Source: Minisyncoccota bacterium
GTDB lineage: Bacteria; Patescibacteriota; Minisyncoccia; Phycocordibacterales; BOKC01
Assembly (NCBI GenBank): GCA_030583745.1
Contig: CP129473.1
Span: 530-64,529 of the forward strand
Length of the DNA stretch: 64,000 bases
Direction: 5' to 3'
How positions within the stretch are numbered: the stretch's first letter is position 1; each line of letters opens with the position of its first letter. Both the position numbers and the translations under genes were made by a program. The notes beneath the pieces were generated by a model. That model was not told the DNA's origin. It did not search any database and saw only the letters and a program-made list of their open reading frames with translations. This document shows positions 1-64,000 of the stretch, piece after piece.

Positions 1-125
1 AAAGCTACGACCATGTGGTCGTAGAGTTGTGTGCCGGAGGCCTGCCCTGACGTTACGTCAAAAAAGGCAAGACGACAATCATCGGCTGTGTGCACGAAAC
101 CACCTGCCAGCCTTCTTTTTATTCC
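1..125 (+). other. GC-rich structured segment at the window edge ending in a hairpin plus T-run (ggctg...cagcc ttctttttatt). Possibly the 3' end of an upstream ncRNA or gene. Cut by the window.
   Basis: Several stable hairpins (gctacgacc/ggtcgtag; ggctg/cagcc followed by a T-run) in GC-rich sequence unlike the coding flanks. ORF 29..304 looks spurious. Confidence 0.25.
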
Positions 126-236
126 TAAATTCTCACTTTAAGCGGGTCAGTATTCAATATTCCAGAGCGCTCTGTTTTTTGGATATTTATGTTAATATTA
201 GAGGTGTAGCCGTTAAAAACCCTAATCTAATAACAT

Positions 237-1160
237 ATGAAAAAATCAATAATAATCATCGTTGCAATTGTTGTCCTTGCCATTCTGGGATTCTTTATTC
301 TTAACAAAACATCCCAAGAAAAATCAGAGAATCAAAATCAGGAAGAAACAGTAGAAAAGGAGAACACAGTAAGTACAACAACAGAAGAAAAAAACCTTGG
401 ACAATCCGAAGAGGGTCAAAGAGTCATCGGTAAATCTGTAAATGGTAATGACATTAATGCCTATACTTACGGCACAGGAGATACTCACCTGCTTTTTGTC
501 GGCGGTATCCACGGAGGATATTCATGGAATACGGCGCTTGTTGCTTATGAACTCATTGATTACTTAAATGAGAACAGAGATACATTGGCAGAAAATTTGA
601 GAATTACAGTTGTTCCCGTTCTGAACCCCGACGGATTGGATAAGGTTGTTGGTACCACGGGTCGTTTTGCGCGTTCTGCAGTACCAGTGTCCGAATCCCA
701 AACTATTCCGGGTCGGTTTAACGGCAACAATGTTGATCTCAACAGAAATTTTGACTGTGATTGGCAAGCAGAAGGAAGGTGGCAAACACGAACAGTTAGC
801 GGCGGAACCACTGTTTTTTCCGAACCTGAATCGCAGGCCATCAAAAAATACATTGAGACTAATCGACCAAGCGCTGTCTTAGTTTGGTATTCCGCCGTCG
901 GTGGAGTTTTTGCCTCAAATTGTCATGAGGGGGTTCTTTCAGAAACCAAAGAATTGGTGAATGTTTTTGCCAATGCTTCGGGTTATAAGCCATACGAAGA
1001 GTTTGATTTTTACGAAATTACCGGCGACATGACAAACTGGCTCGCTAAAATCGGCGTGCCGGCGATAAGTGTTCTCCTTACAACTCACGAAGCTGTGGAG
1101 TGGGATAAAAATCTCAAAGGTATTCAGGCGATGTTTGGTCACTATACTGAAAACCAATAA
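237..1160 (+). CDS. M14-family zinc carboxypeptidase-like protein with an N-terminal TM anchor. Probably a catalytically inactive paralog.
   Basis: Motifs GGIHGGYSWN and VDLNRNFDC are typical of M14 peptidases. The third Zn-ligand His is replaced (WYS versus WHS in the neighbour). The catalytic Glu is replaced (SVLL versus TVEL). Confidence 0.7.
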   Translation: MKKSIIIIVAIVVLAILGFFILNKTSQEKSENQNQEETVEKENTVSTTTEEKNLGQSEEGQRVIGKSVNGNDINAYTYGTGDTHLLFVGGIHGGYSWNTALVAYELIDYLNENRDTLAENLRITVVPVLNPDGLDKVVGTTGRFARSAVPVSESQTIPGRFNGNNVDLNRNFDCDWQAEGRWQTRTVSGGTTVFSEPESQAIKKYIETNRPSAVLVWYSAVGGVFASNCHEGVLSETKELVNVFANASGYKPYEEFDFYEITGDMTNWLAKIGVPAISVLLTTHEAVEWDKNLKGIQAMFGHYTENQ

Positions 1161-1165
1161 TACCA

Positions 1166-2050
1166 ATGCAGAATTTCTCATTTAGCACAACAAAAATAAT
1201 CCTCATTGTTTTTGTTGTGCTAGCGATTATTTTCGGCGCGACCGCACTTTTTGTTGATCGCGGTCGGGAAATACCGGAACCAGGGCCGATTATCGAGAAA
1301 GAATCAAAACCAAAACAGGAAATTATCGGTAAATCTGTCGAGGGGCGCGAAATTGAATCTTACACTTTTGGCAATGGACAAAATCACTTGCTTTTTGTCG
1401 GTGGTATTCACGGTGGCTATGAATGGAACAGTGTTCTTTTAGCTTATAGATTTTTGGATTACCTTTTTGATAATCCGGAAGCGGTCACTTCAAATTTGAC
1501 TGTTACAGTCATTCCCAACGCCAACCCCGACGGTCTTTTTAAGGTGATTGGTAAAGAAGGGCGTTTCAGTTTTGCGGATGTGAAAGTGAGCAGGGAAGAT
1601 TCAAGGCCGGGAAGATTCAACGCCAACGGTGTTGATCTCAACAGAAATTTTGATTGCAAGTGGAAGTCAGAGAGTATGTGGCAAGGTAACGTAGTAAGCG
1701 CCGGTACCGCGCCATTTTCCGAACCTGAAGCTCGGGCTATCCGCGATTTTGTTTTAAAAAACAAACTCACAGCGGCAATTTTTTGGCACAGTCGTGCAGA
1801 TGCAGTCTATGCGTCTGAATGTGAAAATGGAATTCTTCCCGCAACTCGACAAATAATGAATACTTTCTCTCAAGCATCAGGATATCCGGCTGTCGATTCA
1901 TTTGATGCTTATGGAATTACTGGTGACGTTGAGGGTTGGCTGGCTTCAATTGGGGTGCCAGCAATTACAGTTGAACTTAAAACGCACGACTCAATCGAAT
2001 GGGAGAAAAATTTGTTGGGGATAAAGGCTTTGTTAAAATATTTTAAATGA
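1166..2050 (+). CDS. M14-family zinc carboxypeptidase-like protein with an N-terminal TM anchor. Catalytic residues intact.
   Basis: Tandem paralog of the upstream gene with HGGYEWN, VDLNRNFDC, FWHSRAD and ITVELKTHD (catalytic Glu present). Confidence 0.75.
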   Translation: MQNFSFSTTKIILIVFVVLAIIFGATALFVDRGREIPEPGPIIEKESKPKQEIIGKSVEGREIESYTFGNGQNHLLFVGGIHGGYEWNSVLLAYRFLDYLFDNPEAVTSNLTVTVIPNANPDGLFKVIGKEGRFSFADVKVSREDSRPGRFNANGVDLNRNFDCKWKSESMWQGNVVSAGTAPFSEPEARAIRDFVLKNKLTAAIFWHSRADAVYASECENGILPATRQIMNTFSQASGYPAVDSFDAYGITGDVEGWLASIGVPAITVELKTHDSIEWEKNLLGIKALLKYFK

Positions 2051-2062
2051 TGTTTTGTTTAG

Positions 2063-2764
2063 GTGGGGTCTTGCTTTAATGACGGTTTAGATAACATGGA
2101 AAAAATACCCAACGAACCGGATCTAGAAAAAAAATTAATGTCTGCTGTGGAGGCGGTGTATTCTCCACGCTTGCCATATCACAATTTTGAACACGCTAGA
2201 GAAATTGAAAAAAGAGTATTGGAGATTGCTGATCGCTGTGAATCTGAAGGCGTCCCAATTAACAGGGAAGTTATCCGTCTAGCAGCTTTATTTCACGATG
2301 CGGGTTATCATTTAGACCATGTCGCGAAAGGGTGTGAGAGCAAAGAAGAGCTGTCGACTTTTATTGCCAGGGAAGAACTTGTTAAATTAAATGTTAAGCC
2401 GGAAATTATAGAAGAGGTCTTAAAGACTATTTTGGCGACCCATCGAGATGCGGAATTTACCACTAACGAACAAAAAGTATTAAGGGCAGCAGATTTAGTT
2501 TCTTTGGCTGGTGAGTTTGAGACTTTCTTGAAAAATACAGTATTACTAAAGCGCGAAATCGAGTTTTTGCGTGGGAGTGCTATCAGTTGGGAAGAATGGA
2601 AAAATTCAACTGAAAGGTTGGTTAAATTTTATCTGTCGCAAGACATCCGACTCACGAGTTTTCACGACGACGAAAACGGCAGGTCTGTATTTCATATCGC
2701 GACAATTCAGAATTTGCAGAGGTTTTTGGGGATGCCAGAATCTGAATTAAAAAAATTGGAGTGA
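2063..2764 (+). CDS. HD-domain phosphohydrolase
   Basis: H..HD motif (FEHAREIE ... LFHDAGY) typical of the HD superfamily. Confidence 0.65.
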   Translation: MGSCFNDGLDNMEKIPNEPDLEKKLMSAVEAVYSPRLPYHNFEHAREIEKRVLEIADRCESEGVPINREVIRLAALFHDAGYHLDHVAKGCESKEELSTFIAREELVKLNVKPEIIEEVLKTILATHRDAEFTTNEQKVLRAADLVSLAGEFETFLKNTVLLKREIEFLRGSAISWEEWKNSTERLVKFYLSQDIRLTSFHDDENGRSVFHIATIQNLQRFLGMPESELKKLE

Positions 2765-2796
2765 AAAAAGATTTCTGATATTATATTTTAGAAATC

Positions 2797-3768
2797 ATGT
2801 CTATCGCCCCAATAATTTTATTCCTAGTCTCTTGTGGATTGATAATTTTTGCCGGCAAGTGGGTTGTCTCCTCTCTTTTGGATATAGCCCGTTTCCTGGG
2901 TTGGAAGGAATTTGTTGTTGCTTTTTTTGCTTTTTCTTTGGGATCTGTTGCTCCGGAATTTTTCATAGGCATCTCTTCGGCCTTACACGGCATCCCGGAG
3001 TTGTCGCTTGGCAATATTATTGGCCAGAATATCTTGCTTTTGACCGTGACAGTTGCCGTCTCAGCTTTAGTTTTAAGAGGGGGAATAAGAATACAAAGTC
3101 AAACAGTTAAGGTTGGTTCGACTTTTGCGGTTATTGCTGCGGTTCTTCCTTTGATTATGGTTTTAGACGGAACCTTGTCGAGAATTGACGGATTGATTTT
3201 AATTTTTACTTTTGCTGGTTTTACCGTCTGGTTGTTCTCAAAAAAAGAAAGATTTTCCAAGATTTATCAAGATGAGATTAGTGAGTCTTCAAGTGTTGGT
3301 CTTAACACATTCTTTAAAAAAATTTTTATTTTTATCGGAAGTCTTGCCTTACTTGTGGTGTCAGCGGAAGGAATCATTCGATCTTCTCTGGGTTTTGCCG
3401 AAGGTCTCGGATTCTCGGTGCCCTTTGTCGGACTTTTGATTGTTGCAATTGGAACAGGCCTACCCGAAACCTACATATCTTTTAATTTGGCTAAAAGAGG
3501 TCAATCGTGGATGATTTTGGGCGGACTTATGGGGGCGGTGGCTTTGTCCTCGACCATGGTTCTTGGTCTGATTTCTGTAATACAACCCATTGTTATTCCG
3601 GCTTCAGAATTGGCACATCTGACTTTAGCCAGGATATTCCTGCTTTTGAGTGCTCTGTTCTTCCTGTTTTTCGTCAAAACCGGCAGACAGATTTCCAAGA
3701 AAGAAGCAATCTTTCTTCTGCTCTTTTACGCAGTTTTTGTGTTTTCGCTTCTGTATTTACCGGGTTAA
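2797..3768 (+). CDS. Ca2+/cation antiporter (CaCA, YrbG-like) membrane protein
   Basis: Two alpha-repeat signatures (GNIIGQNILLLTV and GTGLPETYISF) in a polytopic membrane protein. Confidence 0.75.
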   Translation: MSIAPIILFLVSCGLIIFAGKWVVSSLLDIARFLGWKEFVVAFFAFSLGSVAPEFFIGISSALHGIPELSLGNIIGQNILLLTVTVAVSALVLRGGIRIQSQTVKVGSTFAVIAAVLPLIMVLDGTLSRIDGLILIFTFAGFTVWLFSKKERFSKIYQDEISESSSVGLNTFFKKIFIFIGSLALLVVSAEGIIRSSLGFAEGLGFSVPFVGLLIVAIGTGLPETYISFNLAKRGQSWMILGGLMGAVALSSTMVLGLISVIQPIVIPASELAHLTLARIFLLLSALFFLFFVKTGRQISKKEAIFLLLFYAVFVFSLLYLPG

Positions 3769-3780
3769 AATATTAAACAT

Positions 3781-4374
3781 ATGAAAAATTTCTTGATAAT
3801 TATTCTTGCTCTATCTTTTTTGGTTTTTGGTGCCGCTGTTTTTTTCTACTATCAGGAAAAGAATATCTTAAATGAAATAAACAGCTTTGAGGATTGTCTG
3901 ACGCATGGTTTTCCGGTGATGGAATCTCACCCAAGACAATGCATGACACCGGACGGCAGGAGCTTTACTGAAGTATTGGAAGAGCCGGCTCCTTTGGAAA
4001 GAGATGATTTGATCGTTTTAATTTCGCCTAAAGCCGAGGAGTTTATCACAAGTCCGCTTGAGATATCAGGCCAAGCCCGAGGTAATTGGTTTTTTGAAGC
4101 AACATTTCCTGTCGTTTTGACTAATTGGGACGGACTGATTATTGCTGAACACTATGCCACTGCTAATCCGCCTGCCGGTGGAGACTGGATGACTGAAGAA
4201 TTTGTGCCATTTGAAGCATCTCTTAATTTTGAAAATCCGTATAAAGAGGGTGACCCGGATTTTATGCGAAGAGGTTTCTTGATTTTACAAAAAAGTAACC
4301 CTTCCGGACTGCCCGAATTTGATGACGCCCTAGAGATCACAGTGTATTTTTCTGATTCAGGGATTGAGCTTTAA
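3781..4374 (+). CDS. Secreted or anchored hypothetical protein (Gmad2 / immunoglobulin-like domain?)
   Basis: N-terminal TM/signal segment. No catalytic motif recognised. Confidence 0.5.
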   Translation: MKNFLIIILALSFLVFGAAVFFYYQEKNILNEINSFEDCLTHGFPVMESHPRQCMTPDGRSFTEVLEEPAPLERDDLIVLISPKAEEFITSPLEISGQARGNWFFEATFPVVLTNWDGLIIAEHYATANPPAGGDWMTEEFVPFEASLNFENPYKEGDPDFMRRGFLILQKSNPSGLPEFDDALEITVYFSDSGIEL

Positions 4375-4545
4375 TCTTGTTATCTAATGATTGAGATTGA
4401 GATTATAAAGAGATAAAGCAGGGCACCATCGTAAGACAGCGCCCCGCTGGAGGAGAGAGAGACCGTGTTTGAACAACCTATCTTTAACTATAACCCCAAT
4501 AAAATTAAAAGCAAGAATTTATCCACAACTTAAATAATTATAAAA

Positions 4546-4707
4546 ATGGAACATTATATTTGTACAGGTGGTTGCAATGGGGTGTCTCAAAACCCCGGTC
4601 TTTGCCAAGACAAAAGCTGTTCAAAACACAATAAACCGTTGATTTTTTGTGACTGCGACACTTCAGAGAATCATAGGACAGAAGAAAGGCCGAAAGATCC
4701 GCAGTAG
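4546..4707 (+). CDS. Possible small Cys-rich peptide (53 aa, MEHYICTGGCNG...)
   Basis: Uninterrupted frame with six Cys. No clear SD. It overlaps a 72-aa antisense ORF, so it is speculative. Confidence 0.2.
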   Translation: MEHYICTGGCNGVSQNPGLCQDKSCSKHNKPLIFCDCDTSENHRTEERPKDPQ

Positions 4708-4801
4708 TTTTTATTAGCGACGTAGAGCGAGAGAAATGGGAAAGCAAAGCTTTCACATTAGCGAGTCCCGATAATACCTCCTCTGCCCCGAGGAACCTTT
4801 A

Positions 4802-5995
4802 TTATCGAGTATCTTCTATACTCAAGCTGTATTTGATTCCAAACAAGACTATTATAGAGAGGACAAGAAACAAAAAACTATACTGAATATTCAAAATTTC
4901 AAAACCGGTCAAAACCCCCGCAGCGATTAGGGGTGCGACAATTAAAGCTAGCGGTCTTGAAATCCGGAAGAAACTTATGATGTCTGGCTCCCCAGCTCTT
5001 ACTTTTTTGAAGAAATAACTTTCCGAGGCGATTTCGGTAAAACTCGCTCCGACTCTCGTCATGAAAAGGACTAGCGCCCAAATTATAAAAACTGGACTGT
5101 TTAAAAAGGCCGTTATTGCGGTGCTTGACGCGATTATTAAAAAACCGATTGTCATGATTTCTTTTTCTCCAGTTTTTTTATCTGCAATCCACCCCATCGG
5201 AATTTCAAAAATAAGAAATGGCAGAAGCATAATGGTAAAAATCAAGCCGATCTCGGTCCAAGAAAAATGCAAATTTTGCGACAAGTGAATCGGCATATAA
5301 ATGACCATCCAGGCGAAGAAAAATTGCAGTATAAATTGTACCGCGAAAACTCCAAAAATATTTTTATCAGAAATAATTTTTTTAAAAGTTTCTTTCAGAG
5401 AGCTTTTTTTTGGATATTCAATCTTAACTTTTAACCCTCGCTTCGCCAAAAAGAATAAGGGTATAAGTAATGTCGCTGAAACTAGATAAATCTTCCAAAA
5501 GTCGCCGTTTGTCAGTATTAATCCGGCCAATGCAGGAGAGATGACAAATGCTAAATTGCCCAAGGTCAAATAAATACCCCTTATTCCACCAGTTTTGCTT
5601 TCTCTTTGGTCTGAATAGTTTTCTAGAAAAATGTCTAAACAAAAAAGAATGGTCATTATTGTTCCTTGATGCAAGACAAATAAGATTGCGACAAACAGCG
5701 GGTTTTCGGTCAAAGCTAGCCCTAATACTGCTAGAAATTCAAGGAATATAAAGAAAAGAACTAGGCGGTAATTTCCAAATTTGGAAATTAGCTCCGGTCC
5801 CCTGAGTAAGAAAAACAGATTTAACACCGCTCCTAGAGCAAAGAGAAAACCCAAAGAGCCCGGAGAAAAAAATTGCTCAAGGAACGTTGAGTTTATGTAG
5901 ATTATGAGAGCAAAGTGGAGTGAGAGAAGAAAATTTGAAGCCAAGATTGAGAATAAAAATCTCAACGACGAATTTATCTTTGAAAGAAAAAACAT
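4802..5995 (-). CDS. MFS-type transporter
   Basis: About 12 predicted TM segments and an overall MFS-like composition. Confidence 0.65.
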   Translation of the reverse strand: MFFLSKINSSLRFLFSILASNFLLSLHFALIIYINSTFLEQFFSPGSLGFLFALGAVLNLFFLLRGPELISKFGNYRLVLFFIFLEFLAVLGLALTENPLFVAILFVLHQGTIMTILFCLDIFLENYSDQRESKTGGIRGIYLTLGNLAFVISPALAGLILTNGDFWKIYLVSATLLIPLFFLAKRGLKVKIEYPKKSSLKETFKKIISDKNIFGVFAVQFILQFFFAWMVIYMPIHLSQNLHFSWTEIGLIFTIMLLPFLIFEIPMGWIADKKTGEKEIMTIGFLIIASSTAITAFLNSPVFIIWALVLFMTRVGASFTEIASESYFFKKVRAGEPDIISFFRISRPLALIVAPLIAAGVLTGFEILNIQYSFLFLVLSIIVLFGIKYSLSIEDTR

Positions 5996-6022
5996 TTTCC
6001 CGCTATCTCTGTTTTTAAATTA

Positions 6023-7951
6023 TTAAACTCCTAAAATTACAGGAATCACAATCGGATGCTTGGCTGTTTTTTGGAACAAAAACTGACTGATGTTCTCGGC
6101 GACATTGGACTTAACATATTCAAAGTCTATTGGATTCATGCTGACAGTCGATTCTTCAATTGTTTTTTTGATTATCAGTCTTGCTTGTTGTAGTAAGTCT
6201 TGGGACTCTCTCAAATATACGAAACCGCGAGAGATGATATCAGGTGACTTTTTTAATTTTCCAGTTCTGGTGTTAATGCTGGCGATAATGACAAACATAC
6301 CTTCTTCGGCTAGAGTTTTTCTGTCTCTGATAACAACCTCTTGCATATCGCCAACCGAGTACCCCTCAACCATCATCGGACTGTTTGGAACTTCTTCTTT
6401 GAGAATTTTCATTTTTTGACCGTTGTCGTAAATTTCGATGATTGAGCCGTTATTTGGAATCGCAATATTTTCTACTGGGGTGCCAAGAGACTGGGATAAT
6501 TCGGCGTGTTGCCTTAGCATGTAGTGGTGGCCATGAACTGGCATGAAAAATTTGTAATTTATTTTTTTGTGAATCCATTCCAGCTCGCCGCGGTTGCCGT
6601 GACCGGAAGCATGAATGTCAGAATCAAGATAGGTGATGACTTTCGCTTCCGAGCGATATAGGTTGTCTTTGAGTCTGGTGATGGCATATTCATTGCCGGG
6701 TATTATAGATGATGACAAAAGGACGGTGTCGTTTTTGCTTAGGGTTATGCTCTTGTGTGTCTTATTGGCGATTCTCATGAGCGCTGCATATTCTTCACCT
6801 TGTGCACCGGTAGCGATTAAGACAACCTTTTTTGGTTCGTAGTTGTTTATTTCGTTTACAGAAATCAAGTTTTTAGCTGAAAGGAGATTGAGTTGTTTTA
6901 TTATCTCTAGATTGGATTTCATACTCCGACCTTCTACAGCAACTTTCTTTCCGTATTTTTCAGCCAAGCTAATTATGCTTATAATTCTTTCAACCTGTGA
7001 GGCGAAAGTGCCAATGATCAGACGTCCGGTAACATCTCTTATTATTTTTTCTATATTTTTTACAACAACACTTTCAGATATTGAAAAACCTCGTTTTTCT
7101 ATGCTTGTCGAGTCCATTGTTAGAAGCAGAATTTCTTCTTTTTTGAATCGCTCGTATTGTTTCTCCTCTTCTTCAGTTGGTTTGGATTCAATGTTGTCCA
7201 CGCGGACGTCTTCTATGAAGACAATTTTTCCTACCGGTGTTTCTATGATAAGTCCCATTGAATCGGGAATTGTGTGAGAGATCGGAAATGATTCTATTTT
7301 GAAATGTTCACCCACTCTAAACTTTTCATTACCCTCGATAATCTTTATGTTTAATTCTTGCAGATGGGGAAATTCTTCTTGTCGTCTTTTTATCATCAGT
7401 GCGCCAAATTGACGCGAATAAATCGTCGGATTACCAATCGGTTCAATTATGTAGGGAATTGCGCCGATATGGTCTAAATGTCCGTGAGTGATGAAAAGAC
7501 CTTTTATTCGGTCTTTGTTTTTCATCAAATACTTTATGTTTGGAATTATAAAGTCTATTCCGGGCGTATTTTCTTCTTTGAATTGCAACCCCGCATCAAC
7601 AACAATTATGTCATTTTTATATTCTATAGCTGTCATGTTGCGTCCGACCTCCTCTACTCCTCCAAGCGGAATGATGCGAAGATTGTCGCCAATTGGTGGT
7701 ATTTGCGGAAAACTTTCTTTGGATGTTTGCATTGCCACCCTAGTCTGACGATTTCTAGGTTTTTCAAAGCGTCTCCTATTGGACGAAGGTCTAACTCTTC
7801 TTCTGTCACCACTCCCGTGTCTTCCGCTCTCTTTTCGAAATTGTGACTGGTCTTGAGCCACGTTTATTTTTTGCCCCTCTTCTTTTACGATTGAAGCAAA
7901 AACCGCATTCTTTTTTTCTTTTGGTCTCATGTCTATTATTAATAAAAACAA
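6023..7951 (-). CDS. rnj: Ribonuclease J (metallo-beta-lactamase/beta-CASP) with an Arg-rich N-terminal extension
   Basis: HGHLDHIGA motif, RNase J-like N-terminus (LRIIPLGGVEEVGRNMT) and C-terminal domain. The start codon is ambiguous (possibly the Met near 7930). Confidence 0.85.
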   Translation of the reverse strand: MFLLIIDMRPKEKKNAVFASIVKEEGQKINVAQDQSQFRKESGRHGSGDRRRVRPSSNRRRFEKPRNRQTRVAMQTSKESFPQIPPIGDNLRIIPLGGVEEVGRNMTAIEYKNDIIVVDAGLQFKEENTPGIDFIIPNIKYLMKNKDRIKGLFITHGHLDHIGAIPYIIEPIGNPTIYSRQFGALMIKRRQEEFPHLQELNIKIIEGNEKFRVGEHFKIESFPISHTIPDSMGLIIETPVGKIVFIEDVRVDNIESKPTEEEEKQYERFKKEEILLLTMDSTSIEKRGFSISESVVVKNIEKIIRDVTGRLIIGTFASQVERIISIISLAEKYGKKVAVEGRSMKSNLEIIKQLNLLSAKNLISVNEINNYEPKKVVLIATGAQGEEYAALMRIANKTHKSITLSKNDTVLLSSSIIPGNEYAITRLKDNLYRSEAKVITYLDSDIHASGHGNRGELEWIHKKINYKFFMPVHGHHYMLRQHAELSQSLGTPVENIAIPNNGSIIEIYDNGQKMKILKEEVPNSPMMVEGYSVGDMQEVVIRDRKTLAEEGMFVIIASINTRTGKLKKSPDIISRGFVYLRESQDLLQQARLIIKKTIEESTVSMNPIDFEYVKSNVAENISQFLFQKTAKHPIVIPVILGV

Positions 7952-8011
7952 ACCTGAACGAGAAATTAGGACCTCGTTCGTATTTTTATAATTAAATTAT
8001 TAGTTTTTAAT

Positions 8012-9781
8012 TTATTTTTGTTTAACAAAAATTTTCCAGATTTTATCAGTTTCAATATACCAGTTGTGAACATTTAGAAATCTGTCACTACTTTGTGATA
8101 TCAAACCCAAATCGACTTCTTTCAGTTTTCGAGGTAAGACATAGATGAAATCCGGAGAATAAATAAATATTGCCGGAGAATCTTCCAAAACTTCTTTTTC
8201 AAATTGTATGTATTTTTTCATCCTTTCGTCTTTGTTCAGGATGACTCTGGCTTCTTCAAGAAGTTTGTCAGTAGTTATATTAGCATAAAGTCCGATATTA
8301 AACCCAGGGTCATTTCTTTGAGAAGAGTGCCAGAATGGGAACAAGTCCAAGTCTCTAGCCGCGCTTATCCCAAAGAGCAGGGATTCGTAATTTCTCGGGC
8401 GAATTACGTTTTGACTTAAATCTCCGTTGGCCTCAAAAAATTTTATGTCAACTTCCGCGCCGATTTTCCTCCACTCTTCTTGTAGTATAGTAGCGACGGC
8501 TTTGAGGTCCGGCAGGTTGCCGGTAGAAATTGAAAATCTTAATTCAGAATTGCCGTCTTTGGTCTTTCTTGTTCTAACACTCTCCCCCTCTCCCAACTTC
8601 CAACCGGCACTCTCCAAAATCTCAATTGCTTTTTCTATCCTATTTGAATCTGGAGAAATGTCTTTGTCTTGTTCAAGTTGCGGTAGGTGGGCAATTGGAA
8701 CCGGACTGTTTATTGACCGACCAAATCCCAGAAGGACTTCTTCAACAATTCTTTCTTTGTCTAAAGACATATCAAGCGCCACCCTGACCTCTTTTTGTGT
8801 AAAGATTGAAGATTCGTTCTGGTTTAGAAATACTCCGAAGATTCTCGGTAGAACATTTGTTTTTACCAAGGCCCCCTTTTCTATTAAACCCGAAGCTTCT
8901 TCGGGAGAAATAGAAGATACACTCTCTATCACCCCTCTTTCAAAAGCTTCTATCAGTTCATTTTCGTTGGTATAGAATCGTAAAATTATGTTCTTTAAAA
9001 ACGGTTCTCCCAAAGTGTAATTTCTAAAAGAAGTTAAGTGATAAGAAATTGGCAATCCGTTCGAATCTTTCTTTAGACTTTTTATTCTATATGGTCCGGA
9101 TCCTACGGGCTCTATATTTAATAGACTGAAAGAAAACTGTTCTTGACTTAGGTTGTTCCAGAGGTGTTTAGGCAATATACCTAAAGTTGCATTGTCCAAA
9201 AACATAGCATATGGCTGGCTTAGTATAAAACTTATAGTCTTGCTGTCTTTTACTTCTGTTTTTACACCTTCCCAATTTGCTCTTCTCGGACTTCTCAGAC
9301 TTGGTTCTTGGATTTTGAGAACGGTGAATTCAACATCCGCGGTTGTGACCGGTTTCCCATCATGAAAATATATTTCGTCTTTCAAGATAAAGGTATATTT
9401 AAGCCCGTCCTCGCTGACCTCCCAACTTTCTGCCAAATCAGGAATGAGCTCTCCTTTCGGTGTAGATTTTAAGAGACCGGAATAAATGAGCGCTACCAAG
9501 TCTCTATCTGCGTTTGAGCCGGGCAAAGCCAAAACAGGGTTTGCAAAACGGGGTGAACCGACGATTCCCTCGACCAGAGTTCCTCCGTGTGCTGGTACTG
9601 GAACAGTTAAAGCGTAATTTGCTCGTAGTAGGAGTGTGGCGCTTGAGATTGAGAGTAGGAGAATCAAGAACAGCCCCAAGACTTTTTCCGTCAAAGAAAG
9701 AGAGTCCAAAACTTTTCCAACCTTTTTCTCGCCGGGTAATTCCCAACTTTGTTTCAATAAGATAGATGCTTTGTTTAACAT
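8012..9781 (-). CDS. ABC transporter substrate-binding protein (family 5, peptide/nickel type)
   Basis: N-terminal TM/signal. Size and composition fit SBP family 5. Confidence 0.6.
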   Translation of the reverse strand: MLNKASILLKQSWELPGEKKVGKVLDSLSLTEKVLGLFLILLLSISSATLLLRANYALTVPVPAHGGTLVEGIVGSPRFANPVLALPGSNADRDLVALIYSGLLKSTPKGELIPDLAESWEVSEDGLKYTFILKDEIYFHDGKPVTTADVEFTVLKIQEPSLRSPRRANWEGVKTEVKDSKTISFILSQPYAMFLDNATLGILPKHLWNNLSQEQFSFSLLNIEPVGSGPYRIKSLKKDSNGLPISYHLTSFRNYTLGEPFLKNIILRFYTNENELIEAFERGVIESVSSISPEEASGLIEKGALVKTNVLPRIFGVFLNQNESSIFTQKEVRVALDMSLDKERIVEEVLLGFGRSINSPVPIAHLPQLEQDKDISPDSNRIEKAIEILESAGWKLGEGESVRTRKTKDGNSELRFSISTGNLPDLKAVATILQEEWRKIGAEVDIKFFEANGDLSQNVIRPRNYESLLFGISAARDLDLFPFWHSSQRNDPGFNIGLYANITTDKLLEEARVILNKDERMKKYIQFEKEVLEDSPAIFIYSPDFIYVLPRKLKEVDLGLISQSSDRFLNVHNWYIETDKIWKIFVKQK

Positions 9782-9825
9782 AAAAATTAGCCGCCTATTG
9801 TTTAGACGCTTTTAACTTAGAAGAT

Positions 9826-10056
9826 TTAAAGCAGAAGTGCCAAGATTGAAGCCAAAACAAAAATAACAGCTAGAACAATAGTAGTGTTGAATATTGTTTT
9901 TTCAAACCCACGTCTTTCAAAATGGCTTCCGCTACCGTCTCCTCCGCCAAAAGCTCCGCCAACCCCAGCTTCTGAACGCTGGAGCATAACAAGGGCTATG
10001 ATGGCGATTGATAAAGCGACCTGTATAAAAGGTAATAAGCTCTGTATTAGACTCAT
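9826..10056 (-). CDS. secG: Preprotein translocase subunit SecG
   Basis: Two TM helices flanking a Gly-rich loop (GVGGAFGGGDGSG), as is typical for SecG. Confidence 0.8.
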   Translation of the reverse strand: MSLIQSLLPFIQVALSIAIIALVMLQRSEAGVGGAFGGGDGSGSHFERRGFEKTIFNTTIVLAVIFVLASILALLL

Positions 10057-10191
10057 TTATCAGATTATACCAGGGCTGACAAATAAAGCAAACCGTTAGA
10101 TATTGACCCGATCAATCTGATTGTTTATACTAACTGCGCTTAATAACTAAAAATGGTCGCATTTATAAGTCTTATTTTCTTTGTTTAACCT

Positions 10192-10524
10192 ATGAGCAAG
10201 AAAGATTTTCCCCCAAAAAGGTCGTCTTTAAAGGTAATTCCTCTTGGTGACAGAGTTTTAGTAAGACCTCTTTTGGAAGAAGAAACCGGGAAGAAAAATC
10301 AATTCGGGATTATTATTCCAGAGACGATTGATAAGGAAAAACCAGAGCAAGGAGAAGTTCTAGCTGTCGGCGAAGGCAGGTATGAAGATGGTAGGGTGGT
10401 GCCGATGCGATTAAAAGCCGGTGACAAGGTGTTGTTTTCAAAATACGGATATGATGAGGTAAAGGTTGACGACGAAGAACTTTATATTTTGAAAGAAGAA
10501 AGTATATTAGCAATAATAAAATAG
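10192..10524 (+). CDS. groES: Co-chaperonin GroES
   Basis: VIPLGDRVLV...GEVLAVGEG pattern. Lies directly upstream of groEL. Confidence 0.9.
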   Translation: MSKKDFPPKRSSLKVIPLGDRVLVRPLLEEETGKKNQFGIIIPETIDKEKPEQGEVLAVGEGRYEDGRVVPMRLKAGDKVLFSKYGYDEVKVDDEELYILKEESILAIIK

Positions 10525-10603
10525 GCGCTAGGAAATTAGGCACTAGGCGCTAGGGAAATTCCTAAAGCCCAAGACCTAACAACCTAAAACCTATACTCTA
10601 TAA

Positions 10604-12274
<1,671 letters not shown>

Positions 12275-12367
12275 TAGAAAAATAACGAAAAAGCACTCGC
12301 CGATAGGCGAGTGCTTTTGACTATATTTTTCATTATCCCGCTTTTATTTTGCCGGTGTTTTATCTTG

Positions 12368-12575
12368 AAACATGCGGGCGGCGAATAGCCGCATCCCTTG
12401 TCTAGCGAAGCATGTTTCCGCAAATTTTTACGCAAGATTATAATTGTATTCTGTAAGTTCAATATGAAAAAGCAAAATAAAGGCTGGGATAGTATAAACG
12501 CTGATTCAGCGCTGATCAACTCGCTGAAAAACGCTGAAAACCCCGTCCCGGCATTTGCCGGGGCGGGTTTGTTAA
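12368..12575 (+). ncRNA. Candidate small structured RNA or regulatory element between groEL and the next gene
   Basis: Nested hairpin at 12368..12417. There are four GCUGA motifs at about 10-nt spacing (12489..12530). The intrinsic terminator at 12539..12580 is not explained by any credible CDS. Confidence 0.25.
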
Positions 12576-12682
12576 TAACCCTTACTAAATCATGAGATTT
12601 TCCTGCTAAACTAAAAACTAAGAGGACCACAAGAATTGCCAAAAACTACAGACTACTAACTACTTACTACTAACTAATTTTT

Positions 12683-13939
12683 ATGCCTCCCGAAAATCAA
12701 TTTCAGAATCAAAATCAGGAGGTGAATTCTCCGAAGAAAAAAAGCCCTTTAATTTGGGCCGTAGTTTTAATATTAATTTTATTAGTCGCCGGAACGGTTG
12801 CTGGGTACTTTGCTTTGAATAAAACTGATTATAAAAATTACGAAATAAGTATAATTTCACCTGATTCAAATGAGATTTGGGAAATAGGCAAGAAATATAA
12901 AGTTGAATGGTCTATTACCCCGGATCTTTTATCTTCTCAACCGGGTCTTTTTATGCATATTGATTTAAAGAATACAGACACAGGAGATGCGGTCAAAATT
13001 TATAACGGTGCTATACCGGAAACAGAGAACTTAACTTTTCTTTTAGAGAAAGAAATGTCGGAATCGGGCTATGGTGGGGGAATTTTTGTCGGCCCAACAA
13101 AATCTATCGGGATAACCAATGGTACTTACAGAGTCAATTTAGAAATATATAAAAAAGTCTCTTGTAAGAATCATTGCGTAGATGTGGCATTTGATGTAGA
13201 GACTTTAGCAGTAGCTTCGAGCGAAATTTTTCTAATTAAATCTGAAGGATCGGTTTCCGCTTGGGAGAAAATTGTTGCTAAGCTGGACAAGACAGCCCTC
13301 AGATCAGGATGTAGCCCGTTTTATCCAGTAGATTTATATGCTGTCGCCAACGATGGAATAGAAACTTTAATCTATAAAGGTATGAAGGTTTGTAATCCTG
13401 GAGGTATTACAGAGGATGAATTTGGAACGGTTAACAAACTATTTTCCTTCGATCCTTTTATTGTCGATGGGCAAAGATTGGGTGAGGTGGTCCGCATGGG
13501 GAGCGGAGATGCTGGGTCAGGTTGGAGTCGTTCTGTTTATTTCCCTTATTCGAACCCAACACAGTATTTTGAAATAATCACATCATTCTATCAGCAGAAT
13601 TCTAGTTTTACTACAAAGTATTTAGGAAAAGAAAATAAGGTAACAGTCAAACCAGCAGATCTAACGTTAGGTAGTTGTGAAAGTCATGAAATTGCTATAT
13701 ACATGAATGACGTAAAGGTTTGGGAAATAAATGAAAATTATAAAAAATCTATTTGTGAAAATTATTACGTAGAAACGGGAGGTGTTCAAAAGGCCAGAAT
13801 TAATTATAAATATCTATTTTCAAATATTCGACCAACCTCTCAAGATTTTCATGTAATAGAGTTTAGCTGGGGAAGTCTCCATTTTAGATTCAATTTAATT
13901 GACCCAATTAATACATTCGTATTATCAGGAAAAGGATAA
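12683..13939 (+). CDS. Hypothetical secreted or anchored protein
   Basis: N-terminal TM helix. No recognised motifs. Confidence 0.5.
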   Translation: MPPENQFQNQNQEVNSPKKKSPLIWAVVLILILLVAGTVAGYFALNKTDYKNYEISIISPDSNEIWEIGKKYKVEWSITPDLLSSQPGLFMHIDLKNTDTGDAVKIYNGAIPETENLTFLLEKEMSESGYGGGIFVGPTKSIGITNGTYRVNLEIYKKVSCKNHCVDVAFDVETLAVASSEIFLIKSEGSVSAWEKIVAKLDKTALRSGCSPFYPVDLYAVANDGIETLIYKGMKVCNPGGITEDEFGTVNKLFSFDPFIVDGQRLGEVVRMGSGDAGSGWSRSVYFPYSNPTQYFEIITSFYQQNSSFTTKYLGKENKVTVKPADLTLGSCESHEIAIYMNDVKVWEINENYKKSICENYYVETGGVQKARINYKYLFSNIRPTSQDFHVIEFSWGSLHFRFNLIDPINTFVLSGKG

Positions 13940-13985
13940 TTTTATGTTATAATAACTTTCTATAAAATTAATCGTATAAAATAAT

Positions 13986-14558
13986 ATGAACGCATTCACA
14001 TATATTTTTATTGGACTTATTGTCCTCATCGTTCTCTGGGTCATAATGGCCTTTAATCGTTTTGTTCGTTTGATTAATCGAGCCAAGGAAGCTTGGGCTG
14101 ACATTGATGTTCAACTCAAAAGGCGCTATGACCTTATTCCGAATTTGGTCAACACCGTCAAAGGTTATGCTTCGCATGAAAAAGGAGTTTTTGAAGCGGT
14201 CACTGAAGCAAGGACTCGATCAATGAACGCCGAAGTCAAAGGCGATGTAAAAGGAGTAGCTCAAGGTGAAAATATGCTTGCCGGCGCTTTGAAGAATCTT
14301 TTTGCCGTGGCGGAAAATTATCCCGACCTCAAAGCCAATACAAATTTTTTAGAGCTTCAAAGAGAATTGTCTGATACAGAAAATAAAATTCAAGCAGCCC
14401 GAAGGTTTTACAATACCAATGTTAGAGATCTAAATACCGCTGTCGAGTCATTTCCGGCCAACATTATCGCTAAAATGTTTAAATTTTCTCAAAGGGACTT
14501 TTTTGAACTTGGTGAAGGGGAGGTGGCGGCCAAAGAGCCAGTTTCTGTAAATTTTTAA
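13986..14558 (+). CDS. LemA family protein
   Basis: N-terminal TM followed by the conserved LemA core (FNRFVRLINRAKEAWADIDVQLKRRYDLIPNLV). Confidence 0.8.
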   Translation: MNAFTYIFIGLIVLIVLWVIMAFNRFVRLINRAKEAWADIDVQLKRRYDLIPNLVNTVKGYASHEKGVFEAVTEARTRSMNAEVKGDVKGVAQGENMLAGALKNLFAVAENYPDLKANTNFLELQRELSDTENKIQAARRFYNTNVRDLNTAVESFPANIIAKMFKFSQRDFFELGEGEVAAKEPVSVNF

Positions 14559-14626
14559 AAATTTATAGAAAGACCCCGACCCTTACTTCATACTTTATTA
14601 TTTAAATTAAAAAATTTTTTAAATTT

Positions 14627-15079
14627 ATGGAGCAAAACCAATCGTTTGTTGAAGGACAGCCGCAACCGCAGTCTCAAGTCGCGGTTGCGGCTCTGCCGGA
14701 AGTAAAATTTGCCGGCTTCTGGCGTCGTTTTGGAGCCGGAATTATTGATATGGTTATCTTAGCCGTTGCTTCTGGAATCTTGTCTTTTATTTTTGGTGAA
14801 GCAATGCAATTTCTCGGTACCATAGTCGGCTGGCTTTATTTTGCTTTTTTTGAGAGTTCCAACAAACAGGCAACTCTTGGCAAAATGGTTTTGCGTCTTC
14901 AGGTTACCGATATTGAAGGCAAAAAACTTTCTTTTTGGCGAGCGACCGGAAGGCATTTTGCAAAAATTCTTTCCATCCTTATTTTGTTTATCGGATACTT
15001 TATGATTGGCTGGACAAAGAAGAAACAAGGTCTTCACGATATTATTGCTAAAACGCTAGTTATCAGACATCCGTTTTAG
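14627..15079 (+). CDS. RDD family membrane protein
   Basis: GFWRRFGAGIIDMVIL... RDD-like architecture. Confidence 0.65.
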   Translation: MEQNQSFVEGQPQPQSQVAVAALPEVKFAGFWRRFGAGIIDMVILAVASGILSFIFGEAMQFLGTIVGWLYFAFFESSNKQATLGKMVLRLQVTDIEGKKLSFWRATGRHFAKILSILILFIGYFMIGWTKKKQGLHDIIAKTLVIRHPF

Positions 15080-15153
15080 GTGGAATTGGGGAAATGGAAT
15101 TAATTTCTTCCCTAACCCTATACCCTAAACCCTAGTGGCTAGACCCTAATCTT

Positions 15154-16044
15154 ATGAATATATATAAGGAACAAGACAAAAATATCCGAAAGACATGGTT
15201 TTTAATGTTTTTCTTTTTGGTTGTGGTAATTGCCGTCGGCTGGCTGATCTCTTGGTACTTTGATTCACCGGGCATTCTTTATATTGCAGTCATTTTTGCT
15301 ATTCTGATGAATTTTTTCAGTTACTGGTATTCGGACACAATAGTTATCAAACTGACGCGAGCTAAGCCGGTCTCTCGCGAAAGCCACCGCGAGCTTTGGA
15401 ACATTGTTGAAAATCTCTCCATAACTGCCGGACTACCGATGCCGAAACTTTACATTGTAGAGGACTCGGCACCGAACGCTTTTGCCACTGGCCGTAATCC
15501 AAAAAATTCCGCTGTGGCGGTCACTTCCGGCCTGCTTCAAATTTTAGACCGCACGGAACTTGAAGGGGTTATTGCTCACGAGCTTTCTCATATCGGCAAT
15601 CGCGATATGCTGGTTTCTACTATTGCCGTAACTTTGGTCGGATTCATTGCGATTCTAGCCGACATTTCTTGGCGAATGGCTTTTTTCGGCGGCGGTGGAC
15701 GGCGAGATGGCAAAGGCGCCGGCTGGCTTATGATTTTGGCAATTGTGGCCATAATTTTGGCGCCAATTGCCGCGAAAGTTATTCAGTTAGCAGTTTCCCG
15801 AAAGCGAGAATTTTTAGCTGATGCTTCCGGCGCGCTTTTGACTCGCTACCCGGAAGGTTTGGCCTCGGCTCTTCAGAAAATTTCAAATTACAGCCGGCCG
15901 ATGCGACATGCTAGCCACGCTACTTCGCATCTCTTTATTTCCAATCCGTTCGGTTCACAGGGCTTTGTCGGTTTTATGAACAAACTTTTTTCTACTCATC
16001 CGCCAGCGCAAGAAAGAATCAGAGCTTTACGTGGAGAAAAATAA
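15154..16044 (+). CDS. htpX: Zinc metalloprotease HtpX (M48)
   Basis: HELSHIGNRD HExxH motif in a TM context. C-terminal M48 features. Confidence 0.85.
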   Translation: MNIYKEQDKNIRKTWFLMFFFLVVVIAVGWLISWYFDSPGILYIAVIFAILMNFFSYWYSDTIVIKLTRAKPVSRESHRELWNIVENLSITAGLPMPKLYIVEDSAPNAFATGRNPKNSAVAVTSGLLQILDRTELEGVIAHELSHIGNRDMLVSTIAVTLVGFIAILADISWRMAFFGGGGRRDGKGAGWLMILAIVAIILAPIAAKVIQLAVSRKREFLADASGALLTRYPEGLASALQKISNYSRPMRHASHATSHLFISNPFGSQGFVGFMNKLFSTHPPAQERIRALRGEK

Positions 16045-16047
16045 TTT

Positions 16048-16656
16048 TTGGGAATGTTTAAAAATTTAAGAATTCATTCAACTGTTTCTGAAAATCCGAA
16101 CTTCTTTGACAAAATTTTGGATAAAGTTTTTCTGTGGCTGATACCAAAAAATATTGTTCCGAATCACGTTACGACTTTTCGCTATCTTTCTATCCCTGTA
16201 ATTTTGTATCTTTTGCTCTCAGGCTTCCATGGCTGGAGCATAATTCTTTTTTCAATCTCGGCTTTTTCTGACGCGATTGATGGTTCTTTAGCTCGGACTA
16301 GGCGACAGATTACTGATTGGGGCAAACTTCATGACCCTTTGGCTGACAAGCTTTTAATCGGTTCTGTTGGCGCAGTGGCAGTTTCAATTTATTTGAGTTT
16401 TTATTTGATGATGGTTATTGTCATCATAGAGCTCTTCTTGATTTTAAATGCCATTATAAAAATCAGAAGAGGCGACAAAACAATAACAGCTCTCTTGCCG
16501 GGTAAGGTTAAAATGATTTTACAGTCTGTTGGCGTGGGGTTGGTTCTGCTTTTTATTGTTTTTCCTATACCTTGGATTTTGTCTTTAGCCGCCACCCTTC
16601 TCTATCTTTCAATATTTTTTGCACTACTTAGTCTTATCGTTTATAGTTCTATCTAG
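16048..16656 (+). CDS. CDP-alcohol phosphatidyltransferase family protein
   Basis: DAIDGSLAR...DPLADKLL signature motif. Confidence 0.75.
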   Translation: MGMFKNLRIHSTVSENPNFFDKILDKVFLWLIPKNIVPNHVTTFRYLSIPVILYLLLSGFHGWSIILFSISAFSDAIDGSLARTRRQITDWGKLHDPLADKLLIGSVGAVAVSIYLSFYLMMVIVIIELFLILNAIIKIRRGDKTITALLPGKVKMILQSVGVGLVLLFIVFPIPWILSLAATLLYLSIFFALLSLIVYSSI

Positions 16657-16673
16657 AATTTTTGAATATATAA

Positions 16674-16758
16674 GGAGGGTTCGCATAGCGGTCTAGTGCG
16701 CACGCTTGGAAAGCGTGTATGTCGAAAGGCATCAAGGGTTCGAATCCCTTACCCTCCG
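16674..16758 (+). tRNA. tRNA-Ser (anticodon GGA)
   Basis: 7-bp acceptor stem GGAGGGT/ACCCTCC. Anticodon stem cacgc/gcgtg with loop TTGGAAA. The long variable arm, T-arm GGTTCGAATCC and 85-nt length fit tRNA-Ser. Confidence 0.85.
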
Positions 16759-16783
16759 CATCTAACAGCTAGCACGAGGAAAT

Positions 16784-17014
16784 ATGAAATCAAAAATACA
16801 AAAGGGTAAATATAAACATTACAAAGGCAATGAATACGAAGTTCTTGGACTTGCTCATCATGCCGAGACCCTGGAACCATTAGTTGTCTATAGAGCTTTA
16901 TATGATTCAGAAGAATTTGGTCCAAATGCTTTATGGGTGAGACCGTTATCTATGTTTACAGAAGAAGTTAGGGTTGATGGTAAGAAAATCCCCCGATTTG
17001 ATTATGTTGGGTAA
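16784..17014 (+). CDS. DUF1653 family protein
   Basis: YKHYKGNEYEV...ETLEPLVVYRALY, characteristic of DUF1653. Confidence 0.7.
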   Translation: MKSKIQKGKYKHYKGNEYEVLGLAHHAETLEPLVVYRALYDSEEFGPNALWVRPLSMFTEEVRVDGKKIPRFDYVG

Positions 17015-17200
17015 GAAGCTGTTAGAACCTCAAATTGTTATACTGAATAAGCTTAAATATGCTTTGCAGGGCTTGACCGTCCAAGGTTCTCCTTCGGTAA
17101 GCTCAGGATAAATAGCCCGACGAAAAAGCCCCCCACACTAATTTTTTGCAAATTATTGGTGTTGGGGTAAAAATTTTAAGAAAAATGACAGAGTAGGATT

Positions 17201-17842
17201 ATGAAATTACATTTTACATACAACATAGAAAAAGATATAGAGAATTTCATCAATGGAACTCGAGCGGTAAATAGTAAAAAACCGACGAAGTTTCAGATTG
17301 CATTTTCTGAAAAATACGGCGACTATTTTGAAACAGAGAAAGTTAAAGAGTTTATTGAAGAGCAAGACGCGATAACTGGTTTTGACGTAAACAAGGAAAT
17401 TGTCGTCATTGAGAAGCGTTGGAAAATTGCCGAGCAGGTTTTTATTAATCGTGTAGAAAAAATATTTGATATTTCCTACCCTACACCGATTATCACTGTC
17501 TATTTAACCCACAACGAACGTTGTACTTACAATATTGAGCAAAACTACTTTTTCGTTAGAATCGGCTCGGAATTTTCCACCAACACAATAATGCACGAAC
17601 TTTTACATTTTTACACTTGGCACGCTTTCGGAAAAAAGTTGCTGGACGACGGGCTTTCAAAATTGGCATATAATGATATCAAAGAATCTCTCACAGAGAT
17701 TCTTAATCTGGAGTTTTCCGACCTTATGGGCGGAAAACTAGATAGTGGATATCCACAACATCAGGAGATGAGGGAGAAAATTCGTAATTTGTGGCCAGCC
17801 AAGAAAAACATTTTTCTGATGGTTCAGGATTTGATATCATAA
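17201..17842 (+). CDS. Hypothetical protein with an HExxH motif (possible metallopeptidase-like)
   Basis: TIMHELLHFYTWHAF. Confidence 0.45.
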   Translation: MKLHFTYNIEKDIENFINGTRAVNSKKPTKFQIAFSEKYGDYFETEKVKEFIEEQDAITGFDVNKEIVVIEKRWKIAEQVFINRVEKIFDISYPTPIITVYLTHNERCTYNIEQNYFFVRIGSEFSTNTIMHELLHFYTWHAFGKKLLDDGLSKLAYNDIKESLTEILNLEFSDLMGGKLDSGYPQHQEMREKIRNLWPAKKNIFLMVQDLIS

Positions 17843-18045
17843 TAATTGACGCAGAAATTTTTTTGGCGAATCCAGAACCCGCCCGCATTCCTCCCCAGAC
17901 CCCTCCTGCGGGCGGGAAATCAGCCGAGGCAGGGCCCCAGACAAATTGTTTCGCCCTGCCGAGTCCTTTTTAATCATTTGGGTTTTGCTCGAAATAGTTT
18001 CGAACTTTGTCCAACAAACACCGCCAATTTTCACTTTTGCCCGAC

Positions 18046-19278
18046 TCAATTTTCTAACCGATCGAAAGAAAATAAGTCATGATTTTCTACGCCTCTGCCT
18101 AAAATTATGTCTACCAAAATATTCGCAGCAATAACGCCGAAGGTTATTCCATTTCCCCCGAATCCGAGAGTAAAATATATATTTTTATAATCTTTCGGTA
18201 CTCCTACATAGCCGAGTCCGTCTTTAGTCTCGCCGAAAGTGCCAGTCCATGCATAATCGACAGATATAGGAAGGTCTTTAATCAATGATCCATATTTTTC
18301 TGTCAGAGTTTTTGTTTTTTTAGACAAAAGAGCGTCGCGGGCTTTTGGGTCTACAACTTCTTCGTCTTCACCTCCTACGATAATTCTGTTGTCGGGGGTG
18401 GTTCTTACATATAAGTATGGTCGGGATGTTTCCCAAACTAAGTAATCTCGCAGCCAATGAGAGGATAGATCGGGGAGGGGGTTGCTTGCTATTACATAAG
18501 AGCTTTTTAAATCTACTAAATTCTGGCCTAAGTAATTCTGGCTTTCGTAGCCGGTGGCGAAAACTAGGTCGCAAGTTTTAATGATGAATCCACTCGTGGT
18601 GAGTATGCCTTTTTCGCAAGTGTTTCTGTCTCCCACCTCTCTTTCGGCAATATCCGTATGCTCATAAATTTTTACCCCATTCTTTTGAGATTTTTTTATA
18701 AGTTCGTGGGTTAATTTATATGGATCAACCTCCGCTCCTTCGTGGTAGATTATTCCAGCTTCTCTGTCGATGTTATATTTTTCTTTTAATTCTTTGGCCT
18801 CTACGTAATCAACCTTGAAATCATTCTTCTTTAAGGTCTGGTACTCTTTTCTTAGATCCTCCACGTCCTCACCACTTCCCGAGAGGTAAATGGTTTTCTT
18901 TTCTTGGTAGCAACAGTCGACTCCGATTTTTTCGATAATATTTTTTATTTCTTTTACCGAGGAAAGGGATACTTTGTAGGCGCGCACTGCTTTTTCAGCA
19001 CCCACGAGCTCTATGAGTTTATTTAAGCCCACGTCCAGTTCGTAGATGAGGAGCGCAGTGCTTGCGCTGGTGCTACCTTTTGCAATTTCATCTTTCTCCA
19101 CCAGAGCGATTGTCAAACCATTTTCATTGTTCTCTGACAGCTGGTAAGCTAAGAGCGCGCCCATGATTCCGCCTCCAACAATTAATATATCGCAGGTAAT
19201 ATTTTCCTTTAAAGGTTCATAACTATATATTTTGCCATTTTGCGCGGGCCAGAGACTGATTCCTGATCGTAAGTCCAT
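18046..19278 (-). CDS. FAD-dependent oxidoreductase (DadA/glycine oxidase-like)
   Basis: N-terminal Rossmann dinucleotide motif DILIVGGGIMGALLA. Confidence 0.75.
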   Translation of the reverse strand: MDLRSGISLWPAQNGKIYSYEPLKENITCDILIVGGGIMGALLAYQLSENNENGLTIALVEKDEIAKGSTSASTALLIYELDVGLNKLIELVGAEKAVRAYKVSLSSVKEIKNIIEKIGVDCCYQEKKTIYLSGSGEDVEDLRKEYQTLKKNDFKVDYVEAKELKEKYNIDREAGIIYHEGAEVDPYKLTHELIKKSQKNGVKIYEHTDIAEREVGDRNTCEKGILTTSGFIIKTCDLVFATGYESQNYLGQNLVDLKSSYVIASNPLPDLSSHWLRDYLVWETSRPYLYVRTTPDNRIIVGGEDEEVVDPKARDALLSKKTKTLTEKYGSLIKDLPISVDYAWTGTFGETKDGLGYVGVPKDYKNIYFTLGFGGNGITFGVIAANILVDIILGRGVENHDLFSFDRLEN

Positions 19279-19448
19279 TCAAACATTGTAACATTTGGAT
19301 AGGCATCTTAATCTAATTAGTCATCAAAATCCCTATCAGTAATAGAAAAAAATTATATAATAAGATTGTCATATAAATAGAAACTAAAATCATCTAAATT
19401 ATACAGAAACTGTTAATCTCGGTTTTAGCAAAAAAATAATTAATAGAT

Positions 19449-19694
19449 ATGGTGAAGGTGGCCACAGGTGTCGCTCATAAAGTACCGAAAGATCTCAAAG
19501 ATACTTTGAAAAAAAATCCAAAGGTGTTAGAGATTTGGAATCAGCTCACTGCGCTTGCTCGTAACGAGTGGATTTGCTATGTCACTATCGTTAAGAAGCC
19601 GGAAACAAGAGAGAGACACCTCGCGCGTCTCCAAGAAGATTTACAAAAGGGTAAACGACGCCCGTGTTGCTGGCCCGGGTGCTCGCATCGTTAA
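19449..19694 (+). CDS. YdeI/OmpD-associated family protein
   Basis: Resembles the YdeI (DUF1801-like) C-terminal segment. Confidence 0.5.
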   Translation: MVKVATGVAHKVPKDLKDTLKKNPKVLEIWNQLTALARNEWICYVTIVKKPETRERHLARLQEDLQKGKRRPCCWPGCSHR

Positions 19695-19708
19695 ATTATT
19701 AATTTTAA

Positions 19709-20194
19709 ATGAATCTTGCAAACAAAAAATTTATTTTTCTTATCACGCCCGTTATTTTTTTTATCGGCACAATTTTATTTTTTATTTTAATTTTTGAATC
19801 TCCAACTGAAAAACATACGACCCCTGATATATTTTATGAAGAAAACATATTGCTTATCGGCAATTCAACGGTAAGTTTGGAGATAGCAGATACGACAGAA
19901 ACAAGGATTAAGGGTTTGTCAGGTAGAGACGGACTAGATGACAGTCATGGACTTCTTTTTGTCTTTGAAAAACCGGATTTTTACGGCATTTGGATGAAGG
20001 AAATGAAATTTGCTATCGATATTGTGTGGTTAGATGAAAATTTATCAGTCGTTGATTTCAAAAAATCTGTAGCACCGGAAACTTTTCCAGAAGTTTTTTA
20101 TCCAGTAAGCCCAGCGCTTTATGTTTTGGAATTAAATGCCGGATTTCTCGATGAAAATTCAGTCAAAATCGGAGACGTGGCCGAATTGAAATAA
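19709..20194 (+). CDS. DUF192 domain protein
   Basis: Signal/TM segment followed by a DUF192-like core (ETRIKGLSGR...HGLLFVF...IDIVWLDEN). Confidence 0.65.
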   Translation: MNLANKKFIFLITPVIFFIGTILFFILIFESPTEKHTTPDIFYEENILLIGNSTVSLEIADTTETRIKGLSGRDGLDDSHGLLFVFEKPDFYGIWMKEMKFAIDIVWLDENLSVVDFKKSVAPETFPEVFYPVSPALYVLELNAGFLDENSVKIGDVAELK

Positions 20195-20426
20195 AGTTTT
20201 CCCCAACCGTCCGTTTTCTCTCCTCAAAATCATTTCTTGTCGCTAAATTTTTCCAAATTCAGGTCTTATTTTTCAAGGGTTTTTTTGGGAGCACGGATTT
20301 TGTCTTTACAAAGTCTGTGATTTGTTTTCTCCAACGATAAAAACCTGCTTTTTTCTGTTCTGTGGAAAACTTTTTTGGGTTAAAATGTATGGGCAAAATA
20401 ATTTTATTCGCTTAACAAAAAGAGAC

Positions 20427-22784
20427 ATGGTAAAAACAGCAAAACCGCAAGGTAAAAGGTCGAATCTTATAAAGAAAGTTCAGAAAAGAAGTGGTGAAGT
20501 TGTTGATTTTGATATTGAAAGAGTTTCAAGTGCTATTTACAAAGCCATGTTGGCAACCGGCGAGGGGTCTTTTGAAGAGGCAGGTATGGTTGCGAATAAA
20601 GTTTTAGCGGATTTGGTGAGAATTTCCAAAAAACATCCAAATTTTTTGCCGACTGTTGAGGGAATTCAGAATTCTGTTGAAAAAGAACTGATGCTCTCCG
20701 AATATGTCGCAACCGCTAAGTCTTACATTCTTTATCGTGAGCAAAGAAACAAAATGAGAGTTTCTGGTTTGCAAGTTCCGGAGAAAGTCAGAAAACTTGC
20801 TGCTGAAAGCAAGAAGTATTTTAAAAATTCTTTAGCCGAATTTATCTTTTACAGAACTTATGCGCGTTGGATTGAAGAAGAGCAGAGAAGAGAAACTTGG
20901 ATTGAGACAGTTGATCGTTATGTTGGCTTCATGAAAGAAAATCTTGGAGACAAGTTAAGCAAATCTGAATATCAGGAAGTCAGGGAGGGAATTTTAAATC
21001 ACCAAGCGATGCCATCAATGCGTTTGTTGCAGTTTGCTGGTAAGGCGGCGCGTTCAACTAATGTCTGCGCTTATAATTGTTCATACATCGCGCCAGAAAA
21101 TTTTCAAGATTTGGCGGAGATAATGTATGTTTCGATGTGTGGCACCGGAGTTGGTTGGTCGGCTGAAAGTCAGAACGTTCAAAAATTTCCGCAAATAAAA
21201 ATCCAAACTGGTAAAAAGCTGCCGGCTTGTGTTATAGAAGATAGTAAAGAAGGGTGGTGCAACGCTTTTGTTTTGGGTATGAAGACTTGGGCTGAAGGGA
21301 GTGATATTGAATTTGATTATTCTAAAATAAGACCCGCTGGCGCTCGCTTGAAAACTATGGGGGGCAAAGCTTCTGGGCCGGAACCATTGAGAAGATTGCT
21401 TAGCTTTACCAGAGACAAAATGCTGAAAAAACAGGGCAAGCGTCTTTCAAATATTGATGTTCACGATATTATCTGCATGGTTGGTGACTGTGTTGTTTCC
21501 GGAGGTGTTCGACGGAGTGCCATGATTTCTCTTTCTGATTTTGATGATCAGGAAATTAGAGACGCGAAAAAAGGTCAGTTTTATATTACCGAACCGCAAA
21601 GGAGCTTGGCGAATAATTCAGCAGTTTATACCAATAAGCCGACTAGCACAGAATTTCTAGAAGAATGGATCGCTTTGATGAAGTCTGGCAGTGGTGAGAG
21701 AGGGATTTTCAACAGAGGGTCACTTGCTAAGACTTTGCCCCAAAGAAGAATTAAATTCTTGAAAGAATGCCCAGAGAGTTATTTTGACAGCACCGGAGAG
21801 AATATTATAGGAAGTATTGGAACTAATCCTTGCGGCGAAATAATCTTGCAATCTAAACAATTCTGCAACTTGTCCGAAATTGTAGCCAGAAAAGAAGACA
21901 ATCTAGATTCGCTTTTGAAAAAAATGCGTTTGGCCACCATTCTTGGTACTTATCAAGCGACCTTAACCAATTTCTCTTATCTTTCAAAAAAATGGAAAGA
22001 AAATTGTGAAAAAGAAAGACTACTCGGAGTTTCAATTACTGGTCACTGGGATTGCCCGGCCCTGAAAGATGCCAAAGTTTTGAAAGCCCTACGTGACGAG
22101 GCGGTAAAGATCAATCGACAATACTCTAAGAAGTTTGGTGTGAACATTTCAACCTGCATCACTTGCGTCAAGCCGTCAGGAACTTTGTCGCAGATGGTTG
22201 ATTGCGCTTCAGGTATGCATCCTAGATATTCAAAATACTACATAAGGAGAATTAGAATTTCAGCTACCGATTCTCTTTTCAAAATGTTGCGCGATCAGGG
22301 CGTGCCCTATAAGCCGGAGGTTGGTCAGACGATGGAGAGCGCTTATACTTTCGTCTTTGAGTTTCCAGTTAAGGCGCCTGCCGGCTCGCACATATTCAAA
22401 GACGATTTATCTGCCATTGAGCAACTTGAGTATTGGAAATTGGTGAAGGAAAATTATACCGAACACAATCCTTCAGTAACCGTTTCAATTGGTGAAAACG
22501 AGTGGATTGAGGTAGCTAACTGGTTGTACAAAAACTGGGACATTATTGGCGGACTTTCTTTTCTTCCGAGAGATAACCATGTTTACCAACTAGCTCCGTT
22601 TGAAGAAATCGATGAGAAGAAATATAAGGAAATATCAGGACGTCTTGAGCATATTGATTTTTCAAAAATCATGACTTATGAGAAGCAAGACGAGACTGAA
22701 GCTAAAAAAGAATTAGCTTGTGTTGCCGGAGTTTGTGAGGTTGATGAGATCGTTCAAACTGCGCCTTCTGTTTCGCAAAGTTAA
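20427..22784 (+). CDS. nrdJ: Class II (adenosylcobalamin-dependent) ribonucleotide reductase with an N-terminal ATP-cone
   Basis: ATP-cone (VQKRSGEVVDFDIERV). NPCGEI active-site motif and conserved Cys positions. Start taken at the Met at 20427. Confidence 0.8.
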   Translation: MVKTAKPQGKRSNLIKKVQKRSGEVVDFDIERVSSAIYKAMLATGEGSFEEAGMVANKVLADLVRISKKHPNFLPTVEGIQNSVEKELMLSEYVATAKSYILYREQRNKMRVSGLQVPEKVRKLAAESKKYFKNSLAEFIFYRTYARWIEEEQRRETWIETVDRYVGFMKENLGDKLSKSEYQEVREGILNHQAMPSMRLLQFAGKAARSTNVCAYNCSYIAPENFQDLAEIMYVSMCGTGVGWSAESQNVQKFPQIKIQTGKKLPACVIEDSKEGWCNAFVLGMKTWAEGSDIEFDYSKIRPAGARLKTMGGKASGPEPLRRLLSFTRDKMLKKQGKRLSNIDVHDIICMVGDCVVSGGVRRSAMISLSDFDDQEIRDAKKGQFYITEPQRSLANNSAVYTNKPTSTEFLEEWIALMKSGSGERGIFNRGSLAKTLPQRRIKFLKECPESYFDSTGENIIGSIGTNPCGEIILQSKQFCNLSEIVARKEDNLDSLLKKMRLATILGTYQATLTNFSYLSKKWKENCEKERLLGVSITGHWDCPALKDAKVLKALRDEAVKINRQYSKKFGVNISTCITCVKPSGTLSQMVDCASGMHPRYSKYYIRRIRISATDSLFKMLRDQGVPYKPEVGQTMESAYTFVFEFPVKAPAGSHIFKDDLSAIEQLEYWKLVKENYTEHNPSVTVSIGENEWIEVANWLYKNWDIIGGLSFLPRDNHVYQLAPFEEIDEKKYKEISGRLEHIDFSKIMTYEKQDETEAKKELACVAGVCEVDEIVQTAPSVSQS

Positions 22785-22792
22785 ACAGCAAA

Positions 22793-23833
22793 ATGTCTAA
22801 AACAAAAAAGATAAAAGTTGCTATAAATGGCGCTGGGCGTATTGGCCGATCGTTTATTAGAGCAGCTTTGGAAAGAGAAGATTTAGAAATTGTAGCGGTC
22901 AATGATTTGGGCGATATAGAAAACATCGCTTATCTTTTAAAATACGACACTGTTTATGGTAAAAGTAAATTTGAAGTAGAAATTGGCGAGCGTCAGGAGC
23001 ACTTGTCACTTGATGGTCAAAAAATTCTATTTTTTAGTCAGAAAGACCCTCTGCAATTACCTTGGAAAGAGCTTGATATTGATGTTGTCGTTGAATCGAC
23101 CGGCGTTTTTACCAAATTTGAAACAGCCAAAGTTCACTTGGAAGCTGGTGCCAAGCGCGTAGTTATCACTGCGCCGGCAAAAGACGAACCGTCTAATGAA
23201 TCGCAGGCCACAGTTTTGATGGGTATTAATGATGAGAAATTAAAAACCTGCAACATTACTTCTAACGCTTCTTGCACGACAAATGCCGGCAGTCCGGTCA
23301 TTCAAATTTTGAACGAGATGATCGGTATAGAAAAAGCACTTTTGAGCACTGTTCATGGTTATACCGCCAGTCAGAGCGTGGTTGATTCACCGAACAGCAA
23401 AAAATTCCGGCTTGGTCGCGCCGCGGCGCAAAACATTATTCCGACTTCAACCGGAGCGGCTACTGCCACAACTAAAGCCATTCCAGAGCTTGAGGGCAAA
23501 TTTGACGGCATTGCTCTGCGGGTACCGGTTCCGGCTGGTTCTATTGCCGATATAACTTTTATCGCTAAAAGAAATACTTCTGTTGAAGAGGTAAATGAAA
23601 TTTTGGAAAAAGCCGCCAAAGAAGAAAGATGGAAGGGAATTTTTGGAATTACCAAAGAACCGCTTGTCTCTTCCGATATTTTAGGAAGCCCTTACGGCTC
23701 AATCGCCGACCTGGATTTGACCCGCGTGGTGGATGGAAACCTAGTAAAAGTTTTAGCTTGGTATGACAACGAGATGGGGTATGTTCATACTTTGATTGAG
23801 CATGTAGTAAAACTTGGTCAGTATATCAAATAA
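22793..23833 (+). CDS. gap: Glyceraldehyde-3-phosphate dehydrogenase
   Basis: NGAGRIGR NAD-binding site and ASCTTN active-site Cys motif. Confidence 0.93.
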   Translation: MSKTKKIKVAINGAGRIGRSFIRAALEREDLEIVAVNDLGDIENIAYLLKYDTVYGKSKFEVEIGERQEHLSLDGQKILFFSQKDPLQLPWKELDIDVVVESTGVFTKFETAKVHLEAGAKRVVITAPAKDEPSNESQATVLMGINDEKLKTCNITSNASCTTNAGSPVIQILNEMIGIEKALLSTVHGYTASQSVVDSPNSKKFRLGRAAAQNIIPTSTGAATATTKAIPELEGKFDGIALRVPVPAGSIADITFIAKRNTSVEEVNEILEKAAKEERWKGIFGITKEPLVSSDILGSPYGSIADLDLTRVVDGNLVKVLAWYDNEMGYVHTLIEHVVKLGQYIK

Positions 23834-23849
23834 AATTTTTAATAAAAAA

Positions 23850-23905
23850 GTTGTTATCGTATCCGACCGCGTTGGGCTTGAACTTAAAGAAACACAAAAT
23901 ATATA
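23850..23905 (+). pseudogene. Short duplicated fragment resembling the rpiB 5' end
   Basis: Translates to VVIVSDRVGLELKE, compared with rpiB IFIASDHAGFELKE. The nucleotide string cttgaacttaaagaaa is shared with the start of rpiB about 200 bp downstream. Confidence 0.35.
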
Positions 23906-23910
23906 ACCAA

Positions 23911-23960
23911 TTCAACACGGCCGTGTTGAATTGGTTATATTTGTTATTTTTAGGGAGTTT
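23911..23960 (+). terminator. Intrinsic terminator after gap
   Basis: Perfect 16-bp inverted repeat (aaccaattcaacacg/cgtgttgaattggtt) followed by a T-rich tract. Confidence 0.8.
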
Positions 23961-24048
23961 AAGATTTTTTCTAAACGGTCTAAAATTTTTTAAATTATAT
24001 TTGTTGAGGGAATAAGAATTAAAAATATTACTATGATAGAATATAAAT

Positions 24049-24510
24049 ATGCAAATTTTTATTGCATCAGACCACGCCGGGTTTGAACTTAAAGAAAAAC
24101 TAAAAGTTTTTTTGAAAGAGCTTGGATATGAGATGGAAGATAAAGGCGCCTTTGAATTGAATCCGGATGATGATTACCCAGATTTTATTTCTCTTGTTGC
24201 AAAAGAAATAGCCCTTCGACAAGCTCAGGGCGATCACGATGCTAAGGGCATCGTGATCGGTGGTTCGGGGCAAGGCGAGGCAATTTGCGCCAATAAATTT
24301 AAAAGTGTCAGGGCGGTAGTTTTTTATGGCGGAGATAAAAAAATAATTTCTTTATCTCGCGAACACAATGACGCTAATGTTTTGTCACTAGGAGCACGCT
24401 TCTTAAACGAAGAAGAAGCCAAAGAGGCGGTAAAGCTCTGGTTGGAAACGCCATTTTCAAAAGACGAAAGACATATACGACGAATAAAAATGCTAGAAGC
24501 TAACAGCTAA
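24049..24510 (+). CDS. rpiB: Ribose-5-phosphate isomerase B
   Basis: MQIFIASDHAGFELKE RpiB/LacAB N-terminus. Correct length. Confidence 0.88.
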   Translation: MQIFIASDHAGFELKEKLKVFLKELGYEMEDKGAFELNPDDDYPDFISLVAKEIALRQAQGDHDAKGIVIGGSGQGEAICANKFKSVRAVVFYGGDKKIISLSREHNDANVLSLGARFLNEEEAKEAVKLWLETPFSKDERHIRRIKMLEANS

Positions 24511-25208
24511 TGATTAAAGTCATTCCCGCAATAATTCCAAAAAGTTTTCATGATTTGGAAGAGAAAATGTCTCAAGTTGTAGGGCTAGTACCCTTGGTGC
24601 AGATTGACGTTATGGATGGCAAACTCACTCCGGAAGCATCTTGGCCCTATTTGAATTCCGAAAACACTGATTTTGTAGCAATAAAAAAAGAAGAAAAAGA
24701 GTTTCCCTTTTGGGAAGAATTGGATTTTGAGGTTGATTTAATGGTTCGCCAGCCGGAAAACGTTTGGTTTGATTGGATTATCGCCGGCGCTAAAAGAATT
24801 ATTTTTCATGTTGAATCAACAGAAGATTTGGGTAGTTTGGTAAAAAATTTTAAAGAAAAACTTCCAGCCAGTGATTCAGCTCTTCATATTGAACTCGGAC
24901 TTGCGCTAGACATTGACACTCCGAACGAAAAAGTTTATCCATTTGTGCCGGAATTAGATTTTGTCCAGTTTATGGGAATTGCCAAAATTGGTTTTCAAGG
25001 CCAGCCGTTTGATGAAAGAGTTTTGGAAAAAATAAAAAGTTTTAAGCAGAAGTTTCCGGAAGCGATCGTTAGTGTTGACGGGGGAGTAAGTTTGGAAACC
25101 GCTCCTCGCTTGATAGAAGCCGGTGCAACCCGCCTCGCCTCCGGCTCGGCGATTTTTGAAAGCGGAAACATTTCTGGCACTATAGAGAATTTGAAAAATC
25201 TAGGTTAA
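24510..25208 (+). CDS. rpe: Ribulose-phosphate 3-epimerase-like (TIM barrel)
   Basis: IDVMDG and VDGGV motifs. Lies in a pentose-phosphate gene context. Confidence 0.65.
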   Translation: MIKVIPAIIPKSFHDLEEKMSQVVGLVPLVQIDVMDGKLTPEASWPYLNSENTDFVAIKKEEKEFPFWEELDFEVDLMVRQPENVWFDWIIAGAKRIIFHVESTEDLGSLVKNFKEKLPASDSALHIELGLALDIDTPNEKVYPFVPELDFVQFMGIAKIGFQGQPFDERVLEKIKSFKQKFPEAIVSVDGGVSLETAPRLIEAGATRLASGSAIFESGNISGTIENLKNLG

Positions 25209-25217
25209 AATATTTGC

Positions 25218-26117
25218 ATGTCTCACAAACTAACTGACCAAAAAAAGGACGAGCTTGCATTGATTGCCAATAATGTGAGGCAGTCAATTATTGAATCGCT
25301 GATTGAAGCCGGCTCAGGACATACCGCCGGGCCTCTTGGAATGGCGGACATTTTTACTGTGCTTTATTTTCATCTCTTAAAACATGACCCTAAAAACCCA
25401 CTTTGGGAAGAGCGAGACAGGGTGATTTTATCCAACGGGCACATTTGTCCGGTGCTTTACGCGACAATGGCTCACGCAGGATATTTTCCAGTTGAAGAAC
25501 TTAAAACCTTGAGAAAATTTGGTTCTCACCTGCAAGGACATCCTCATAGAGAATATTTACCGGCGCTTGAAACCAGTTCCGGACCTTTGGGTTCAGGACT
25601 TTCACAAGCAGTTGGTATGGCTTTAGCTGAGAGAATTAATAACGGAACTTCATCGCAAAAATTTTTCTACTGCTTAATGTCAGACGGCGAGTTGGACGCC
25701 GGAAATACTTGGGAAGGAGCGATGCTTGCCGGAAAAGAAAAGCTTTGGAATTTAATAGCGATAATTGACAGAAATAATATTCAAATTGACGGCGTTACTG
25801 AAGATATTATGCCACTAGAACCTTTGCGAGCTAAATGGGAAGCGTGGAATTGGCATGTAATTGAAATTGACGGTCATAATTTTGAAGAGATTGTGGATGC
25901 GGTTAATCAAGGTAAAGCCGTGTTTAACAAGCCGACGGTGATCATTGCTCATACTATTCCCGGAAAAGGTGTTCCTGAGTTTGAAAGAGATTTCCGTTGG
26001 CATGGAGCGCCTCCCGGCAAAGGTCCGACTGATAAAGTTCCAGCAGACAAGCAAGGAGAGGTGGCTCTTAAAGCGCTTAGGACATTAGGTGGAAAGGTTG
26101 AAAGTGAGAGTGAATAG
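25218..26117 (+). CDS. tkt: Transketolase, N-terminal (TPP-binding) subunit
   Basis: GSGHTAGPLGMAD... and GDGELDAGN TPP-binding motifs. Split-form transketolase. Confidence 0.88.
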   Translation: MSHKLTDQKKDELALIANNVRQSIIESLIEAGSGHTAGPLGMADIFTVLYFHLLKHDPKNPLWEERDRVILSNGHICPVLYATMAHAGYFPVEELKTLRKFGSHLQGHPHREYLPALETSSGPLGSGLSQAVGMALAERINNGTSSQKFFYCLMSDGELDAGNTWEGAMLAGKEKLWNLIAIIDRNNIQIDGVTEDIMPLEPLRAKWEAWNWHVIEIDGHNFEEIVDAVNQGKAVFNKPTVIIAHTIPGKGVPEFERDFRWHGAPPGKGPTDKVPADKQGEVALKALRTLGGKVESESE

Positions 26118-26144
26118 AAATAGGAAATTTAATTTAAATTTTTT

Positions 26145-26894
26145 ATGGGTAGTAATCTAAAAGACAAAGTTGTAATAATAACGGGAGGAACATCTGGTAT
26201 AGGGCTTGCCACTGCAAAGCTTTTTTCAGAGGAAGGGGCTCGTGTGGTTATTGCAAGTAATAGAGAAGAAGGTGGTGATGATATTGCACAATCTATCTCG
26301 TCTGAATGTCTTTTTGTGCAAACTGATGTTCGTGAAGAACATCAAGTAAAAAATCTAATTTCTAAGGCGATAGAAAAATTTGGAAAGTTGGATATCCTGG
26401 TAAATTCCGCCGGTGTTTATTCTTTTTCTCAAGGAGATATTGTTCAGATGCCAACTACTGATTTTGATTTGACCATGGACGTAAATTTTAAAGGTATTTT
26501 TTTGATGACAAAATTTGCAATTCCCGAACTTGCAAAAACGAAGGGGAACATCGTGAACATTTCTTCAGCTTTAGGGTTGGTGCCGGAAAAAGAGTCGGCG
26601 ATTTATTGCGCGTCAAAATCGGCGGTCATTATGTTTTCAAAAGCGACAGCTTTGCAGCTTTCAGAAAAAGAAATTAGAGTAAATTCTATTTGTCCCGGAC
26701 CAATTGATACTCCAATGCTGAGGAGTGCTTTTCCTGAAAAAGAAGAGTACGATAGCTATATAAAACTAAACCCAATGAAAAGAGTTGGAACCCCTGAAGA
26801 GGTCGCAAGGCTAATTCTTTTTGTAGCAAGCGAGAGTTCGGGATATATTACGGGAGGAGTATTTACAATTGATGGAGGAGAATCATTAAAATAA
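26145..26894 (+). CDS. Short-chain dehydrogenase/reductase (SDR)
   Basis: TGGTSGIG cofactor motif and YxxxK (YCASK) catalytic motif. Confidence 0.85.
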   Translation: MGSNLKDKVVIITGGTSGIGLATAKLFSEEGARVVIASNREEGGDDIAQSISSECLFVQTDVREEHQVKNLISKAIEKFGKLDILVNSAGVYSFSQGDIVQMPTTDFDLTMDVNFKGIFLMTKFAIPELAKTKGNIVNISSALGLVPEKESAIYCASKSAVIMFSKATALQLSEKEIRVNSICPGPIDTPMLRSAFPEKEEYDSYIKLNPMKRVGTPEEVARLILFVASESSGYITGGVFTIDGGESLK

Positions 26895-26897
26895 TTT

Positions 26898-27896
26898 ATG
26901 TTAAACAAAACCGCAAAATTAAATCCGCATATTTTTGAAAAGGACGTCGAGCAGGAACCGATCAGAAAAGGATTTGGAAAGGGGCTACTTAAAGCAGGGG
27001 AGAATGATGAAAGAGTTGTGGGGCTTTGCGCAGATTTGACCGAGTCAACCCAAATGCATCTTTTTCGGGATAAGTTTCCGGAGCGCTATGTTCAGATCGG
27101 TGTTGCCGAGCAGAATTTGGCAACGGTTGCATCCGGTATGGCGGCTATGGGAAAAATTCCTTTTATCACTTCTTACGCTATGTTTTCTCCGGGCAGGAAT
27201 TGGGAACAAATCAGAACGACAATTTGCTATAACGACCGACCTGTAAAAATTGCCGGAAGCCATGCTGGAATTTCTGTCGGTCCCGATGGCGGAACTCATC
27301 AAGCCGTTGAAGATATGGCAATTATGAGAGTAATTCCTAGAATGGTTGTAATTTCTCCTTGTGATTCAATTGAAGCAGAAAAAGCGACTATGGCAGTCGC
27401 AAAAACCGATTCACCAACTTATATTCGACTAGCTCGTGAAAAAACTCCAATAATTACCACCCTCGAAACTCCTTTTGAAATCGGTAAAGGGCAAATATTT
27501 TGGGATTCGTCATCTAACGGAAAAAATCCAGAGGTGGGAATTATTTCAACTGGCGCTTTAACTCACAAAGCTTTAGTTGTCGCTAAGGAATTGGAAGAAG
27601 AAATTCCGGTGAAGGTGCTAAACCTTTCAATTATTAAACCGCTTGATGAAGAATCTATCATTTCTCTGGCAAAAGAATGCGGAGCGATTGTTACAGTTGA
27701 AGAGCACCAAATAAGAGGAGGAATGGGTTCTGCTGTAGCAGAGTGTTTGGCCAAAAATTGTCCGGTGCCAATTGAATTCGTGGGTGTTGATGATAAATTT
27801 GGCCAATCCGGAGAGCCGGAAGAGCTTATTGAACATTACGGCATGGGGGTCTCTCATATAAAAGAAGCTGTAAAACGTGTGACAAACAGAAAATAG
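26898..27896 (+). CDS. tkt: Transketolase, C-terminal subunit
   Basis: Pyr and C-terminal transketolase domain features. Follows the N-subunit, with the SDR gene inserted between them. Confidence 0.85.
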   Translation: MLNKTAKLNPHIFEKDVEQEPIRKGFGKGLLKAGENDERVVGLCADLTESTQMHLFRDKFPERYVQIGVAEQNLATVASGMAAMGKIPFITSYAMFSPGRNWEQIRTTICYNDRPVKIAGSHAGISVGPDGGTHQAVEDMAIMRVIPRMVVISPCDSIEAEKATMAVAKTDSPTYIRLAREKTPIITTLETPFEIGKGQIFWDSSSNGKNPEVGIISTGALTHKALVVAKELEEEIPVKVLNLSIIKPLDEESIISLAKECGAIVTVEEHQIRGGMGSAVAECLAKNCPVPIEFVGVDDKFGQSGEPEELIEHYGMGVSHIKEAVKRVTNRK

Positions 27897-27897
27897 A

Positions 27898-29016
27898 TTA
27901 TCTAACGGTTTCGTAAACTTTTTCTATCGGCTTTTTACTGAAGACAATTTGCCAGAGCTGATATTTTCCGGACCTAAATCCTCCGGCACAAATTAATAAA
28001 TAGTATTTCCAAAGGCGATAAAACTTTTCACCATATTTTTCTTTTATTTCCGGCCAATTTTTGTCAAAATTTTCAAACCAAGCCATCAAAGTCGGGTCGT
28101 AATATTTGCCGAAATTTTGGAGGTCATGGGTGATAAATAGATTATCAGTAGCGGTAAAAATTTGTCCCAAGGAAGGTAAAGCCATACCGGGGAAAATATA
28201 TTTTTCAACCCATCTAGTTTCTGACTGTCTTTTGTTTGGAGTTTTATATATTCCACCGAAGCAGTGAAGCAGAAACATTCCTCCATCTTTTAGATTTTTG
28301 TGAGCTGATTGCATATATTCCAAATAATTTTTATGCCCGACATGTTCAAACATTCCCAGAGATATTATCCGGTCAAATTTTTCATCTACTTTTCTGTAGT
28401 CTTGGATTCTAATATCTACCGGTAAACCCCGGCACGATTTCTTGGCATATTCCGCTTGATTTTTTGAAAGGGTGATACCGATGCACTTGGCGCCGTATTT
28501 TTCCGCCGCAAACTTAACAAAACTGCCCCAACCACAGCCAATATCCAAAACGCTCATTCCGGGCTTTAAGCCAATTTTTTGACAGACCAAATCCAATTTT
28601 GCTTCTTGAGCTTCGTCCAAATTTTGGGCGTTCTTCCAATAACCGCAGGTATAAGTCATTCTTTTATCCAACATCAATTCAAACAAATCATTTCCGATGT
28701 CATAGTGGTGCCGAATCTGTTTAAATACATTTGATTTTTTCTGCAGATTAAAAATTTTTTCTTTTAAAAAAATTCCCCAAGTCGCCCAATGATTTTTAAA
28801 AGCCAAAGAAAAGTCGGCTTTTATCAAACGTTCCAACAACTCGTCGATTTGTTGACAATCCCAAAGGCCGTCGACGTAAGCCTCGCCCAAAGCGGTTAGT
28901 CCGCCGAGTTTAACTTTTCTAAAAACTTTTTTGTCGTTGACTTGAATATCCCAAGGTCGGCCACCATTTATTTTTACGTCGGCTTTTTCCAAAATCTTTT
29001 GAAGTTTTTTATCCAT
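27898..29016 (-). CDS. Cyclopropane-fatty-acyl-phospholipid synthase family SAM-dependent methyltransferase
   Basis: VLDIGCGWG SAM motif and CFA-synthase-like length and composition. Confidence 0.8.
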   Translation of the reverse strand: MDKKLQKILEKADVKINGGRPWDIQVNDKKVFRKVKLGGLTALGEAYVDGLWDCQQIDELLERLIKADFSLAFKNHWATWGIFLKEKIFNLQKKSNVFKQIRHHYDIGNDLFELMLDKRMTYTCGYWKNAQNLDEAQEAKLDLVCQKIGLKPGMSVLDIGCGWGSFVKFAAEKYGAKCIGITLSKNQAEYAKKSCRGLPVDIRIQDYRKVDEKFDRIISLGMFEHVGHKNYLEYMQSAHKNLKDGGMFLLHCFGGIYKTPNKRQSETRWVEKYIFPGMALPSLGQIFTATDNLFITHDLQNFGKYYDPTLMAWFENFDKNWPEIKEKYGEKFYRLWKYYLLICAGGFRSGKYQLWQIVFSKKPIEKVYETVR

Positions 29017-29021
29017 ATAGT

Positions 29022-30017
29022 TTATTCCAACTGTTCCGGTTTATAATTTGCCGGCGCTTTGGCCAGAAATTCTTCCAACTTTTCTTGGCTCAAAAGGCCT
29101 TCTTGGGCGCCGATGTATTGAACAACAGACATTGAGTTTATCGGTCCCCAGACAAGGGCCTCGGGAATTGATTTACCTAAAATTAAAGCGCAGGTAAAAG
29201 TGGAGGAAAACGAGTCGCCGGCGCCGGTGCGATCAACCGGAGGTTTAGGGTCCGGATACATCGGCATATGCCAGATTTCTTTACCATCATAAGTGTAGGC
29301 ACCTTCCGGACCATCGGTAATAACGACAATTTTCGGCCCCAAATCATGCATCGCTTTCAAGAGTTCCGGAATTTCCGATCCTTTTTTATTTGTGATTTTT
29401 TGCGCTTCCTCTTTGTTGCAGAAGAAAAGCTCGGTTAGTTCGTATAGGTCCTTCAGTTTTTCGGCGCCCAATTTAATCTGAAAAGTGCCCGGCTGAAAAG
29501 CCAGTTTGATTTCCGGATTTTTTCGCAACCAGTCGGCAATCTCGAGATGATGCGGAAGGGAATTGGAAGCTAATGAGCTCAAATAAATCCATTTTGGCGC
29601 CGGATTTATTTCCGGTAATTTATAATCGTATTCTTGGTGTTTGACCAAAATTGTTCGCTCTTCTTTGTAGCGTAGAACAAAGTGATAATTTGATTTCATC
29701 CCCTTATGAACTTGCACATAATCTGTCGCTACTTTTTCTTTTTTTAATTGAGCCAGTTGCTCTTCGCCATAAGAATCGTCCCCCATATTTGTCAGGAGGG
29801 CCGAATTAAGTCCTAAGCGGTGGGCAGCTACAGCGGCGTTCGGACTATTGCCCACGGCCGGCACAATGACCACATCTCGGAAAGGTAATTTTTCACCGAA
29901 ACGCATACAAAGCTCCTTACTCTTTTCAGGGTTGTCGGTTTCTATCCAGGCCTCTTCAAGCTCAATAAAAGCGTCTGTCACAATATCGCCAATCGCCAAA
30001 AAATCAATTTTAGACAT
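29022..30017 (-). CDS. PfkB-family carbohydrate kinase
   Basis: C-terminal TGAGDSF motif and N-terminal GG motif. Confidence 0.8.
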   Translation of the reverse strand: MSKIDFLAIGDIVTDAFIELEEAWIETDNPEKSKELCMRFGEKLPFRDVVIVPAVGNSPNAAVAAHRLGLNSALLTNMGDDSYGEEQLAQLKKEKVATDYVQVHKGMKSNYHFVLRYKEERTILVKHQEYDYKLPEINPAPKWIYLSSLASNSLPHHLEIADWLRKNPEIKLAFQPGTFQIKLGAEKLKDLYELTELFFCNKEEAQKITNKKGSEIPELLKAMHDLGPKIVVITDGPEGAYTYDGKEIWHMPMYPDPKPPVDRTGAGDSFSSTFTCALILGKSIPEALVWGPINSMSVVQYIGAQEGLLSQEKLEEFLAKAPANYKPEQLE

Positions 30018-30066
30018 GTGGAAATTATATCACAAAGAAATTCGCGTTAATGATACAATTATTTTT

Positions 30067-31029
30067 ATGAAAATTTATGTGACGAGAAAAATTCCCGAAG
30101 CAGGAATAAGTCTTTTAAAAGATAAGGGTTATGAAATTGATGTCAGCCCGCATGACAGAGTGTTGGAAAAATCGGAGTTGATTTCCGCTCTGAAACAAAA
30201 GCCGTATGAGGCGGTTTTGTGTCTTTTAACCGACAAAATTGACGCGGAAGTTTTTGATGCTGTTCCGACAGCCAAAATTTTTGCCAATTATGCTGTCGGA
30301 TTTAATAATATTGATATTGAAGAAGCAAAAAAGCGCGGGATTGTTATAACCAATACGCCAGATGTTTTAACCGACTCTGTTGCCGAGCACACCTTTGCTT
30401 TAGTTATGGCAATTGCTCACCGAATTGTTGAAGCCGACCAATTTGTTCGCGATGGAAAATATGTCGGCTGGGCGCCGGAGCTTCTACTCGGCGCGGATAT
30501 TAAAGGTAAGACCTTGGGAATTTTAGGCGCAGGTAGAATCGGCTCGCAAGTCGCTTTTCAGGGCAAGAATGGTTTTGGTATGAAAATTGCTTATTACGAC
30601 ATCAAGCCGAATTCTGAAATTGAAAAAGAGTTTGGAGCAACCTTTTATCCGTCAGTGGAAGGATTACTTGCTGTTGCCGACTTTGTTTCGCTTCACGTGC
30701 CACTTTTGGATTCAACTCGGCATTTGATAAATGCCGACCGCTTGCGGAAAATGAAAAAAACCGCCTATCTCATAAACACCTCGCGCGGACCGGTGGTGGA
30801 TGAAAAAGCGCTTTTTGAAGCGCTTCGCGACGGGGTAATTGCCGGCGCCGCTCTGGACGTTTTTGAAGAAGAGCCAAAAGTTTATCCGGGGCTAGAAAAA
30901 CTGCAGAATGTTATTTTAACTCCTCACATCGCTTCGGCTACTTTTGAAACTCGTTCCAAAATGTCTGAAATGGCTGCCGAAAATATCATCACCTTTTTTG
31001 AAGGTCAAGAACCGCCGAATGTGGTCTAG
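30067..31029 (+). CDS. D-isomer-specific 2-hydroxyacid dehydrogenase (glyoxylate/hydroxypyruvate reductase-like)
   Basis: GILGAGRIG NAD motif. Conserved catalytic Arg/Glu/His in a formate/glycerate dehydrogenase-like fold. Start taken at MKIYVTRK. Confidence 0.85.
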   Translation: MKIYVTRKIPEAGISLLKDKGYEIDVSPHDRVLEKSELISALKQKPYEAVLCLLTDKIDAEVFDAVPTAKIFANYAVGFNNIDIEEAKKRGIVITNTPDVLTDSVAEHTFALVMAIAHRIVEADQFVRDGKYVGWAPELLLGADIKGKTLGILGAGRIGSQVAFQGKNGFGMKIAYYDIKPNSEIEKEFGATFYPSVEGLLAVADFVSLHVPLLDSTRHLINADRLRKMKKTAYLINTSRGPVVDEKALFEALRDGVIAGAALDVFEEEPKVYPGLEKLQNVILTPHIASATFETRSKMSEMAAENIITFFEGQEPPNVV

Positions 31030-31280
31030 GCGCTAGGTTTTTAGGCTCTAGGGTCTAGCCAATAGGGTTTAGGGCGTAGTCCGCCTCCGCCAGTTGACGG
31101 AGGCGGCTTGGCTGGAAAAGCCCTTATCGGGTATTCTATGAGTTAACGGGTGTTGAACTTTGGGGTTGAATTTACCTACGCGAGTATTGACATATTTATT
31201 AAAATATGATAGGTATATTAACGGAATTCACAGGGTGTTCCTGTGGAAGTTCTTCGTTAGCTTGCTGAAAGGAGCAAAGC

Positions 31281-31946
31281 ATGAAGCCTCGTACAGTTCG
31301 GGTCCTCTGCAGGGGTATTTCGCCCATTCTCATGGACCAGATGACAGAGGAGACCCTCGACAGCCTCGCAACCAGCGTCCGGCAGAACAAACCCAAGGAC
31401 AGACCGTTTGCGGATGTCGCGGAGGAGAAAATCTACCGCGACCCTATGACAGAGCGCATCGGCATCCCCTCGGAGATGCTCTTCGCTTGTTTGGTCGCAG
31501 CGGGCCGGAAGGTCAAGAACGGCAAGAGCCAGATCTCCACAGCAACCTCCTCGACCGTTCCGGACTTTCTCGAGATCCCCGACTTTTTCTTTCCGTTTCT
31601 CGGCATCCCCGAGAACGTGGAGCCGCGATCGGAAGACGAGAGGCAGCACTGGAAGGTGGATAAGAGACGAGGGCGTCTGCCCATCAACGGAACCGCTGTC
31701 TGCCTCATCCGTCCCCGCTTCAACAACTGGGAATTCAAGGTCACAGTGATCTACGATGCCGACAAGATCGATGGTTCTACGCTGAAGGCTCTCTTTGTGA
31801 ATGCCGGCAGTGGCCAAGGTCTTGGTTCGTTCCGCCCCAACTGCAGGGGTACCTTCGGGAAGTTCGTTGTCGTTTCTTGGGAGGAGACGGCCGGCGCTGT
31901 GAAGGAGGACGAGACGGAAGAGACGGACGTTCTCGCGGCTGCATGA
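31281..31946 (+). CDS. Hypothetical 221-aa protein with a C-terminal glycine-rich loop (possibly RAMP/Cas6- or Cas7-like). Unverified.
   Basis: Strong SD (aaaggag, 6 nt before the ATG). GC-rich with good coding periodicity. Segment FVNAGSGQGLGSFRPNCRGTFGKF is reminiscent of RAMP glycine-rich loops. Terminator at 32007..32045. Overlapping antisense ORFs are treated as spurious. Confidence 0.5.
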   Translation: MKPRTVRVLCRGISPILMDQMTEETLDSLATSVRQNKPKDRPFADVAEEKIYRDPMTERIGIPSEMLFACLVAAGRKVKNGKSQISTATSSTVPDFLEIPDFFFPFLGIPENVEPRSEDERQHWKVDKRRGRLPINGTAVCLIRPRFNNWEFKVTVIYDADKIDGSTLKALFVNAGSGQGLGSFRPNCRGTFGKFVVVSWEETAGAVKEDETEETDVLAAA

Positions 31947-32006
31947 CTGTGTGAAGTCAAGTCCAGCATCCTGGACTATACTCTAGTTAAGTACGCTCGC
32001 GTGCTC

Positions 32007-32045
32007 AAACCCCGTCGCTTCACCGTGGCGGGGTTTCTTTTCTAA
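32007..32045 (+). terminator. Intrinsic terminator after the 221-aa gene
   Basis: Stem aaaccccg/cggggttt followed by tttcttttct. Confidence 0.7.
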
Positions 32046-32134
32046 ACATCCAACGGTTTATACTACAGTCAAGTAGAGTCTAGCAAGGTAGGGTTAGGTC
32101 GAGTGCAATAGAGTTCAGTAGTTCAGTATAGAGT

Positions 32135-32681
32135 GAAGTTGCTAAAAAGTAACTTTGCTAATTAGAGGAGGTTAAAATTGTAGTGACGTGTAGTTCTGTT
32201 CCGTCGTCTGCGGTGGGGTGAAGTATACGGCAGAATCTTCGAAAGGGGATTCTGTCAATTATATATCGTGTCGTCCACTACAGTGCAGTTCGGCAAAGTT
32301 AGGTACGGTGGTCAGGTGGCGATTTTCGAGAGAAAGCCGCCACCTCTTTGCTTTCGGTGCGGTGTTTTGGGGTCCAATACCATGAACTATTGTGCAACAA
32401 GAGTCTTCGAAAGGAGATTTTACTGTTTTTAACTACAGCTCCCCAGACTACTCTTAGGTAGTGTTGCCTGACGCAAGGTATAGTGCAGGGCAGAATCTTC
32501 GAAAGGAGATTCTGTCGCTTTCTTCAGTGGAGTTAAGTTACCTCCCGTCGCGTATAGTCCACTACACGTCAGAATATCTGAAAAGATATTCTGACATTTC
32601 CTTGGTCTGTAGCAACCTGCAGTAAGGTGGGCTCCAGTATAGTTTAGTTCAGGTTAGAATCACTGAAAAGTGCTTCTAACA
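32135..32681 (+). repeat. Array 1: seven non-identical hairpins about 80-97 nt apart, capped by GNRA tetraloops (6x GAAA/GAGA, one AAAA)
   Basis: Hairpins: 32135-32156, 32231-32254 (cagaatcttc GAAA ggggattctg), 32315-32344 (..GAGA..), 32399-32421, 32491-32514, 32570-32593 and 32653-32680. Stems differ but keep pairing through compensatory and G.U changes that only pair on the + strand RNA. Motifs ACUACAG and GUAUAG recur between hairpins. Confidence 0.7.
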
Positions 32682-32744
32682 CTTACGATTTAGGTGGTGT
32701 GTAGTTCACTTAAGTAGACTCCAGCAAGCTACAGTATTGTACAC

Positions 32745-32785
32745 AACCCGCTTCGTCTTAAATGGTGAAGCGGGTTTTTGTTTGA
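32745..32785 (+). terminator. Intrinsic terminator closing array 1
   Basis: Stem aacccgcttc/gaagcgggtt followed by tttgtttg. Confidence 0.75.
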
Positions 32786-32872
32786 CAAGATCCAAAAAAT
32801 ATGTATTCTTGTTACTGGAAGTTCATTGTGAACTTGCACCATCTGAAACATCTGGAATATTGGAGATCAAGA

Positions 32873-34741
32873 ATGACAACAGAAACGAGAAAAAGAGGCG
32901 CTCTGAACTTGGAACGCCTTGCGGGAAACTTCCCAAGCCGATTCTCAAGAATGAGAGTTGCGCAGGAAGAAGCACTCAAATTCGTGGCAGAAAACGGCTC
33001 AAGCATTGTCGAAGCACCAACAGGGTCGGGAAAGACTGCGATTGAGATTGCCATTCTACGCGCTGGACAAGAGGTGGGAATGGAAACTCTCTTCCTCATC
33101 GTTCCCAACAAGACGATCCTCGGACAAATCAGAGAAGAGTTTCCAGGTGATGTGAAAGTCGCATTGGGACGAAACGAGCATCCGTGTCTCTACTACGAGG
33201 AGAAGAAGACAGAGATTACAGTTGAAGGAGTCAGGCTTCTGTCAGATGATCCTGAAAGCATCAAAGCGGATGAGATTCCGTGCTCGATGCTTCTTGATTG
33301 TCCGCATCGAGTTGACCAGGAAACTGGAGAGACTCACACAAAGGGTGCCTTCCCGTGCCCTTACCTTCAGCAAAAGTACGAGGCCAAACAGGGCGGTATC
33401 GTGCTTTGCACGATGTCTTTCTATCTCTTCACACAACTTTTCAGCAGAGAGTGGGAACGGCCGAATATCTTGGTGATCGATGAAGCACATCGCATCGCCG
33501 AGGTCTTTCGAAACGCTCTGTCCTACGAAATCTCTGATCACCACATCGAGAAGGCGGTAGGAATCCTCAAGCTCATTGGAGCAGGAGAAGAATCGACAGC
33601 GCTGGAGTTGTTTCTCAAGAAGATGATTAGAATCATCAAGGGGAAATCCAGAGGGAAGCTGCCTCTCCTCGAACCAGAGGAGCTCTACACCTTGATAGAG
33701 ACGCTATCACTTATCGACACCAAGGAGTTGGGAAAGAAGGTGAGTGGCGCGGTCAAGGAAGGCAAGCTTAACGCCAAGGCAGACAGAACAACGCTTCGCA
33801 AGCTCGAGGTGCTGATTCGAGACTTGAAGCGCTACATTCGATCTTTTGAGTTCTCTATGCCGGCTTCCAACCGACATGCTCTCAACTACACCTACGCCAC
33901 CTGGCGCGAAGAAAAGCAAAAGGGTCAGAAAGTCCAGTACCAACTGGTCATCAAGGCCTACTATGTCGCCCCGCTCATCAAGAAAGTGATGGGCGATACG
34001 ACGGTCTCTTTTTCCGCCACCATTGGCGATCCGGATGTCTTTGGTTTCGAAACCGGAATCAGAGATCCGTTCGTTAGCTTGGGCGGACACTTTCCAGCCA
34101 ACAACACCAGAATCTTTATGCCCTCGGACACTCCGAATCTGGCTATGAATGCCAGGTCAAATCAGGAGCCAACCAGGGTTCTGCGTCGGATCGCCAAGGC
34201 CTGCAAGCGATTTTCCCAAAAGGGAATTCGTTCGCTGGTCGTGGTAGTTTCCAATGCAGAGCGAGACAAATTCCTAATGCTCGCGGAAGAAGAAGACGTC
34301 TATGCTATAAGCTACGGCAACGGAGTCACCGCAAGGGATGCCGCCCAACTCTTCAAGGGAGGAGAAGGTGATGTTCTCGTTGGCACTGCCTCAAACTACG
34401 CTGAAGGTGTTGATCTTCCAAAGAATCTGGCACCGGTCATCTTCGTCCTCCGACCCGGATATCCGAATCCAAAGGACCCGGGCACAATCTTTGAGGAGAA
34501 GAGATTTGGTAGTCAGCGCTGGCAGATCTGGAACTGGAGGGTGATGCTTCAGGCTCTTCAGGCTCGAGGCAGAAACCTGCGAAGCGTCAACGATATCGGC
34601 GTGACTATCTTCATCTCCCAGCAGTTTAGGCGATTTGTTTTCGCATCTCTGCCGGAGAGTCTGAAGGAGTCATATGTTCGTGACAAGACCTTCGATGAGT
34701 GTGTCAATAGTACTCTTGAACACCTGAATAGAGTCCTGTAG
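32873..34741 (+). CDS. DinG/XPD (Rad3)-family SF2 DEAH helicase with a 4-Cys (putative Fe-S) insertion
   Basis: Walker A is EAPTGSGKT and motif II is VIDEAHR. Four Cys lie between motifs I and II (HPC, IPC, DCPH, FPCPY). The C-terminal helicase motif LVGTASNYAEGVDLP is DinG-like. SD GGAG precedes the ATG at 32873. An alternative start is at 32801. Confidence 0.75.
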   Translation: MTTETRKRGALNLERLAGNFPSRFSRMRVAQEEALKFVAENGSSIVEAPTGSGKTAIEIAILRAGQEVGMETLFLIVPNKTILGQIREEFPGDVKVALGRNEHPCLYYEEKKTEITVEGVRLLSDDPESIKADEIPCSMLLDCPHRVDQETGETHTKGAFPCPYLQQKYEAKQGGIVLCTMSFYLFTQLFSREWERPNILVIDEAHRIAEVFRNALSYEISDHHIEKAVGILKLIGAGEESTALELFLKKMIRIIKGKSRGKLPLLEPEELYTLIETLSLIDTKELGKKVSGAVKEGKLNAKADRTTLRKLEVLIRDLKRYIRSFEFSMPASNRHALNYTYATWREEKQKGQKVQYQLVIKAYYVAPLIKKVMGDTTVSFSATIGDPDVFGFETGIRDPFVSLGGHFPANNTRIFMPSDTPNLAMNARSNQEPTRVLRRIAKACKRFSQKGIRSLVVVVSNAERDKFLMLAEEEDVYAISYGNGVTARDAAQLFKGGEGDVLVGTASNYAEGVDLPKNLAPVIFVLRPGYPNPKDPGTIFEEKRFGSQRWQIWNWRVMLQALQARGRNLRSVNDIGVTIFISQQFRRFVFASLPESLKESYVRDKTFDECVNSTLEHLNRVL

Positions 34742-34799
34742 CCTACAGTTTGGTGCGCCAAGTTATTCTAGCGTTTTCTAGAGTCGGGTTCACTACACA

Positions 34800-34835
34800 A
34801 GCGTTCCGAGTAAAATCGGGACGCTTTTTTGTTTG
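34800..34835 (+). terminator. Intrinsic terminator after the helicase
   Basis: Stem agcgttccg/cgggacgct with a G.U pair, followed by ttttttgtttg. Confidence 0.7.
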
Positions 34836-34946
34836 TTATTCCTTTTTTATAAAAAATATGTTATAAAAGTTTTTGGCTTGTTCTTTATAGTTACCTAAAC
34901 CATTCTTTTCTGCGGTGCACTGCCGTATCCTTTCGTGCCCTATAGA

Positions 34947-35243
34947 TCCAGATCCTCGAAAGAGGTTCTGGATAATTTCAGTTACCTCATGTTCTGTACG
35001 GTATGCTGTCGTAACCTTCTCTGAAGGTCTAAACTCCTGAAAGGGGGTTTAGACGATTTTCCAGTAAAGTTCGGCTCAATAACGTAGCACTTACTAAGAT
35101 GCAGGACAGATAAGACAGAGATGTTTTATCTTGTCATTACCAGACTGGTTAGATACAGTGAGGTTAGGTGTCGTGAAGTTGAGTTTAGTCATCTGAAGTC
35201 GTCTGGACTATACGACAGCAGAGATTGAAAAATCTTTGCTGTC
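34947..35243 (+). repeat. Array 2: four or more GNRA-capped hairpins (GAAA, GAAA, GAGA, GAAA) at about 80-110 nt spacing
   Basis: Hairpins: 34947-34972, 35027-35054, 35108-35131 and 35214-35243. The upstream (GUAUAG-like) and CUACAG motifs are the same as in array 1. Confidence 0.65.
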
Positions 35244-35319
35244 ATTGCTCCCTACCCTATACCACTCTTCACTACAGTGTATCCCGGTGTTCTCAAGTGG
35301 TTTTCAGTTAAGTACACAA

Positions 35320-35350
35320 GCTCCGCTTCGGCGGGGCTTTTCTATTGATT
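35320..35350 (+). terminator. Intrinsic terminator closing array 2 (UUCG tetraloop)
   Basis: gctccgc ttcg gcggggc followed by ttttctattgatttt. Confidence 0.7.
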
Positions 35351-35371
35351 TTCAAATAAAATTATGCGACA

Positions 35372-36037
35372 ATGGCAATTATGCTGACTTTAGAAACTAA
35401 AATTCGTAATAAAAAAGGCAATCAAACTCTTCGTAAAGAAGGGTGGATGCCGGCGGTTTTTTATGGCAAGAAAGAGCCAGCCACAGCTATTGCTGTTGAT
35501 TCTGTTGCTTTCGGCAAGGTTTTGAAAGAAGCTGGTGAGTCATCCGTCGTAATATTAGAGACCGAAAGTGGCCAGAAGCAGGCATTGATAAAAGATGTTC
35601 AATTTGACCCAGTAACTGACACACCGAGACACGCAGATTTTTATGTTTTTGAAAAAGGTCATAAGCTAGAAGTTGACGTTCCGCTTGTGTTTGAGGGCGT
35701 TTCGCCTGCTGTTAAAGAGCTTGGTGGAATTTTAGTTAAAGTTTTGCACGAACTTAAAATCAGAGCTATGCCGAAGGATTTACCGCATGAAATAAAAATT
35801 GATATTTCCACACTTAAAGATTTTGAAAGTCAGATATTAGCCAAAGACATAAAGTTGCCGGAGGGCGTTGAGCTTCTTGAAGGACCAGAGGAAGTCATAG
35901 CGCTTACAGAGGAAGCTAAAGAAGAAATTGAGGAAGAAGTTGTCGCGCCTGATTTGTCTTCGATTGAAGTTGAAAAGAAAGGCAAGAAGGAAGAGGAACC
36001 TTCTCCTGAAAGCGGTGGAACAGCAGAAGAGAAATAA
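35372..36037 (+). CDS. rplY: Ribosomal protein L25 / general stress protein Ctc, with an acidic C-terminal tail
   Basis: N-terminal L25 fold sequence (LETKIRNKKGNQTLRKEGWMPAVFYG). Confidence 0.85.
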   Translation: MAIMLTLETKIRNKKGNQTLRKEGWMPAVFYGKKEPATAIAVDSVAFGKVLKEAGESSVVILETESGQKQALIKDVQFDPVTDTPRHADFYVFEKGHKLEVDVPLVFEGVSPAVKELGGILVKVLHELKIRAMPKDLPHEIKIDISTLKDFESQILAKDIKLPEGVELLEGPEEVIALTEEAKEEIEEEVVAPDLSSIEVEKKGKKEEEPSPESGGTAEEK

Positions 36038-36082
36038 TACCCAGAGAGAGTTCTCCGACCTATTGGTCATAACCGCTGTTTA

Positions 36083-37450
36083 ATGTTTAATTTAAAATCA
36101 TTTTCTAAAAATCTATCTATTTTTTTAGTCGTGGGACTAGTTTTTTCTCAAGCAGTCTTTTCTTTACCAACCTTCGGTCAATTAAGTGAGAACTTGGAAA
36201 GGAGGGAGTCGGAACTGCGATCTGAACTGTCTGATATAGAAAAAGAGATCGCAATCTGGCAAAAGGAATTACAGCAAAAACAAAACCAATCGGCTTCTTT
36301 TGAGAGAGACATCGCGATTTTAAATGCCAAAATAAAAGAAGCCCAAGCAACAATTAGGGCTAGGAATATTGAAATAGAAAGACTTGGCCGAGAGATAAAC
36401 TTCCGGCTTCAAACGATAGACGAGCTTGACTCAAAAATTGAACGGAGCAAAGAATCCTTGTCCCAGCTTATTCGTCGAACAGACGAAGCACAATCTTTTT
36501 CATTGGTAGAAATTGTGCTAAGTAATGAAAATCTTTCAGACTTTTTGGTTAACTGGGATGATTTTGAATCAATCAATAAAGCTCTGCAGGTGTCTTTTGT
36601 TGAGATTCGAGACGCCAAACATCAATTGGAAATTGAAAAGGAACGACTTGGTGTTCAAAGAAATAAAGAGGTTGATATAAGGGCTTCCAACGAAGCAGAG
36701 AGGAGAAGAATAGAACAGAACGAAGCAGAGCAAAAACACCTTCTGGAAATTAACAGAACACAAGAGCGAACTTATGCTCAAATTGTTGCTGAAAGACAAA
36801 GAAAAGCGGCGCAGATAAGAGCGGCTTTGTTTGCTTTGCGCGATACGGCAGCGATTCCTTTCGGTGATGCCCTACGTTATGCCGAAGCAGCCCAACAAAA
36901 AACCGGAGTCCGCCCCGCCTTTTTACTTGCGGTTATTACTCAAGAGTCAAACATGGGGGCGAATATCGGAACTTGCAATCGACCACAAGACACTTTGAAG
37001 TGGAGAGAGATAATGCCGGGACCTGATGACATTGCAAAGGGATGGTCTAAAAGAAATGATCAAGCGGCCTATTTAAGAATTACTAGCGAGCTTGGCCTTG
37101 ATCCGGATTCAATGCCTTTGTCTTGCCCGTGGGGCAATGGCTGGGGAGGAGCAATGGGCCCGTCGCAATTTATTCCAACAACCTGGGAAATTTATAAATC
37201 AAAAGTAGCAACAGCTTTAGGAAAGTCAGTTGTTAGCCCCTGGGATCCACAGGATGCTTTTATGGCCTCATCAATTTATTTAGGTGAACTTGGGGCAGGT
37301 AATGGAGGATTTACCGCAGAGAGGACGGCGGCTCTAAGGTATTATGCCGGTGGTAATTGGAATAAACCACAGAATGCTTTTTATGGTGATCAGGTTATGG
37401 CTCATGCCAGAAGAATTCAAGAAGAAATGATTGACCCGCTTAGTTTCTAA
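36083..37450 (+). CDS. Secreted coiled-coil protein with a C-terminal lytic transglycosylase (SLT-like) domain
   Basis: Signal/TM, long coiled coil, then AVITQESNMG...MGPSQFIPTTW transglycosylase signature. Confidence 0.7.
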   Translation: MFNLKSFSKNLSIFLVVGLVFSQAVFSLPTFGQLSENLERRESELRSELSDIEKEIAIWQKELQQKQNQSASFERDIAILNAKIKEAQATIRARNIEIERLGREINFRLQTIDELDSKIERSKESLSQLIRRTDEAQSFSLVEIVLSNENLSDFLVNWDDFESINKALQVSFVEIRDAKHQLEIEKERLGVQRNKEVDIRASNEAERRRIEQNEAEQKHLLEINRTQERTYAQIVAERQRKAAQIRAALFALRDTAAIPFGDALRYAEAAQQKTGVRPAFLLAVITQESNMGANIGTCNRPQDTLKWREIMPGPDDIAKGWSKRNDQAAYLRITSELGLDPDSMPLSCPWGNGWGGAMGPSQFIPTTWEIYKSKVATALGKSVVSPWDPQDAFMASSIYLGELGAGNGGFTAERTAALRYYAGGNWNKPQNAFYGDQVMAHARRIQEEMIDPLSF

Positions 37451-37574
37451 ATTTTAGGATACCTCGAGCTTTTTGCCTTTAGACACGTTGGTCTTGGCCC
37501 ATAGTTGGAAAATTATACAGAGACTTGCATTTATCTATTTTTTCCACTATATTTATGCTGTTTAATAAAAAATT

Positions 37575-37856
37575 ATGAGAAAAGATATACATCCACCATA
37601 TTTCCCCAAAGCGGTTTTTGAGTGTGTGTGCGGAAAAGAAATAAAAGTCGGCTCTACGAAAGAGAAGATGAGTATTGAAATTTGCGATAATTGCCATCCG
37701 TTTTACACCGGGCAGGACAAAGTTCTTGATACTGCCGGTCGAGTAGAGAAATTTAAAGCCAAGAGGGCTTCTGCTAAAAGCGAAAAGATAAAATCTTTAG
37801 CTGAAAAGAAGGCCGACAAGAAAAAGAAAAGAGAGTCATCTAAAAAAGAATCTTAA
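37575..37856 (+). CDS. rpmE: Ribosomal protein L31 with a Lys-rich C-terminal extension
   Basis: MRKDIHPPYF...CxC...CxxCHPFYTG zinc-ribbon L31 signature. Confidence 0.88.
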   Translation: MRKDIHPPYFPKAVFECVCGKEIKVGSTKEKMSIEICDNCHPFYTGQDKVLDTAGRVEKFKAKRASAKSEKIKSLAEKKADKKKKRESSKKES

Positions 37857-37866
37857 ATTATTCTGT

Positions 37867-37905
37867 GACAGCCCCGTTCCGCCTTTCTGGCGGAACGGGG
37901 CTGTC
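37867..37905 (+). terminator. Perfect 17-bp hairpin terminator after rpmE
   Basis: gacagccccgttccgcc tttct ggcggaacggggctgtc. Confidence 0.7.
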
Positions 37906-37923
37906 TCTTGGTAAAATAAAACC

Positions 37924-38886
37924 ATGGAAGACTTGGAAAAATTTCGAAATAATCCAAAAACCAGTTTCCTATTCTCGGTTTTTGAAAAATTAGGAAAAGA
38001 GAGTAGTGAAGTGAGAGAAATGCTTGAAAAAGACCCTGGTTTAAAGGAATTGTCCGAGGAGGAATTAAGTAGTCTGGAAAATCAAAGACTTGAAATTCTT
38101 CAACAAATGACAAATTTGCTCAAAGAGGAAGAGTCCGAAGAGAAGTTTCCTAATGAAATTATACTTGAAGTTCGAGCTGGTGCTGGCGGAGAAGAAGCGG
38201 CGCTTTTTGCCAAGCGTCTGGCTGAAATGTATGAAGAATATTCAGTTAGACAAAACTGGTCTTTTAGAAATATAGATGAATCAAGGAGTACACTTGGAGG
38301 ATACAAAGAAGCTTCTTTTGAAATCAAGGGCCGTGGTGTATTTGAAAAACTAAGATTTGAAACTGGCGTTCATCGTATCCAGCGAGTACCTCCAACAGAA
38401 AAGTCAGGTCGAGTTCACACCTCAACTGCTTCCGTCGCGATATTACCGATCAGAAAAATATCTAAGATTGAAATCAATCCTTCTGATTTGGAATTTGAAA
38501 CTTCCAGATCTGGTGGAGCAGGTGGCCAAAATGTTAACAAGGTAGAGACGGCAGTGAGAATAATTCATAAACCGACCGGAATTGATGTTCGCTCAACGGC
38601 CGAGAGAAGCCAGCTTAAGAACAAAGAAAAAGCTCTTAGCATATTAACCGCCAAACTCGAAGCATTACACGAAGAACAAGAAGCAAAAAAATATTCCGAA
38701 CAAAGAAAGAGCCAGATAGGTACCGCCGATCGTTCGGAAAAAATCAGAACGTACAATTTTTTACAAGATAGAATAACCGATCATCGGATAAAGAAGAGTT
38801 GGTCGCAAATAGAAAACATTCTTGCCGGAGAACTTGAAGATATTATTGAAGATTTAAGCAGTTCTAATCAAGAATCCAAGGTTTAA
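37924..38886 (+). CDS. prfA: Peptide chain release factor 1
   Basis: GGQ motif ([11 protein letters not shown]). RF1-type recognition region [14 protein letters not shown] (PxT-like). Confidence 0.8.
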
Positions 38887-38964
38887 TCCTGGAATTTGCA
38901 CAAGTTTAGTATATTTGTTAGTATCTCTACTCGTATTGTGTTGTGATTTATACGTTTTAAATTT

Positions 38965-39678
38965 ATGTCAACCGGAATGATTTCAAAAGACACTGATCTT
39001 AAAGACCTGCTTACGGCAGGAGCTCATTATGGTTACTCAAAATCGAGAAGACATCCTTCGGCAAAAGAATTTATTCTCGGTTCTAAAAATAACATCGAAA
39101 TTTTTGACTTGGAGAAAACCTTGCCACTTCTTGAATCAGCCAAGGATTTTGTTAAAAACATTGTTGCTAATGGTGGCCAAATTCTTTTTGTGGGAGCAAA
39201 AAGCGAAGCAAAAAATGCCATAAAGACTGGTGCGGATTTAGCGGAAATGCCTTATGTGACAAACCGATGGATTGGTGGGACGATAACTAATTTTCCAGAG
39301 ATCAAAAAAAGAGTAGATAGGTTGCAGGATCTTCTGGGACAGAGAGAGAAAGGAGAATTATCAAAATATACAAAAAAAGAGAGATTGCTTTTGGACAGGG
39401 AAATTGAAACTTTGGACAAGATGTTTTCAGGATTGGTCTCTATGAAGAAATTGCCAGCCGCTATATTTGTTATTGACCCAAGAAGAGAAAAAACCGCTGT
39501 TGCCGAAGCAAAAAGAAAGAAAATTCCGGTTGTCGCTTTGGCTGGCTCGGATTGTGATCTAAAGCAGGTTGAGTTTTCTATTCCGGCAAACGATGCTTCA
39601 ATGGCCAGCATAAAGTATTTTGTTGAGCAGATTGTCGAAGCGATAAAAATTGGAAGGAAACAACAAAAGTCAGAATAG
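38965..39678 (+). CDS. rpsB: Ribosomal protein S2
   Basis: S2-family N-terminus (LLTAGAHYGY) and overall length. Precedes tsf. Confidence 0.85.
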   Translation: MSTGMISKDTDLKDLLTAGAHYGYSKSRRHPSAKEFILGSKNNIEIFDLEKTLPLLESAKDFVKNIVANGGQILFVGAKSEAKNAIKTGADLAEMPYVTNRWIGGTITNFPEIKKRVDRLQDLLGQREKGELSKYTKKERLLLDREIETLDKMFSGLVSMKKLPAAIFVIDPRREKTAVAEAKRKKIPVVALAGSDCDLKQVEFSIPANDASMASIKYFVEQIVEAIKIGRKQQKSE

Positions 39679-39709
39679 AGAATTAAGTTAAACAAAATGT
39701 TTTTATAAA

Positions 39710-40288
39710 ATGATTTCCACCGACCAAGTAAAAGAATTAAGAGACAAGACGGGTATTTCTATAATGCAATGTCGAAAAGCTCTCGAGGAAGCGGGTGGCG
39801 ACATGGGTAAGGCCCAAATCATTTTGCAAAAACAAAGCAAGGCGGTTGCCGAAAAAAAATCTGACAGAGAATTGAACGCTGGTGTGATTCAGGCATATAT
39901 CCACTCAAACGGTTCGGTTGGAGCCATGCTTGAGCTTACCTGTGAGACCGATTTTGTTTCGAAGAACGAAGAGTTCAAGAATCTTGCTTATGACTTGGCA
40001 ATGCAGGTTGCGGCCACCAATCCGAAATATTTGTCTAAAGAAGACATAAGCCAAGAGGCCAAAAAAGAGGCCGCTGAAGTTTTTTCTAAAGAGGTTGCAG
40101 ATAAGCCGGATGAATTAAAAGAAAAAATATTGTCTGGCAAGCTGGACGCGTTTTTTGCTGAGCAAATTTTACTGGAACAACCATTTATTAAAAATCCTGA
40201 TATCAAGATTGTTGGACTTATAGAATCAGCAGTTCAGAAATTTGGCGAAAAAATCAGAATTTCAAGATTTAGTCGGTTTTCGATATAA
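39710..40288 (+). CDS. tsf: Elongation factor Ts (short form)
   Basis: N-terminal UBA-like VKELRDKTGISIMQCRKALEEAGGDM. Confidence 0.88.
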   Translation: MISTDQVKELRDKTGISIMQCRKALEEAGGDMGKAQIILQKQSKAVAEKKSDRELNAGVIQAYIHSNGSVGAMLELTCETDFVSKNEEFKNLAYDLAMQVAATNPKYLSKEDISQEAKKEAAEVFSKEVADKPDELKEKILSGKLDAFFAEQILLEQPFIKNPDIKIVGLIESAVQKFGEKIRISRFSRFSI

Positions 40289-40333
40289 AATCGGTCTTTA
40301 GTGCACTGTTTTTAGTTTTGAAGAAAACACAAA

Positions 40334-40720
40334 ATGTTTTGGCTTCTCACAATATCAATTGTTCTCTTGCTGTGTTTTGTCACCTTTAAGTTATGGGAAA
40401 TTAAAAAGGGTAGGGTATCTTGGCTTAGTCGAACACTCTCCTCTCAGGACGAAAGGGTTAGAAGTTTTTTTATTTTCTTGATTAGAAAAGGTCACGAAAT
40501 AAATAAAGGAGTCAGAATTTTTATTTTTTCTCAATTTCCATCCGCTTGCTTTTTATTACTTGAAAAAGCAGTCTCCAAAGCATCTGGCCACTATGATCGT
40601 CTTAGAAGTTATATTCGAGGTAGATTAAAGATTAAAAAAGACCGACCCCACACCTCGCATTTTTTAAAAGAAATTGCTAAAGTGAAAGAAGAGAGGACAA
40701 ACAAAAGGGAGCCAGAATAA
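40334..40720 (+). CDS. Hypothetical small membrane protein
   Basis: One N-terminal TM. Basic, with no recognised motifs. Confidence 0.4.
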   Translation: MFWLLTISIVLLLCFVTFKLWEIKKGRVSWLSRTLSSQDERVRSFFIFLIRKGHEINKGVRIFIFSQFPSACFLLLEKAVSKASGHYDRLRSYIRGRLKIKKDRPHTSHFLKEIAKVKEERTNKREPE

Positions 40721-40753
40721 CCTCTTTGTTTTTATTGAAAGGTGATAAATACT

Positions 40754-40826
40754 GCCGCCTTAGCTCAGTTGGTAGAGCAACACTTTTGTAAAGTGAAGGT
40801 CCTCGGTTCAAGTCCGAGAGGCGGCT
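40754..40826 (+). tRNA. tRNA-Thr (anticodon TGT)
   Basis: Acceptor GCCGCCT/AGGCGGC, D-arm GCTCAGTTGGTAGAGC, anticodon loop TTTGTAA, T-arm GGTTCAAGTCC. Length is 73 nt. Confidence 0.85.
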
Positions 40827-40860
40827 TCAAAGTAAATTTCTACAAAATCTGGATAATAAG

Positions 40861-42204
40861 ATGATACAGGGCAATTTAATCTTTCTTCTGATAATTTATG
40901 TAGCATCTCTCTTTCTGATTTCTTGGCTGGTCTCCAGAAGACAGCAGTCCGAAGATTTTTTGATTGCCGGCAGGAACAGAAAAAGTTGGCAAATTCTTCT
41001 CTCAAAATTTGCCTCATCTATTGGTGCCGGATATTTTATAACCTATACTGGTTTTGCTTACGAATACGGCGTTGGTATTTTTGGAATGTTTATCGGAATG
41101 TTTGCCGGCTTTTTATTTTTTGCATATTGGGCGGCACCGAGAATTGCTCGTGGCTCAAAGGAAGGCAAATTTTACACCATCGGTCATTTTGTTTATAGCA
41201 AACTTCAGAACGATAAAGCCAGAATTTTAGCTGACATTTTTTCAAGTGGCATTCTTTTTGGTTGGTTGTTAGTTGGGGTTATTGGTAGTGGCAAGATAAT
41301 CGCTGATTTTGAACTTCTTTCTTATAATCTGGCTGTCGCGGTTACAAGTGTAGTAGTTTTGGGATATTTGCTTTTAGCTGGATTCAGGGCGGTTATTTTA
41401 ACCGATGTAATTCAATCAGCCGTTATTTTTATTTTGATGACTGTTATTACTTTCGGCATCATTCAAAACTCAAGTTTTTCTGAATTGCATTTTTCTTCTG
41501 CGAGCGAGCTTGATCTGGGTGTTGCGTTTGGTTTCTTCCTTTTTGGAGTGTTAAGTGTTTTTTCTTATTCCGACAGATACCAACTGTCCTACGCCGCCCA
41601 AGACGAAAGGGGTCTGAAAAACGGTCTTGGTTTGGCGATTCTGCCGATTGGTATAATCGCCTATTTTCTTTTTCTAATAGGCGTTTTTATGGCTAATCAG
41701 GTTCCGGGCTTGGACTCTGGACTGGTATTTACCGAGGCCTTAAAACAGTTTCTAAATCCCAAACTAGTTCCTCTCGCTATTGTTTTATTTTTTGCCGGGA
41801 TAATGAGTTCGGCTGATACTAATATCTATGCTATTTCTTCTCATTACGCTCTTTCCAAACCAAAAAGTAAAAACTACGCTAAGGATGTCCGGTGGGCAAT
41901 GGTTGGGCTCACCGCAGGACTGACTGTTCTGGCTATTATTTTCCCTTATGTGGTTAAGGTCTCTTTAGTTGCCGGCGCGATCTCACTTTTATTGTCTTGG
42001 CCTATGATTTATGTTATTTCCGGCGGACGAAATCCTAACAGATTTATAGGATCAATTATTACTTCAACTTTGGGACTTATAGGAGCTCTTGTTTTTCTCG
42101 GTCTGGAGCCGACGGCAGCAATAGTTATTATTCTCTTTGGTCCGATCGGTCTTTTATATTCTGGATGGAAAATTAAAAAGGCGGGAAATTGTATTCCTAG
42201 CTAA
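40861..42204 (+). CDS. Sodium:solute symporter (SSS) family transporter
   Basis: About 13 TM helices with SSS-like N-terminal composition. Confidence 0.6.
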   Translation: MIQGNLIFLLIIYVASLFLISWLVSRRQQSEDFLIAGRNRKSWQILLSKFASSIGAGYFITYTGFAYEYGVGIFGMFIGMFAGFLFFAYWAAPRIARGSKEGKFYTIGHFVYSKLQNDKARILADIFSSGILFGWLLVGVIGSGKIIADFELLSYNLAVAVTSVVVLGYLLLAGFRAVILTDVIQSAVIFILMTVITFGIIQNSSFSELHFSSASELDLGVAFGFFLFGVLSVFSYSDRYQLSYAAQDERGLKNGLGLAILPIGIIAYFLFLIGVFMANQVPGLDSGLVFTEALKQFLNPKLVPLAIVLFFAGIMSSADTNIYAISSHYALSKPKSKNYAKDVRWAMVGLTAGLTVLAIIFPYVVKVSLVAGAISLLLSWPMIYVISGGRNPNRFIGSIITSTLGLIGALVFLGLEPTAAIVIILFGPIGLLYSGWKIKKAGNCIPS

Positions 42205-42311
42205 CGTTTTAAGGAGTGAGTTTTTCAAAAATAATAAAATTTTTTACAAATTAAAGAATGAATATTAAGGACTTGCGATGTCCTTAATATTTTGAGATGT
42301 GATTTTACTTA

Positions 42312-43448
42312 TTACCTGATCTCGGCGCTAAATTGTCGCTTGGTCTCTTCTTCTATTTTTTTGTGGAGTTTTTCAACTTCGTCGGAAGTTAGGGTTCTGT
42401 CCATTGAGCGGTAAATAATTCGGTAAGTGTAGCTTGTTTTTCCAACACCAAATTTTTCAGCATTTTCGTATTTATCTAACAATTCAACTTCTTCAATCAA
42501 ATCACCGCCAATATCTCGGATCAGGTCAAAATAGTTGTTAGGTACGAAACTGTTATGAACGATGAAGGAAATGTCGCGCGGGGCAGGCGGAAACTTGGAA
42601 ACTTCCTGAAACTTAGCCCCTAGTTTTAATTGTTTTTTTACACGTTCGTCTTCTGACCAAAGCAGGCGAATATCCGGCAGATCCATGCTTAAAATTGCCA
42701 ATCTTTCCAAGCCGAAGCCGAAAGCCCAACCACTCCAAACTTTTGAATCAACTCCCAAATTTTCCAAAACTTTTCCGCTGACAACACCAGCACCCAAAAC
42801 CTCTATCCATCTGTCACCGATTTTAACTTCTATCTCCAAGCTCGGATCAGTATAAGGGAAAGTGTCGGGATTAAAGCGGTATTCAATGTCCGGACCGAAA
42901 ATTGTTTTCACAATTTTGTTCAAAATATCCTCCAAATCTTCCCGTCCGATGTTTTTTTCCTCACGCCGACAGAGAAACCAGCCGTCCATCTGATGAAAAA
43001 TGTTCATGTGATTCCTATCTATCTCGTCTTTCCGGTAAACTTTGCCGTGAGAAAGAGCCCCGACACTTTCTCCGCGATTAATTTTTTCCCTAACCTCTTG
43101 CTGTTTGAGGTGAAAATACCACATAACGGTGGTATGAGGGCGGAGGATGAAATCATCGTTTGCAAAATAAGTGTCCGACTTTGAACGTACTGGGTGGTTG
43201 GCGGGAAAATCAAATAAATCAAAACTGATTTCAGTTGAGACGATTTCTGGCGCTTCAACTTCGTCAAAATCTTCAAAATCTGACATCGCCTTTATTTTTT
43301 GAGCAAGTTCGGCAAGTGGGTTTCCCGAGGTTCTTGAAAGATCCGGCATTTCTAGAAATCGAATCATTCTCTTAGCTTCAGGGTCCTCTCGTTTTTCTAA
43401 TTCCGTTTTTAATTTAATTTCTTCTGAAGAGTTGACTATTATTTTCAT
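42312..43448 (-). CDS. pheS: Phenylalanine--tRNA ligase alpha subunit
   Basis: Class II aaRS core with FPANHPVR and MDGWF-like motifs. Start taken at MKIIVNSS, not the upstream in-frame extension. Confidence 0.85.
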   Translation of the reverse strand: MKIIVNSSEEIKLKTELEKREDPEAKRMIRFLEMPDLSRTSGNPLAELAQKIKAMSDFEDFDEVEAPEIVSTEISFDLFDFPANHPVRSKSDTYFANDDFILRPHTTVMWYFHLKQQEVREKINRGESVGALSHGKVYRKDEIDRNHMNIFHQMDGWFLCRREEKNIGREDLEDILNKIVKTIFGPDIEYRFNPDTFPYTDPSLEIEVKIGDRWIEVLGAGVVSGKVLENLGVDSKVWSGWAFGFGLERLAILSMDLPDIRLLWSEDERVKKQLKLGAKFQEVSKFPPAPRDISFIVHNSFVPNNYFDLIRDIGGDLIEEVELLDKYENAEKFGVGKTSYTYRIIYRSMDRTLTSDEVEKLHKKIEEETKRQFSAEIR

Positions 43449-43533
43449 ATCTAGAAAGATTATCAAATTCAATCTAAATTTGGAAGTTGAAAGCCCCGCG
43501 CCGGCGTACGCCGGCGCGGGGCTAATTTGAGAC

Positions 43534-43793
43534 AAAAAAATCCACCCCGACGTTTTCACGTCGGGGTGTGTATGGGCTACTTGCCCACCCTCTTCTGCTC
43601 ACCGCACTTCGTGGCGGTGGGCCGAACGGTCTGCTGTCTTCGAGGTGTCAGCCACGGTTCTGTCCGTGACCGATCCGTTCTGTGACCCTTACGGAACCGA
43701 CTGTCGGAGGAGTTGCGGGTTTGGTACGCCATCGTGTGTCTCCTTGATTGAAAGGAGTGTGTACCTGTGGGTGCGCCCTGTGCGCACCCATCT
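43534..43793 (-). ncRNA. GC-rich leader-like transcript upstream of pheS with its own promoter and terminator. May be a regulatory leader RNA and/or a 51-aa Arg-rich peptide.
   Basis: Minus-strand -35 TTGACT (43823-43828), 17 bp, -10 TAGACT (43800-43805). Terminator hairpin 43542-43568 followed by a U7 run. GGGUGG upstream is complementary to the terminator 5' arm CCACCC, giving an antiterminator alternative. The embedded ORF 43577..43732 has SD AAGGAGA. Confidence 0.35.
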
Positions 43794-43950
43794 TTTGATA
43801 GTCTATCATATAATAGACAGAAAGTCAAGTATATTGTTTAAAAAAACTCTCGAACTCTTTTTAAGCATATTTTCCCTTTGTTTTTCAGACCTTTTGCGGT
43901 AAAATAAAACTAAAGGTTTTAGATTCACCCGCTGTTATTTGGCGGGCTGA

Positions 43951-46032
<2,082 letters not shown>

Positions 46033-46218
46033 ACCTGAAAATTGCGAACTGCTTCGTTGTGCTGCGAAAAATGTTTCTCACCGTATTGTCACATACGGTT
46101 CGAAACATTTTTCTTGCGCGTCTCGTATCTCATCAATTTTCAGGCCTAGATAAAATCATATTCGGAAGTCCAACTTCCGAAATTTGACGTGGGAACTTTA
46201 ATTTTGTATATTTTGGAA

Positions 46219-46790
46219 GGAAAGTCAGCCAATGTAGGATGACGCATTTCTTCGGTCGCCCGGATGGGCTCAAAGGAGCGGATGCTCCAGGAGAAAATCA
46301 ATGTACACCAGAGAGGAAATAAAGGCTCAAGTTCGACTGAAGCGGCTATTCCGAGATTTTCCATGGCTCTGGGCACTTCAGAACCATTGGGCTCATTGGA
46401 ATTCTGTTCAAATCGAGTCAATTACCCTCATGAGGTTGTCTAGAGATTTTTCTCTATCTCTAGACGGGGGAACTTGGTGGGTCAAGCTATCATCGGGTGA
46501 CGGATTAACCCATCCTCTTGGACTTATAAAAAAGCTCGATCTGACTTCTGGTGCTGTTTCTCTTGCCACGGCAACTATAAGGAGCATACCAGGGATTGAT
46601 TACAACAAGATCGAGTTTTTGATCTTTCAGAGTCATGGGGGTCGTGGGGGTAATCTGTCTACAACAATCTATCGCGCTCCGCGCGGTCAGAATCTCCACC
46701 AGATGTGCTGTGAGGCGGCTGGGATTCGGGCCAAGAGCTGATCAACGCCATTTTGCCCCGCGCGACGTAGTCGCGCGGGGAGTTTCTTTT
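46219..46790 (+). ncRNA. Candidate large (~570 nt) structured non-coding RNA of unknown class
   Basis: Near-consensus promoter: TTGACG (46184-46189), 17 bp, TATATT (46207-46212). Strong terminator at 46756-46792. GC-rich in an AT-rich genome with many perfect hairpins. The only ORFs are W/R-rich, protein-unlike frames. Confidence 0.4.
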
Positions 46791-47073
46791 TCCCGCACAC
46801 CTGTTTTTACATCGTTGCACTTACATTTCCGTAACTTCCGTATTCAAACCTGGTAAGTCCTTGTAATTTAGTAAAATAATGTATAATTACCAATTATGGG
46901 AAAAAGAGATACCGGAGTAGGGAAAAGAAAAAAATCTCGCTCCAAAAAAACAAAAAAACGACTGGCGATAAAGTATGAAATGCTCTCAAAGCGTCAGGCC
47001 GGCAAAAAAAAGCGCTAATTAATTTTGTTGCCGAGACGGCATCCTTTAGCCAAACTATTTTAGTTTTTGGTTT

Positions 47074-48159
47074 GTGAATTGTGTTTTTTTTGCTATATTT
47101 TTCTTAATGGAGAGATTTTTAGACATTTTGAATTTTAAATTGGGAGAAAGTCTTGTTTCTGACTATCTATTGGCTGCAGCAGTTTTTCTTATCTTACTGG
47201 CTGTTTTTTCGGTTTTTAATAAATTTATTTTAAAATGGCTGGAAAAACTAGCTTTAAAAACCAAGACCGACTTGGACGAGACATTTATTTCCATTGTAAA
47301 GAAACTGCGTCCGCCCTTTTATTTCTTTTTGGCATTTTATTTTGCTCTTTGGTTTATAGAAGTTCAGGAATTACTCTGGAAATTTTTGACTGTTGTTTTG
47401 GTAGTCTGGGTCGTTTATCAAGCGGCGTTGGCTTCAAATATTTTAGTTGACTACGCCGTTAGGAAATTTACTAGAAAAGAAAAAACCGAGGGGACTAAAG
47501 GCGCAATTAAACTTATCGGTAAGATAAGTAAAGGCGTTTTGTGGGTGATTGCTGTTCTTTTTGTTCTATCCAACTTAGGTGTTAATGTTACCGCGCTTAT
47601 GGCCGGCCTCGGCATTGGTGGTATTGCTATTGCTCTGGCTCTGCAAAGTGTTTTAAGCGATCTATTCAGCTCTTTCTCAATTCATTTTGACAAGCCGTTT
47701 GTGCCGGGTGATTTTATTATTGTTGGCAGTGATATGGGAGTAGTGGAGCACATTGGCATCAAAACTACTCGCTTGAGAGCTCTTCAGGGCGAAGAGATTG
47801 TTATTTCCAATCAGGAATTAACCAGCGCTCGGATTCACAATTTCAAAAAAATGAAAGAACGGCGGGTTACTTTTTCTTTTGGTGTTGTTTATGGAACGCC
47901 CAACGATAAATTAGAAAAAATTCCCAACTTTATAAAAGAGATTATTGATTCAATTGATCTGACGCGATTTGATAGGGCGCACTTCCACAAATTTGGTGAC
48001 TCGTCTTTAGATTTTGAAGTTGTCTATTATACCCAATCTCCAGACTTTAACGCTTATATGAATGTCCAACAGGAAATTCACTTGCGTTTGAAAGCAATTC
48101 TTGAGAAAGAAAAAATTGAAATTGCTTTTCCAACCAGAACTGTTCATTTGGTGAAATAA
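47074..48159 (+). CDS. mscS: Mechanosensitive ion channel, MscS family
   Basis: Three N-terminal TM helices plus the MscS beta domain (GVNVTALMAGLGIGGIAIALA). An alternative start is at 47107. Confidence 0.8.
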   Translation: MNCVFFAIFFLMERFLDILNFKLGESLVSDYLLAAAVFLILLAVFSVFNKFILKWLEKLALKTKTDLDETFISIVKKLRPPFYFFLAFYFALWFIEVQELLWKFLTVVLVVWVVYQAALASNILVDYAVRKFTRKEKTEGTKGAIKLIGKISKGVLWVIAVLFVLSNLGVNVTALMAGLGIGGIAIALALQSVLSDLFSSFSIHFDKPFVPGDFIIVGSDMGVVEHIGIKTTRLRALQGEEIVISNQELTSARIHNFKKMKERRVTFSFGVVYGTPNDKLEKIPNFIKEIIDSIDLTRFDRAHFHKFGDSSLDFEVVYYTQSPDFNAYMNVQQEIHLRLKAILEKEKIEIAFPTRTVHLVK

Positions 48160-48297
48160 TAAAAAAATTTTATTTCCCAAGTGAATTCTCGGGTTGAGTC
48201 GAATGTTTTGTGTGCGAATGTTTGGGCGTCAAAAGTGCTCGGATATTACCACTCAAAACATTGACTATTTTTTTCTTTTAGTGTATAATGGAAAGGT

Positions 48298-49503
48298 ATG
48301 TTAAATACCGAGCGTTTTTTATTTTTTATGAATAAATTAAAGTTTAAAAAATCAATATCAATTATATTCTGTCTTTTCAGTATTTCCTTGCTTTTGGCTT
48401 CTTCTGAATCTCTGGCTGCCGGCCCGGCGCTTTCCGGAAGTTGTTTTACCAATCCGTCTTCAATCATTGTCGGACAGTCTGTAACATGGCTTGTTGATGT
48501 TGGTGGCGGAGACGGTCTTTATTCTTACAGCTATCTTTGGTCTGGTTCTGATAATCTAAATGGCCAAAATTCAAGTATGACCAAGGTATACAATACTCCG
48601 GGTATAAAAACCGCTACTGTCAGAATAAGATCCGGCAATCAGCAAATTTTTAGAAATTGCAGTGTGGTGGTGGAGACAGGGACTGTCTCTGTATCCGGCA
48701 ATCTTGGCCTTAACGCTTCAAATCAGAGCGTGCAGGGTGCTAATGGCCATGTTTTAGGCGAATCGGCTATTGCGGACCCTTTTATTGCTGGCTGTGTAGC
48801 CAACAAGGATTCTGTTGAGATTGGAGAAAATATATTTTGGACCGCTTTGGTTCCTTCTGATTTTAAAGACAAAAGCTCTTATTCATGGAGTGGTTCAGAT
48901 AATTTGTCTGGTCAGACCGAATCGGTTTCCATTTCTTACAAAACTATGGGAGTGAAGACTGCCACAGTTGTTGTCTCGTCCGGCGAAAAGCAAACCACTG
49001 CCAACTGTTCAATTGATGTAATAGGAAAAGGCGGTGTAATTCCGGTTGTTTCTGGCTCGGCTTCTGTTAATAATTTACCAGAAGTGGGAATTGTCCCTTT
49101 AAACTGGCGTATTCTTTCTTATCTTATTTTGATTATTGGAGGATTCGTACTTTTGTCTTTTGTTTTGGTTTTGAGAAAACAGCGGAATGCTGAAAGGCAG
49201 AAGATGTCTTTGGCGTATTCTGAAAGCATTAAACTTCCAGCACCTGAAGATAAAAATAAAAAAGAGATATCAGAGATAATTCAGTCCGAGGCCAGAGAAA
49301 GAAAGGTTCTGGTTTCCGCCGATGCACTTAATTTGCTAGTTGAAAAATCGGGAGGTGATTCTGATAAGGCAATCAAGTGTCTTGACTGTGTGGTTTCGGA
49401 AATGAAAGAGCCACCCTATTCAACTATTCCCGGCGAAGAAAGATTGCCGGTTGTCGACAAAGACGAGGTCGAAAAATGTTTTTTGAGAAACAAAGACCTT
49501 TAA
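48298..49503 (+). CDS. Hypothetical cell-surface protein with two PKD/Ig-like repeats, a TM segment and a cytoplasmic tail
   Basis: Signal peptide. Internal repeat (SGSDNL.GQ...KT.GVKTATV...NCS). One TM near residue 270. Confidence 0.55.
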   Translation: MLNTERFLFFMNKLKFKKSISIIFCLFSISLLLASSESLAAGPALSGSCFTNPSSIIVGQSVTWLVDVGGGDGLYSYSYLWSGSDNLNGQNSSMTKVYNTPGIKTATVRIRSGNQQIFRNCSVVVETGTVSVSGNLGLNASNQSVQGANGHVLGESAIADPFIAGCVANKDSVEIGENIFWTALVPSDFKDKSSYSWSGSDNLSGQTESVSISYKTMGVKTATVVVSSGEKQTTANCSIDVIGKGGVIPVVSGSASVNNLPEVGIVPLNWRILSYLILIIGGFVLLSFVLVLRKQRNAERQKMSLAYSESIKLPAPEDKNKKEISEIIQSEARERKVLVSADALNLLVEKSGGDSDKAIKCLDCVVSEMKEPPYSTIPGEERLPVVDKDEVEKCFLRNKDL

Positions 49504-49516
49504 ATTATTTTTGATC

Positions 49517-64000: not shown

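What the first reader, a model, noticed from the sequence alone, without database searches (positions are those of the whole stretch)
31030..35371. GC-rich island pairing a DinG-like Fe-S helicase and a glycine-loop protein with two arrays of covarying GNRA-tetraloop hairpins
The segment between two conserved housekeeping genes (a 2-hydroxyacid dehydrogenase and rplY) is clearly richer in G+C than the rest of the window. It carries only atypical content, arranged as four terminator-insulated modules. Module 1 is a 221-aa protein with a RAMP-like glycine loop. Module 2 is a ~550-bp array of seven hairpins at about 83-nt periodicity. Module 3 is a DEAH helicase of the DinG/XPD type with a 4-Cys insertion. 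Module 4 is a second hairpin array. The hairpins are not identical repeats. Their stems differ while preserving pairing, including G.U pairs that only work in + strand RNA, and almost all are capped by GAAA or GAGA tetraloops. Short ACUACAG and GUAUAG motifs recur in the linkers, as in tandemly diverged ~83-nt RNA units. A helicase of the family used by type IV CRISPR systems (Csf4/DinG) sits next to a possible RAMP and repeat-like structured RNA arrays, without a canonical CRISPR array. This does not match any system I can name. It could be a minimal or degenerate type-IV-like module, a helicase-loaded scaffold RNA, or a new mobile or defence element.
Basis: partly seen in the sequence, partly recalled or inferred. 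Interest (0 to 1): 0.9.

Follow-up and report, generated by a model that had tools for sequence, protein, structure and literature searches.

The report
Helicase-linked VIPR guide-RNA system
This GC-rich island in a tiny-celled (CPR) bacterium is a VIPR system, an RNA-guided DNA-recognition system related to CRISPR and first described in 2026 preprints; here it is paired with an iron-sulfur helicase, so it is a real but already-known kind of system, of a subtype nobody has yet tested.

Summary
In detail: the GC-rich island, the 221-aa RAMP protein, the Fe-S DinG/XPD helicase, four terminators and two arrays of covarying GNRA hairpins are all there. Every linker between hairpins is an unbroken tract of 9-16 pentamers (T-NNN-G/C) in one register, ending at the hairpin.

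This is the architecture of VIPR systems (bioRxiv 10.64898/2026.04.26.720920 and .720927). A Vipr RAMP protein polymerises on vrRNAs made of YNNGG-type pentamers with a structured 3' tail, and it sits beside one accessory gene.

A profile of the 221-aa family hits only SUSP1 Vipr among all PDB sequences (E=7e-12, full length). Distant relatives carry textbook C-NN-GG repeats. About 38 close relatives, nearly all in CPR bacteria, keep the same vipr, array and helicase layout.

I count 15 candidate guide RNAs. The guide information lies in the linkers, and the hairpins are 3' caps.

It is not a degenerate type IV CRISPR: there is no CRISPR array and no Cas5, Cas6 or Cas8. The helicase keeps four Fe-S cysteines that CasDinG lacks.

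No targets were found in ten collection scans, so what it targets and the helicase's role remain inferred. Verdict: a new member of a known, very recently described kind.

The parts
31187..31280 (+). Left edge of the cassette: promoter-like TTGACA (31187-31192) and the vipr 5' leader, including a 22-nt motif shared with the helicase leader (31244-31265) and an AGGAG ribosome-binding site
   Evidence: Similarity to the 77%-identity relative L169 starts exactly at 31187. The shared leader is repeat D18. Promoter function is inferred only.
31281..31946 (+). vipr gene: 221-aa stand-alone RAMP (Cas7-like RRM core, thumb hairpin, G-loop GLGSFRPNCRGTFG)
   Evidence: Family profile against PDB sequences gives one hit only, SUSP1 Vipr, E=7.2e-12 over the full length. 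AF2 pLDDT 91.4. Foldseek to Csm3 and type VII Cas7 at E about 1e-7. Best viral match TM 0.66/0.70. phrog_4652 E=1e-17.
31947..32036 (+). vrRNA candidate U0: about 11-13 pentamers directly after the vipr stop codon, ending in terminator hairpin 32007-32036
   Evidence: Conserved with point changes in L169.
32049..32776 (+). vrRNA array 1: eight units, U1-U8. Tract/tail coordinates: U1 32049-32128/32133-55; U2 32179-228/32229-56; U3 32259-313/32314-45; U4 32348-97/32400-21; U5 32424-88/32489-516; U6 32518-67/32568-95; U7 32598-652/32653-80; U8 32690-744/terminator 32745-76
   Evidence: Single-register T-NNN-S pentamer tracts of 10-16 units, each abutting a hairpin. Hairpin covariation. Period-5 statistic.
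32782..32872 (+). Helicase promoter-like site (TTGACA-16-TATTCT, 10 of 12) and 5' leader with the shared 22-nt motif (32816-32837) and a GGAG ribosome-binding site
   Evidence: (D18). The promoter and leader sequence are conserved in L169.
32873..34741 (+). vap-type accessory gene: 622-aa XPD/DinG-family SF2 helicase with a 4-Cys Fe-S domain
34742..34826 (+). vrRNA candidate U9: 11-12 pentamers directly after the helicase stop codon, ending in terminator hairpin 34799-34826
34830..34880 (+). AT-rich spacer with the motif AAAAAATATGTTAT, also found in front of vipr and the helicase; possible promoter of array 2
   Evidence: Read from the sequence; inference only.
34881..35339 (+). vrRNA array 2: five units, U10-U14. 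Tract/tail coordinates: U10 34881-945/34946-73; U11 34977-5026/35027-54; U12 35060-104/35108-31; U13 35149-213/35214-43; U14 35248-317/terminator 35318-39

Best explanation
The island (about 31187-35339) is a helicase-associated VIPR (Viral Interference Programmable Repeat) system on the chromosome of a Candidatus Paceibacterota (CPR) bacterium.

Shown here:
- The 221-aa protein is a member of the Vipr family of stand-alone RAMPs.
- It is flanked by 15 candidate vrRNA genes. Each is an unbroken tract of 9-16 pentamers (T at position 1, three variable positions, G/C at position 5) that ends at a stable hairpin. Ten tails are GNRA-capped hairpins, one has another loop, and four are the transcription terminators themselves.
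- A conserved Fe-S XPD/DinG helicase is the only other gene.
- The vipr, array and helicase layout is conserved in dozens of CPR genomes.

Inferred from the published SUSP1 and P. fulva work:
- One Vipr protomer binds each pentamer. It sequesters the constant bases (the pyrimidine and the G) and presents the variable bases.
- The hairpin caps the 3' end, where filament assembly and R-loop formation nucleate.
- The filament recognises double-stranded DNA of a competing genetic element by non-contiguous base pairing.

Inferred by analogy with type IV-A CRISPR-DinG and type I Cas3:
- The helicase is recruited to the bound filament or R-loop. It translocates 5'-3' to unwind or strip the target, which extends or enforces silencing or interference.

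The relaxed repeat, with three rather than two variable positions, means the exact pairing rule in this clade may differ from the published 1-nt-skip rule.
For: - Vipr membership: the profile of 35 homologs hits only 36pp_D 'SUSP1 Vipr protein' among 177,635 PDB sequences, E=7.2e-12, positions 2-193 of 203 to residues 2-192 of 202. The single-sequence hit is E=2.5e-4.
- Fold: RAMP/Cas7 fold at pLDDT 91. A closer match to a phage stand-alone RAMP, TM 0.66/0.70.
- Contact residues conserved in the helicase clade: R138 33/34, R179 34/34, W178 to F 33/34, K82 to R 32/34, K88 as K/R 34/34.
- Pentamers: 176 pentamers in 15 tracts. Position 1 is T 89% and C 11% with no purine. Position 5 is G/C 88%. 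12 of 15 tracts abut the tail with no spacer.
- Specificity: the motif statistic is met at 65 positions, all in the island's non-coding + strand, and nowhere else in 64 kb. Shuffles give a mean of 3.3 qualifying windows against 84 observed.
- Family link: distant Vipr relatives (24-39% identity) carry canonical C-NN-GG tracts on the vipr strand.
- Clade architecture: close relatives carry the helicase and T-NNN-G tracts. Reciprocal linkage from the helicase side is 3 of 3.
- Tails: 84% of 203 tracts in the clade are followed by a hairpin with MFE at or below -10, against 12% in shuffles. The fold is stronger than the reverse complement in 166 of 203.
- Covariation: 89% paired against 58% within the window. 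94.9% against 54.6% across 15 loci on the unselected outer stem.
- Published definition and mechanism.
Against: - No natural target was found. Local tests of seven pairing rules with 206 guides equal the controls. Eight viral and two metagenome exact-pattern scans gave 0 hits.
- The repeat is not canonical YNNGG: position 4 is unconstrained.
- SUSP1 D177 is Ser here, and the residue equivalent to SUSP1 H17 is Asp here (Asn or Asp across the clade).
- The tail is a simple hairpin, not the SUSP1 pseudoknot.
- The context is a cellular chromosome with no phage genes, whereas about 71% of published VIPRs are viral or proviral.
- Expression, processing, RNP formation and the helicase's role are untested.
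- I could not see the preprint's figures or tables, so the assignment to its helicase-bearing type is an inference.
Confidence: 0.88

Rival explanations
1. A minimal or degenerate type IV CRISPR-Cas module. The RAMP would be a Csf2/Cas7 remnant, the helicase Csf4/CasDinG, and the hairpin units decayed CRISPR repeats.
For: - PADLOC's best helicase model is typeIV_DinG (E=1.8e-37).
- The RAMP has a Cas7-like fold.
Against: - There is no CRISPR array in the 64 kb. The hairpin units are 60-73% alike, and their stems covary rather than being conserved.
- No Cas5, Cas6 or Cas8 gene is present; the island has only two ORFs.
- The RAMP hits no Cas7 model in Pfam, NCBIfam or PADLOC, and hits Vipr as its only PDB sequence relative.
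- NCBIfam Csf4 scores 19.6 bits against a cut-off of 400.
- The helicase keeps four conserved Fe-S cysteines and lacks the roughly 103-aa N-terminal domain that defines CasDinG.
- The linkers carry a 5-nt periodic code, which spacers do not.
Confidence: 0.03
2. A domesticated VIPR-derived regulator. It would have the same Vipr-vrRNA machinery, but be used by the CPR cell to control its own genes or those of its bacterial host or partner, rather than to fight phages or mobile elements.
For: - The location is chromosomal, between housekeeping genes, with no phage, integrase or defence genes nearby.
- The island carries none of the 32 SNPs that separate a 99.8%-identical strain.
- No viral target was found in eight viral-collection scans.
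- VIPR acts by transcriptional repression in the published cases.
Against: - No self-target was found in the 64-kb window under any rule.
- Array content turns over completely between 77%-identical relatives. Arrays reach 18-26 guides in some genomes. Both are typical of arms-race guides.
- The cassette's GC content is foreign to the host in 21 of 22 loci, and it sits in a different neighbourhood in each genome, indicating horizontal mobility.
- Only 64 kb of the host genome could be searched for targets, so the negative result is weak.
Confidence: 0.07
3. The hairpin arrays are structured RNAs or REP-like or terminator-like elements unrelated to the two proteins: a scaffold RNA, sRNA array or attenuators that happen to lie in the island.
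For: - The hairpins are stable and covary.
- Several look like terminators to a consensus scan.
Against: - The tract-plus-hairpin units co-occur with vipr in every related locus examined and on the same strand, and are absent from the rest of each locus.
- The pentamer register ends exactly at the stem in 12 of 15 units.
- No Rfam family matches.
- The same protein family is experimentally shown to bind such pentamer RNAs.
Confidence: 0.02

Closest known systems
VIPR systems (Vipr + vrRNA + vap), bioRxiv 10.64898/2026.04.26.720920 and 10.64898/2026.04.26.720927; characterised examples are Escherichia phage SUSP1 and a Pseudomonas fulva prophage (type II)
   Same: - Stand-alone roughly 200-aa RAMP homologous to SUSP1 Vipr.
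- Flanking non-coding arrays of tandem pentamers with an invariant pyrimidine and a G.
- Structured 3' tail on each unit.
- Guide genes both upstream and downstream of the accessory gene.
- Minimal two-gene locus with no CRISPR array and no adaptation genes.
- Conserved Arg, aromatic and Lys contact residues.
   Different: - The repeat is T-NNN-G/C (three variable positions; position 1 is T rather than C) instead of Y-NN-GG.
- The tail is a 9-13-bp hairpin, usually GNRA-capped, or the terminator itself, instead of a pseudoknot.
- The accessory gene is an Fe-S XPD/DinG helicase rather than a DNA-binding protein.
- The host is a CPR bacterial chromosome rather than a phage.
- The helicase-bearing types are mentioned in the preprints but not characterised.
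- The pairing rule and targets are unknown here.
Type IV-A CRISPR-Cas (Csf1-Csf2-Csf3-Cas6 effector + CasDinG/Csf4)
   Same: - A RAMP (Cas7-like) filament on a guide RNA, combined with an XPD/DinG-fold 5'-3' helicase and no nuclease.
- It probably works like this system, with a guide-bound filament that recruits a helicase.
   Different: - No CRISPR array and no Cas5, Cas6 or Cas8.
- The guide is a pentamer code, not a contiguous spacer.
- The helicase retains four Fe-S cysteines, has no CasDinG N-terminal domain, and fails the Csf4 family model.
- The RAMP is not detected by any Cas7/Csf2 model.
XPD/Rad3 and DinG repair helicases (SF2, Fe-S cluster family)
   Same: - Walker A and DEAH motifs.
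- A 4-Cys Fe-S insertion in the first RecA-like helicase domain (HD1), and an arch-type insertion.
- Profile E=1.9e-19 to XPD.
   Different: - It is not a housekeeping repair gene. It is strictly linked to vipr and the guide arrays, its composition is foreign to the host, and it sits at a different place in each genome.
- It scores far below the NCBIfam cut-offs for DinG, YoaA and Rad3.

Membership tests
VIPR system | Vipr protein: a stand-alone RAMP with RRM core, glycine-rich loop and thumb, homologous to characterised Vipr | tested here: met
   Profile against PDB sequences: the only hit is SUSP1 Vipr, E=7.2e-12, full length. AF2 pLDDT 91.4 with a beta-alpha-beta RRM core, a beta-hairpin at 125-147 and the G-loop GLGSFRPNCRGTFG. 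Foldseek prob 1.0 to Csm3/Cas7.
VIPR system | vrRNA: at least 4 (typically 9-16) tandem pentamers of YNNGG or a related consensus (NNNGG, YNNNG, NNNNG) next to vipr | tested here: met
   15 tracts of 9-16 pentamers; position 1 is 100% Y and position 5 is 88% G/C, which fits the YNNNG-type relaxed consensus named in the preprint's methods. Exclusive to the island. The strict YNNGG form is not met: position 4 is G in only 18%.
VIPR system | Structured, conserved 3' tail following the repeat tract | tested here: met
   A hairpin directly follows every tract. Covariation within the window and across loci. 84% of 203 clade tracts are followed by a stable hairpin against 12% in shuffles. The form differs: a hairpin, not a pseudoknot.
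VIPR system | Minimal locus: vipr plus one accessory (vap) gene, with no CRISPR array or adaptation genes | tested here: met
   Only two ORFs lie between the four terminators. There is no CRISPR array in 64 kb. The helicase is conserved next to vipr in about 38 loci. The preprints state that types III-V carry nucleases or helicases.
VIPR system | Conservation of residues that hold the constant bases and clamp DNA in SUSP1 (H17, R138, D177, W178, R179, K82, K88) | tested here: inconclusive
   R138, R179, K82 (as R) and K88 are conserved, and W178 is F. D177 is Ser here, and Asp in most of the clade. The H17 column is Asn or Asp in both clades. Neither substitution tracks repeat position 4.
VIPR system | Non-contiguous DNA targeting (1-nt skip rule) with natural targets in competing mobile elements | tested here: inconclusive
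   No target under any of seven rules in 3.4 Mb of local DNA. 0 exact hits in eight viral and two metagenome scans. The collections allow exact matches only, and CPR phages are poorly sampled.
VIPR system | vrRNAs expressed as roughly 100-nt species that co-purify with Vipr | not testable with these tools
   Needs small-RNA sequencing and pull-down.
Type IV CRISPR-Cas | CRISPR array of near-identical direct repeats with variable spacers | tested here: not met
   there are no such repeats. Hairpin units are 60-73% alike and their stems covary.
Type IV CRISPR-Cas | Multi-subunit effector genes (Csf1/Cas8-like, Csf2/Cas7, Csf3/Cas5, usually Cas6) | tested here: not met
   Only one RAMP gene is present, and it has no hit to any Cas model in Pfam, NCBIfam or PADLOC.
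Type IV CRISPR-Cas | CasDinG/Csf4: DinG with a vestigial Fe-S domain (cysteines lost) and an essential N-terminal domain | tested here: not met
XPD/DinG Fe-S helicase superfamily | SF2 motifs, a 4-Cys Fe-S domain between Walker A and B, and the Helicase_C_2 C-terminal domain | tested here: met

The most novel reading that the evidence does not exclude
The helicase-linked, CPR-restricted VIPR clade is mechanistically distinct from the characterised VIPRs in two ways. Its T-NNN-G repeats would present three rather than two variable bases per protomer, giving a different read-out rule. Its conserved Fe-S XPD/DinG helicase would be the effector loaded at the Vipr R-loop or triplex. That would make it the functional counterpart, and possibly an evolutionary relative, of the Cas7-plus-DinG logic of type IV-A CRISPR. 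It would also give ultra-small episymbiotic bacteria a compact programmable interference system.
Probability: 0.25. Interest if true: 0.75.

Novelty: new member of a known kind. Interest (0 to 1): 0.45.

Why it matters
VIPR is a newly described mode of RNA-guided DNA recognition, proposed to predate CRISPR. So far it has been characterised only for the types with DNA-binding (II) or nuclease (III, V) accessory genes.

This locus is a clean, compact (4.2 kb) example of the uncharacterised helicase-bearing form:
- 15 guides with well-defined boundaries.
- A relaxed repeat code.
- An intact Fe-S helicase.
- Dozens of orthologous loci for comparison.

It offers a concrete substrate for three questions: how a helicase cooperates with a Vipr filament, whether the pairing code changes when the repeat has three free positions, and what CPR bacteria, which mostly lack CRISPR, use such systems against.

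It also shows that public annotation misses these loci. In NCBI the helicase is called a 'helicase C-terminal domain-containing protein', none of the 40 vipr homologs has a functional name, and the called-gene tables show no genes across the arrays.

Tried and rejected
1. D177-to-Ser as the cause of the relaxed position 4. Within the helicase clade, Asp and Ser loci have the same position-4 G fraction (p=0.36). Rejected.

2. Loss of the H17 equivalent as the cause. That column is Asn in most members of both clades. Rejected.

3. Target identification.
   - Seven pairing rules (NN with 0-3 skipped bases, NNN with 0-2), tested on the window's 15 guides against the window and all loci, match no better than shuffled controls, apart from trivial self-matches.
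   - Run-length tests with 206 clade guides under the non-self rules (NN with 0-2, NNN with 0-1, NNNN with 0 skipped bases) also equal the controls.
   - One 9-unit run (an L013 guide in L089, 2-skip rule) is at chance level and lies out of codon phase.
   - Exact 1-nt-skip patterns for U1, U2, U5, U7, U11 and U13 gave 0 hits in viral contigs. U1 and U7 gave 0 hits in metagenomes.

4. Heptad TAGGNNN repeat at 31036-31085 as part of the system. Near-identical copies lie at about 15.1 kb and 10.5 kb, so it is a host intergenic repeat.

5. Rfam. Nothing above threshold. The weak GcvB hit (23 bits against a threshold of 42) is spurious, and there are no hammerhead ribozymes between units.

6. Mobile-element hallmarks. 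No tRNA, integrase, target-site duplication or terminal inverted repeat at the borders.

8. A pooled position-4 statistic at a loose threshold was contaminated by GC-rich coding windows. It was replaced by direct inspection and a stricter threshold.
Full report
**Observation.** The region 31030-35371 is richer in G+C than its surroundings. Sliding windows reach 0.52-0.57 at 31.0-32.0 kb and 0.50-0.53 at 33.0-34.75 kb, against about 0.40 outside. vipr is 0.58 (GC3 0.73) and the helicase 0.51 (GC3 0.58), while neighbouring genes have GC3 of 0.32-0.40. The island holds two ORFs on the + strand. One is 221 aa (31281-31946). The other is a helicase that most likely starts at ATG 32873, behind a GGAG site. 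That gives 622 aa, the length called independently on two other contigs. Four strong intrinsic terminators divide it into modules. Array 1 has seven hairpins, six of them GNRA-capped. Array 2 has four GNRA hairpins, and stems are 9-13 bp. The ten GNRA hairpins covary: 89% of cells are paired against 58% in shuffles, 11 of 13 pairs change on both sides, and slid registers give 40-52%. Fifteen G.U pairs make the fold specific to the + strand.

Every linker between hairpins parses, in a single register, into an unbroken run of 9-16 pentamers that starts with a pyrimidine and ends exactly at the next stem. Over 176 pentamers, position 1 is T 89% and C 11%, with no purine. Position 5 is G 56% and C 32%. 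Position 4 leans to A (47%), and positions 2-3 are unconstrained. Similar tracts start directly after the stop codons of both genes and after the last hairpin of each array. In those units the transcription terminator serves as the hairpin. This gives 15 units (U0-U14). A motif statistic (T at position 1 plus G at position 5, at least 14 of 20 over ten pentamers) is met at 65 positions. All are on the + strand in the island's non-coding DNA, and none occur elsewhere in the 64 kb on either strand.

**Identification.** The 221-aa protein has no Pfam, NCBIfam or PADLOC hit. It does match one PDB sequence, 'SUSP1 Vipr protein' (36pp_D, E=2.5e-4). A profile of 35 homologs raises this to E=7.2e-12 over the full length, and it remains the only PDB sequence matched at E of 1 or below. 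Two 2026 preprints describe VIPR systems. Their features are:
- A roughly 20-kDa stand-alone RAMP (Vipr) polymerises one protomer per repeat on vrRNAs.
- The vrRNAs are made of 9-16 YNNGG pentamers followed by a structured 3' tail.
- Vipr sequesters GGY and presents NN for non-contiguous pairing with dsDNA (the 1-nt-skip rule), forming an R-loop triplex.
- Loci are minimal: vipr, one accessory vap gene and flanking vrRNA genes.
- Seven types exist. Some use the relaxed repeats NNNGG, YNNNG or NNNNG, and types III-V carry nucleases or helicases.

The AF2 model of the window protein (pLDDT 91.4) is a Cas7-like RAMP. Foldseek gives prob 1.0 and TM about 0.5 to Csm3 and type VII Cas7. It is closer still to an uncharacterised phage protein (TM 0.66/0.70). 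It also matches phrog_4652, a phage family of unknown function (E=1e-17).

**Comparative evidence.** I fetched 80 loci from species-representative genomes and 80 from IMG/VR viral contigs, plus loci found by protein identity. They split cleanly.
- **Close relatives.** Proteins 34% or more identical to ours are nearly all from Patescibacteria/CPR MAGs (Paceibacterota, Saccharibacteria, Andersenbacteria, Doudnabacteria, Taylorbacteria and others). They sit next to an ortholog of the helicase wherever the contig has room (about 35 loci), and they use T-NNN-G repeats.
- **Distant relatives.** Those at 24-39% identity, from other bacteria and all 80 viral contigs, lack the helicase. They show textbook C-NN-GG arrays on the vipr strand, for example L045 '...CATGG CAAGG CTAGG TGGGG CAAGG CGGGG...'.

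The distant group ties the protein family directly to the published vrRNA. The close group defines our locus as a helicase-associated, relaxed-repeat subtype. Starting from the helicase instead, 3 of 3 homologs on long contigs have vipr upstream plus tracts. Across the clade, 84% of 203 tracts are followed by a stable hairpin, against 12% for shuffles, and the fold beats the reverse complement in 166 of 203. GNRA loops (70 of 181) are concentrated in a few lineages. For 39 GNRA tails from 15 loci, the outer six stem pairs were not used for selection. They are 94.9% paired against 54.6% in shuffles, with 87 double-sided changes against 20 expected.

**Mechanism.** The identity of the parts and their conserved linkage are shown. 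The following steps are inferred from the SUSP1 and P. fulva work:
- Vipr coats each pentamer tract.
- The retained Arg, aromatic and Lys residues hold the constant bases and clamp DNA. In the helicase clade R138 is 33/34, R179 34/34, W178 to F 33/34, K82 to R 32/34 and K88 as K/R 34/34.
- The hairpin caps the 3' end, where assembly and R-loop formation start.
- The variable bases read a dsDNA target.

The helicase's role is inferred by analogy with type IV-A DinG and Cas3. It would load at the R-loop and unwind or strip the target. The preprint authors themselves say this is unknown. This clade has three unconstrained positions per pentamer, so the published 1-nt-skip rule may not apply. I could not derive the rule.

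**Targets.** None were found. Local tests of seven rules match no better than controls. Ten exact-pattern collection scans returned nothing. This is weak negative evidence, because the collections allow exact matches only, CPR phages are poorly sampled, and the rule is uncertain.

**Evolutionary notes.** vipr and the helicase exceed the GC content of their flanks by 12 and 7 points on average, in 21 and 20 of 22 CPR loci. The cassette lies in a different housekeeping neighbourhood in each genome. Both suggest horizontal spread, although no tRNA, integrase, target-site duplication or inverted repeat marks the borders. One strain is identical and another is 99.8% identical, with none of its 32 SNPs in the island. 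A relative with 77% Vipr identity keeps U0 with point changes but has an entirely different array 1 and an extra 102-aa ORF. Guide content therefore turns over quickly.

**Verdict.** The locus is a member of the recently described VIPR family, of the helicase-bearing kind that has been noted but not studied. It is not categorically new. Its value is as a well-resolved example with a large set of orthologs for comparison.

Noticed in passing
window 31036-31085 (+), about 15100-15148 (-), 10537-10610 (both strands): Heptad repeats TAGGNNN (for example TAGGGTC TAGCCAA TAGGGTT TAGGGCG) recur in several intergenic regions with near-identical copies. This is a dispersed host repeat of unknown function, not part of the VIPR cassette. 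The unit TAGGGTT is a cyclic permutation of TTTAGGG.
   Followed up: partly
window 31244-31265 and 32816-32837: The 5' leaders of vipr and of the helicase share a 22-nt motif (TGGAAGTTCTTCGTTAGCTTGC and TGGAAGTTCATTGTGAACTTGC, 82% identical). The helicase copy contains a 7-bp palindrome. The motif is also present in L169, in front of the extra 102-aa ORF that precedes its helicase, so it may be a common regulatory or processing element.
   Followed up: partly
window about 31203, 32797 and 34852: The motif AAAATATG(T/A) recurs downstream of TTGACA-like hexamers in front of vipr, the helicase and array 2. It may be an extended -10-type promoter element of this cassette or host.
   Followed up: no
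L169:1676-1984: A relative with 77% Vipr identity carries an extra 102-aa ORF (MASGPKKGVLRGPK...) between array 1 and the helicase. The window has no such ORF. It could be a second accessory gene.
   Followed up: no
L008, L013, L014 (Saccharibacteria MAGs) and L173:2768-4660, 6905-11728: Some helicase-clade loci have very large guide arrays: 18-26 tracts, or up to about 6 kb of arrays around the helicase. In L008, L013 and L014 most of the array is on the strand opposite to vipr.
   Followed up: partly
L028 (Woesearchaeota MAG) and L078 (Gammaproteobacteria MAG): Two helicase-clade loci are assigned to non-CPR MAGs. This could reflect horizontal transfer or binning contamination.
   Followed up: no
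window 29652-29952 and 37027-39865 compared with L166: All 32 SNPs that separate a 99.8%-identical strain lie outside the island. Eleven of them cluster in 300 bp of the PfkB-family carbohydrate kinase gene (29022-30017, - strand), which suggests a recombination tract.
   Followed up: no
window 52281-52502: A low-complexity CCACCN/CCTCCN repeat of about 220 bp, probably coding for a Pro-rich or Gly-rich stretch. It was the only hit in a window-wide search for short-range direct repeats.
   Followed up: no
window 35121-35345: A weak Rfam GcvB match (23 bits against a gathering score of 42) overlaps vrRNA units U13 and U14. It is considered spurious.
   Followed up: yes

What the first reader, a model, noticed from the sequence alone, without database searches (positions are those of the whole stretch)
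31281..31946. 221-aa protein with a RAMP-like glycine-rich loop. Could be the RNA-processing or RNA-binding partner.
The segment ...KALFVNAGSGQGLGSFRPNCRGTFGKFVVV near the C-terminus resembles the G-rich loop that defines Cas5/Cas6/Cas7 RAMPs. The size matches small Csm3/Cas6-type proteins, and it sits immediately upstream of hairpin array 1 with a strong SD. I cannot confirm the fold from sequence alone.
Basis: inference. Interest (0 to 1): 0.6.

Follow-up and report, generated by a model that had tools for sequence, protein, structure and literature searches.

The report
Vipr guide-RNA protein of a VIPR system
The 221-aa protein is a real, conserved, CRISPR-like (RAMP-fold) RNA-binding protein of the recently described VIPR family; with about 15 neighbouring pentamer-repeat guide RNAs and a DinG/XPD-type helicase it forms a compact RNA-guided DNA-targeting locus in what is probably a Patescibacteria chromosome.

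Summary

More precisely, it is a Vipr protein. The family profile matches the solved SUSP1 Vipr (PDB 36pp) over its full length, E 1.3e-11. VIPR systems were described in two 2026 bioRxiv preprints.

The "hairpin arrays" are vrRNA arrays of about 15 units. Each unit has 10-12 pentamers reading U-N-N-N-G/C, followed by a 12-bp GAAA hairpin or an intrinsic terminator. TNNNG occurs 65/150 times against a null of 10.3±3.2, and all 12 stem pairs covary.

The 646-aa neighbour is an Fe-S XPD/DinG-type helicase. It sits next to vipr in nearly all Patescibacteria-clade loci and in none of the distant or viral ones.

Vipr residues that contact G2 and Y3 of the repeat are conserved, but those that contact G1 are not. 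This fits the YNNNS repeat seen here.

No targets were found in nine collection scans.

Verdict: a new member of a known, very recently described kind. Interest is moderate.

The parts
31270..31274 (+). Shine-Dalgarno AGGAG, 6 nt upstream of the vipr ATG
   Evidence: read directly from the sequence
31281..31946 (+). vipr: 221-aa single-RRM RAMP protein (Vipr). G-loop at residues about 176-193, thumb beta-hairpin at about 125-147.
31947..32036 (+). vrRNA T1. It starts right after the vipr stop codon: 12 pentamers (31947-32006), then an intrinsic terminator hairpin (32007-32036).
32037..32159 (+). vrRNA H1. Tract 32065-32131 (NNRGU pentamers with one 3-nt slip), then a 12-bp hairpin with an AAAA loop (32132-32159).
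32160..32256 (+). vrRNA H2. Ten UNNNG pentamers (32179-32228), then a 12-bp GAAA hairpin (32229-32256).
32257..32345 (+). vrRNA Hx. About 10 pentamers (about 32263-32315, one base out of register with its hairpin), then the hairpin GGTGGCG...GCCGCCACC.
32346..32421 (+). Degenerate unit H3. The pentamer signal is weak; it ends in a 9-bp GAAA hairpin (32400-32421).
32422..32516 (+). vrRNA H4. Eleven pentamers (32434-32488), then a 12-bp GAAA hairpin (32489-32516).
32517..32595 (+). vrRNA H5. Ten pentamers (32518-32567), then a 12-bp GAAA hairpin (32568-32595).
32596..32680 (+). vrRNA H6. Eleven pentamers (32598-32652), then a GAAA hairpin (32653-32680).
32681..32776 (+). vrRNA T2, the last unit of array 1. 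Eleven pentamers (32690-32744), then an intrinsic terminator (32745-32776).
32782..32809 (+). Promoter-like site TTGACA-16-TATTCT in front of the helicase gene.
   Evidence: a consensus match only
32801..34741 (+). vap: XPD/DinG-type SF2 helicase. The ORF runs from 32801, but the likely true start is the ATG at 32873, preceded by GGAG. It has Walker A GSGKT (residue 75), DEAH (residue 227) and four clade-invariant Cys (C129, C161, C167, C186).
34742..34826 (+). vrRNA T3. It starts right after the helicase stop codon: 11 pentamers (34744-34798), then an intrinsic terminator (34799-34826).
34886..34973 (+). vrRNA H7. Twelve pentamers (34886-34945), then a GAAA hairpin (34946-34973).
34974..35054 (+). 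vrRNA H8. Ten pentamers (34977-35026), then a 12-bp GAAA hairpin (35027-35054).
35055..35131 (+). Degenerate unit H9. The pentamer signal is weak; it ends in a 10-bp GAGA hairpin (35108-35131).
35132..35243 (+). vrRNA H10. Twelve pentamers, all with U at position 1 (35154-35213), then a 13-bp GAAA hairpin (35214-35243).
35244..35339 (+). vrRNA T4, the last unit of array 2. Twelve pentamers (35258-35317), then an intrinsic terminator (35318-35339).

Best explanation
The ORF encodes Vipr, the single-RRM RAMP protein of a VIPR (Viral Interference Programmable Repeat) system.

Inferred mechanism, by homology to the characterised SUSP1 and P. fulva systems:
- One Vipr protomer binds each 5-nt repeat of a vrRNA, and the protomers polymerise into a helical filament.
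- The conserved bases of each repeat (here U at position 1 and G/C at position 5) are flipped into protein pockets.
- The variable bases are presented for gapped pairing with double-stranded DNA. In SUSP1 this is two paired bases and one skipped base per repeat, in an R-loop triplex.

Here about 15 vrRNAs are encoded on the + strand in the two non-coding stretches that flank the second gene. Each carries 10-12 YNNNS pentamers capped by a 12-bp GAAA hairpin or a terminator hairpin.

The second gene is an Fe-S XPD/DinG-type helicase and is the clade-specific accessory (vap) protein. I infer that it is recruited to Vipr-bound DNA and acts as the effector, unwinding the target or clearing it of polymerases. 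This would be analogous to CasDinG in type IV CRISPR.

Shown here: the gene, the fold, homology to Vipr, the repeat and tail anatomy, and the conserved linkage with the helicase. Inferred: filament formation, DNA targeting, the skip rule for this repeat variant, and the helicase's role.
For: - **Homology to Vipr.** A profile of 39 family members matches PDB 36pp_D 'SUSP1 Vipr protein' at E 1.3e-11, covering positions 2-193 of 201 against residues 2-192 of 202. It also matches phrog_4652 at E 1e-17.
- **Published description of VIPR.** Vipr plus vrRNAs with 9-16 pentanucleotide repeats and a structured 3' tail in the intergenic DNA flanking vipr; a vap gene; no CRISPR array; alternative repeat types that include YNNNG; types III-V with nuclease or helicase vaps.
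- **Repeat tracts in the window.** All period-5 NNNGT tracts in the 64 kb lie in the two intergenic regions and on the + strand. Anchored on the hairpin starts, position 1 is T in 70% and position 5 is G/C in 87% of pentamers. TNNNG occurs in 65 of 150 pentamers against a null of 10.3±3.2 (maximum 23 in 5,000 trials).
- **Tail hairpin.** 95% of cells are paired, all 12 pairs show compensatory changes, and 0 of 500 shuffles reach the observed values.
- **Same register in other genomes.** In 24 independent loci, position 1 is Y in 75% and position 5 is S in 72%, while positions 2-4 are near-uniform.
- **Helicase linkage.** The helicase is adjacent in nearly all Patescibacteria-clade loci and in none of more than 120 distant or viral loci.
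- **Contact residues.** SUSP1 residues that contact G2 and Y3 are conserved: R138->R144 (39/39), W178->F184 (38/39), R179->R185 (39/39), E71/M72->E65/M66. The G1 contacts are not: H17->D19, D177->S183. This matches the loss of the first G in the repeat.
- **Transcription.** Four + strand terminators divide the locus into sensible transcription units.
Against: - There are no expression data, and RNA binding has not been shown for this protein.
[quoted passage not shown] Seven viral-contig scans and two metagenome-contig scans gave no hit.
- The repeat consensus (YNNNS) differs from the characterised GGY/NN repeat, so the pairing rule may differ.
- Identity to SUSP1 Vipr is low. Homology rests on a profile match and the fold.
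- Two units (H3, H9) lack a clear tract, and two (H1, Hx) are out of register with their hairpins.
- The assignment to a particular published VIPR type could not be checked, because the figures and data tables are not held.
Confidence: 0.85

Rival explanations
1. A reduced relative of type IV CRISPR-Cas. On this reading the protein is a Csf2/Cas7-like backbone subunit working with a CasDinG-like helicase, and the arrays are highly degenerate CRISPR-like arrays.
For: - The helicase's best defence-library match is the PADLOC typeIV_DinG profile, E 1.8e-37, over nearly its full length.
- As in type IV systems, a guide-binding RAMP is paired with a DinG helicase and no nuclease.
Against: - Sequence homology is to Vipr, not to Csf2.
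- The island contains no Csf1, Cas5/Csf3 or Cas6.
- There is no CRISPR array anywhere in the 64 kb.
- NCBIfam cas_csf4 scores 19.6 bits against a cut-off of 400.
- The helicase has four invariant Cys typical of Fe-S XPD/DinG. From my own knowledge, CasDinG has only a vestigial Fe-S domain.
- The RNA units are pentamer tracts, not repeat-spacer units.
Confidence: 0.05
2. A Cas6-like endoribonuclease that recognises the GAAA hairpins and cuts the array transcripts into units. This is the 'RNA-processing partner' reading.
For: - The arrays are punctuated by a conserved 12-bp GNRA hairpin. Such hairpins are the kind of element that Cas6 enzymes bind.
- How the units are processed is not known.
Against: - The protein has a single RRM, whereas Cas6 has two.
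- No His or Tyr is invariant in the family.
- The residues that hold the repeat bases in SUSP1 Vipr are conserved.
- Four of the units end in terminators rather than GAAA hairpins.
Confidence: 0.04
3. An RNA-targeting or purely regulatory ribonucleoprotein. Vipr-vrRNA filaments would bind host or foreign RNAs, or act as a sponge, and would not bind DNA. The helicase would act as an RNA/DNA helicase in RNA metabolism.
For: - SUSP1 Vipr can pair its guide with ssRNA in vitro.
- The closest solved folds are RNA-targeting type III subunits.
- No DNA target could be found.
Against: - In the characterised systems, RNA targets give incomplete filaments, and silencing depends on the DNA triplex.
- Residues that clamp the non-target DNA strand are conserved here: K82->R76 (36/39), G87->G81, K88->K82.
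- XPD/DinG helicases are DNA helicases.
Confidence: 0.05

Closest known systems
VIPR systems (Vipr + vrRNA), as in Escherichia phage SUSP1 and the Pseudomonas fulva prophage (bioRxiv 10.64898/2026.04.26.720920 and 10.64898/2026.04.26.720927; PDB 36pp)
   Same: - A protein of about 200 aa with a single-RRM RAMP fold, G-loop and thumb, with full-length profile homology.
- Guide RNAs of about 80-110 nt made of 10-12 pentanucleotide repeats plus a structured 3' tail, encoded in the intergenic DNA flanking vipr, some singly and some in arrays.
- A two-gene locus (vipr plus one vap) with no CRISPR array.
- The residues that hold G2 and Y3 and that clamp the non-target strand are conserved.
   Different: - The repeat reads Y-N-N-N-S (U-N-N-N-G/C) rather than Y-N-N-G-G. 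The G1-contact residues are changed (H17->D, D177->S).
- The tail is a simple 12-bp GAAA hairpin or a terminator, not a pseudoknot.
- The vap is a 620-650-aa Fe-S XPD/DinG helicase, not a small DNA-binding protein.
- The locus is chromosomal, sits between housekeeping genes, and is probably in a Patescibacteria genome rather than a phage.
- The targets and the skip rule are unverified.
VIPR types with enzymatic vaps (types III-V in the preprint). By elimination the helicase-bearing type is probably type IV.
   Same: The preprint says that types III-V encode nucleases or helicases, that only types III and V encode nucleases, and that alternative YNNNG repeats exist. This fits a helicase-only locus with YNNNS repeats.
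   Different: The type could not be confirmed. The type figure, trees and data tables are not held as text.
Type III/VII CRISPR backbone RAMPs (Csm3, Cmr4, Cmr6, Cas7)
   Different: - Sequence identity is only 10-16%, and neither Pfam nor NCBIfam gave any match to the protein.
- Periodicity is 5 nt rather than 6 nt.
- There are no partner Cas proteins and no CRISPR repeats.
Type IV-A CRISPR-Cas with CasDinG (Csf4)
   Same: An RNA-guided RAMP filament is paired with a DinG-family helicase and no nuclease. The helicase matches the PADLOC typeIV_DinG profile, E 1.8e-37.
   Different: - The helicase falls far below the NCBIfam Csf4 cut-off and has four invariant Fe-S-type cysteines.
- There is no Csf1, Csf3 or Cas6 and no CRISPR array.

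Membership tests
VIPR (Vipr protein family) | Sequence homology to an experimentally characterised Vipr | tested here: met
   The family profile matches PDB 36pp_D (SUSP1 Vipr) at E 1.3e-11, 47 bits, over the full length. It also matches phrog_4652 at E 1.1e-17.
VIPR (Vipr protein family) | Minimal single-RRM RAMP fold with a G-loop between helix 2 and strand 4, and a thumb hairpin | tested here: met
VIPR (Vipr protein family) | Residues that hold the conserved repeat bases (G2: R138, W178; Y3: E71, M72, R179) and that clamp the non-target strand (K82, G87, K88) | tested here: met
   The equivalents are R144 (39/39), F184 (38/39), R185 (39/39), E65, M66, R76 (36/39), G81 (36/39) and K82 (K or R in 35/39).
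VIPR (Vipr protein family) | Residues that read G1 of the GGY motif (H17, D177) | tested here: not met
   H17->D19 (family: D 25, N 12). D177->S183 (family: S 21, D 13). This fits the repeat here lacking a conserved first G. It marks a variant and does not exclude membership.
VIPR (system) | vrRNAs: 9-16 tandem pentanucleotide repeats in which conserved and hypervariable positions alternate, encoded beside vipr | tested here: met
   There are 13 clear units of 10-12 pentamers. T at position 1 is 70%, S at position 5 is 87%, and positions 2-3 are near-uniform. TNNNG occurs in 65/150 pentamers against a null of 10.3±3.2. The same register is seen in 24 other loci. The consensus is YNNNS. The preprint lists YNNNG as an alternative.
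VIPR (system) | Structurally conserved 3' tail capping the repeat tract | tested here: met
   The tail is a 12-bp stem with a GAAA loop. All 12 pairs covary and 95% of cells are paired. Four units end in terminator hairpins instead. The SUSP1 clade has a pseudoknot here.
VIPR (system) | Minimal locus: vipr plus one accessory vap gene, with no CRISPR array | tested here: met
   The island holds two genes. The helicase is conserved next to vipr across the clade. No CRISPR-like repeats occur in the 64 kb.
VIPR (system) | vrRNAs are expressed, co-purify with Vipr, and direct gapped (1-nt-skip) dsDNA recognition | not testable with these tools
   This needs sRNA-seq, pull-down and binding assays. 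Computational target searches under the 1-nt-skip rule found nothing, which is uninformative given how few Patescibacteria phages have been sampled.
CRISPR-Cas type IV | Csf1, Csf2 (Cas7) and Csf3 (Cas5) effector genes plus a CRISPR array | tested here: not met
CRISPR-Cas type IV | CasDinG (Csf4) helicase | tested here: inconclusive
   The PADLOC typeIV_DinG profile PDLC01439 matches at E 1.8e-37. NCBIfam cas_csf4 gives only 19.6 bits against a cut-off of 400. The best solved relatives are archaeal XPD. Four Cys are invariant. No phylogeny was made.
Cas6 endoribonucleases | Two RRM-like domains, a G-rich loop, and a catalytic His or Tyr | tested here: not met
Csm3/Cmr4 (type III Cas7) | Membership of the curated RAMP sequence families and a type III gene context | tested here: not met
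   Pfam gave no match to any family at E<=1, and NCBIfam gave none at E<=0.01. There is no cas10 or csm gene nearby. The similarity is in fold only.

The most novel reading that the evidence does not exclude
In this helicase-linked, Patescibacteria-centred clade the first G of the GGY motif is no longer read: the H17 and D177 equivalents are D/N and S/D, and position 4 of the repeat is near-random. Each pentamer may therefore carry three informative bases and follow a different pairing or skip rule from the published NN+1 code. In addition, the Vipr filament may recruit an Fe-S XPD/DinG helicase as its effector. If so, this clade would be a living intermediate between VIPR and type IV (CasDinG) CRISPR-Cas.
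Probability: 0.15. Interest if true: 0.7.

Novelty: new member of a known kind. Interest (0 to 1): 0.42.

Why it matters
VIPR is a newly reported mode of RNA-guided DNA recognition, proposed to be older than CRISPR. This locus is a clean, complete chromosomal example: one small RAMP protein, about 15 guide RNAs and one helicase.

It comes from a lineage, probably Patescibacteria, in which defence systems are sparse. It uses a repeat variant (YNNNS) whose decoding rule has not been tested.

The match between the altered G1-contact residues and the altered repeat gives a direct, testable link between protein sequence and guide-RNA code. The conserved Fe-S XPD/DinG partner gives a handle on how a binding-only system might gain an effector, as type IV CRISPR did.

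For annotation, it means that phrog_4652-like 'hypothetical proteins' and their long 'non-coding' flanks can be labelled.

Tried and rejected
- **Curated protein libraries.** Pfam, NCBIfam and PADLOC scans of the 221-aa protein gave no hit. Only PHROGs and the PDB sequence profile identified it.
- **Rfam on 30800-35600.** This gave only a sub-threshold GcvB match (23 bits against a gathering score of 42) and a miRNA match. I judge both to be chance. No hammerhead or other known RNA family was found.
- **Simple GGY scan.** No NNGGY tracts were found. The signal appeared only as NNNGT/NNRGY, and then as TNNNG once anchored on the hairpin starts.
- **Target prediction under the published 1-nt-skip rule.**
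  - In the window plus 164 held loci, the best scores were 17-19 of 24, equal to shuffled controls. The only perfect hits were the trivial self-matches at skip 3.
  - Seven exact-pattern scans of viral contigs and two of metagenome contigs returned nothing.
  - Mismatch-tolerant scans of the collections are not possible with these tools.
- **MAFFT --add of the SUSP1 sequence to the family alignment.** This misaligned the G-loop. I replaced it with an HMM-based alignment.
- **Published VIPR type.** I could not determine it. The text names no helicase type explicitly, and the figures and data tables are not held.
- **Other period-5 peaks in the window** (about 46371 and about 17046). On inspection these are not repeat tracts.
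- **Antisense and overlapping ORFs.** Rejected, see the observation check.
Full report
**1. The observation**

ORF 31281-31946 (+) encodes 221 aa and contains the quoted C-terminal segment. AGGAG lies 6 nt upstream of the ATG.

The region stands out in composition. G+C is 0.58 over the ORF and about 0.50 over the next gene, against about 0.40 in the flanks. That explains the long overlapping ORFs on both strands.

The + frame is the real gene:
- The word-indexed search found 40 homologues, E 1e-29 to 1e-145, all about 200-260 aa and none annotated.
- Their alignment has 13 invariant columns, concentrated in the motifs WxVDKRRG, RP(K/R)F and AGxxxGLGxFRPxxxGxFGRF.
- An exhaustive profile search found 6,516 cluster representatives at E<=1e-3 and 2,077 at E<=1e-10.
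- AlphaFold2 with this alignment gives pLDDT 91.4 and pTM 0.84.

**2. What the protein is**

Pfam, NCBIfam and PADLOC have nothing for it. PHROGs has an unannotated family, phrog_4652, E 1e-17.

A profile search of PDB sequences gives one significant hit: 36pp_D, 'SUSP1 Vipr protein', E 1.3e-11, aligned end to end.

The model is a single-RRM RAMP.
- Foldseek's best solved matches are Csm3 and type VII Cas7 (E 5.7e-8, TM about 0.5).
- The G-rich segment lies between helix 165-179 and strand 195-203, the canonical RAMP G-loop position. Residues 125-147 form the thumb hairpin.

**3. What is known about Vipr**

Two 2026 bioRxiv preprints describe VIPR systems (10.64898/2026.04.26.720920 and 10.64898/2026.04.26.720927).
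- Vipr is a minimal RAMP, found mostly in phages and prophages.
- It is flanked by intergenic regions that encode vrRNAs of about 100 nt.
- Each vrRNA has 9-16 YNNGG pentamers, with conserved GGY alternating with hypervariable NN, followed by a structured 3' tail.
- Vipr protomers bind one repeat each and form a helical filament. GGY is flipped into protein pockets. The NN dinucleotides pair with dsDNA, skipping every third target base, in an R-loop triplex.
- The outcome is transcriptional silencing of competing mobile elements.
- Seven types are defined. Alternative repeats (NNNGG, YNNNG, NNNNG) are mentioned. Types III-V carry nuclease or helicase accessory (vap) genes, and only III and V carry nucleases.

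**4. The neighbouring RNA**

A scan of the whole window for period-5 tracts found them only in 32065-32558 and 35155-35189, and all on the + strand.

When the intergenic sequence is laid out in pentamers anchored on the start of each strong hairpin or terminator, one register appears. Position 1 is T in 70% of 150 pentamers. Position 5 is G or C in 87%. Positions 2-3 are near-uniform, and position 4 is mildly A-rich. TNNNG occurs 65 times against 10.3±3.2 for random placements, maximum 23 in 5,000 trials.

There are 15 units:
- Nine between vipr and the second gene: T1, H1, H2, Hx, H3, H4, H5, H6, T2.
- Six after the second gene: T3, H7, H8, H9, H10, T4.
- Eleven are in exact register with their hairpin. 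H1 has a 3-nt slip, Hx is offset by one base, and H3 and H9 are degenerate.

The tail in ten units is a stem of about 12 bp with a GAAA loop (AAAA in H1, GAGA in H9). On an alignment of these ten, 95% of cells pair, all 12 pairs show compensatory changes, and none of 500 shuffles reaches the observed values. The hairpins also dominate the predicted folds of whole units, while the tracts fold inconsistently.

The other four in-register tails are intrinsic terminators on the + strand, at 32007, 32745, 34799 and 35318. Each protein gene is therefore followed immediately by a terminator-tailed vrRNA, and each array ends in one. Unit lengths of 79-112 nt match the published vrRNA size.

**5. Conservation of the whole arrangement**

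Contigs that carry homologues show vipr, then 0.6-1.6 kb of non-coding DNA, then a helicase of about 600-630 aa.

Searches of GTDB species representatives and of IMG/VR gave 159 further loci.
- All genome hits at 39% identity or more are Patescibacteria MAGs: Parcubacteria, Saccharibacteria, Paceibacterota, Doudnabacteria, Taylorbacteria, Nomurabacteria.
- tblastn with the window's helicase finds it next to vipr in 31 loci. All but one of these (a MAG labelled Gammaproteobacteria) are Patescibacteria-type or unclassified 'bacterium' MAGs. It is usually downstream and sometimes divergent. The few clade members without it are cut by a contig end.
- It was found in none of the more distant bacterial or viral loci.

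In 24 of these loci, the 50 nt upstream of intergenic hairpins show the same register: Y at position 1 in 75%, S at position 5 in 72%, and positions 2-4 near-uniform. The strongest period-5 signal falls in the same intergenic regions.

The flanking genes differ between loci and are housekeeping genes. In the window they are a 2-hydroxyacid dehydrogenase and ribosomal protein L25. The locus is therefore chromosomal and not in a recognisable prophage. The host assignment rests on these relatives and on 40-53% identity of a few flanking proteins to Patescibacteria MAGs. It is an inference.

**6. Protein-RNA concordance**

I reconstructed the SUSP1 sequence from the HMMER alignment. Its numbering reproduces 13 of the 14 residues named in the structure paper. 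I then aligned it to the family HMM.

| Role in SUSP1 Vipr | SUSP1 residue | Window residue | Family column (39 sequences) |
|---|---|---|---|
| Holds G2 | R138 | R144 | 39/39 |
| Holds G2 | W178 | F184 | 38/39 |
| Holds Y3 | R179 | R185 | 39/39 |
| Holds Y3 | E71, M72 | E65, M66 | E 25, M 22 |
| Clamps non-target DNA strand | K82 | R76 | 36/39 |
| Clamps non-target DNA strand | G87 | G81 | 36/39 |
| Clamps non-target DNA strand | K88 | K82 | K/R 35/39 |
| Reads G1 | H17 | D19 | D 25, N 12 |
| Reads G1 | D177 | S183 | S 21, D 13 |

The two residues that read G1 are the ones replaced. This is what the repeat shows: the pyrimidine and the second G persist (positions 1 and 5 here), and the first G is lost.

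Across loci, those with Asp in the G-loop have G at position 4 in 34% of pentamers (20 loci, 157 units). Those with Ser have 16% G and 37% A (3 loci, 23 units). This is suggestive, but the Ser sample is small.

**7. The helicase**

- It has Pfam Helicase_C_2, DEAD and DEAD_2 domains.
- It matches phrog_2488 at E 9e-40.
- Its best PADLOC profile is typeIV_DinG, E 1.8e-37.
- NCBIfam Csf4 gives only 19.6 bits against a cut-off of 400, and DinG, YoaA and Rad3 models score similarly weakly.
- The closest solved sequences are archaeal XPD.
- Four Cys (C129, C161, C167, C186) between Walker A (residue 75) and DEAH (residue 227) are invariant in 24-25 of 25 clade members. This is the Fe-S domain pattern of XPD/DinG.
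- The real start is probably the ATG at 32873. It is preceded by GGAG, it lies downstream of the promoter-like site at 32782-32809, and it gives a length matching the homologues.

**8. Mechanism and rivals**

The best-supported reading is a VIPR system. Vipr coats the pentamer tracts of about 13-15 vrRNAs and directs them to DNA, and the helicase acts as the effector. The gene, the fold, the homology, the RNA anatomy and the linkage are shown. Filament formation, DNA targeting, the skip rule and the helicase's role are inferred.

The rivals are a reduced type IV CRISPR relative, a Cas6-like processing enzyme, and an RNA-targeting RNP. Each fails at least one tested feature (see the rival and membership sections).

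**9. Targets**

Under the published NN+1-skip rule, no target was found in the window or held loci, nor by nine exact-pattern scans of the viral and metagenome collections. This is not informative against the model. Exact matching over 9-11 repeats is strict, phages of these bacteria are poorly sampled, and the rule itself may differ for YNNNS repeats.

**10. Novelty**

The kind is known, but only since the April-June 2026 preprints. Those already mention helicase vaps and YNNNG repeats. I therefore rate this a new member of a known kind.

The details worked out here are, as far as the held text shows, not described:
- GNRA-hairpin and terminator tails.
- A vrRNA fused to the 3' end of each gene.
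- The Fe-S nature of the helicase.
- The restriction of the helicase to the Patescibacteria clade.
- The match between the G1-contact substitutions and the repeat consensus.

I could not see the preprints' figures or data tables, so this is uncertain.

Noticed in passing
window 31281-34741 versus its flanks: The two-gene island is G+C-rich (0.50-0.59) in a genome of about 0.40. It lies between housekeeping genes: a 2-hydroxyacid dehydrogenase upstream and ribosomal protein L25 downstream. No integrase or att-like repeats were seen. This suggests horizontal acquisition, but no mobility gene is present.
   Followed up: partly
window 32801-32875: The helicase ORF as listed starts at 32801. A promoter-like site (32782-32809) overlaps that ATG, and a GGAG precedes a second ATG at 32873. 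Homologues are 598-633 aa long. The real start is probably 32873, giving 622 aa.
   Followed up: partly
loci L002-L057 (vipr G-loop) and their intergenic arrays: Loci whose Vipr has Asp at the G-loop position equivalent to SUSP1 D177 have more G at repeat position 4 than loci with Ser: 34% in 20 loci against 16% in 3 loci. This may be a protein-RNA co-variation, but the Ser sample is small.
   Followed up: partly
window 31947-32036 and 34742-34826; also L002 8685-8790, L003 8622-8700, L005 6931-7035: A pentamer tract with a hairpin or terminator begins directly after the stop codon of vipr and, in the window, of the helicase. The first guide is therefore probably co-transcribed with the mRNA and uses the mRNA terminator as its tail.
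   Followed up: partly
window units H2, H4, H5, H6, H10, T1-T4 (last 1-3 pentamers before each hairpin): The pentamers nearest the tail are similar between units: UAUAG or UAUAC before GAAA hairpins, and UACAC before three of the four terminators. This may be a fixed 3' handle rather than guide sequence.
   Followed up: no
window 35121-35345: There is a sub-threshold Rfam match to GcvB (23.1 bits, gathering score 42). It spans a GU-rich pentamer tract and the T4 terminator, and I judge it a chance resemblance.
   Followed up: yes
window 52281-52502 (inside ORF 51852-53480, +): A long CCN-rich imperfect tandem repeat (13 overlapping copies), which would encode a proline-rich stretch in the + strand ORF. 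It is unrelated to the finding.
   Followed up: no
L005 about 9610-9800: By eye, two tRNA-like sequences on the minus strand follow directly after the second vrRNA array of this related locus. In the same locus the L25 gene lies about 4 kb downstream of the helicase, which partly matches the synteny in the window.
   Followed up: no
L004 12054-12537: In this related locus, a ParE toxin and RHH antitoxin gene pair lies downstream of the helicase-proximal vrRNA array.
   Followed up: no

What the first reader, a model, noticed from the sequence alone, without database searches (positions are those of the whole stretch)
32135..32681. Array 1: periodic, non-identical GNRA-capped hairpins with compensatory changes
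Seven hairpins sit at about 80-97 nt spacing. Examples are cagaatcttc-GAAA-ggggattctg (32231-54) and ggtggcgattttc-GAGA-gaaagccgccacc (32315-44). Others are aagagtcttc-GAAA-ggagatttt (32399-421), cagaatcttc-GAAA-ggagattctg (32491-514) and cagaatatct-GAAA-agatattctg (32570-93). The last is gttagaatcact-GAAA-agtgcttctaac (32653-80). Stem sequences vary, yet the helix and the 4-nt GNRA loop are preserved. Mismatches are U.G in the + sense only, which argues for selection on a + strand RNA structure rather than on DNA repeats. Three copies share the cagaat/attctg stem family, which suggests duplication and divergence. Their spacing and hairpin form resemble crRNA repeats (a Cas6-type substrate), but the repeats are not identical and the spacers are about 55 nt and partly conserved.
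Basis: seen in the sequence. Interest (0 to 1): 0.85.

Follow-up and report, generated by a model that had tools for sequence, protein, structure and literature searches.

The report
VIPR guide-RNA array beside a helicase
The hairpins are real, but they are the 3' ends of tandem guide RNAs of a VIPR system, a CRISPR-like, RNA-guided DNA-recognition system first described in 2026, seen here in a helicase-linked form in a Patescibacteria chromosome.

Summary
Seven hairpins lie at 32132-32680, six with GNRA loops, and they show strand-specific G.U pairs and compensatory changes.

Each linker is a run of 9-13 pentamers, NNNGU, on the + strand only. In the 64-kb window this 5-nt period occurs only in the two non-coding blocks that flank the helicase gene.

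The 221-aa protein (31281-31946) has a Cas7-like RAMP fold. A profile of its family matches PDB 36pp, "SUSP1 Vipr protein", at E=1.3e-11. Nearly all of about 80 homologous loci carry pentamer arrays next to the gene: GGYNN in prophages and NNNGU in Patescibacteria. In Patescibacteria a DinG/XPD-like helicase is always adjacent.

Two 2026 preprints describe this class. One Vipr protomer binds each pentamer and hides the conserved bases. The variable bases then read double-stranded DNA through a gapped code.

The locus is therefore a VIPR system with about 15 candidate vrRNAs, and the hairpins are their 3' tails. It is not a CRISPR array, and the protein is not a Cas6. It is a new member of a known kind. 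The first conserved G of the canonical GGY motif is not kept here, the tails are hairpins of variable sequence, and the partner is a helicase. No targets were found.

The parts
31281..31946 (+). vipr gene: 221-aa single-RRM RAMP protein with G-loop G180-L-G-S-F-R-P186 and thumb R144-P145
   Evidence: AF2 model pLDDT 91. Foldseek top 50 hits are all Cas7-type RAMPs, mainly Csm3, plus type VII Cas7 and one Cmr chain. Family profile hits PDB 36pp_D 'SUSP1 Vipr protein' at E=1.3e-11. Matches phrog_4652 at E=1e-17. No Pfam, PADLOC or NCBIfam hit.
31947..32036 (+). Candidate vrRNA 0: pentamer tract 31948-32006, closed by terminator-like hairpin 32007-32036
   Evidence: Register parse, terminator scan. 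This stretch lies inside the ~80% identical flank that aligns with relative L089, unlike the array interior.
32064..32159 (+). vrRNA unit 1: NNNGU tract 32064-32131 and tail hairpin 32132-32159 (AAAA loop)
32180..32256 (+). vrRNA unit 2: tract 32180-32228 (9 pentamers, 8 with GU, then AUAC) and tail hairpin 32229-32256 (GAAA loop)
32260..32345 (+). vrRNA unit 3: tract 32260-32313 and tail hairpin 32314-32345 (GAGA loop)
32349..32421 (+). vrRNA unit 4: degenerate tract in which position 5 is still mostly a pyrimidine, and tail hairpin 32400-32421 (GAAA loop)
32425..32516 (+). vrRNA unit 5: partly degenerate tract with a pyrimidine at position 5 in all 12 full pentamers, and tail hairpin 32489-32516 (GAAA loop)
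32519..32595 (+). vrRNA unit 6: tract and tail hairpin 32568-32595 (GAAA loop, no G.U pair)
32599..32680 (+). vrRNA unit 7: tract and tail hairpin 32653-32680 (GAAA loop)
32681..32776 (+). vrRNA unit 8: tract 32691-32744, closed by intrinsic terminator 32745-32776 followed by a U-run
32782..32809 (+). Promoter-like site (TTGACA, 16 nt, TATTCT) in front of the helicase gene
   Evidence: consensus match only
32873..34741 (+). Accessory gene: DinG/XPD-family SF2 helicase of 622 aa (ORF opens at 32801; gene callers start it at 32873)
   Evidence: Pfam DEAD_2 and Helicase_C_2. PADLOC typeIV_DinG PDLC01439 at E=1.8e-37, full length. phrog_2488 at E=9e-40. Best PDB sequence match is archaeal XPD at E~2e-8. 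Adjacent to vipr in 33 loci, nearly all Patescibacteria.
34742..34826 (+). Candidate vrRNA 9: tract directly after the helicase stop codon, closed by terminator 34799-34826
34900..34973 (+). vrRNA unit 10: tract and tail hairpin 34946-34973 (GAAA loop, one U.U mismatch). The A/T-rich stretch 34827-34890 upstream may hold the array promoter.
34974..35054 (+). vrRNA unit 11: tract and tail hairpin 35027-35054 (GAAA loop)
35055..35136 (+). vrRNA unit 12: degenerate tract and tail hairpin 35103-35136 (GAGA loop, bulged)
35137..35243 (+). vrRNA unit 13: the longest tract in array 2 (35140-35213, about 14 pentamers) and tail hairpin 35214-35243 (GAAA loop)
35244..35339 (+). vrRNA unit 14: tract closed by terminator 35318-35339

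Best explanation
The region is one of two vrRNA arrays of a chromosomal VIPR (Viral Interference Programmable Repeat) system in a Patescibacteria genome. The locus comprises vipr (31281-31946), array 1, a DinG/XPD-like helicase gene (32873-34741) and array 2.

Each unit of about 80-95 nt is one candidate guide RNA. It has a tract of 9-13 pentamers NNNGU followed by a 3' tail hairpin of about 12 bp, usually GNRA-capped. The last unit of each transcription block uses an intrinsic terminator as its tail.

The mechanism is inferred from the characterised SUSP1 and P. fulva systems. One Vipr protomer binds each pentamer and sequesters the conserved G and pyrimidine, so that a helical filament of about 10-12 subunits forms. 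The variable bases are presented for gapped pairing with double-stranded DNA, and the bound DNA is silenced. In this clade the filament presumably recruits or cooperates with the helicase, much as CRISPR type IV-A complexes use DinG.

Shown here: the hairpins and their covariation, the pentamer period, homology of the protein to Vipr, and conserved synteny with the helicase. Inferred: transcription and processing of the units, filament assembly, DNA targeting, the pairing rule for this NNNGU variant, and the role of the helicase.
For: 1. The 5-nt GU period occurs only at 32046-32326 and 34731-35221 in 64 kb and never on the - strand. In the logo, positions 1-3 are near uniform, position 4 is G at about 0.85-0.9, and position 5 is U at about 0.87-0.95, with C as almost the only exception.

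2. Protein: a RAMP fold and a profile hit to PDB 36pp 'SUSP1 Vipr protein' at E=1.3e-11 across the whole length. The residues that hold G2 and Y3 in SUSP1 (R138, W178, R179, P180) are invariant as R/F/R/P in 60 homologs (roles from 10.64898/2026.04.26.720927).

3. Nearly every locus that encodes a homolog has period-5 arrays next to the gene: GGYNN in prophages, Chloroflexota and others, and NNNGU in Patescibacteria (examples).

4. The helicase is the only other conserved gene in Patescibacteria loci, and the arrays follow its strand.

5. Tail hairpin covariation. The model finds 54 more tails, all in arrays of related loci.

6. Terminators end each block, and the + strand folds better than the - strand.

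7. The preprints report 9-16 pentamer repeats followed by a structured 3' tail, two-gene loci, helicase or nuclease accessory genes in types III-V, and alternative YNNNG repeats, which are a rotation of NNNGU.
Against: There is no expression data for this locus.

No natural target was found under any skip rule. A local 1-Mb search matched shuffled guides. Five exact scans of viral contigs gave 0 hits. One metagenome scan gave 0 hits, and the other gave 24 hits that look like chance matches in GC-rich coding DNA, none of which extends.

The canonical first G of GGY is not conserved here, so the published pairing rule may not carry over.

The tails vary in sequence, whereas the paper describes an 'invariable' tail.

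The text of the preprint that I could read does not name Patescibacteria, DinG or GNRA hairpins. Assignment to one of its seven types is therefore unverified.
Confidence: 0.88

Rival explanations
1. A degenerate CRISPR array, type IV-like, whose hairpin repeats are cut by a Cas6-like 221-aa protein and whose linkers are spacers.
For: Regular spacing of hairpins. The helicase hits the PADLOC type IV DinG model. The protein has a RAMP fold.
Against: Repeats are not identical, and between relatives whose flanking genes are ~80% identical the array cannot be aligned. No cas1, cas2, cas5, cas6 or cas8 gene lies in this locus or in 33 related loci. The linkers carry a fixed GU every 5 nt, which captured spacers would not. 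The protein is a homolog of Vipr, with Cas7-type rather than Cas6-type fold matches.
Confidence: 0.03
2. A DNA-level element: tandem 5-bp iterons that act as a centromere or origin, bound by the 221-aa protein as double-stranded or single-stranded DNA.
For: In the Anaerolineae relative L071 the gene follows a ParA-type ATPase, and the array sits where a parS site would. Prophage relatives lie in replication and recombination modules. Direct repeats are strand-asymmetric even as DNA.
Against: The hairpins need G.U pairs that become A.C mismatches on the other strand. Array orientation always follows a neighbouring gene. Intrinsic terminators, and in other loci promoters, bracket the arrays. Homologous arrays were shown by sRNA-seq and pull-down to be RNAs bound by Vipr. 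No ParA is present in the window or in any Patescibacteria locus.
Confidence: 0.04
3. A protein sponge or autoregulatory RNA. The pentamer tracts only titrate or scaffold the protein, as TRAP or CsrB targets do, and the variable bases drift neutrally and carry no targeting information.
For: No target was found. In some relatives the variable bases look like decay of a simple (GGCAA)n repeat. Base composition at positions 1-3 is close to genomic.
Against: In the characterised homologs the variable bases are the code and can be reprogrammed. Dozens of different units per genome, up to 3.6 kb in L008, are costly for a sponge. The constant pairing with a DNA helicase points to DNA as the substrate.
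Confidence: 0.05

Closest known systems
VIPR type II systems (Escherichia phage SUSP1, Pseudomonas fulva prophage); preprints 10.64898/2026.04.26.720920 and 10.64898/2026.04.26.720927
   Same: Homologous small RAMP protein (PDB 36pp). Guide RNAs built from about 9-16 tandem pentamers with fixed G and pyrimidine positions and variable positions. A structured 3' tail. Arrays flank the gene in a minimal two-gene locus.
   Different: The pentamer is NNNGU rather than NNGGY, so the first G is not kept. The tail is a simple hairpin, usually GNRA-capped, whose sequence varies with compensatory changes, rather than an invariable pseudoknot. The accessory gene is a DinG/XPD helicase rather than a DNA-binding vap1. 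The locus is chromosomal in Patescibacteria rather than on a phage. Arrays are much longer: about 15 units here and more than 40 in relatives.
VIPR types III-V (accessory nucleases or helicases; host-encoded)
   Same: Host chromosome location, an enzyme as accessory protein, and alternative repeat consensus (YNNNG is listed in the paper's Methods).
   Different: I could not confirm that this clade is one of those types, because the figures and data tables are not held. The text reports sRNA-seq and target searches only for the nuclease types III and V, so the helicase type is uncharacterised.
CRISPR-Cas type IV-A (Csf complex with CasDinG)
   Same: A RAMP filament on a guide RNA works with a DinG-family helicase and without a nuclease. 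The helicase matches a PADLOC type IV DinG model at E=1.8e-37.
   Different: No CRISPR repeats, no Cas5, Cas6 or Cas8, a 5-nt rather than 6-nt period, and fixed bases inside the guide. By sequence against the PDB the helicase is closest to archaeal XPD, not to a solved CasDinG.
TRAP (trp RNA-binding attenuation protein) binding sites
   Same: An RNA tract of about 11 short conserved motifs spaced every 5 nt, one per protein subunit.
   Different: Unrelated protein fold and a regulatory rather than guide function. This is a resemblance in anatomy only.

Membership tests
VIPR system | Vipr protein: a small single-RRM RAMP with G-loop and thumb, homologous to characterised Vipr | tested here: met
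   AF2 pLDDT 91. Cas7-type fold matches. Family profile against PDB 36pp_D 'SUSP1 Vipr protein' gives E=1.3e-11 over residues 2-192. The single sequence gives E=2.5e-4.
VIPR system | vrRNA: tandem pentamer repeats (9-16) with conserved positions alternating with hypervariable ones, in the intergenic DNA flanking vipr | tested here: met
   Tracts of 9-13 pentamers. The signal is unique to the two arrays within 64 kb. The same pattern appears in about 80 homologous loci.
VIPR system | Canonical GGY/NN consensus | tested here: not met
   Only G2 and Y3 are conserved. The G1 position is A 0.51, G 0.27 in the window and near uniform when all guides are pooled. The paper lists YNNNG as an alternative consensus, so this does not exclude membership.
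VIPR system | Residues that hold G2 and Y3 (R138, W178, R179 in SUSP1) are conserved | tested here: met
   R/F/R, plus P139 and P180, in all 28 NGU-type homologs and R/F/R in all 32 GGY-type homologs (P139 is A in one). The G1 contacts are changed in the window (H17 to D, D177 to S), but D177 is retained in other NGU clades, so that correlation is inconclusive.
VIPR system | Structured 3' tail after the repeat tract | tested here: met
   A 12-bp hairpin with 93-95% pairing and covariation at all 12 pairs. The sequence is not invariable.
VIPR system | Minimal locus of vipr plus one accessory (vap) gene | tested here: met
   The DinG-like helicase is the only conserved neighbour, in 33 loci. The flanks in the window are housekeeping genes.
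VIPR system | vrRNAs are expressed and co-purify with Vipr | not testable with these tools
   No transcriptome data. Only terminators, fold asymmetry and G.U strand bias support transcription.
VIPR system | Variable bases specify a DNA target by gapped pairing (1-nt skip rule) | tested here: inconclusive
   No signal over shuffled guides in 1 Mb of local DNA. Zero exact hits in viral contigs for five patterns. Metagenome scans gave 0 hits and then 24 chance-like hits. Exact matching has low power.
CRISPR-Cas (type IV-A-like) | Near-identical direct repeats separated by unique spacers | tested here: not met
   Repeat families are 65-73% identical. Linkers carry periodic GU.
CRISPR-Cas (type IV-A-like) | Cas5, Cas6, Cas8 or Cas1-Cas2 genes | tested here: not met
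   No such Pfam, PADLOC or NCBIfam hits. No other conserved neighbour.
CRISPR-Cas (type IV-A-like) | DinG-family helicase partner | tested here: met
   PADLOC typeIV_DinG PDLC01439 at E=1.8e-37. This shows a resemblance in how it may work, not membership.
ParABS-type partition site | ParA ATPase gene adjacent to the repeat array and its binding protein | tested here: not met
   ParA was seen only in L071-L073 and in none of the Patescibacteria loci.

The most novel reading that the evidence does not exclude
The Patescibacteria clade may be a distinct VIPR variant. Its G1 pocket has relaxed, so the guide may carry three rather than two informative bases per pentamer, under a pairing rule different from the published 1-nt skip. 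Its filament may hand the target to a DinG/XPD helicase. That would make it a functional, and perhaps evolutionary, bridge between VIPR and nuclease-free type IV-A CRISPR systems, carried as very large hard-wired guide libraries by bacteria with tiny genomes.
Probability: 0.25. Interest if true: 0.7.

Novelty: new member of a known kind. Interest (0 to 1): 0.45.

Why it matters
VIPR is a newly reported way of reading DNA with RNA, and only the phage-borne type II systems have been dissected. This locus and its 30-odd relatives show that many Patescibacteria keep a chromosomal form with a helicase partner, a relaxed repeat consensus, hairpin tails and arrays of up to several kilobases.

According to the text I could read, that form has no published expression, target or mechanism data. 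It offers a natural test of two questions: how far the gapped code can vary, and how a helicase is coupled to a RAMP filament without CRISPR machinery.

For genome annotation, a strand-specific 5-nt G-pyrimidine period beside a ~200-aa protein that current family libraries leave unnamed (no Pfam, NCBIfam or PADLOC hit here) is a simple and highly specific marker.

Tried and rejected
- **Rfam.** Searched at gathering threshold on the window and on nine related loci, and at E<=1 on the locus. Nothing was found except a chance GcvB match at E=0.035.
- **tRNA or tmRNA.** None in the region.
- **Fourier power at period 5.** Too blunted by phase slips to be useful. Counting GU in a fixed phase worked.
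- **CRISPR and Cas6 reading.** Rejected; see the rival explanations.
- **TRAP-like or centromere reading.** I held this before the literature search and dropped it once the PDB and preprint matches appeared.
- **Protein-RNA co-variation.** Loss of the G1 contact D177 fits the window's subclade but not the other NGU clades, so it is inconclusive.
- **Codon-register test on guide composition.** Values are near genomic, so it is inconclusive.
- **Target searches under seven pairing rules.** No credible target.
- **Strain comparison.** Three other samples carry a 100% identical locus, so no array dynamics can be seen.
- **Unavailable resources.** The AFDB fold library was not available. The preprint's figures and supplementary tables are not held.

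Full report
**Observation.** The sequence at 32135-32681 is as described. Seven stem-loops of 9-14 pairs lie at 32132-32159, 32229-32256, 32314-32345, 32400-32421, 32489-32516, 32568-32595 and 32653-32680. Six have GAAA or GAGA loops and the first has AAAA.

A mechanical hairpin scan of the whole 64-kb + strand finds six GAAA-capped stems of at least 8 pairs. All six lie in this block or in a second block at 34742-35339. Each hairpin holds 0-3 G.U pairs, and only the G.U-free one forms fully on the - strand. The + strand RNA folds at z=-6.8 against shuffles and the - strand at z=-3.6.

Aligning the 11 hairpins of both blocks gives 93% paired cells, with double-sided changes at all 12 pairs. 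Registers slid by 1-3 columns give 42-52%.

The linkers are not ordinary spacers. GU recurs every 5 nt, as in GUAGU GACGU GUAGU UCUGU UCCGU CGUCU GCGGU GGGGU GAAGU before the second hairpin. A phase-count scan finds this period only at 32046-32326 and 34731-35221 in the window, and never for the complementary AC.

In register, positions 1-3 are near uniform. Position 4 is G at about 0.87 and position 5 is U at about 0.93, with C as almost the only alternative. Even the 'degenerate' units keep a pyrimidine at most fifth positions.

Parsed this way the locus holds about 15 units. Nine lie between the 221-aa gene and the helicase gene, and six lie after the helicase. The last unit of each block ends in an intrinsic terminator instead of a GNRA hairpin.

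**Context.** The window is a ~40% GC bacterial chromosome with Patescibacteria-like housekeeping genes. The segment 31000-35000 is 48-54% GC. It contains only two genes.

- The 221-aa ORF (31281-31946) has no Pfam, PADLOC or NCBIfam match.
- The 622-aa DinG/XPD-family helicase (32873-34741) matches Pfam DEAD_2 and Helicase_C_2, PADLOC typeIV_DinG at E=1.8e-37 and phrog_2488 at E=9e-40. Its best PDB sequence match is archaeal XPD.
- The flanks are a 2-hydroxyacid dehydrogenase gene and ribosomal protein L25.

**The protein.** It has 40 unnamed metagenomic homologs. An AlphaFold model from their alignment is confident, at pLDDT 91. Its best 50 matches in the PDB are all Cas7-type RAMPs, mainly Csm3 of type III-A, plus type VII Cas7 and one Cmr chain. 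It also matches phrog_4652, a phage family of unknown function.

A scan of one genome per species returned 79 loci. In Patescibacteria the helicase is always adjacent and is the only conserved neighbour. The GU-period arrays lie on the helicase strand even when the RAMP gene is divergent, and they reach 3.6 kb in L008.

More distant relatives (24-34% identity) sit in prophage replication modules or plasmid-like elements. A motif-agnostic period-5 scan shows that nearly all of them also carry arrays directly beside the gene, but with GGYNN pentamers. A 5-nt G-pyrimidine period is therefore the constant partner of this protein family.

[quoted passage not shown] It defines VIPR systems as follows:

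- a ~20-kDa ancestral RAMP protein, Vipr;
- vrRNAs of 9-16 YNNGG pentamers followed by a structured 3' tail;
- usually one accessory gene, which is a nuclease or helicase in types III-V;
- alternative repeat consensus NNNGG, YNNNG or NNNNG.

The companion cryo-EM preprint (10.64898/2026.04.26.720927) shows one protomer per pentamer. G1, G2 and Y3 are sequestered, the NN bases pair with the target, and one target base is skipped.

The link to the window is direct. A profile of the window's protein family hits PDB 36pp, 'SUSP1 Vipr protein', at E=1.3e-11 over its whole length, and the single sequence hits it at E=2.5e-4. NNNGU is a rotation of YNNNG. The residues that hold G2 and Y3 in SUSP1 are invariant in all 60 homologs aligned.

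**How it most likely works.** Shown here are the anatomy, the homology, the synteny and the covariation. The rest is inferred from the characterised homologs.

The units are transcribed on the + strand and separated into RNAs of about 70-100 nt. Vipr protomers coat the pentamer tract, one per repeat, and hide G and U. The tail hairpin caps the 3' end. The exposed variable bases then read double-stranded DNA of a competing phage or other mobile element. In this clade the helicase would act on the bound DNA.

The hairpin's sequence is free to drift as long as it pairs, which explains the compensatory changes. A covariance model built from the window's tails finds 54 more, all inside arrays of related loci. 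Pairing is 95%, with 297 double changes, although that alignment is fitted to the model.

Between the window and a relative whose flanking genes are ~80% identical, the array interior cannot be aligned and has five hairpins rather than seven, while the flanks align. The guide content therefore turns over faster than the genes.

**Open points.**

- The first G of GGY is not conserved here. In the window the two SUSP1 residues that read it are replaced (H17 to D, D177 to S). D177 is kept in other NGU clades, so the link is unproven.
- It is unknown whether the third variable base is read.
- I found no targets. Guides did no better than shuffled guides against 1 Mb of local DNA under six pairing rules; the seventh rule only re-finds each guide's own locus. 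Exact gapped or contiguous patterns gave no viral hits. In metagenomes they gave either nothing or 24 chance-like matches in GC-rich coding DNA that did not extend. Exact matching has little power, so this is not evidence against targeting.
- The text I could read does not mention Patescibacteria, DinG or hairpin tails, and it reports experiments only for types II, III and V. I therefore cannot say which of the seven types this is.

**Verdict.** It is an instance of the VIPR class described in 2026, not a CRISPR array, and the 221-aa protein is the filament-forming Vipr rather than a Cas6. I rate it a new member of a known kind, with variant features (NNNGU repeats, variable hairpin tails, a DinG/XPD partner, a chromosomal Patescibacteria host) that are worth experimental follow-up.

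Noticed in passing
window 31000-35000: The two-gene VIPR locus is 48-54% GC in a chromosome of 36-45% GC, which suggests horizontal acquisition. No integrase or repeat boundary was seen.
   Followed up: partly
window 32224-32228, 32478-32488, 32552-32567, 32637-32652, 34940-34945, 35205-35213; also 31976-31981: A short UAUA(G/C) motif, often within GUAUAG or GGACUAUAC, recurs 0-12 nt upstream of the tail hairpins. Several tails are preceded by CACUACAC or ACAC. These may be processing or nucleation signals.
   Followed up: no
L071 6190-8560 (Anaerolineae MAG), also L072 and L073: The vipr homolog follows a ParA-type ATPase gene. It is followed by seven units, each a near-identical ~60-nt long hairpin repeat plus 11-17 GGYNN pentamers. 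This array is much more CRISPR-like in regularity, and it sits in an element with HTH, DnaB-like and RHH genes.
   Followed up: partly
L057 334-2236 (Deltaproteobacteria MAG): A 1.9-kb array of about 16 GGC-type pentamer tracts lies upstream of the vipr homolog. It is the longest found outside Patescibacteria.
   Followed up: no
L001 10700-12270 and L008 3236-6856 (minus strand): Here the arrays are broken into several small transcription units. Each has its own sigma-70-like promoter and a conserved terminator (for example GGAACCCCGATC...GATCGGGGTT), rather than forming one long precursor.
   Followed up: no
L040 and L052 (Victivallales, Myxococcota prophages): Phage vipr homologs sit between a PD-(D/E)XK nuclease gene and AAA_24 (Sak4-like), DUF669 and RusA or ERCC4 genes, that is, inside the recombination and replication module. 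Short pentamer tracts lie next to the gene, on both sides in L052 and downstream in L040.
   Followed up: partly
window 32801-32872: The helicase ORF opens at ATG 32801, but gene callers on identical contigs start it at ATG 32873 (622 aa). The promoter-like site at 32782-32809 overlaps the longer ORF's start.
   Followed up: partly
window 35121-35345: A weak Rfam match to GcvB (23 bits against a 42-bit gathering score, E=0.035) overlaps units 13-14. I judge it a chance match to a U/G-rich structured RNA.
   Followed up: no
window 16674-16758 and 40754-40826: tRNA-Ser(GGA) and tRNA-Thr(UGU) genes. Neither is adjacent to the VIPR locus, so there is no sign of tRNA-targeted integration.
   Followed up: no

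What the first reader, a model, noticed from the sequence alone, without database searches (positions are those of the whole stretch)
32873..34741. Stand-alone DinG/XPD-type helicase with a 4-Cys insertion in a non-housekeeping context
The protein has Walker A APTGSGKT and DEAH box VIDEAHR. Four cysteines lie between motifs I and II, at the position of the Fe-S domain in XPD/DinG. A DinG-like C-terminal motif (LVGTASNYAEGVDLP) is also present. At about 620 aa it is short and lacks the N-terminal exonuclease domain of some DinG proteins. Stand-alone DinG-like helicases are accessory components of type IV-A CRISPR-Cas and several anti-phage systems. Here the only partners are the small glycine-loop protein and the hairpin RNAs.
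Basis: partly seen in the sequence, partly recalled or inferred. Interest (0 to 1): 0.7.

Follow-up and report, generated by a model that had tools for sequence, protein, structure and literature searches.

The report
Helicase partner of a VIPR system
The helicase is real, and it is the accessory enzyme of a VIPR system, a recently described CRISPR-like RNA-guided DNA-recognition system made of a small RAMP protein and pentanucleotide-repeat guide RNAs, here in a helicase-bearing form found widely in Patescibacteria whose mode of action has not been studied.

Summary
Window 32873-34741(+) encodes a 622-aa XPD/DinG-fold SF2 helicase with Walker A, DEAH and four family-conserved cysteines; one aligns with Fe-S ligand C190 of human XPD. 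It is not stand-alone. The upstream 221-aa "glycine-loop" protein (31281-31946) is a Vipr RAMP: its family profile hits the solved SUSP1 Vipr at E=1.4e-10, and its model has a Cas7/Csm3 fold. The "hairpin RNAs" are about 13-14 candidate vrRNAs. Each has 7-13 pentamer units (T/C-N-N-a-G/C) followed by a 12-bp GAAA hairpin or an intrinsic terminator. In the 64-kb window such tracts occur only in this locus and only on the gene strand. The hairpins show compensatory changes at 11 of 12 pairs. In 51 related Patescibacteria loci, 48 pair this helicase with a Vipr gene, and no other gene family is shared. Vipr relatives on 56 viral contigs never carry the helicase. The locus is therefore a VIPR system (two bioRxiv preprints, 2026) with a helicase accessory gene, a class those preprints mention but did not characterise. 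I infer that the helicase acts at vrRNA-bound DNA, much as CasDinG does in type IV-A CRISPR. No vrRNA targets were found. I rate it a new member of a known kind, of moderate interest.

The parts
31281..31946 (+). vipr gene. It encodes a 221-aa RAMP protein with an RRM core and the glycine-rich loop GLGSFRPNCRGTFGKF.
   Evidence: There is no Pfam, PADLOC or NCBIfam hit. PHROG 4652 matches at 1e-17. The family profile hits PDB 36pp 'SUSP1 Vipr protein' at E=1.4e-10. The AF2 model has pLDDT 89, and its best Foldseek matches are Csm3/Cas7 of type III and type VII CRISPR at E about 1e-7. Invariant R144, F184, R185 and P186 align with SUSP1 R138, W178, R179 and P180.
31952..32036 (+). Candidate vrRNA in the 3' UTR of vipr. 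It has 11 pentamer units (31952-32006) and an intrinsic-terminator hairpin as its tail (32007-32036).
   Evidence: Unit frame. Terminator. It is nearly identical in the relative L052.
32064..32776 (+). vrRNA array 1. Its units are: tract 32064-32118 (tail atypical); tract 32179-32228 with hairpin H1 32229-32256; degenerate hairpin H2 32397-32424; 32429-32488 with H3 32489-32516; 32518-32567 with H4 32568-32595; 32603-32652 with H5 32653-32680; and 32695-32744 with terminator 32745-32776.
   Evidence: Pentamer tracts are found only in this locus and only on the + strand. Frames and logo. Hairpins. Hairpin covariation. Terminator. No Rfam family matches convincingly.
32782..32809 (+). Promoter-like site (TTGACA, 16-nt spacer, TATTCT) upstream of the helicase gene.
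   Evidence: This is a consensus match only, 10 of 12 positions. It is conserved in L052.
32873..34741 (+). Accessory (vap-type) helicase. It is a 622-aa XPD/DinG-fold SF2 helicase with four conserved Cys (C105, C137, C143, C162).
   Evidence: Domain and family hits. Cysteine conservation. PDB sequence and structure matches. It is linked to vipr in 48 of 51 loci.
34744..34826 (+). Candidate vrRNA in the 3' UTR of the helicase gene. It has 11 pentamer units (34744-34798) and a terminator hairpin (34799-34826).
   Evidence: Arrays also start right after the helicase stop codon in L005 and L016.
34911..35339 (+). vrRNA array 2. Its units are: 34911-34945 with H6 34946-34973; 34977-35026 with H7 35027-35054; 35060-35104 with the imperfect hairpin H8 35105-35135; 35149-35213 with H9 35214-35243; and 35273-35317 with terminator 35318-35339.
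   Evidence: The H9 unit and the H6 tail are conserved in L052, while the H6 tract has changed at the variable positions.
31030..35371 (.). Extent of the module. It is an island of 0.45-0.48 GC in a genome of about 0.40 GC, lying between the 2-hydroxyacid dehydrogenase gene and the ribosomal protein L25 gene.
   Evidence: Composition. The same position is occupied in the relative L052. The flanks are not conserved in the other 51 loci.

Best explanation
The helicase is the accessory enzyme of a chromosomal VIPR (Viral Interference Programmable Repeat) system in a Paceibacterota (Patescibacteria/CPR) bacterium. The module has four transcription units on one strand: vipr with one vrRNA in its 3' UTR, an array of about 6 vrRNAs, the helicase with one vrRNA in its 3' UTR, and an array of 5 vrRNAs. 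By homology with the solved SUSP1 system, Vipr protomers should polymerise along each vrRNA at one protomer per pentamer. They would sequester the conserved bases and present the variable dinucleotides, which then pair with double-stranded DNA while skipping every third target base, forming an 'R-loop triplex'. The 3' hairpin or terminator would cap the filament. I infer that the XPD/DinG-type Fe-S helicase is recruited to the bound target and translocates 5'->3' on DNA. This would turn static binding into interference by unwinding DNA and displacing polymerases or the replisome, as CasDinG does for type IV-A CRISPR complexes. No nuclease is encoded in the locus. What is shown: the identity of both proteins, the RNA architecture, and the obligate gene linkage. 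What is inferred: RNA expression, filament formation, the identity of the targets, and the role and timing of the helicase. The confidence of 0.75 is a blend: about 0.9 that this is a VIPR module with a helicase accessory, and about 0.45 that the helicase acts on target DNA as described.
For: The family profile of the small protein hits the SUSP1 Vipr structure at E=1.4e-10, with the thumb Arg and the G-loop aromatic-Arg-Pro aligned, and its model has a Cas7/Csm3-like fold. Tracts of 5 or more NNRGY pentamers occur in the 64-kb window only in 32065-32735 and 35145-35313, and only on the + strand. Over 133 units, position 1 is T 91% / C 9%, positions 2-3 are near uniform, position 4 is A 52%, and position 5 is G 62% / C 32%. 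Eight GAAA hairpins are 95.8% paired against 68% in shuffles, and 11 of 12 pairs show compensatory changes. Four strong intrinsic terminators partition the locus. In 51 loci found through the helicase, 48 contain a Vipr ORF. In those loci 96 tracts lie on the helicase strand against 5 on the other strand, which equals the shuffle level, and 93 of the 96 lie beside the helicase. The helicase and Vipr are the only conserved gene families in these loci. The helicase has a DinG/XPD/CasDinG fold, conserved cysteines, and C162 aligned to XPD C190. The preprints state that VIPR loci consist of vipr plus one vap gene flanked by vrRNA-bearing intergenic regions, that repeats may be YNNGG, NNNGG, YNNNG or NNNNG, and that types III-V have nuclease or helicase vaps (10.64898/2026.04.26.720920). 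They also state that the role of helicase vaps is unknown (10.64898/2026.04.26.720927).
Against: No target was found for any vrRNA under the published 1-nt-skip rule. The window plus 51 loci gave nothing better than shuffled guides. Seven distinct patterns were scanned for exact matches in eight scans, six of viral contigs and two of metagenome contigs, and none gave a hit. The repeat consensus is weaker than the published GGY. Between this locus and its closest relative, positions 2-5 all vary (21-28%) and only the pyrimidine is fixed, so the code in this clade may differ. The G-loop Asp that reads the first G in SUSP1 is Ser here. In the solved VIPR complex the non-target strand is held inside the filament, so where an XPD-like helicase would load is unclear. 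RNA expression, Fe-S binding and helicase polarity are untested. I could not see the preprint's figures, so assignment to one of its seven types is by elimination only.
Confidence: 0.75

Rival explanations
1. The helicase works on the RNP rather than on the target. It would help assemble, process or recycle Vipr-vrRNA filaments, for example by stripping filaments from DNA or RNA, or by resolving the long hairpins during array processing.
For: The solved VIPR ternary complex encloses both DNA strands, which leaves no obvious loading strand. Arrays with 12-bp hairpins and no ribozyme or Cas6-like gene still need some processing route. Helicase-free viral Vipr relatives exist, so the helicase is not needed for basic VIPR function.
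Against: XPD/DinG-family enzymes are DNA 5'->3' helicases by established family knowledge. The closest analogous enzyme, CasDinG, acts on target DNA. The preprint classes helicase vaps with the predicted DNA-acting enzymes.
Confidence: 0.12
2. The module is a minimal or degenerate type IV CRISPR-Cas system, with a Cas7 (Csf2)-like protein, CasDinG, and a decayed CRISPR array whose repeats are the hairpins.
For: The PADLOC model typeIV_DinG PDLC01439 matches over its full length at E=1.6e-37. The small protein has a Cas7-like fold. Hairpins recur every 79-85 nt. CasDinG structures are significant Foldseek matches.
Against: There is no Csf1, Csf3, Cas6 or Cas1 gene, and no other conserved gene in 52 loci. 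The 'repeats' keep their structure but not their sequence. The 'spacers' are themselves pentamer repeats with a pyrimidine every 5 nt. NCBIfam cas_csf4 scores 19.5 bits against a cut-off of 400. No CasDinG appears in the sequence-profile PDB search at E<=1e-3, whereas XPD scores 2e-17. From my own knowledge rather than from any test here, CasDinG lacks the Fe-S cysteines, and here they are conserved. The small protein matches Vipr by sequence.
Confidence: 0.04
3. The helicase is the cell's ordinary XPD/DinG-type repair helicase, and its position next to vipr has no functional meaning.
For: The flanking genes are housekeeping and the position is conserved in a close relative. The family is widespread in Patescibacteria, with more than 500 homologues at 50-60% identity, and sources annotate it as a Rad3-related helicase.
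Against: Of 51 loci, 48 keep Vipr within 6 kb while every other neighbour differs. vrRNA tracts begin directly after the helicase stop codon. The module has a higher GC content than its surroundings. All NCBIfam DinG, YoaA and Rad3 models score far below their cut-offs.
Confidence: 0.03
4. The identity is the same (VIPR plus helicase), but the natural role is control of host or resident-element genes rather than anti-phage defence. This would be programmable silencing in a small-genome symbiont. This rival concerns the biological role only and is compatible with the best explanation's identification of the parts.
For: The characterised VIPR systems act by transcriptional repression. The locus is stably inherited at one chromosomal site between two species. 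Some vrRNAs (post-vipr, H9) are conserved between those species. There are no viral matches.
Against: No self-match beats the controls in 64 kb plus 51 loci. Other vrRNA units turn over quickly between relatives, as guides do in an arms race. Only 64 kb of the genome could be searched.
Confidence: 0.12

Closest known systems
VIPR systems (Viral Interference Programmable Repeat), bioRxiv 10.64898/2026.04.26.720920 and 10.64898/2026.04.26.720927. The characterised examples are type II (phage SUSP1 and a Pseudomonas fulva prophage).
   Same: It has a Vipr-family RAMP detectable by sequence, with conserved thumb Arg and G-loop aromatic-Arg-Pro. Its RNAs are tandem pentamers with a fixed pyrimidine and variable dinucleotides, followed by a structured 3' tail, and lie upstream and downstream of the genes. 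It is a two-gene locus with no CRISPR array and no cas genes.
   Different: The accessory gene is an XPD/DinG helicase, not the predicted DNA-binding Vap1. The repeat is T-N-N-a-G/C rather than YNNGG. The tail is a simple 12-bp GAAA hairpin or an intrinsic terminator rather than a pseudoknot. The host is a chromosome of Patescibacteria rather than a phage. The identity of the window protein to SUSP1 Vipr was not computed; only the C-terminal half aligns (profile positions 33-191), and detection needs a family profile.
[quoted passage not shown] By elimination this is probably type IV, because types III and V are called the only nuclease-encoding types.
   Same: It combines Vipr, vrRNAs and a helicase vap. 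Like the cellular types III and V that the preprint describes as repurposed, this locus is chromosomal.
   Different: I could not see the figures or data tables, so I cannot confirm that this Patescibacteria clade, its XPD-like Fe-S helicase or its repeat consensus is what the authors classified. No experiment on any helicase type is reported.
Type IV-A CRISPR-Cas (Csf complex with CasDinG/Csf4)
   Same: A Cas7-like RAMP filament on a guide RNA works with a DinG-family helicase, with no nuclease and no adaptation genes. Interference is non-nucleolytic. CasDinG structures match the model at E about 1e-18, and one PADLOC typeIV_DinG profile matches over its full length.
   Different: There is no Csf1, Csf3 or Cas6 gene and no CRISPR array. 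The guides are gapped pentamer repeats. The Fe-S cysteines are retained. The cas_csf4 equivalog scores far below its cut-off.
Archaeal and eukaryotic XPD/Rad3, and bacterial DinG
   Same: It has the full four-domain fold (HD1, Fe-S, Arch, HD2) at TM 0.64-0.69, Walker A and DEAH motifs, and four Cys, with C162 aligned to XPD C190. The best sequence-profile matches are XPD at 2e-17.
   Different: Identity is only 13-17%. It is not part of TFIIH or a repair operon. It is obligately linked to Vipr and vrRNAs. It has no N-terminal exonuclease domain.

Membership tests
VIPR system | A Vipr protein: a single-RRM RAMP with a G-loop and a thumb, homologous to the characterised Vipr. | tested here: met
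   The family profile hits PDB 36pp SUSP1 Vipr at E=1.4e-10. The AF2 model (pLDDT 89) has Csm3/Cas7 as its best Foldseek matches. The conserved motif is GLGxFRPxxxGxFGRF.
VIPR system | Conservation of the residues that hold the conserved repeat bases in SUSP1 (R138, D177, W178, R179). | tested here: inconclusive
   R144, F184 and R185 are invariant and align with R138, W178 and R179. D177 aligns with S183 in the window protein, and is Asp in many relatives. H17 could not be aligned.
VIPR system | vrRNAs made of about 9-16 tandem pentanucleotide units with conserved scaffold bases alternating with variable NN (YNNGG or a related consensus). | tested here: met
   There are 13 tracts of 7-13 units, only in this locus and only on the + strand. 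Position 1 is a pyrimidine in 133 of 133 units, though I chose the unit frames by that base. Positions 2-3 are near uniform. The consensus is weaker than the published one (a at 52%, G/C at 94%). The same kind of tracts flank the helicase in related loci, 96 on the helicase strand against 5 on the other.
VIPR system | A structured, conserved 3' tail that caps each repeat tract. | tested here: met
   The tail is a 12-bp GAAA hairpin with compensatory changes at 11 of 12 pairs, or an intrinsic-terminator hairpin. L005 and L016 have longer hairpin tails that differ in sequence between copies while keeping complementary arms, seen by inspection only. The published type II tail is a pseudoknot instead.
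VIPR system | A minimal locus of vipr plus one accessory (vap) gene flanked by long intergenic regions, with no CRISPR array or cas genes. | tested here: met
   Only two gene families are conserved across 52 loci.
VIPR system | vrRNAs are expressed and co-purify with Vipr. | not testable with these tools
   This needs small-RNA sequencing and pull-down.
VIPR system | DNA targets match the NN dinucleotides with one skipped base per unit. | tested here: inconclusive
   No match beats shuffled guides in 648 kb. There were no exact hits in viral or metagenome collections for seven distinct patterns in eight scans. Only exact matching was possible in the collections.
XPD/DinG (Rad3-like) Fe-S SF2 helicases | Helicase motifs I and II, and the two RecA-like domains. 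| tested here: met
   APTGSGKT and VIDEAHR are present. Pfam DEAD, ResIII, DEAD_2 and Helicase_C_2 all score above their cut-offs.
XPD/DinG (Rad3-like) Fe-S SF2 helicases | Four Cys ligands of a 4Fe-4S cluster inserted in HD1. | tested here: met
   C105, C143 and C162 are invariant and C137 is at least 90% conserved in 24 sequences. C162 aligns with XPD C190. Cluster binding itself is untested.
XPD/DinG (Rad3-like) Fe-S SF2 helicases | The overall four-domain fold, including the Arch domain. | tested here: met
   Foldseek matches DinG 6fws at 1e-25 and XPD 9p55/5h8w/4a15 at about 1e-23, with TM 0.64-0.69.
XPD/DinG (Rad3-like) Fe-S SF2 helicases | ATP-dependent 5'->3' DNA unwinding. | not testable with these tools
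   This needs a biochemical assay.
Type IV-A CRISPR-Cas (CasDinG/Csf4) | The effector genes csf1, csf2, csf3 and cas6/csf5 are present. | tested here: not met
   PADLOC and NCBIfam give no such hits for the neighbouring protein. No further conserved genes exist.
Type IV-A CRISPR-Cas (CasDinG/Csf4) | A CRISPR array of sequence-conserved repeats and unique spacers. | tested here: not met
   The hairpins conserve structure but not sequence, and the intervening sequence is itself a pentamer repeat.
Type IV-A CRISPR-Cas (CasDinG/Csf4) | The helicase belongs to the Csf4 family. | tested here: inconclusive
   NCBIfam cas_csf4 scores 19.5 bits against a cut-off of 400. No CasDinG appears in the PDB profile search. 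However, PADLOC typeIV_DinG PDLC01439 matches over its full length at 1.6e-37, and CasDinG folds match at about 1e-18.
Housekeeping bacterial DinG/YoaA | The equivalog model scores above its cut-off, and the gene has conserved repair-gene synteny. | tested here: not met
   DinG scores 30-36 bits against cut-offs of 598-789, and YoaA scores 37.5 against 680. The only conserved synteny is with Vipr.

The most novel reading that the evidence does not exclude
This Patescibacteria clade may be a VIPR variant that the seven published types do not cover. Its features would be a relaxed repeat in which only the pyrimidine is fixed, so the read-out may involve more or other bases than NN with a 1-nt skip; guides embedded in the 3' UTRs of the protein genes with terminators serving as tails; and an XPD-like Fe-S helicase as the effector. 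That would make it the closest living analogue of a pre-CRISPR stage of type IV systems (RAMP filament plus DinG-family helicase).
Probability: 0.2. Interest if true: 0.8.

Novelty: new member of a known kind. Interest (0 to 1): 0.5.

Why it matters
VIPR was described only in 2026, and only its binding and repression mode has been studied. The preprints state that how helicase or nuclease accessories read a VIPR-bound target is unknown. This locus and its relatives give a compact, well-delimited test case: two genes and about 14 guides in 4.3 kb. The linkage is close to obligate (48 of 51 loci), while helicase-free viral cousins provide a contrast (0 of 56). About 350 clusters at 50% identity match the Vipr profile at E<=1e-30. 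Two open questions could be tested directly. One is whether a DinG/XPD helicase turns RNA-guided binding into interference without a nuclease, in parallel to type IV-A CRISPR. The other is whether the recognition code tolerates a much weaker scaffold than GGY. It also adds an RNA-guided system to Patescibacteria, which from my own knowledge are reported to carry few CRISPR-Cas systems.

Tried and rejected
1. Rfam scan of 30500-35800 at E<=1. It gave only a sub-threshold GcvB match (23 bits against 42) and a miRNA match. There is no ribozyme or known RNA family.

2. [quoted passage not shown] Exact scans of viral contigs (H1, tract A, H5, H9 conserved core, post-vipr conserved core, H7) and of metagenome contigs (H9 core, H3) all gave 0 hits. 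The collection scans allow only exact matches, so this negative result is weak.

3. Phage homologues.
   - tblastn of the Vipr protein against 50,697 phage records found no match.
   - The helicase matches only a Rad3-like helicase of Tenacibaculum phages PTm1 and PTm5 (28% identity over 35% of the query). That locus has no Vipr-profile ORF, so this lead ended there.

4. Mobile-element signs. I found no integrase, and the flanking direct or inverted repeats are unconvincing. Two other samples carry an identical locus.

5. Type IV CRISPR and housekeeping DinG readings. Both are rejected on the membership tests above.

6. Preprint classification. The supplement held as text does not mention helicase, DinG or Patescibacteria, so the VIPR type could not be confirmed.
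Full report
**Observation.** Window 32873..34741 (+) encodes a 622-aa protein.
- It carries APTGSGKT, VIDEAHR and LVGTASNYAEGVDLP.
- Pfam DEAD, ResIII, DEAD_2 and Helicase_C_2 all score above their cut-offs.
- Four cysteines lie between motifs I and II. In 24 family members at 52-62% identity to the window protein, C105, C143 and C162 are invariant and C137 is at least 90% conserved.
- The family profile aligns pCPYlqqky with WCPYFLARY of human XPD. This puts C162 on C190, which is a known Fe-S ligand.
- The AF2 model (pLDDT 85) matches E. coli DinG (1e-25), archaeal and human XPD (about 1e-23 to 1e-20) and CasDinG (about 1e-18) over its full length.
- By sequence profile the nearest solved proteins are XPD (2e-17), CHL1, FANCJ and then DinG (6e-9). 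No CasDinG appears at E<=1e-3.
- All NCBIfam DinG, YoaA, Rad3 and Csf4 models score far below their cut-offs.
- One PADLOC 'typeIV_DinG' profile (1.6e-37) and PHROG 2488 (8e-40) match over their full length.

**The partner protein.** The 221-aa ORF at 31281..31946 has no Pfam, PADLOC or NCBIfam hit. It does match PHROG 4652.
- It has 40 word-indexed homologues at 38-100% identity.
- An alignment shows invariant W124-x-x-D127, R144-P145, and G180...F184-R185-P186...G190-x-F192-G193.
- The profile of that alignment hits one solved structure, 36pp 'SUSP1 Vipr protein', at E=1.4e-10. In that alignment RPxFxxW and GxGxWRP....FGRF line up.
- The AF2 model (pLDDT 89) is most similar to Csm3/Cas7 subunits of type III and type VII CRISPR complexes.

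The name led to two 2026 preprints.
- The first (10.64898/2026.04.26.720920) describes VIPR systems as a Vipr RAMP, one accessory 'vap' gene, and vrRNAs encoded in the flanking intergenic regions. Each vrRNA has 9-16 YNNGG units followed by a structured tail. The variable NN pair with DNA while skipping every third target base. There are seven types. Some use NNNGG, YNNNG or NNNNG repeats, and types III-V carry nuclease or helicase vaps.
- The second (10.64898/2026.04.26.720927) shows one protomer bound per repeat. R138, D177, W178 and R179 hold the GGY bases, and the complex forms an R-loop triplex that encloses the non-target strand. It states that the role of helicase and nuclease accessories is unknown.
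- In the window protein, R144, F184 and R185 correspond to R138, W178 and R179. D177 corresponds to S183.

**The RNAs.** A scan for tracts of 5 or more in-phase NNRGY pentamers over the whole 64-kb window, on both strands, found tracts only at 32065-32735 and 35145-35313. All were on the + strand.
- In the T-first frame, 13 tracts of 7-13 units give this logo over 133 units: position 1 T 91% / C 9%; positions 2 and 3 near uniform; position 4 A 52%; position 5 G 62% / C 32%.
- Each tract ends at one of two kinds of tail. One is a 12-bp hairpin with a GAAA loop. The window has six perfect GAAA hairpins in this locus (five of at least 12 bp and one of 9 bp), plus imperfect ones. The other is one of four strong intrinsic terminators.
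- Eight hairpin copies are 95.8% paired, against 68% in shuffles and 38-52% in slid controls. Eleven of 12 pairs show compensatory changes. Structure, not sequence, is therefore conserved.
- The terminators split the module into four units: vipr with an 11-unit tract starting 5 nt after its stop codon; array 1; the helicase with an 11-unit tract starting 2 nt after its stop codon; and array 2.
- Rfam gives no convincing match and finds no ribozyme.

**Related loci.**
- The helicase has more than 500 homologues, almost all from Patescibacteria MAGs, at 50-60% identity.
- A scan of species-representative genomes returned 51 loci. Of these, 48 contain a Vipr-profile ORF within 6 kb, usually upstream on the same strand. 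One of the three exceptions is cut off at the contig end.
- Across these 581 kb there are 96 NNRGY tracts of 6 or more units on the helicase strand and 5 on the other strand. Five is also the count for shuffled sequence on both strands. Of the 96 tracts, 93 lie within 3 kb upstream or 2 kb downstream of the helicase.
- L005 and L016 show clear arrays of tract plus long hairpin. The hairpins differ in sequence between copies while keeping complementary arms (by inspection), and the arrays start at the helicase stop codon.
- All-against-all clustering of ORFs finds only two conserved families, the helicase (52 loci) and Vipr (49 loci). The flanking genes are not shared.
- Searching from the other direction, 56 viral contigs encode Vipr relatives at 26-40% identity, and none has the helicase.
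- An exhaustive profile search finds 6,433 clusters at E<=1e-3 and 349 at E<=1e-30.

**Local context.** The module is 0.45-0.48 GC in a genome of about 0.40 GC. It sits between a 2-hydroxyacid dehydrogenase gene and rplY (L25), followed by rpmE, prfA, rpsB and tsf.
- A relative whose helicase is 89% identical has the module at the same site, with an extra 131-aa ORF.
- Some guides are conserved between the two (post-vipr, H9). Others have been replaced, and the relative has additional units.
- In orthologous tracts, position 1 changes in 6% of units, positions 2-5 in 21-28%, and the tails in 9%.
- The window has no CRISPR-like tandem array.

**Mechanism.** The gene and RNA anatomy and the linkage are shown. 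The rest is inferred by homology.
- Vipr filaments would form on each vrRNA and recognise DNA in a gapped manner.
- I further infer, by analogy with CasDinG and from the 5'->3' DNA translocase activity of the XPD/DinG family, that the helicase is recruited to the bound target and converts binding into interference without a nuclease.
- The enclosed non-target strand in the solved complex makes the loading site uncertain. A role in RNP assembly or recycling is therefore a live rival.
- No natural target was found, so whether the system serves defence or regulation is open.

**Comparison and verdict.** The locus meets every testable defining feature of VIPR. The exceptions are one inconclusive residue check and the target rule, which could not be verified. 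It fails the defining features of type IV-A CRISPR and of housekeeping DinG.

Helicase-bearing VIPR types are mentioned in the preprint, so this is a new member of a known kind, not a new kind. I could not confirm which published type it belongs to. Type IV follows only by elimination. Its weak repeat consensus and its terminator and hairpin tails leave room for it to be a distinct variant.

Interest is moderate. The helicase arm of that system is uncharacterised, and this clade is a good place to study it.

Noticed in passing
L012 4625-5227; L013 7308-7925; L014 8163-8822; L017 4558-5118; L029 5047-5748; L036 4231-4866; L038 7742-8518; L047 9079-9747: Eight of the 51 related loci carry a second, much more divergent Vipr-like ORF, with profile E between 1e-9 and 1e-36 against 1e-45 to 1e-84 for the first copy. 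This suggests duplication of the RAMP in some helicase-type systems. The window has no second copy.
   Followed up: no
L052 4579-4974 (also L053 and L054 124-432): The closest relative of the window locus has an extra small ORF (131 aa, no Pfam hit) between vrRNA array 1 and the helicase. An unrelated-looking 118-aa family sits at the same place in four other loci.
   Followed up: no
window 31971-31981, 35203-35213 and (reverse complement) 32552-32562: The 11-mer CTGGACTATAC occurs in two vrRNA tracts, and its reverse complement occurs in a third. This could be chance, a shared handle, or guide-guide complementarity.
   Followed up: no
window 31827-31829 (Vipr S183) and the loci: The G-loop residue equivalent to SUSP1 D177, which reads the first G of GGY, is Ser in the window and in a subset of relatives. 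Loci with GLGD[FY]RP have G at that repeat position in 21-69% of units. Loci with GLGSFRP have it in 15-25%. This may be protein-RNA co-variation, but the loci are not phylogenetically independent, and loci with GLCDWRP do not fit the pattern.
   Followed up: partly
window tracts compared with L052: Between orthologous guides, all of unit positions 2-5 vary (21-28%) and only the pyrimidine is fixed (6%). This differs from the published picture of a fixed GGY and a variable NN.
   Followed up: partly
window 10561-10610 and 52316-52479: A CCTAAAA x7 tandem repeat lies directly upstream of the ORF 10613..12274. A CCACCACC-type repeat of about 160 nt lies inside the ORF 51852..53480.
   Followed up: no
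L005, L007, L023, L032 (record titles): Some contigs carrying this Patescibacteria-type module are labelled Woesearchaeota, Aenigmatarchaeota or Gammaproteobacteria in their MAG records. This is probably mis-binning, but horizontal transfer was not excluded.
   Followed up: no

What the first reader, a model, noticed from the sequence alone, without database searches (positions are those of the whole stretch)
34947..35243. Array 2: the same hairpin family downstream of the helicase
The hairpins are tccagatcctc-GAAA-gaggttctgga (34947-72) and gtctaaactcct-GAAA-gggggtttagac (35027-54). Others are agataagaca-GAGA-tgttttatct (35108-31) and gacagcagagatt-GAAA-aatctttgctgtc (35214-43). Spacing is again about 80 nt. 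The same upstream tatag/tatac and cactaca(g) motifs occur (for example 34941, 35208, 35270). The array has an AT-rich promoter-like stretch at 34840-34900 and its own terminator at 35320-50. Two arrays bracketing the helicase suggest the helicase acts with these RNAs, or that the whole unit duplicated around it.
Basis: seen in the sequence. Interest (0 to 1): 0.75.

Follow-up and report, generated by a model that had tools for sequence, protein, structure and literature searches.

The report
VIPR guide-RNA array beside XPD-like helicase
The four hairpins are the structured 3' ends of a row of five probable guide RNAs belonging to a VIPR system, an RNA-guided DNA-recognition system related to CRISPR and first described in 2026 preprints, here sitting in the chromosome of a tiny Patescibacteria bacterium next to its Cas7-like Vipr protein and an XPD-like helicase.

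Summary
Four GNRA-capped hairpins lie at the stated coordinates on the + strand, far above the chance rate, and an intrinsic terminator follows them.

Every stretch between the hairpins is a run of 10-16 pentanucleotide repeats (NN-N-G/C-U, about 96% pyrimidine at the fifth position). That periodicity occurs nowhere else in the 64 kb on either strand.

The 221-aa ORF upstream of the helicase (31281-31946) is a Cas7-like RAMP. Its family profile matches the solved SUSP1 Vipr protein (E 7e-12).

Together these match a VIPR locus as described in bioRxiv 10.64898/2026.04.26.720920 and .720927: vipr, an accessory helicase, and two vrRNA arrays. Each vrRNA is a repeat tract that carries a gapped guide, followed by a structured 3' tail.

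The same three-part module recurs in about 50 of 59 Patescibacteria loci that have different neighbouring genes.

No DNA target was found and nothing is known about expression. The mechanism is therefore inferred by homology.

Verdict: a new member of a recently described kind, probably the helicase-associated type. It differs in having covarying rather than invariant tails, a relaxed YNNNG-type repeat, and a chromosomal, lineage-wide distribution.

The parts
31281..31946 (+). vipr gene: 221-aa Cas7-like RAMP with G-rich loop GLGSFRPNCRGTFGKF
   Evidence: No Pfam, PADLOC or NCBIfam hit. A profile of 35 homologues matches PDB 36pp_D 'SUSP1 Vipr protein' at E 7.2e-12 over the full length. Single-sequence tblastn hits the SUSP1/SUSP2-type phage gene at 25.7% identity, E 1e-2. 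The AF2 model has pLDDT 91.4. The best Foldseek PDB hits are Csm3/Cas7 subunits, E 6e-8. A homologue lies within about 1-3 kb of the helicase in about 55 of 59 loci.
31947..32036 (+). candidate vrRNA directly after vipr: about 10 pentamers followed by an intrinsic terminator that would serve as the tail
   Evidence: Register (11 units, 11 Y, 7 GY). Terminator at 32007-32036.
32050..32776 (+). Array 1: about 8 vrRNA units (pentamer tracts plus six GNRA hairpin tails and one TAAAAA-loop hairpin), ending in a terminator
   Evidence: Hairpins. GT autocorrelation at 5/10/15/20 nt is 35/25/23/24 against 0-11 at other distances. 99% Y and 67% GY across 104 units, a count that includes the 11 units of the post-vipr tract 31947-32006. 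Terminator at 32745-32776.
32873..34741 (+). accessory (vap-type) SF2 helicase, XPD/Rad3/DinG-like with an Fe-S cluster. The annotated start gives 622 aa; the ORF opens at 32801.
   Evidence: Pfam DEAD_2, Helicase_C_2 and ResIII. PADLOC typeIV_DinG profile at 1.8e-37 over the full length. Nearest solved structure is archaeal XPD Ta0057, E 2e-8. Walker A, DEAH and 4 Cys are conserved in 25 homologues. Promoter-like TTGACA-16-TATTCT at 32782-32809.
34742..34826 (+). candidate vrRNA directly after the helicase stop: about 11 pentamers, then ACACAAG, then an intrinsic terminator
   Evidence: 11 units, 11 Y, 7 GY. Terminator at 34799-34826.
34832..34880 (+). A+T-rich promoter region of Array 2, with extended -10 TGTTATAAA at 34859-34867
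   Evidence: 80% A+T and motif position. The motif is conserved in L001. Not detected by the two-hexamer scan. No transcript data.
34881..34973 (+). vrRNA 2.1: 12-13 pentamers (34881-34945) plus tail hairpin 34946-34973
   Evidence: 12 units, 12 Y, only 4 GY; the others are mostly CY. L001 has the identical tail but a different tract.
34974..35054 (+). vrRNA 2.2: 10 pentamers plus tail hairpin 35027-35054
   Evidence: In L001 this unit has a different hairpin, and the aligned tract carries a 5-nt indel.
35055..35131 (+). vrRNA 2.3: 10 degenerate pentamers plus tail hairpin 35108-35131 (GAGA loop)
   Evidence: 10 units, 9 Y, 4 GY. This is the weakest unit.
35132..35245 (+). vrRNA 2.4: 15-16 pentamers plus tail hairpin 35212-35245; the best-formed unit
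   Evidence: 16 units, 14 Y, 10 GY. Nearly identical in L001.
35246..35345 (+). vrRNA 2.5: 13-14 pentamers, then ACACAAG, then terminator hairpin 35318-35339 and a U-run
   Evidence: The same 'ACACAA + terminator' ending closes Array 1 and the post-helicase unit.

Best explanation
Region 34742-35371 is the downstream guide-RNA array of a chromosomal VIPR (Viral Interference Programmable Repeat) locus in a Candidatus Paceibacterota genome.

The locus reads: vipr (31281-31946), one terminator-tailed vrRNA, Array 1, an XPD-like helicase (vap), one terminator-tailed vrRNA, a promoter, then Array 2.

Array 2 would be transcribed from about 34875 to the terminator at 35339. It would yield five vrRNAs of about 80-115 nt. 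Each has a tract of 10-16 pentamers (5'-N N N G/C U-3', the 'YNNNG' class) followed by a structured 3' tail. In four units the tail is a 10-14 bp GNRA hairpin; in the last it is the terminator.

By homology with the SUSP1 and P. fulva systems, the expected mechanism is as follows. Vipr protomers polymerise one per pentamer along the tract. They flip out the conserved x-G-Y bases and present the two variable bases of each repeat. The concatenated dinucleotides read double-stranded DNA with one skipped base per repeat (NNxNNx...), forming an R-loop/triplex that blocks transcription. The helicase then most likely acts on the Vipr-bound target, either unwinding or clearing it or extending the effect, as DinG does in type IV-A CRISPR.

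Shown here: the sequence architecture, the strand specificity, the covarying hairpins, the Vipr homology and fold, and the conserved vipr-array-helicase module.

Inferred: transcription and processing, Vipr binding, the targeting rule, the identity of the targets, and the helicase's role.
For: 1. Periodicity. GT pairs at 5/10/15/20 nt number 12/19/13/15 in Array 2 and 35/25/23/24 in Array 1, against 0-11 (mostly under 8) at other distances. The opposite strand and the neighbouring genes show nothing. No other 60-nt window in the 64 kb reaches 6 in-phase GT on either strand.

2. Register. Tracts hold 10-16 units, nearly all 5 nt long. Pyrimidine is at the fifth position in 70/73 units (Array 2) and 103/104 (Array 1). 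A constant 4 nt separates the last repeat from the hairpin.

3. Family-wide logo from 280 tracts in 50+ loci: G 0.75, U 0.81 (Y 0.93), then N, N, N. Tracts run 8-20 repeats, mode 9-13. The preprint reports 9-16 YNNGG repeats and names YNNNG variants.

4. Positive control. The published SUSP1 locus shows the same gene-strand 5-nt periodicity in both intergenic regions, followed by a tail hairpin.

5. Vipr. Profile hit to PDB 36pp 'SUSP1 Vipr protein', E 7e-12, full length. The equivalents of SUSP1 R138 and R179 are invariant here (R144, R185), and W178 corresponds to a conserved aromatic (F184). The AF2 model has pLDDT 91 with Cas7/Csm3 as best folds.

6. Module conservation. vipr lies within 1-3 kb of the helicase in about 55 of 59 loci. 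Periodic tracts sit on the helicase strand in about 50 of 59 loci, with only 5 minus-strand tracts in total. In L004, where helicase identity is 60%, the neighbouring genes are different.

7. Guide-like variability.
- In duplicated blocks of L012 the tails are identical and the G-U positions are kept, while the N positions differ.
- Between the window and L001, unit 2.1 keeps its tail but has another tract, and a 5-nt indel occurs.

8. Tail structure. Across 95 units, 93.6% of cells are paired and all 12 pairs show double changes. The covariation score is 1.03 against 0.26 when shuffled, and slid controls give 35-44% pairing.

9. Hairpin as 3' tail. The repeat phase is sharp upstream of the hairpins and blurred downstream. 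Tracts that follow a stop codon end in a terminator without any upstream hairpin.

10. The preprints state that some VIPR types carry helicase accessory genes.
Against: - There are no transcript data for this organism.
- No DNA target was found.
  - None in the window.
  - None among about 1.3 Mb of related loci under any skip rule.
  - Seven IMG/VR scans gave nothing or chance matches.
  - The single metagenome scan gave one chance match.
- In Array 2 the G before the pyrimidine is present in only 38 of 73 repeats (mostly C otherwise). An optimiser-matched control on random sequence gives 46% G. The G signal in this array is therefore weak and the call rests mainly on the U/Y phase. In SUSP1, changing the second G abolished silencing (Fig. 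S12 legend).
- Similarity to the solved Vipr is remote (about 26% identity).
- The tails are not invariant as described for SUSP1.
- The hairpin set used for covariation was selected for pairing, which inflates the percentage paired.
- I could not see the preprint's figures or tables. Assignment to a numbered VIPR type is a guess.
Confidence: 0.85

Rival explanations
1. This is a VIPR locus, but a domesticated one. The vrRNAs repress the bacterium's own genes, or genes of its host or episymbiotic partner, rather than phages or other mobile elements.
For: The module sits among housekeeping genes (2-hydroxyacid dehydrogenase, PfkB, L25, RF, S2, EF-Ts), not in a prophage or defence island. It is present across many Patescibacteria lineages with helicase identity of 40-60%, which looks like vertical inheritance. 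Unit 2.4 is nearly identical between strains whose other units differ. No viral target was found.
Against: There is no self-target in the 64 kb available: the best 1-nt-skip matches are no better than under other skip rules. Unit content changes quickly between strains, as expected for defence guides. Only about 10% of the genome could be searched.
Confidence: 0.12
2. The arrays are protein-sequestering or scaffold RNAs. The periodic tracts would bind a ring or filament protein, as TRAP binds (G/U)AG repeats or CsrB binds CsrA, without guiding DNA recognition.
For: The 5-nt repeat with about 11 units per linker resembles a TRAP site (my own knowledge). Rfam gave only weak GcvB and rsmX-like sub-threshold hits. 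No targets were found.
Against: The adjacent conserved protein is a homologue of Vipr, whose repeat-bound filament is solved and guides DNA binding. The non-conserved repeat positions are hypervariable between duplicated units, which fits an information-bearing role better than a pure binding site.
Confidence: 0.04
3. It is a degenerate or atypical CRISPR array of a type IV-like system. The hairpins would be the repeats, the linkers the spacers, the helicase would play the role of DinG/Csf4, and the RAMP the role of Csf2/Cas7.
For: Hairpin elements recur at regular spacing. There is a Cas7-like RAMP. The helicase matches a PADLOC typeIV_DinG profile at 1.8e-37.
Against: The 'repeats' differ in sequence, and only the structure and 5 basal pairs are kept. 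The 'spacers' are about 50-80 nt and internally periodic. No Cas5, Cas6, Cas8/Csf1 or Cas1-Cas2 genes are present in the locus. NCBIfam Csf4 scores 19.6 bits against a cut-off of 400.
Confidence: 0.02
4. These are DNA-level or trivial elements, such as REP/MITE-like palindromes or a stack of terminators, with no dedicated RNA function.
For: Some hairpins are followed by T-rich sequence and are picked up by the terminator scan (32229, 32489 and 32568).
Against: Strict strand specificity with G-U pairs. Covariation in all 12 stem pairs. Conserved linkage to vipr and the helicase in distant genomes. None elsewhere in the window.
Confidence: 0.02

Closest known systems
VIPR systems (Vipr RAMP + vrRNA), bioRxiv 10.64898/2026.04.26.720920 and 10.64898/2026.04.26.720927; reference locus Escherichia phage SUSP1 (type II)
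   Same: A small single-RRM RAMP with a G-loop and thumb. Intergenic arrays on the gene strand flanking vipr and vap. vrRNAs of about 100 nt made of 9-16 pentamer repeats with conserved G-Y and variable N positions. A structured 3' tail after each tract. An accessory gene next to vipr. The SUSP1 locus gives the same periodicity signature with my script.
   Different: - The repeat is NGY-NN ('YNNNG'; here mostly AGU or xCU) rather than GGY-NN.
- Both residues that read the first G in SUSP1 lack a counterpart here: D177 aligns to Ser, and H17 falls in a SUSP1-specific insertion with no counterpart.
- The tails are simple GNRA hairpins whose upper 7 bp covary between units, not an invariant pseudoknotted tail.
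- The arrays are much larger in relatives, with up to about 30 units.
- The accessory gene is an XPD-like helicase rather than a DNA-binding protein.
- The setting is chromosomal and housekeeping in Patescibacteria rather than a phage.
Helicase- or nuclease-associated VIPR types (types III-V of the preprint)
   Same: The preprint says types III-V carry predicted nucleases or helicases, and that III and V are the only nuclease-bearing types. A helicase-only type (presumably IV) therefore exists. It also mentions YNNNG-type repeats.
   Different: The text available to me gives no taxon, helicase family or tail structure for that type, and the figures and tables are not held. Whether this Patescibacteria clade is included is unknown.
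Type IV-A CRISPR-Cas (Csf complex + DinG/Csf4)
   Same: A Cas7-like RNA-bound filament paired with an Fe-S SF2 5'-3' helicase of the XPD/DinG family, with no nuclease in the locus. The likely outcome is interference or repression rather than cleavage (role of DinG from my own knowledge). The PADLOC typeIV_DinG profile hits at 1.8e-37.
   Different: No CRISPR repeats, contiguous spacers, Cas6/Csf5, Csf1, Csf3 or adaptation genes. The helicase fails the NCBIfam Csf4 cut-off. Its nearest solved relative is archaeal XPD.
Type III Csm3 / type VII Cas7 backbone subunits
   Same: Best structural matches of the Vipr model (Foldseek E 6e-8 to 1e-6, TM about 0.5).
   Different: Only 10-16% identity. Single small protein, 5-nt rather than 6-nt periodicity, and no partner subunits.

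Membership tests
VIPR system | A Vipr protein: a small RAMP with an RRM core, G-rich loop and thumb, homologous to characterised Vipr | tested here: met
   Profile against PDB 36pp_D 'SUSP1 Vipr protein': E 7.2e-12, residues 2-193 aligned to 2-192. AF2 pLDDT 91.4 with a Cas7/Csm3 fold. The G-loop GLGxFRPxxxGxFG and the thumb 'RP' are conserved.
VIPR system | vrRNA tracts of tandem pentanucleotide repeats (9-16 units) with a conserved G-G-Y or related motif alternating with variable NN | tested here: met
   Strand-specific 5-nt periodicity confined to the two intergenic regions. 10-16 units per tract. Family logo G .75, Y .93, N, N, N. Caveat: in Array 2 the G is present in only 52% of repeats.
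VIPR system | A structured 3' tail after each repeat tract | tested here: met
   GNRA hairpins sit 4 nt after the last repeat. Covariation in 12 of 12 pairs over 95 units. They are predicted in the MFE fold. Unlike SUSP1, the tail sequence is not invariant.
VIPR system | Variable positions are hypervariable while the G-Y positions and the tail are kept (guide-like behaviour) | tested here: met
   Duplicated blocks in L012. Window against L001 units.
VIPR system | Compact locus: vipr plus an accessory (vap) gene flanked by long non-coding regions | tested here: met
   vipr, array, helicase, array in the window. The same module is found in about 50-55 of 59 loci.
VIPR system | vrRNAs are expressed, processed to about 100 nt and bound by Vipr | not testable with these tools
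   No transcriptome or biochemistry is available. Only promoter-like and terminator signals were found.
VIPR system | dsDNA recognition through NN dinucleotides with a 1-nt skip; natural targets in competing mobile elements | tested here: inconclusive
   No target above chance in the window, in related loci, in IMG/VR or in the single metagenome scan. The collection scans required exact 9-10-dinucleotide seeds.
CRISPR-Cas (type IV-like) | An array of near-identical direct repeats separated by unique, non-periodic spacers of about 30-40 nt | tested here: not met
   The hairpin sequences differ between units; only 5 basal pairs and the loop are conserved. The linkers are 49-80 nt and internally periodic.
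CRISPR-Cas (type IV-like) | A multi-subunit Cas effector set (Csf1/Cas8-like, Cas5/Csf3, Cas6/Csf5) and a Csf4-class DinG | tested here: not met
   Only one RAMP gene is present. No PADLOC or NCBIfam Cas hits apart from helicase profiles. Csf4 TIGR03117 scores 19.6 bits against a cut-off of 400.
XPD/Rad3/DinG Fe-S helicases (SF2) | Walker A, DEAH box, four-cysteine Fe-S domain and Helicase_C_2 | tested here: met
   Pfam DEAD_2 and Helicase_C_2. G51/G53/K54, D203/E204/H206 and C105/C143/C162 are invariant, and C137 is at least 90% conserved, across 25 homologues. Nearest solved structure is XPD Ta0057.
Known Rfam RNA families, tRNA and tmRNA | A match at or above the family gathering score | tested here: not met
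   Only two tRNAs elsewhere in the window. In 31900-35450 only sub-threshold hits: GcvB 23 bits against 42, rsmX 17 against 56.

The most novel reading that the evidence does not exclude
Patescibacteria (CPR) carry a vertically inherited chromosomal VIPR-XPD helicase module as a major RNA-guided defence or control system. Its arrays reach about 30 guides and turn over between close strains.

Two features are not described in the text I could read:
- Tails keep only shape and a 5-bp base while their upper stems covary freely.
- The first repeat base co-varies with the Vipr G-loop residue (Asp goes with G; Ser or Ala goes with A).

Fast unit turnover without Cas1-Cas2 would imply an unknown way of making new gapped guides.
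Probability: 0.3. Interest if true: 0.7.

Novelty: new member of a known kind. Interest (0 to 1): 0.5.

Why it matters
VIPR was described only in 2026, and the helicase-associated types are uncharacterised. The authors themselves say it is unclear what the accessory helicases sense.

This locus and its roughly 50 relatives supply three things:
- A compact natural example of Vipr plus an XPD-like helicase plus 15 candidate guides.
- Evidence that the module is widespread and chromosomal in CPR bacteria, a group usually reported to be poor in CRISPR-Cas (my own knowledge).
- Natural variation that bears on the code. The first repeat position is relaxed where the G-reading Asp is replaced, and the tails are recognised by shape.

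If the guides can be matched to targets, they would give a direct read-out of which phages or elements infect these uncultured bacteria.

Tried and rejected
- **Rfam and tRNA.** Rfam at gathering and permissive thresholds, and ARAGORN, gave no known RNA family in the region.
- **Annotation of the 221-aa ORF.** Pfam, PADLOC and NCBIfam returned nothing. Only a family profile against PDB sequences revealed Vipr.
- **Self-targeting.** 15 guides were tested against the 64-kb window under skips of 0-3. The 1-nt skip was no better than the other rules, and the skip-3 hits were just the guides themselves.
- **Cross-locus test of targeting rules.** 280 guides were tested against 1.3 Mb of masked loci, reading NN or NNN with skips of 0-2. 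All rules gave a mean best match of 0.73-0.76, so no rule could be supported. A first version of this script timed out.
- **IMG/VR scans.** Seven scans used 9-10-dinucleotide seeds from guides v2.4, v1.0, v2.1, v2.2, v2.5, v1.7 and v1.4. Six gave zero hits. The v2.1 seed gave 9 hits that are a hydrophobic-peptide coincidence (18 seed bases plus 0-2 of 8 further bases).
- **Metagenome scan (only one allowed).** It returned 10 copies of a single sequence. That sequence matches only 2 of 12 further bases, and the skipped base falls on codon position 2, so it is chance.
- **Fine-scale array turnover.** Contigs carrying the identical Vipr (L096, L097) are the same strain with an identical locus. 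L001, L002 and L003 have identical downstream arrays.
- **'tatag/tatac' as a conserved box.** Rejected.
- **Hairpins as 5' handles.** Rejected in favour of 3' tails.
Full report
**1. The observation**

The region 34742-35371 is the 630-nt intergenic space between a 622-aa helicase gene and rplY (L25). The window comes from a Candidatus Paceibacterota (Patescibacteria/CPR) chromosome. The 100%-identical helicase is annotated as such.

A systematic scan for GNRA-capped stems (at least 9 pairs, at most 1 mismatch, G-U allowed) recovers all four hairpins. They lie at 34946-73, 35027-54, 35108-31 and 35212-45. The scan also finds six more hairpins upstream of the helicase, all on the + strand. Only 11 weaker hits occur in the remaining ~125 kb of strand. 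Roughly 0.06 would be expected in this region by chance, against 4 observed.

The G-U pairs make the stems valid only on the + strand. The hairpins and the terminator are all present in the MFE and centroid folds of 34876-35345, with z = -4.8.

Four strong intrinsic terminators bound the non-coding blocks, at 32007-36, 32745-76, 34799-826 and 35318-39. Between the post-helicase terminator and the first hairpin lies an 80% A+T stretch. It contains an extended -10 element, TGTTATAAA, at 34859-67, which is conserved in the nearest relative.

**2.

The sequences between the hairpins are not arbitrary linkers.

- GT dinucleotides recur at 5, 10, 15 and 20 nt. Array 2 gives 12/19/13/15 pairs and Array 1 gives 35/25/23/24, against 0-11 (mostly under 8) at other distances.
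- This holds only on the + strand and only in the two intergenic regions.
- No other 60-nt window in the 64 kb reaches 6 in-phase GT on either strand.

Parsing the register gives tracts of 10-16 pentamers of the form N-N-N-(G/C)-U. There is a constant 4 nt between the last repeat and the hairpin. Pyrimidine occupies the fifth position in 70 of 73 repeats of the downstream region and 103 of 104 upstream. G precedes it in 52% and 67% respectively.

The 'cactacag' and 'tatag' motifs are pieces of this register. CACTACA is locally enriched, but it sits at no fixed distance from the hairpins.

**3. Related loci**

*Closest relative.* L001 (helicase 89% identical, same synteny) has the same layout, but its units form a mosaic:
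- Some units are nearly identical, such as unit 2.4.
- One keeps its hairpin but carries a different tract (unit 2.1).
- Others are replaced entirely.
- A 5-nt indel and an extra unit occur.

*A 60%-identical helicase.* L004 sits in a different gene neighbourhood and is flanked by 8 and 10 + strand GNRA hairpins.

*Survey of 59 Patescibacteria loci.* These were recovered with a helicase profile.
- Several have very large arrays: 24+4, 25+6 and 13+4 hairpins.
- About 50 of 59 have in-phase GT tracts on the helicase strand next to the helicase, with only 5 tracts on the other strand overall.
- The pooled logo of 280 tracts is G 0.75, U 0.81 (Y 0.93), N, N, N. Tracts hold 8-20 repeats.

*Hairpin consensus.* In L015 and L012 the consensus is (NNNGU)n-...-GGUCAG-N7-GAAA-N7'-CUGAC-AAUU. 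The five basal pairs and the loop are conserved, while the upper seven pairs vary with compensation.

*Covariation over 95 units.*
- 93.6% of cells are paired.
- Every one of the 12 pairs shows double substitutions.
- The covariation score is 1.03, against 0.26 when shuffled.
- Slid controls give 35-44% pairing.
- Caveat: the units were chosen by a pairing criterion.

**4. The protein partner**

The 221-aa ORF at 31281-31946 has no Pfam, PADLOC or NCBIfam match. Its homologues nevertheless lie within about 1-3 kb of the helicase in about 55 of the 59 loci. It carries a RAMP-like glycine loop, GLGxFRPxxxGxFGRF.

- A profile of 35 homologues matches one solved protein, PDB 36pp 'SUSP1 Vipr protein', at E 7.2e-12 end to end.
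- The single sequence finds the same gene in SUSP1-like phages at E 1e-2.
- The AlphaFold model (pLDDT 91.4) is most similar to Csm3/Cas7 backbone subunits.
- The family is large. In the 50%-clustered library, 6,603 representatives score E <= 1e-3 and 2,120 score E <= 1e-10.

**5. Comparison with what is known**

Two 2026 preprints describe VIPR systems. Their main points are:
- A small ancestral RAMP (Vipr) polymerises, one protomer per repeat, on vrRNAs made of 9-16 YNNGG pentamers followed by a structured 3' tail.
- The conserved GGY bases are flipped out.
- The variable NN dinucleotides read double-stranded DNA with one skipped base per repeat.
- The result is a triplex/R-loop that silences transcription.
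- Loci are minimal: vipr plus a vap gene, flanked by long intergenic regions that encode the vrRNAs.
- Seven types exist. Alternative repeats (NNNGG, YNNNG, NNNNG) occur.
- Some types carry predicted helicases or nucleases whose role is unknown.

The window matches this description feature by feature (see the membership table). As a positive control, the SUSP1 locus gives the same gene-strand 5-nt periodicity followed by a tail hairpin under my script.

The hairpin is the 3' tail rather than a 5' handle, for two reasons:
- The repeat phase is sharp upstream of the hairpin and blurred downstream.
- The two tracts that begin right after the vipr and helicase stop codons have no hairpin before them and end in a terminator preceded by ACACAA. 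Both arrays end the same way.

**6. Behaviour of the variable positions**

In two duplicated multi-unit blocks of L012, the tails are identical and the G-U columns are conserved, while the intervening N positions differ. The window and L001 share the tail of unit 2.1 but not its tract. This is what is expected if the N positions carry guide information.

**7. Differences from the characterised systems**

- **Relaxed repeat.** The repeat is NGY-NN, and the position equivalent to the first G is almost unconstrained (A .31, G .25). In this genome it is mostly A.
- **G-reading residues.** The two SUSP1 residues that read that G have no conserved counterpart. H17 falls in a SUSP1-specific insertion, and D177 aligns to Ser183. 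The equivalents of SUSP1 R138 and R179 are invariant here (R144, R185), and W178 corresponds to a conserved aromatic (F184).
- **Residue-base trend.** Across loci, those with Asp at that position have G at the first repeat base in 33% of repeats (up to 67% in L013). The figure is 19% with Ser and 9% with Ala. This is suggestive only, because it is not corrected for phylogeny.
- **Weak G in Array 2.** The second G is often C. This is a real weakness, since GGY>GAY abolished SUSP1 function.
- **Variable tails.** Tails vary in sequence while keeping their shape.
- **Accessory gene.** It is an Fe-S SF2 helicase of the XPD/Rad3/DinG family. It scores best against a PADLOC 'typeIV_DinG' profile at 1.8e-37 but fails the NCBIfam Csf4 cut-off.
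- **Setting.** The module is chromosomal, sits among housekeeping genes, and is spread through Patescibacteria.

**8. Targets**

I extracted 15 guides and looked for NNxNN... matches.

- **The window.** Nothing above chance was found there.
- **Related loci.** No skip rule stood out over 1.3 Mb.
- **IMG/VR.** Seven scans gave zero or coincidental hits.

The collection scans needed exact 9-10-dinucleotide seeds, and CPR phages are poorly sampled. The negative result is therefore weak. It does mean that function (defence or self-regulation) and the targeting rule remain inferred.

**9. Verdict**

The finding is real and more structured than described. It is the downstream vrRNA array, five units, of a VIPR locus. 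The hairpins are the vrRNA tails.

However, the direct RNA partner is most likely Vipr, and the arrays are not duplicates of one another.

Because VIPR, including helicase-bearing types and YNNNG repeats, is already described in the preprints, I class this as a new member of a known kind. The features that may be new are the covarying tails, the residue-base trend, the Patescibacteria-wide chromosomal distribution, and the large, fast-changing arrays. I could not check these against the preprint's figures and tables, which are not held.

Noticed in passing
L001:5579-5974 (also L002 and L003:37-429); corresponding window region 32782-32856: The 89%-identical relative carries an extra 102-131-aa ORF with no family match, inserted between the Array 1 terminator and the helicase start. 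The window retains only the first ~25 codons' worth of similar sequence. It is a strain-specific small gene inside a VIPR locus, possibly another accessory or counter-defence gene.
   Followed up: partly
L020:1567-2142 and 2753-3313; L047:655-1194 and 1349-1918; L018:18-272 and 2685-3224: Some Patescibacteria loci have two vipr paralogues near the helicase.
   Followed up: no
L036:2119-2992 (minus strand relative to the helicase): Here vipr lies on the opposite strand, and five GNRA hairpins lie downstream of it on that strand. In L004, L015 and L017 vipr is also inverted but the arrays follow the helicase strand. Arrays can therefore be co-oriented with either gene.
   Followed up: no
L011, L013, L018, L049, L061 (flanks of the helicase): These loci have 11-18 periodic GT tracts but few or no GNRA hairpins. 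The tail structure therefore differs between lineages while the repeat tract is kept.
   Followed up: no
L012:2313-2426 vs 3189-3332; L015:3671-3708 vs L017:2852-2889: There are segmental duplications of multi-unit blocks within an array, and near-identical tails shared between different genomes. This hints that new units arise by duplication followed by change at the N positions.
   Followed up: partly
window 32276, 32560, 34791, 35270 (+ strand); 32179-32185 (- strand): CACTACA occurs four times on the + strand inside the vrRNA tracts, always in repeat register but at different places in the tract. Only one further copy lies outside the arrays in the whole window. It may be a shared guide fragment or a trace of unit ancestry.
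   Followed up: partly
window 32140-32175: The first unit of Array 1 appears to end in a different hairpin from the GNRA tails of the other units: AAGTTGC-TAAAAA-GTAACTT, 7 bp. I read this by eye.
   Followed up: no
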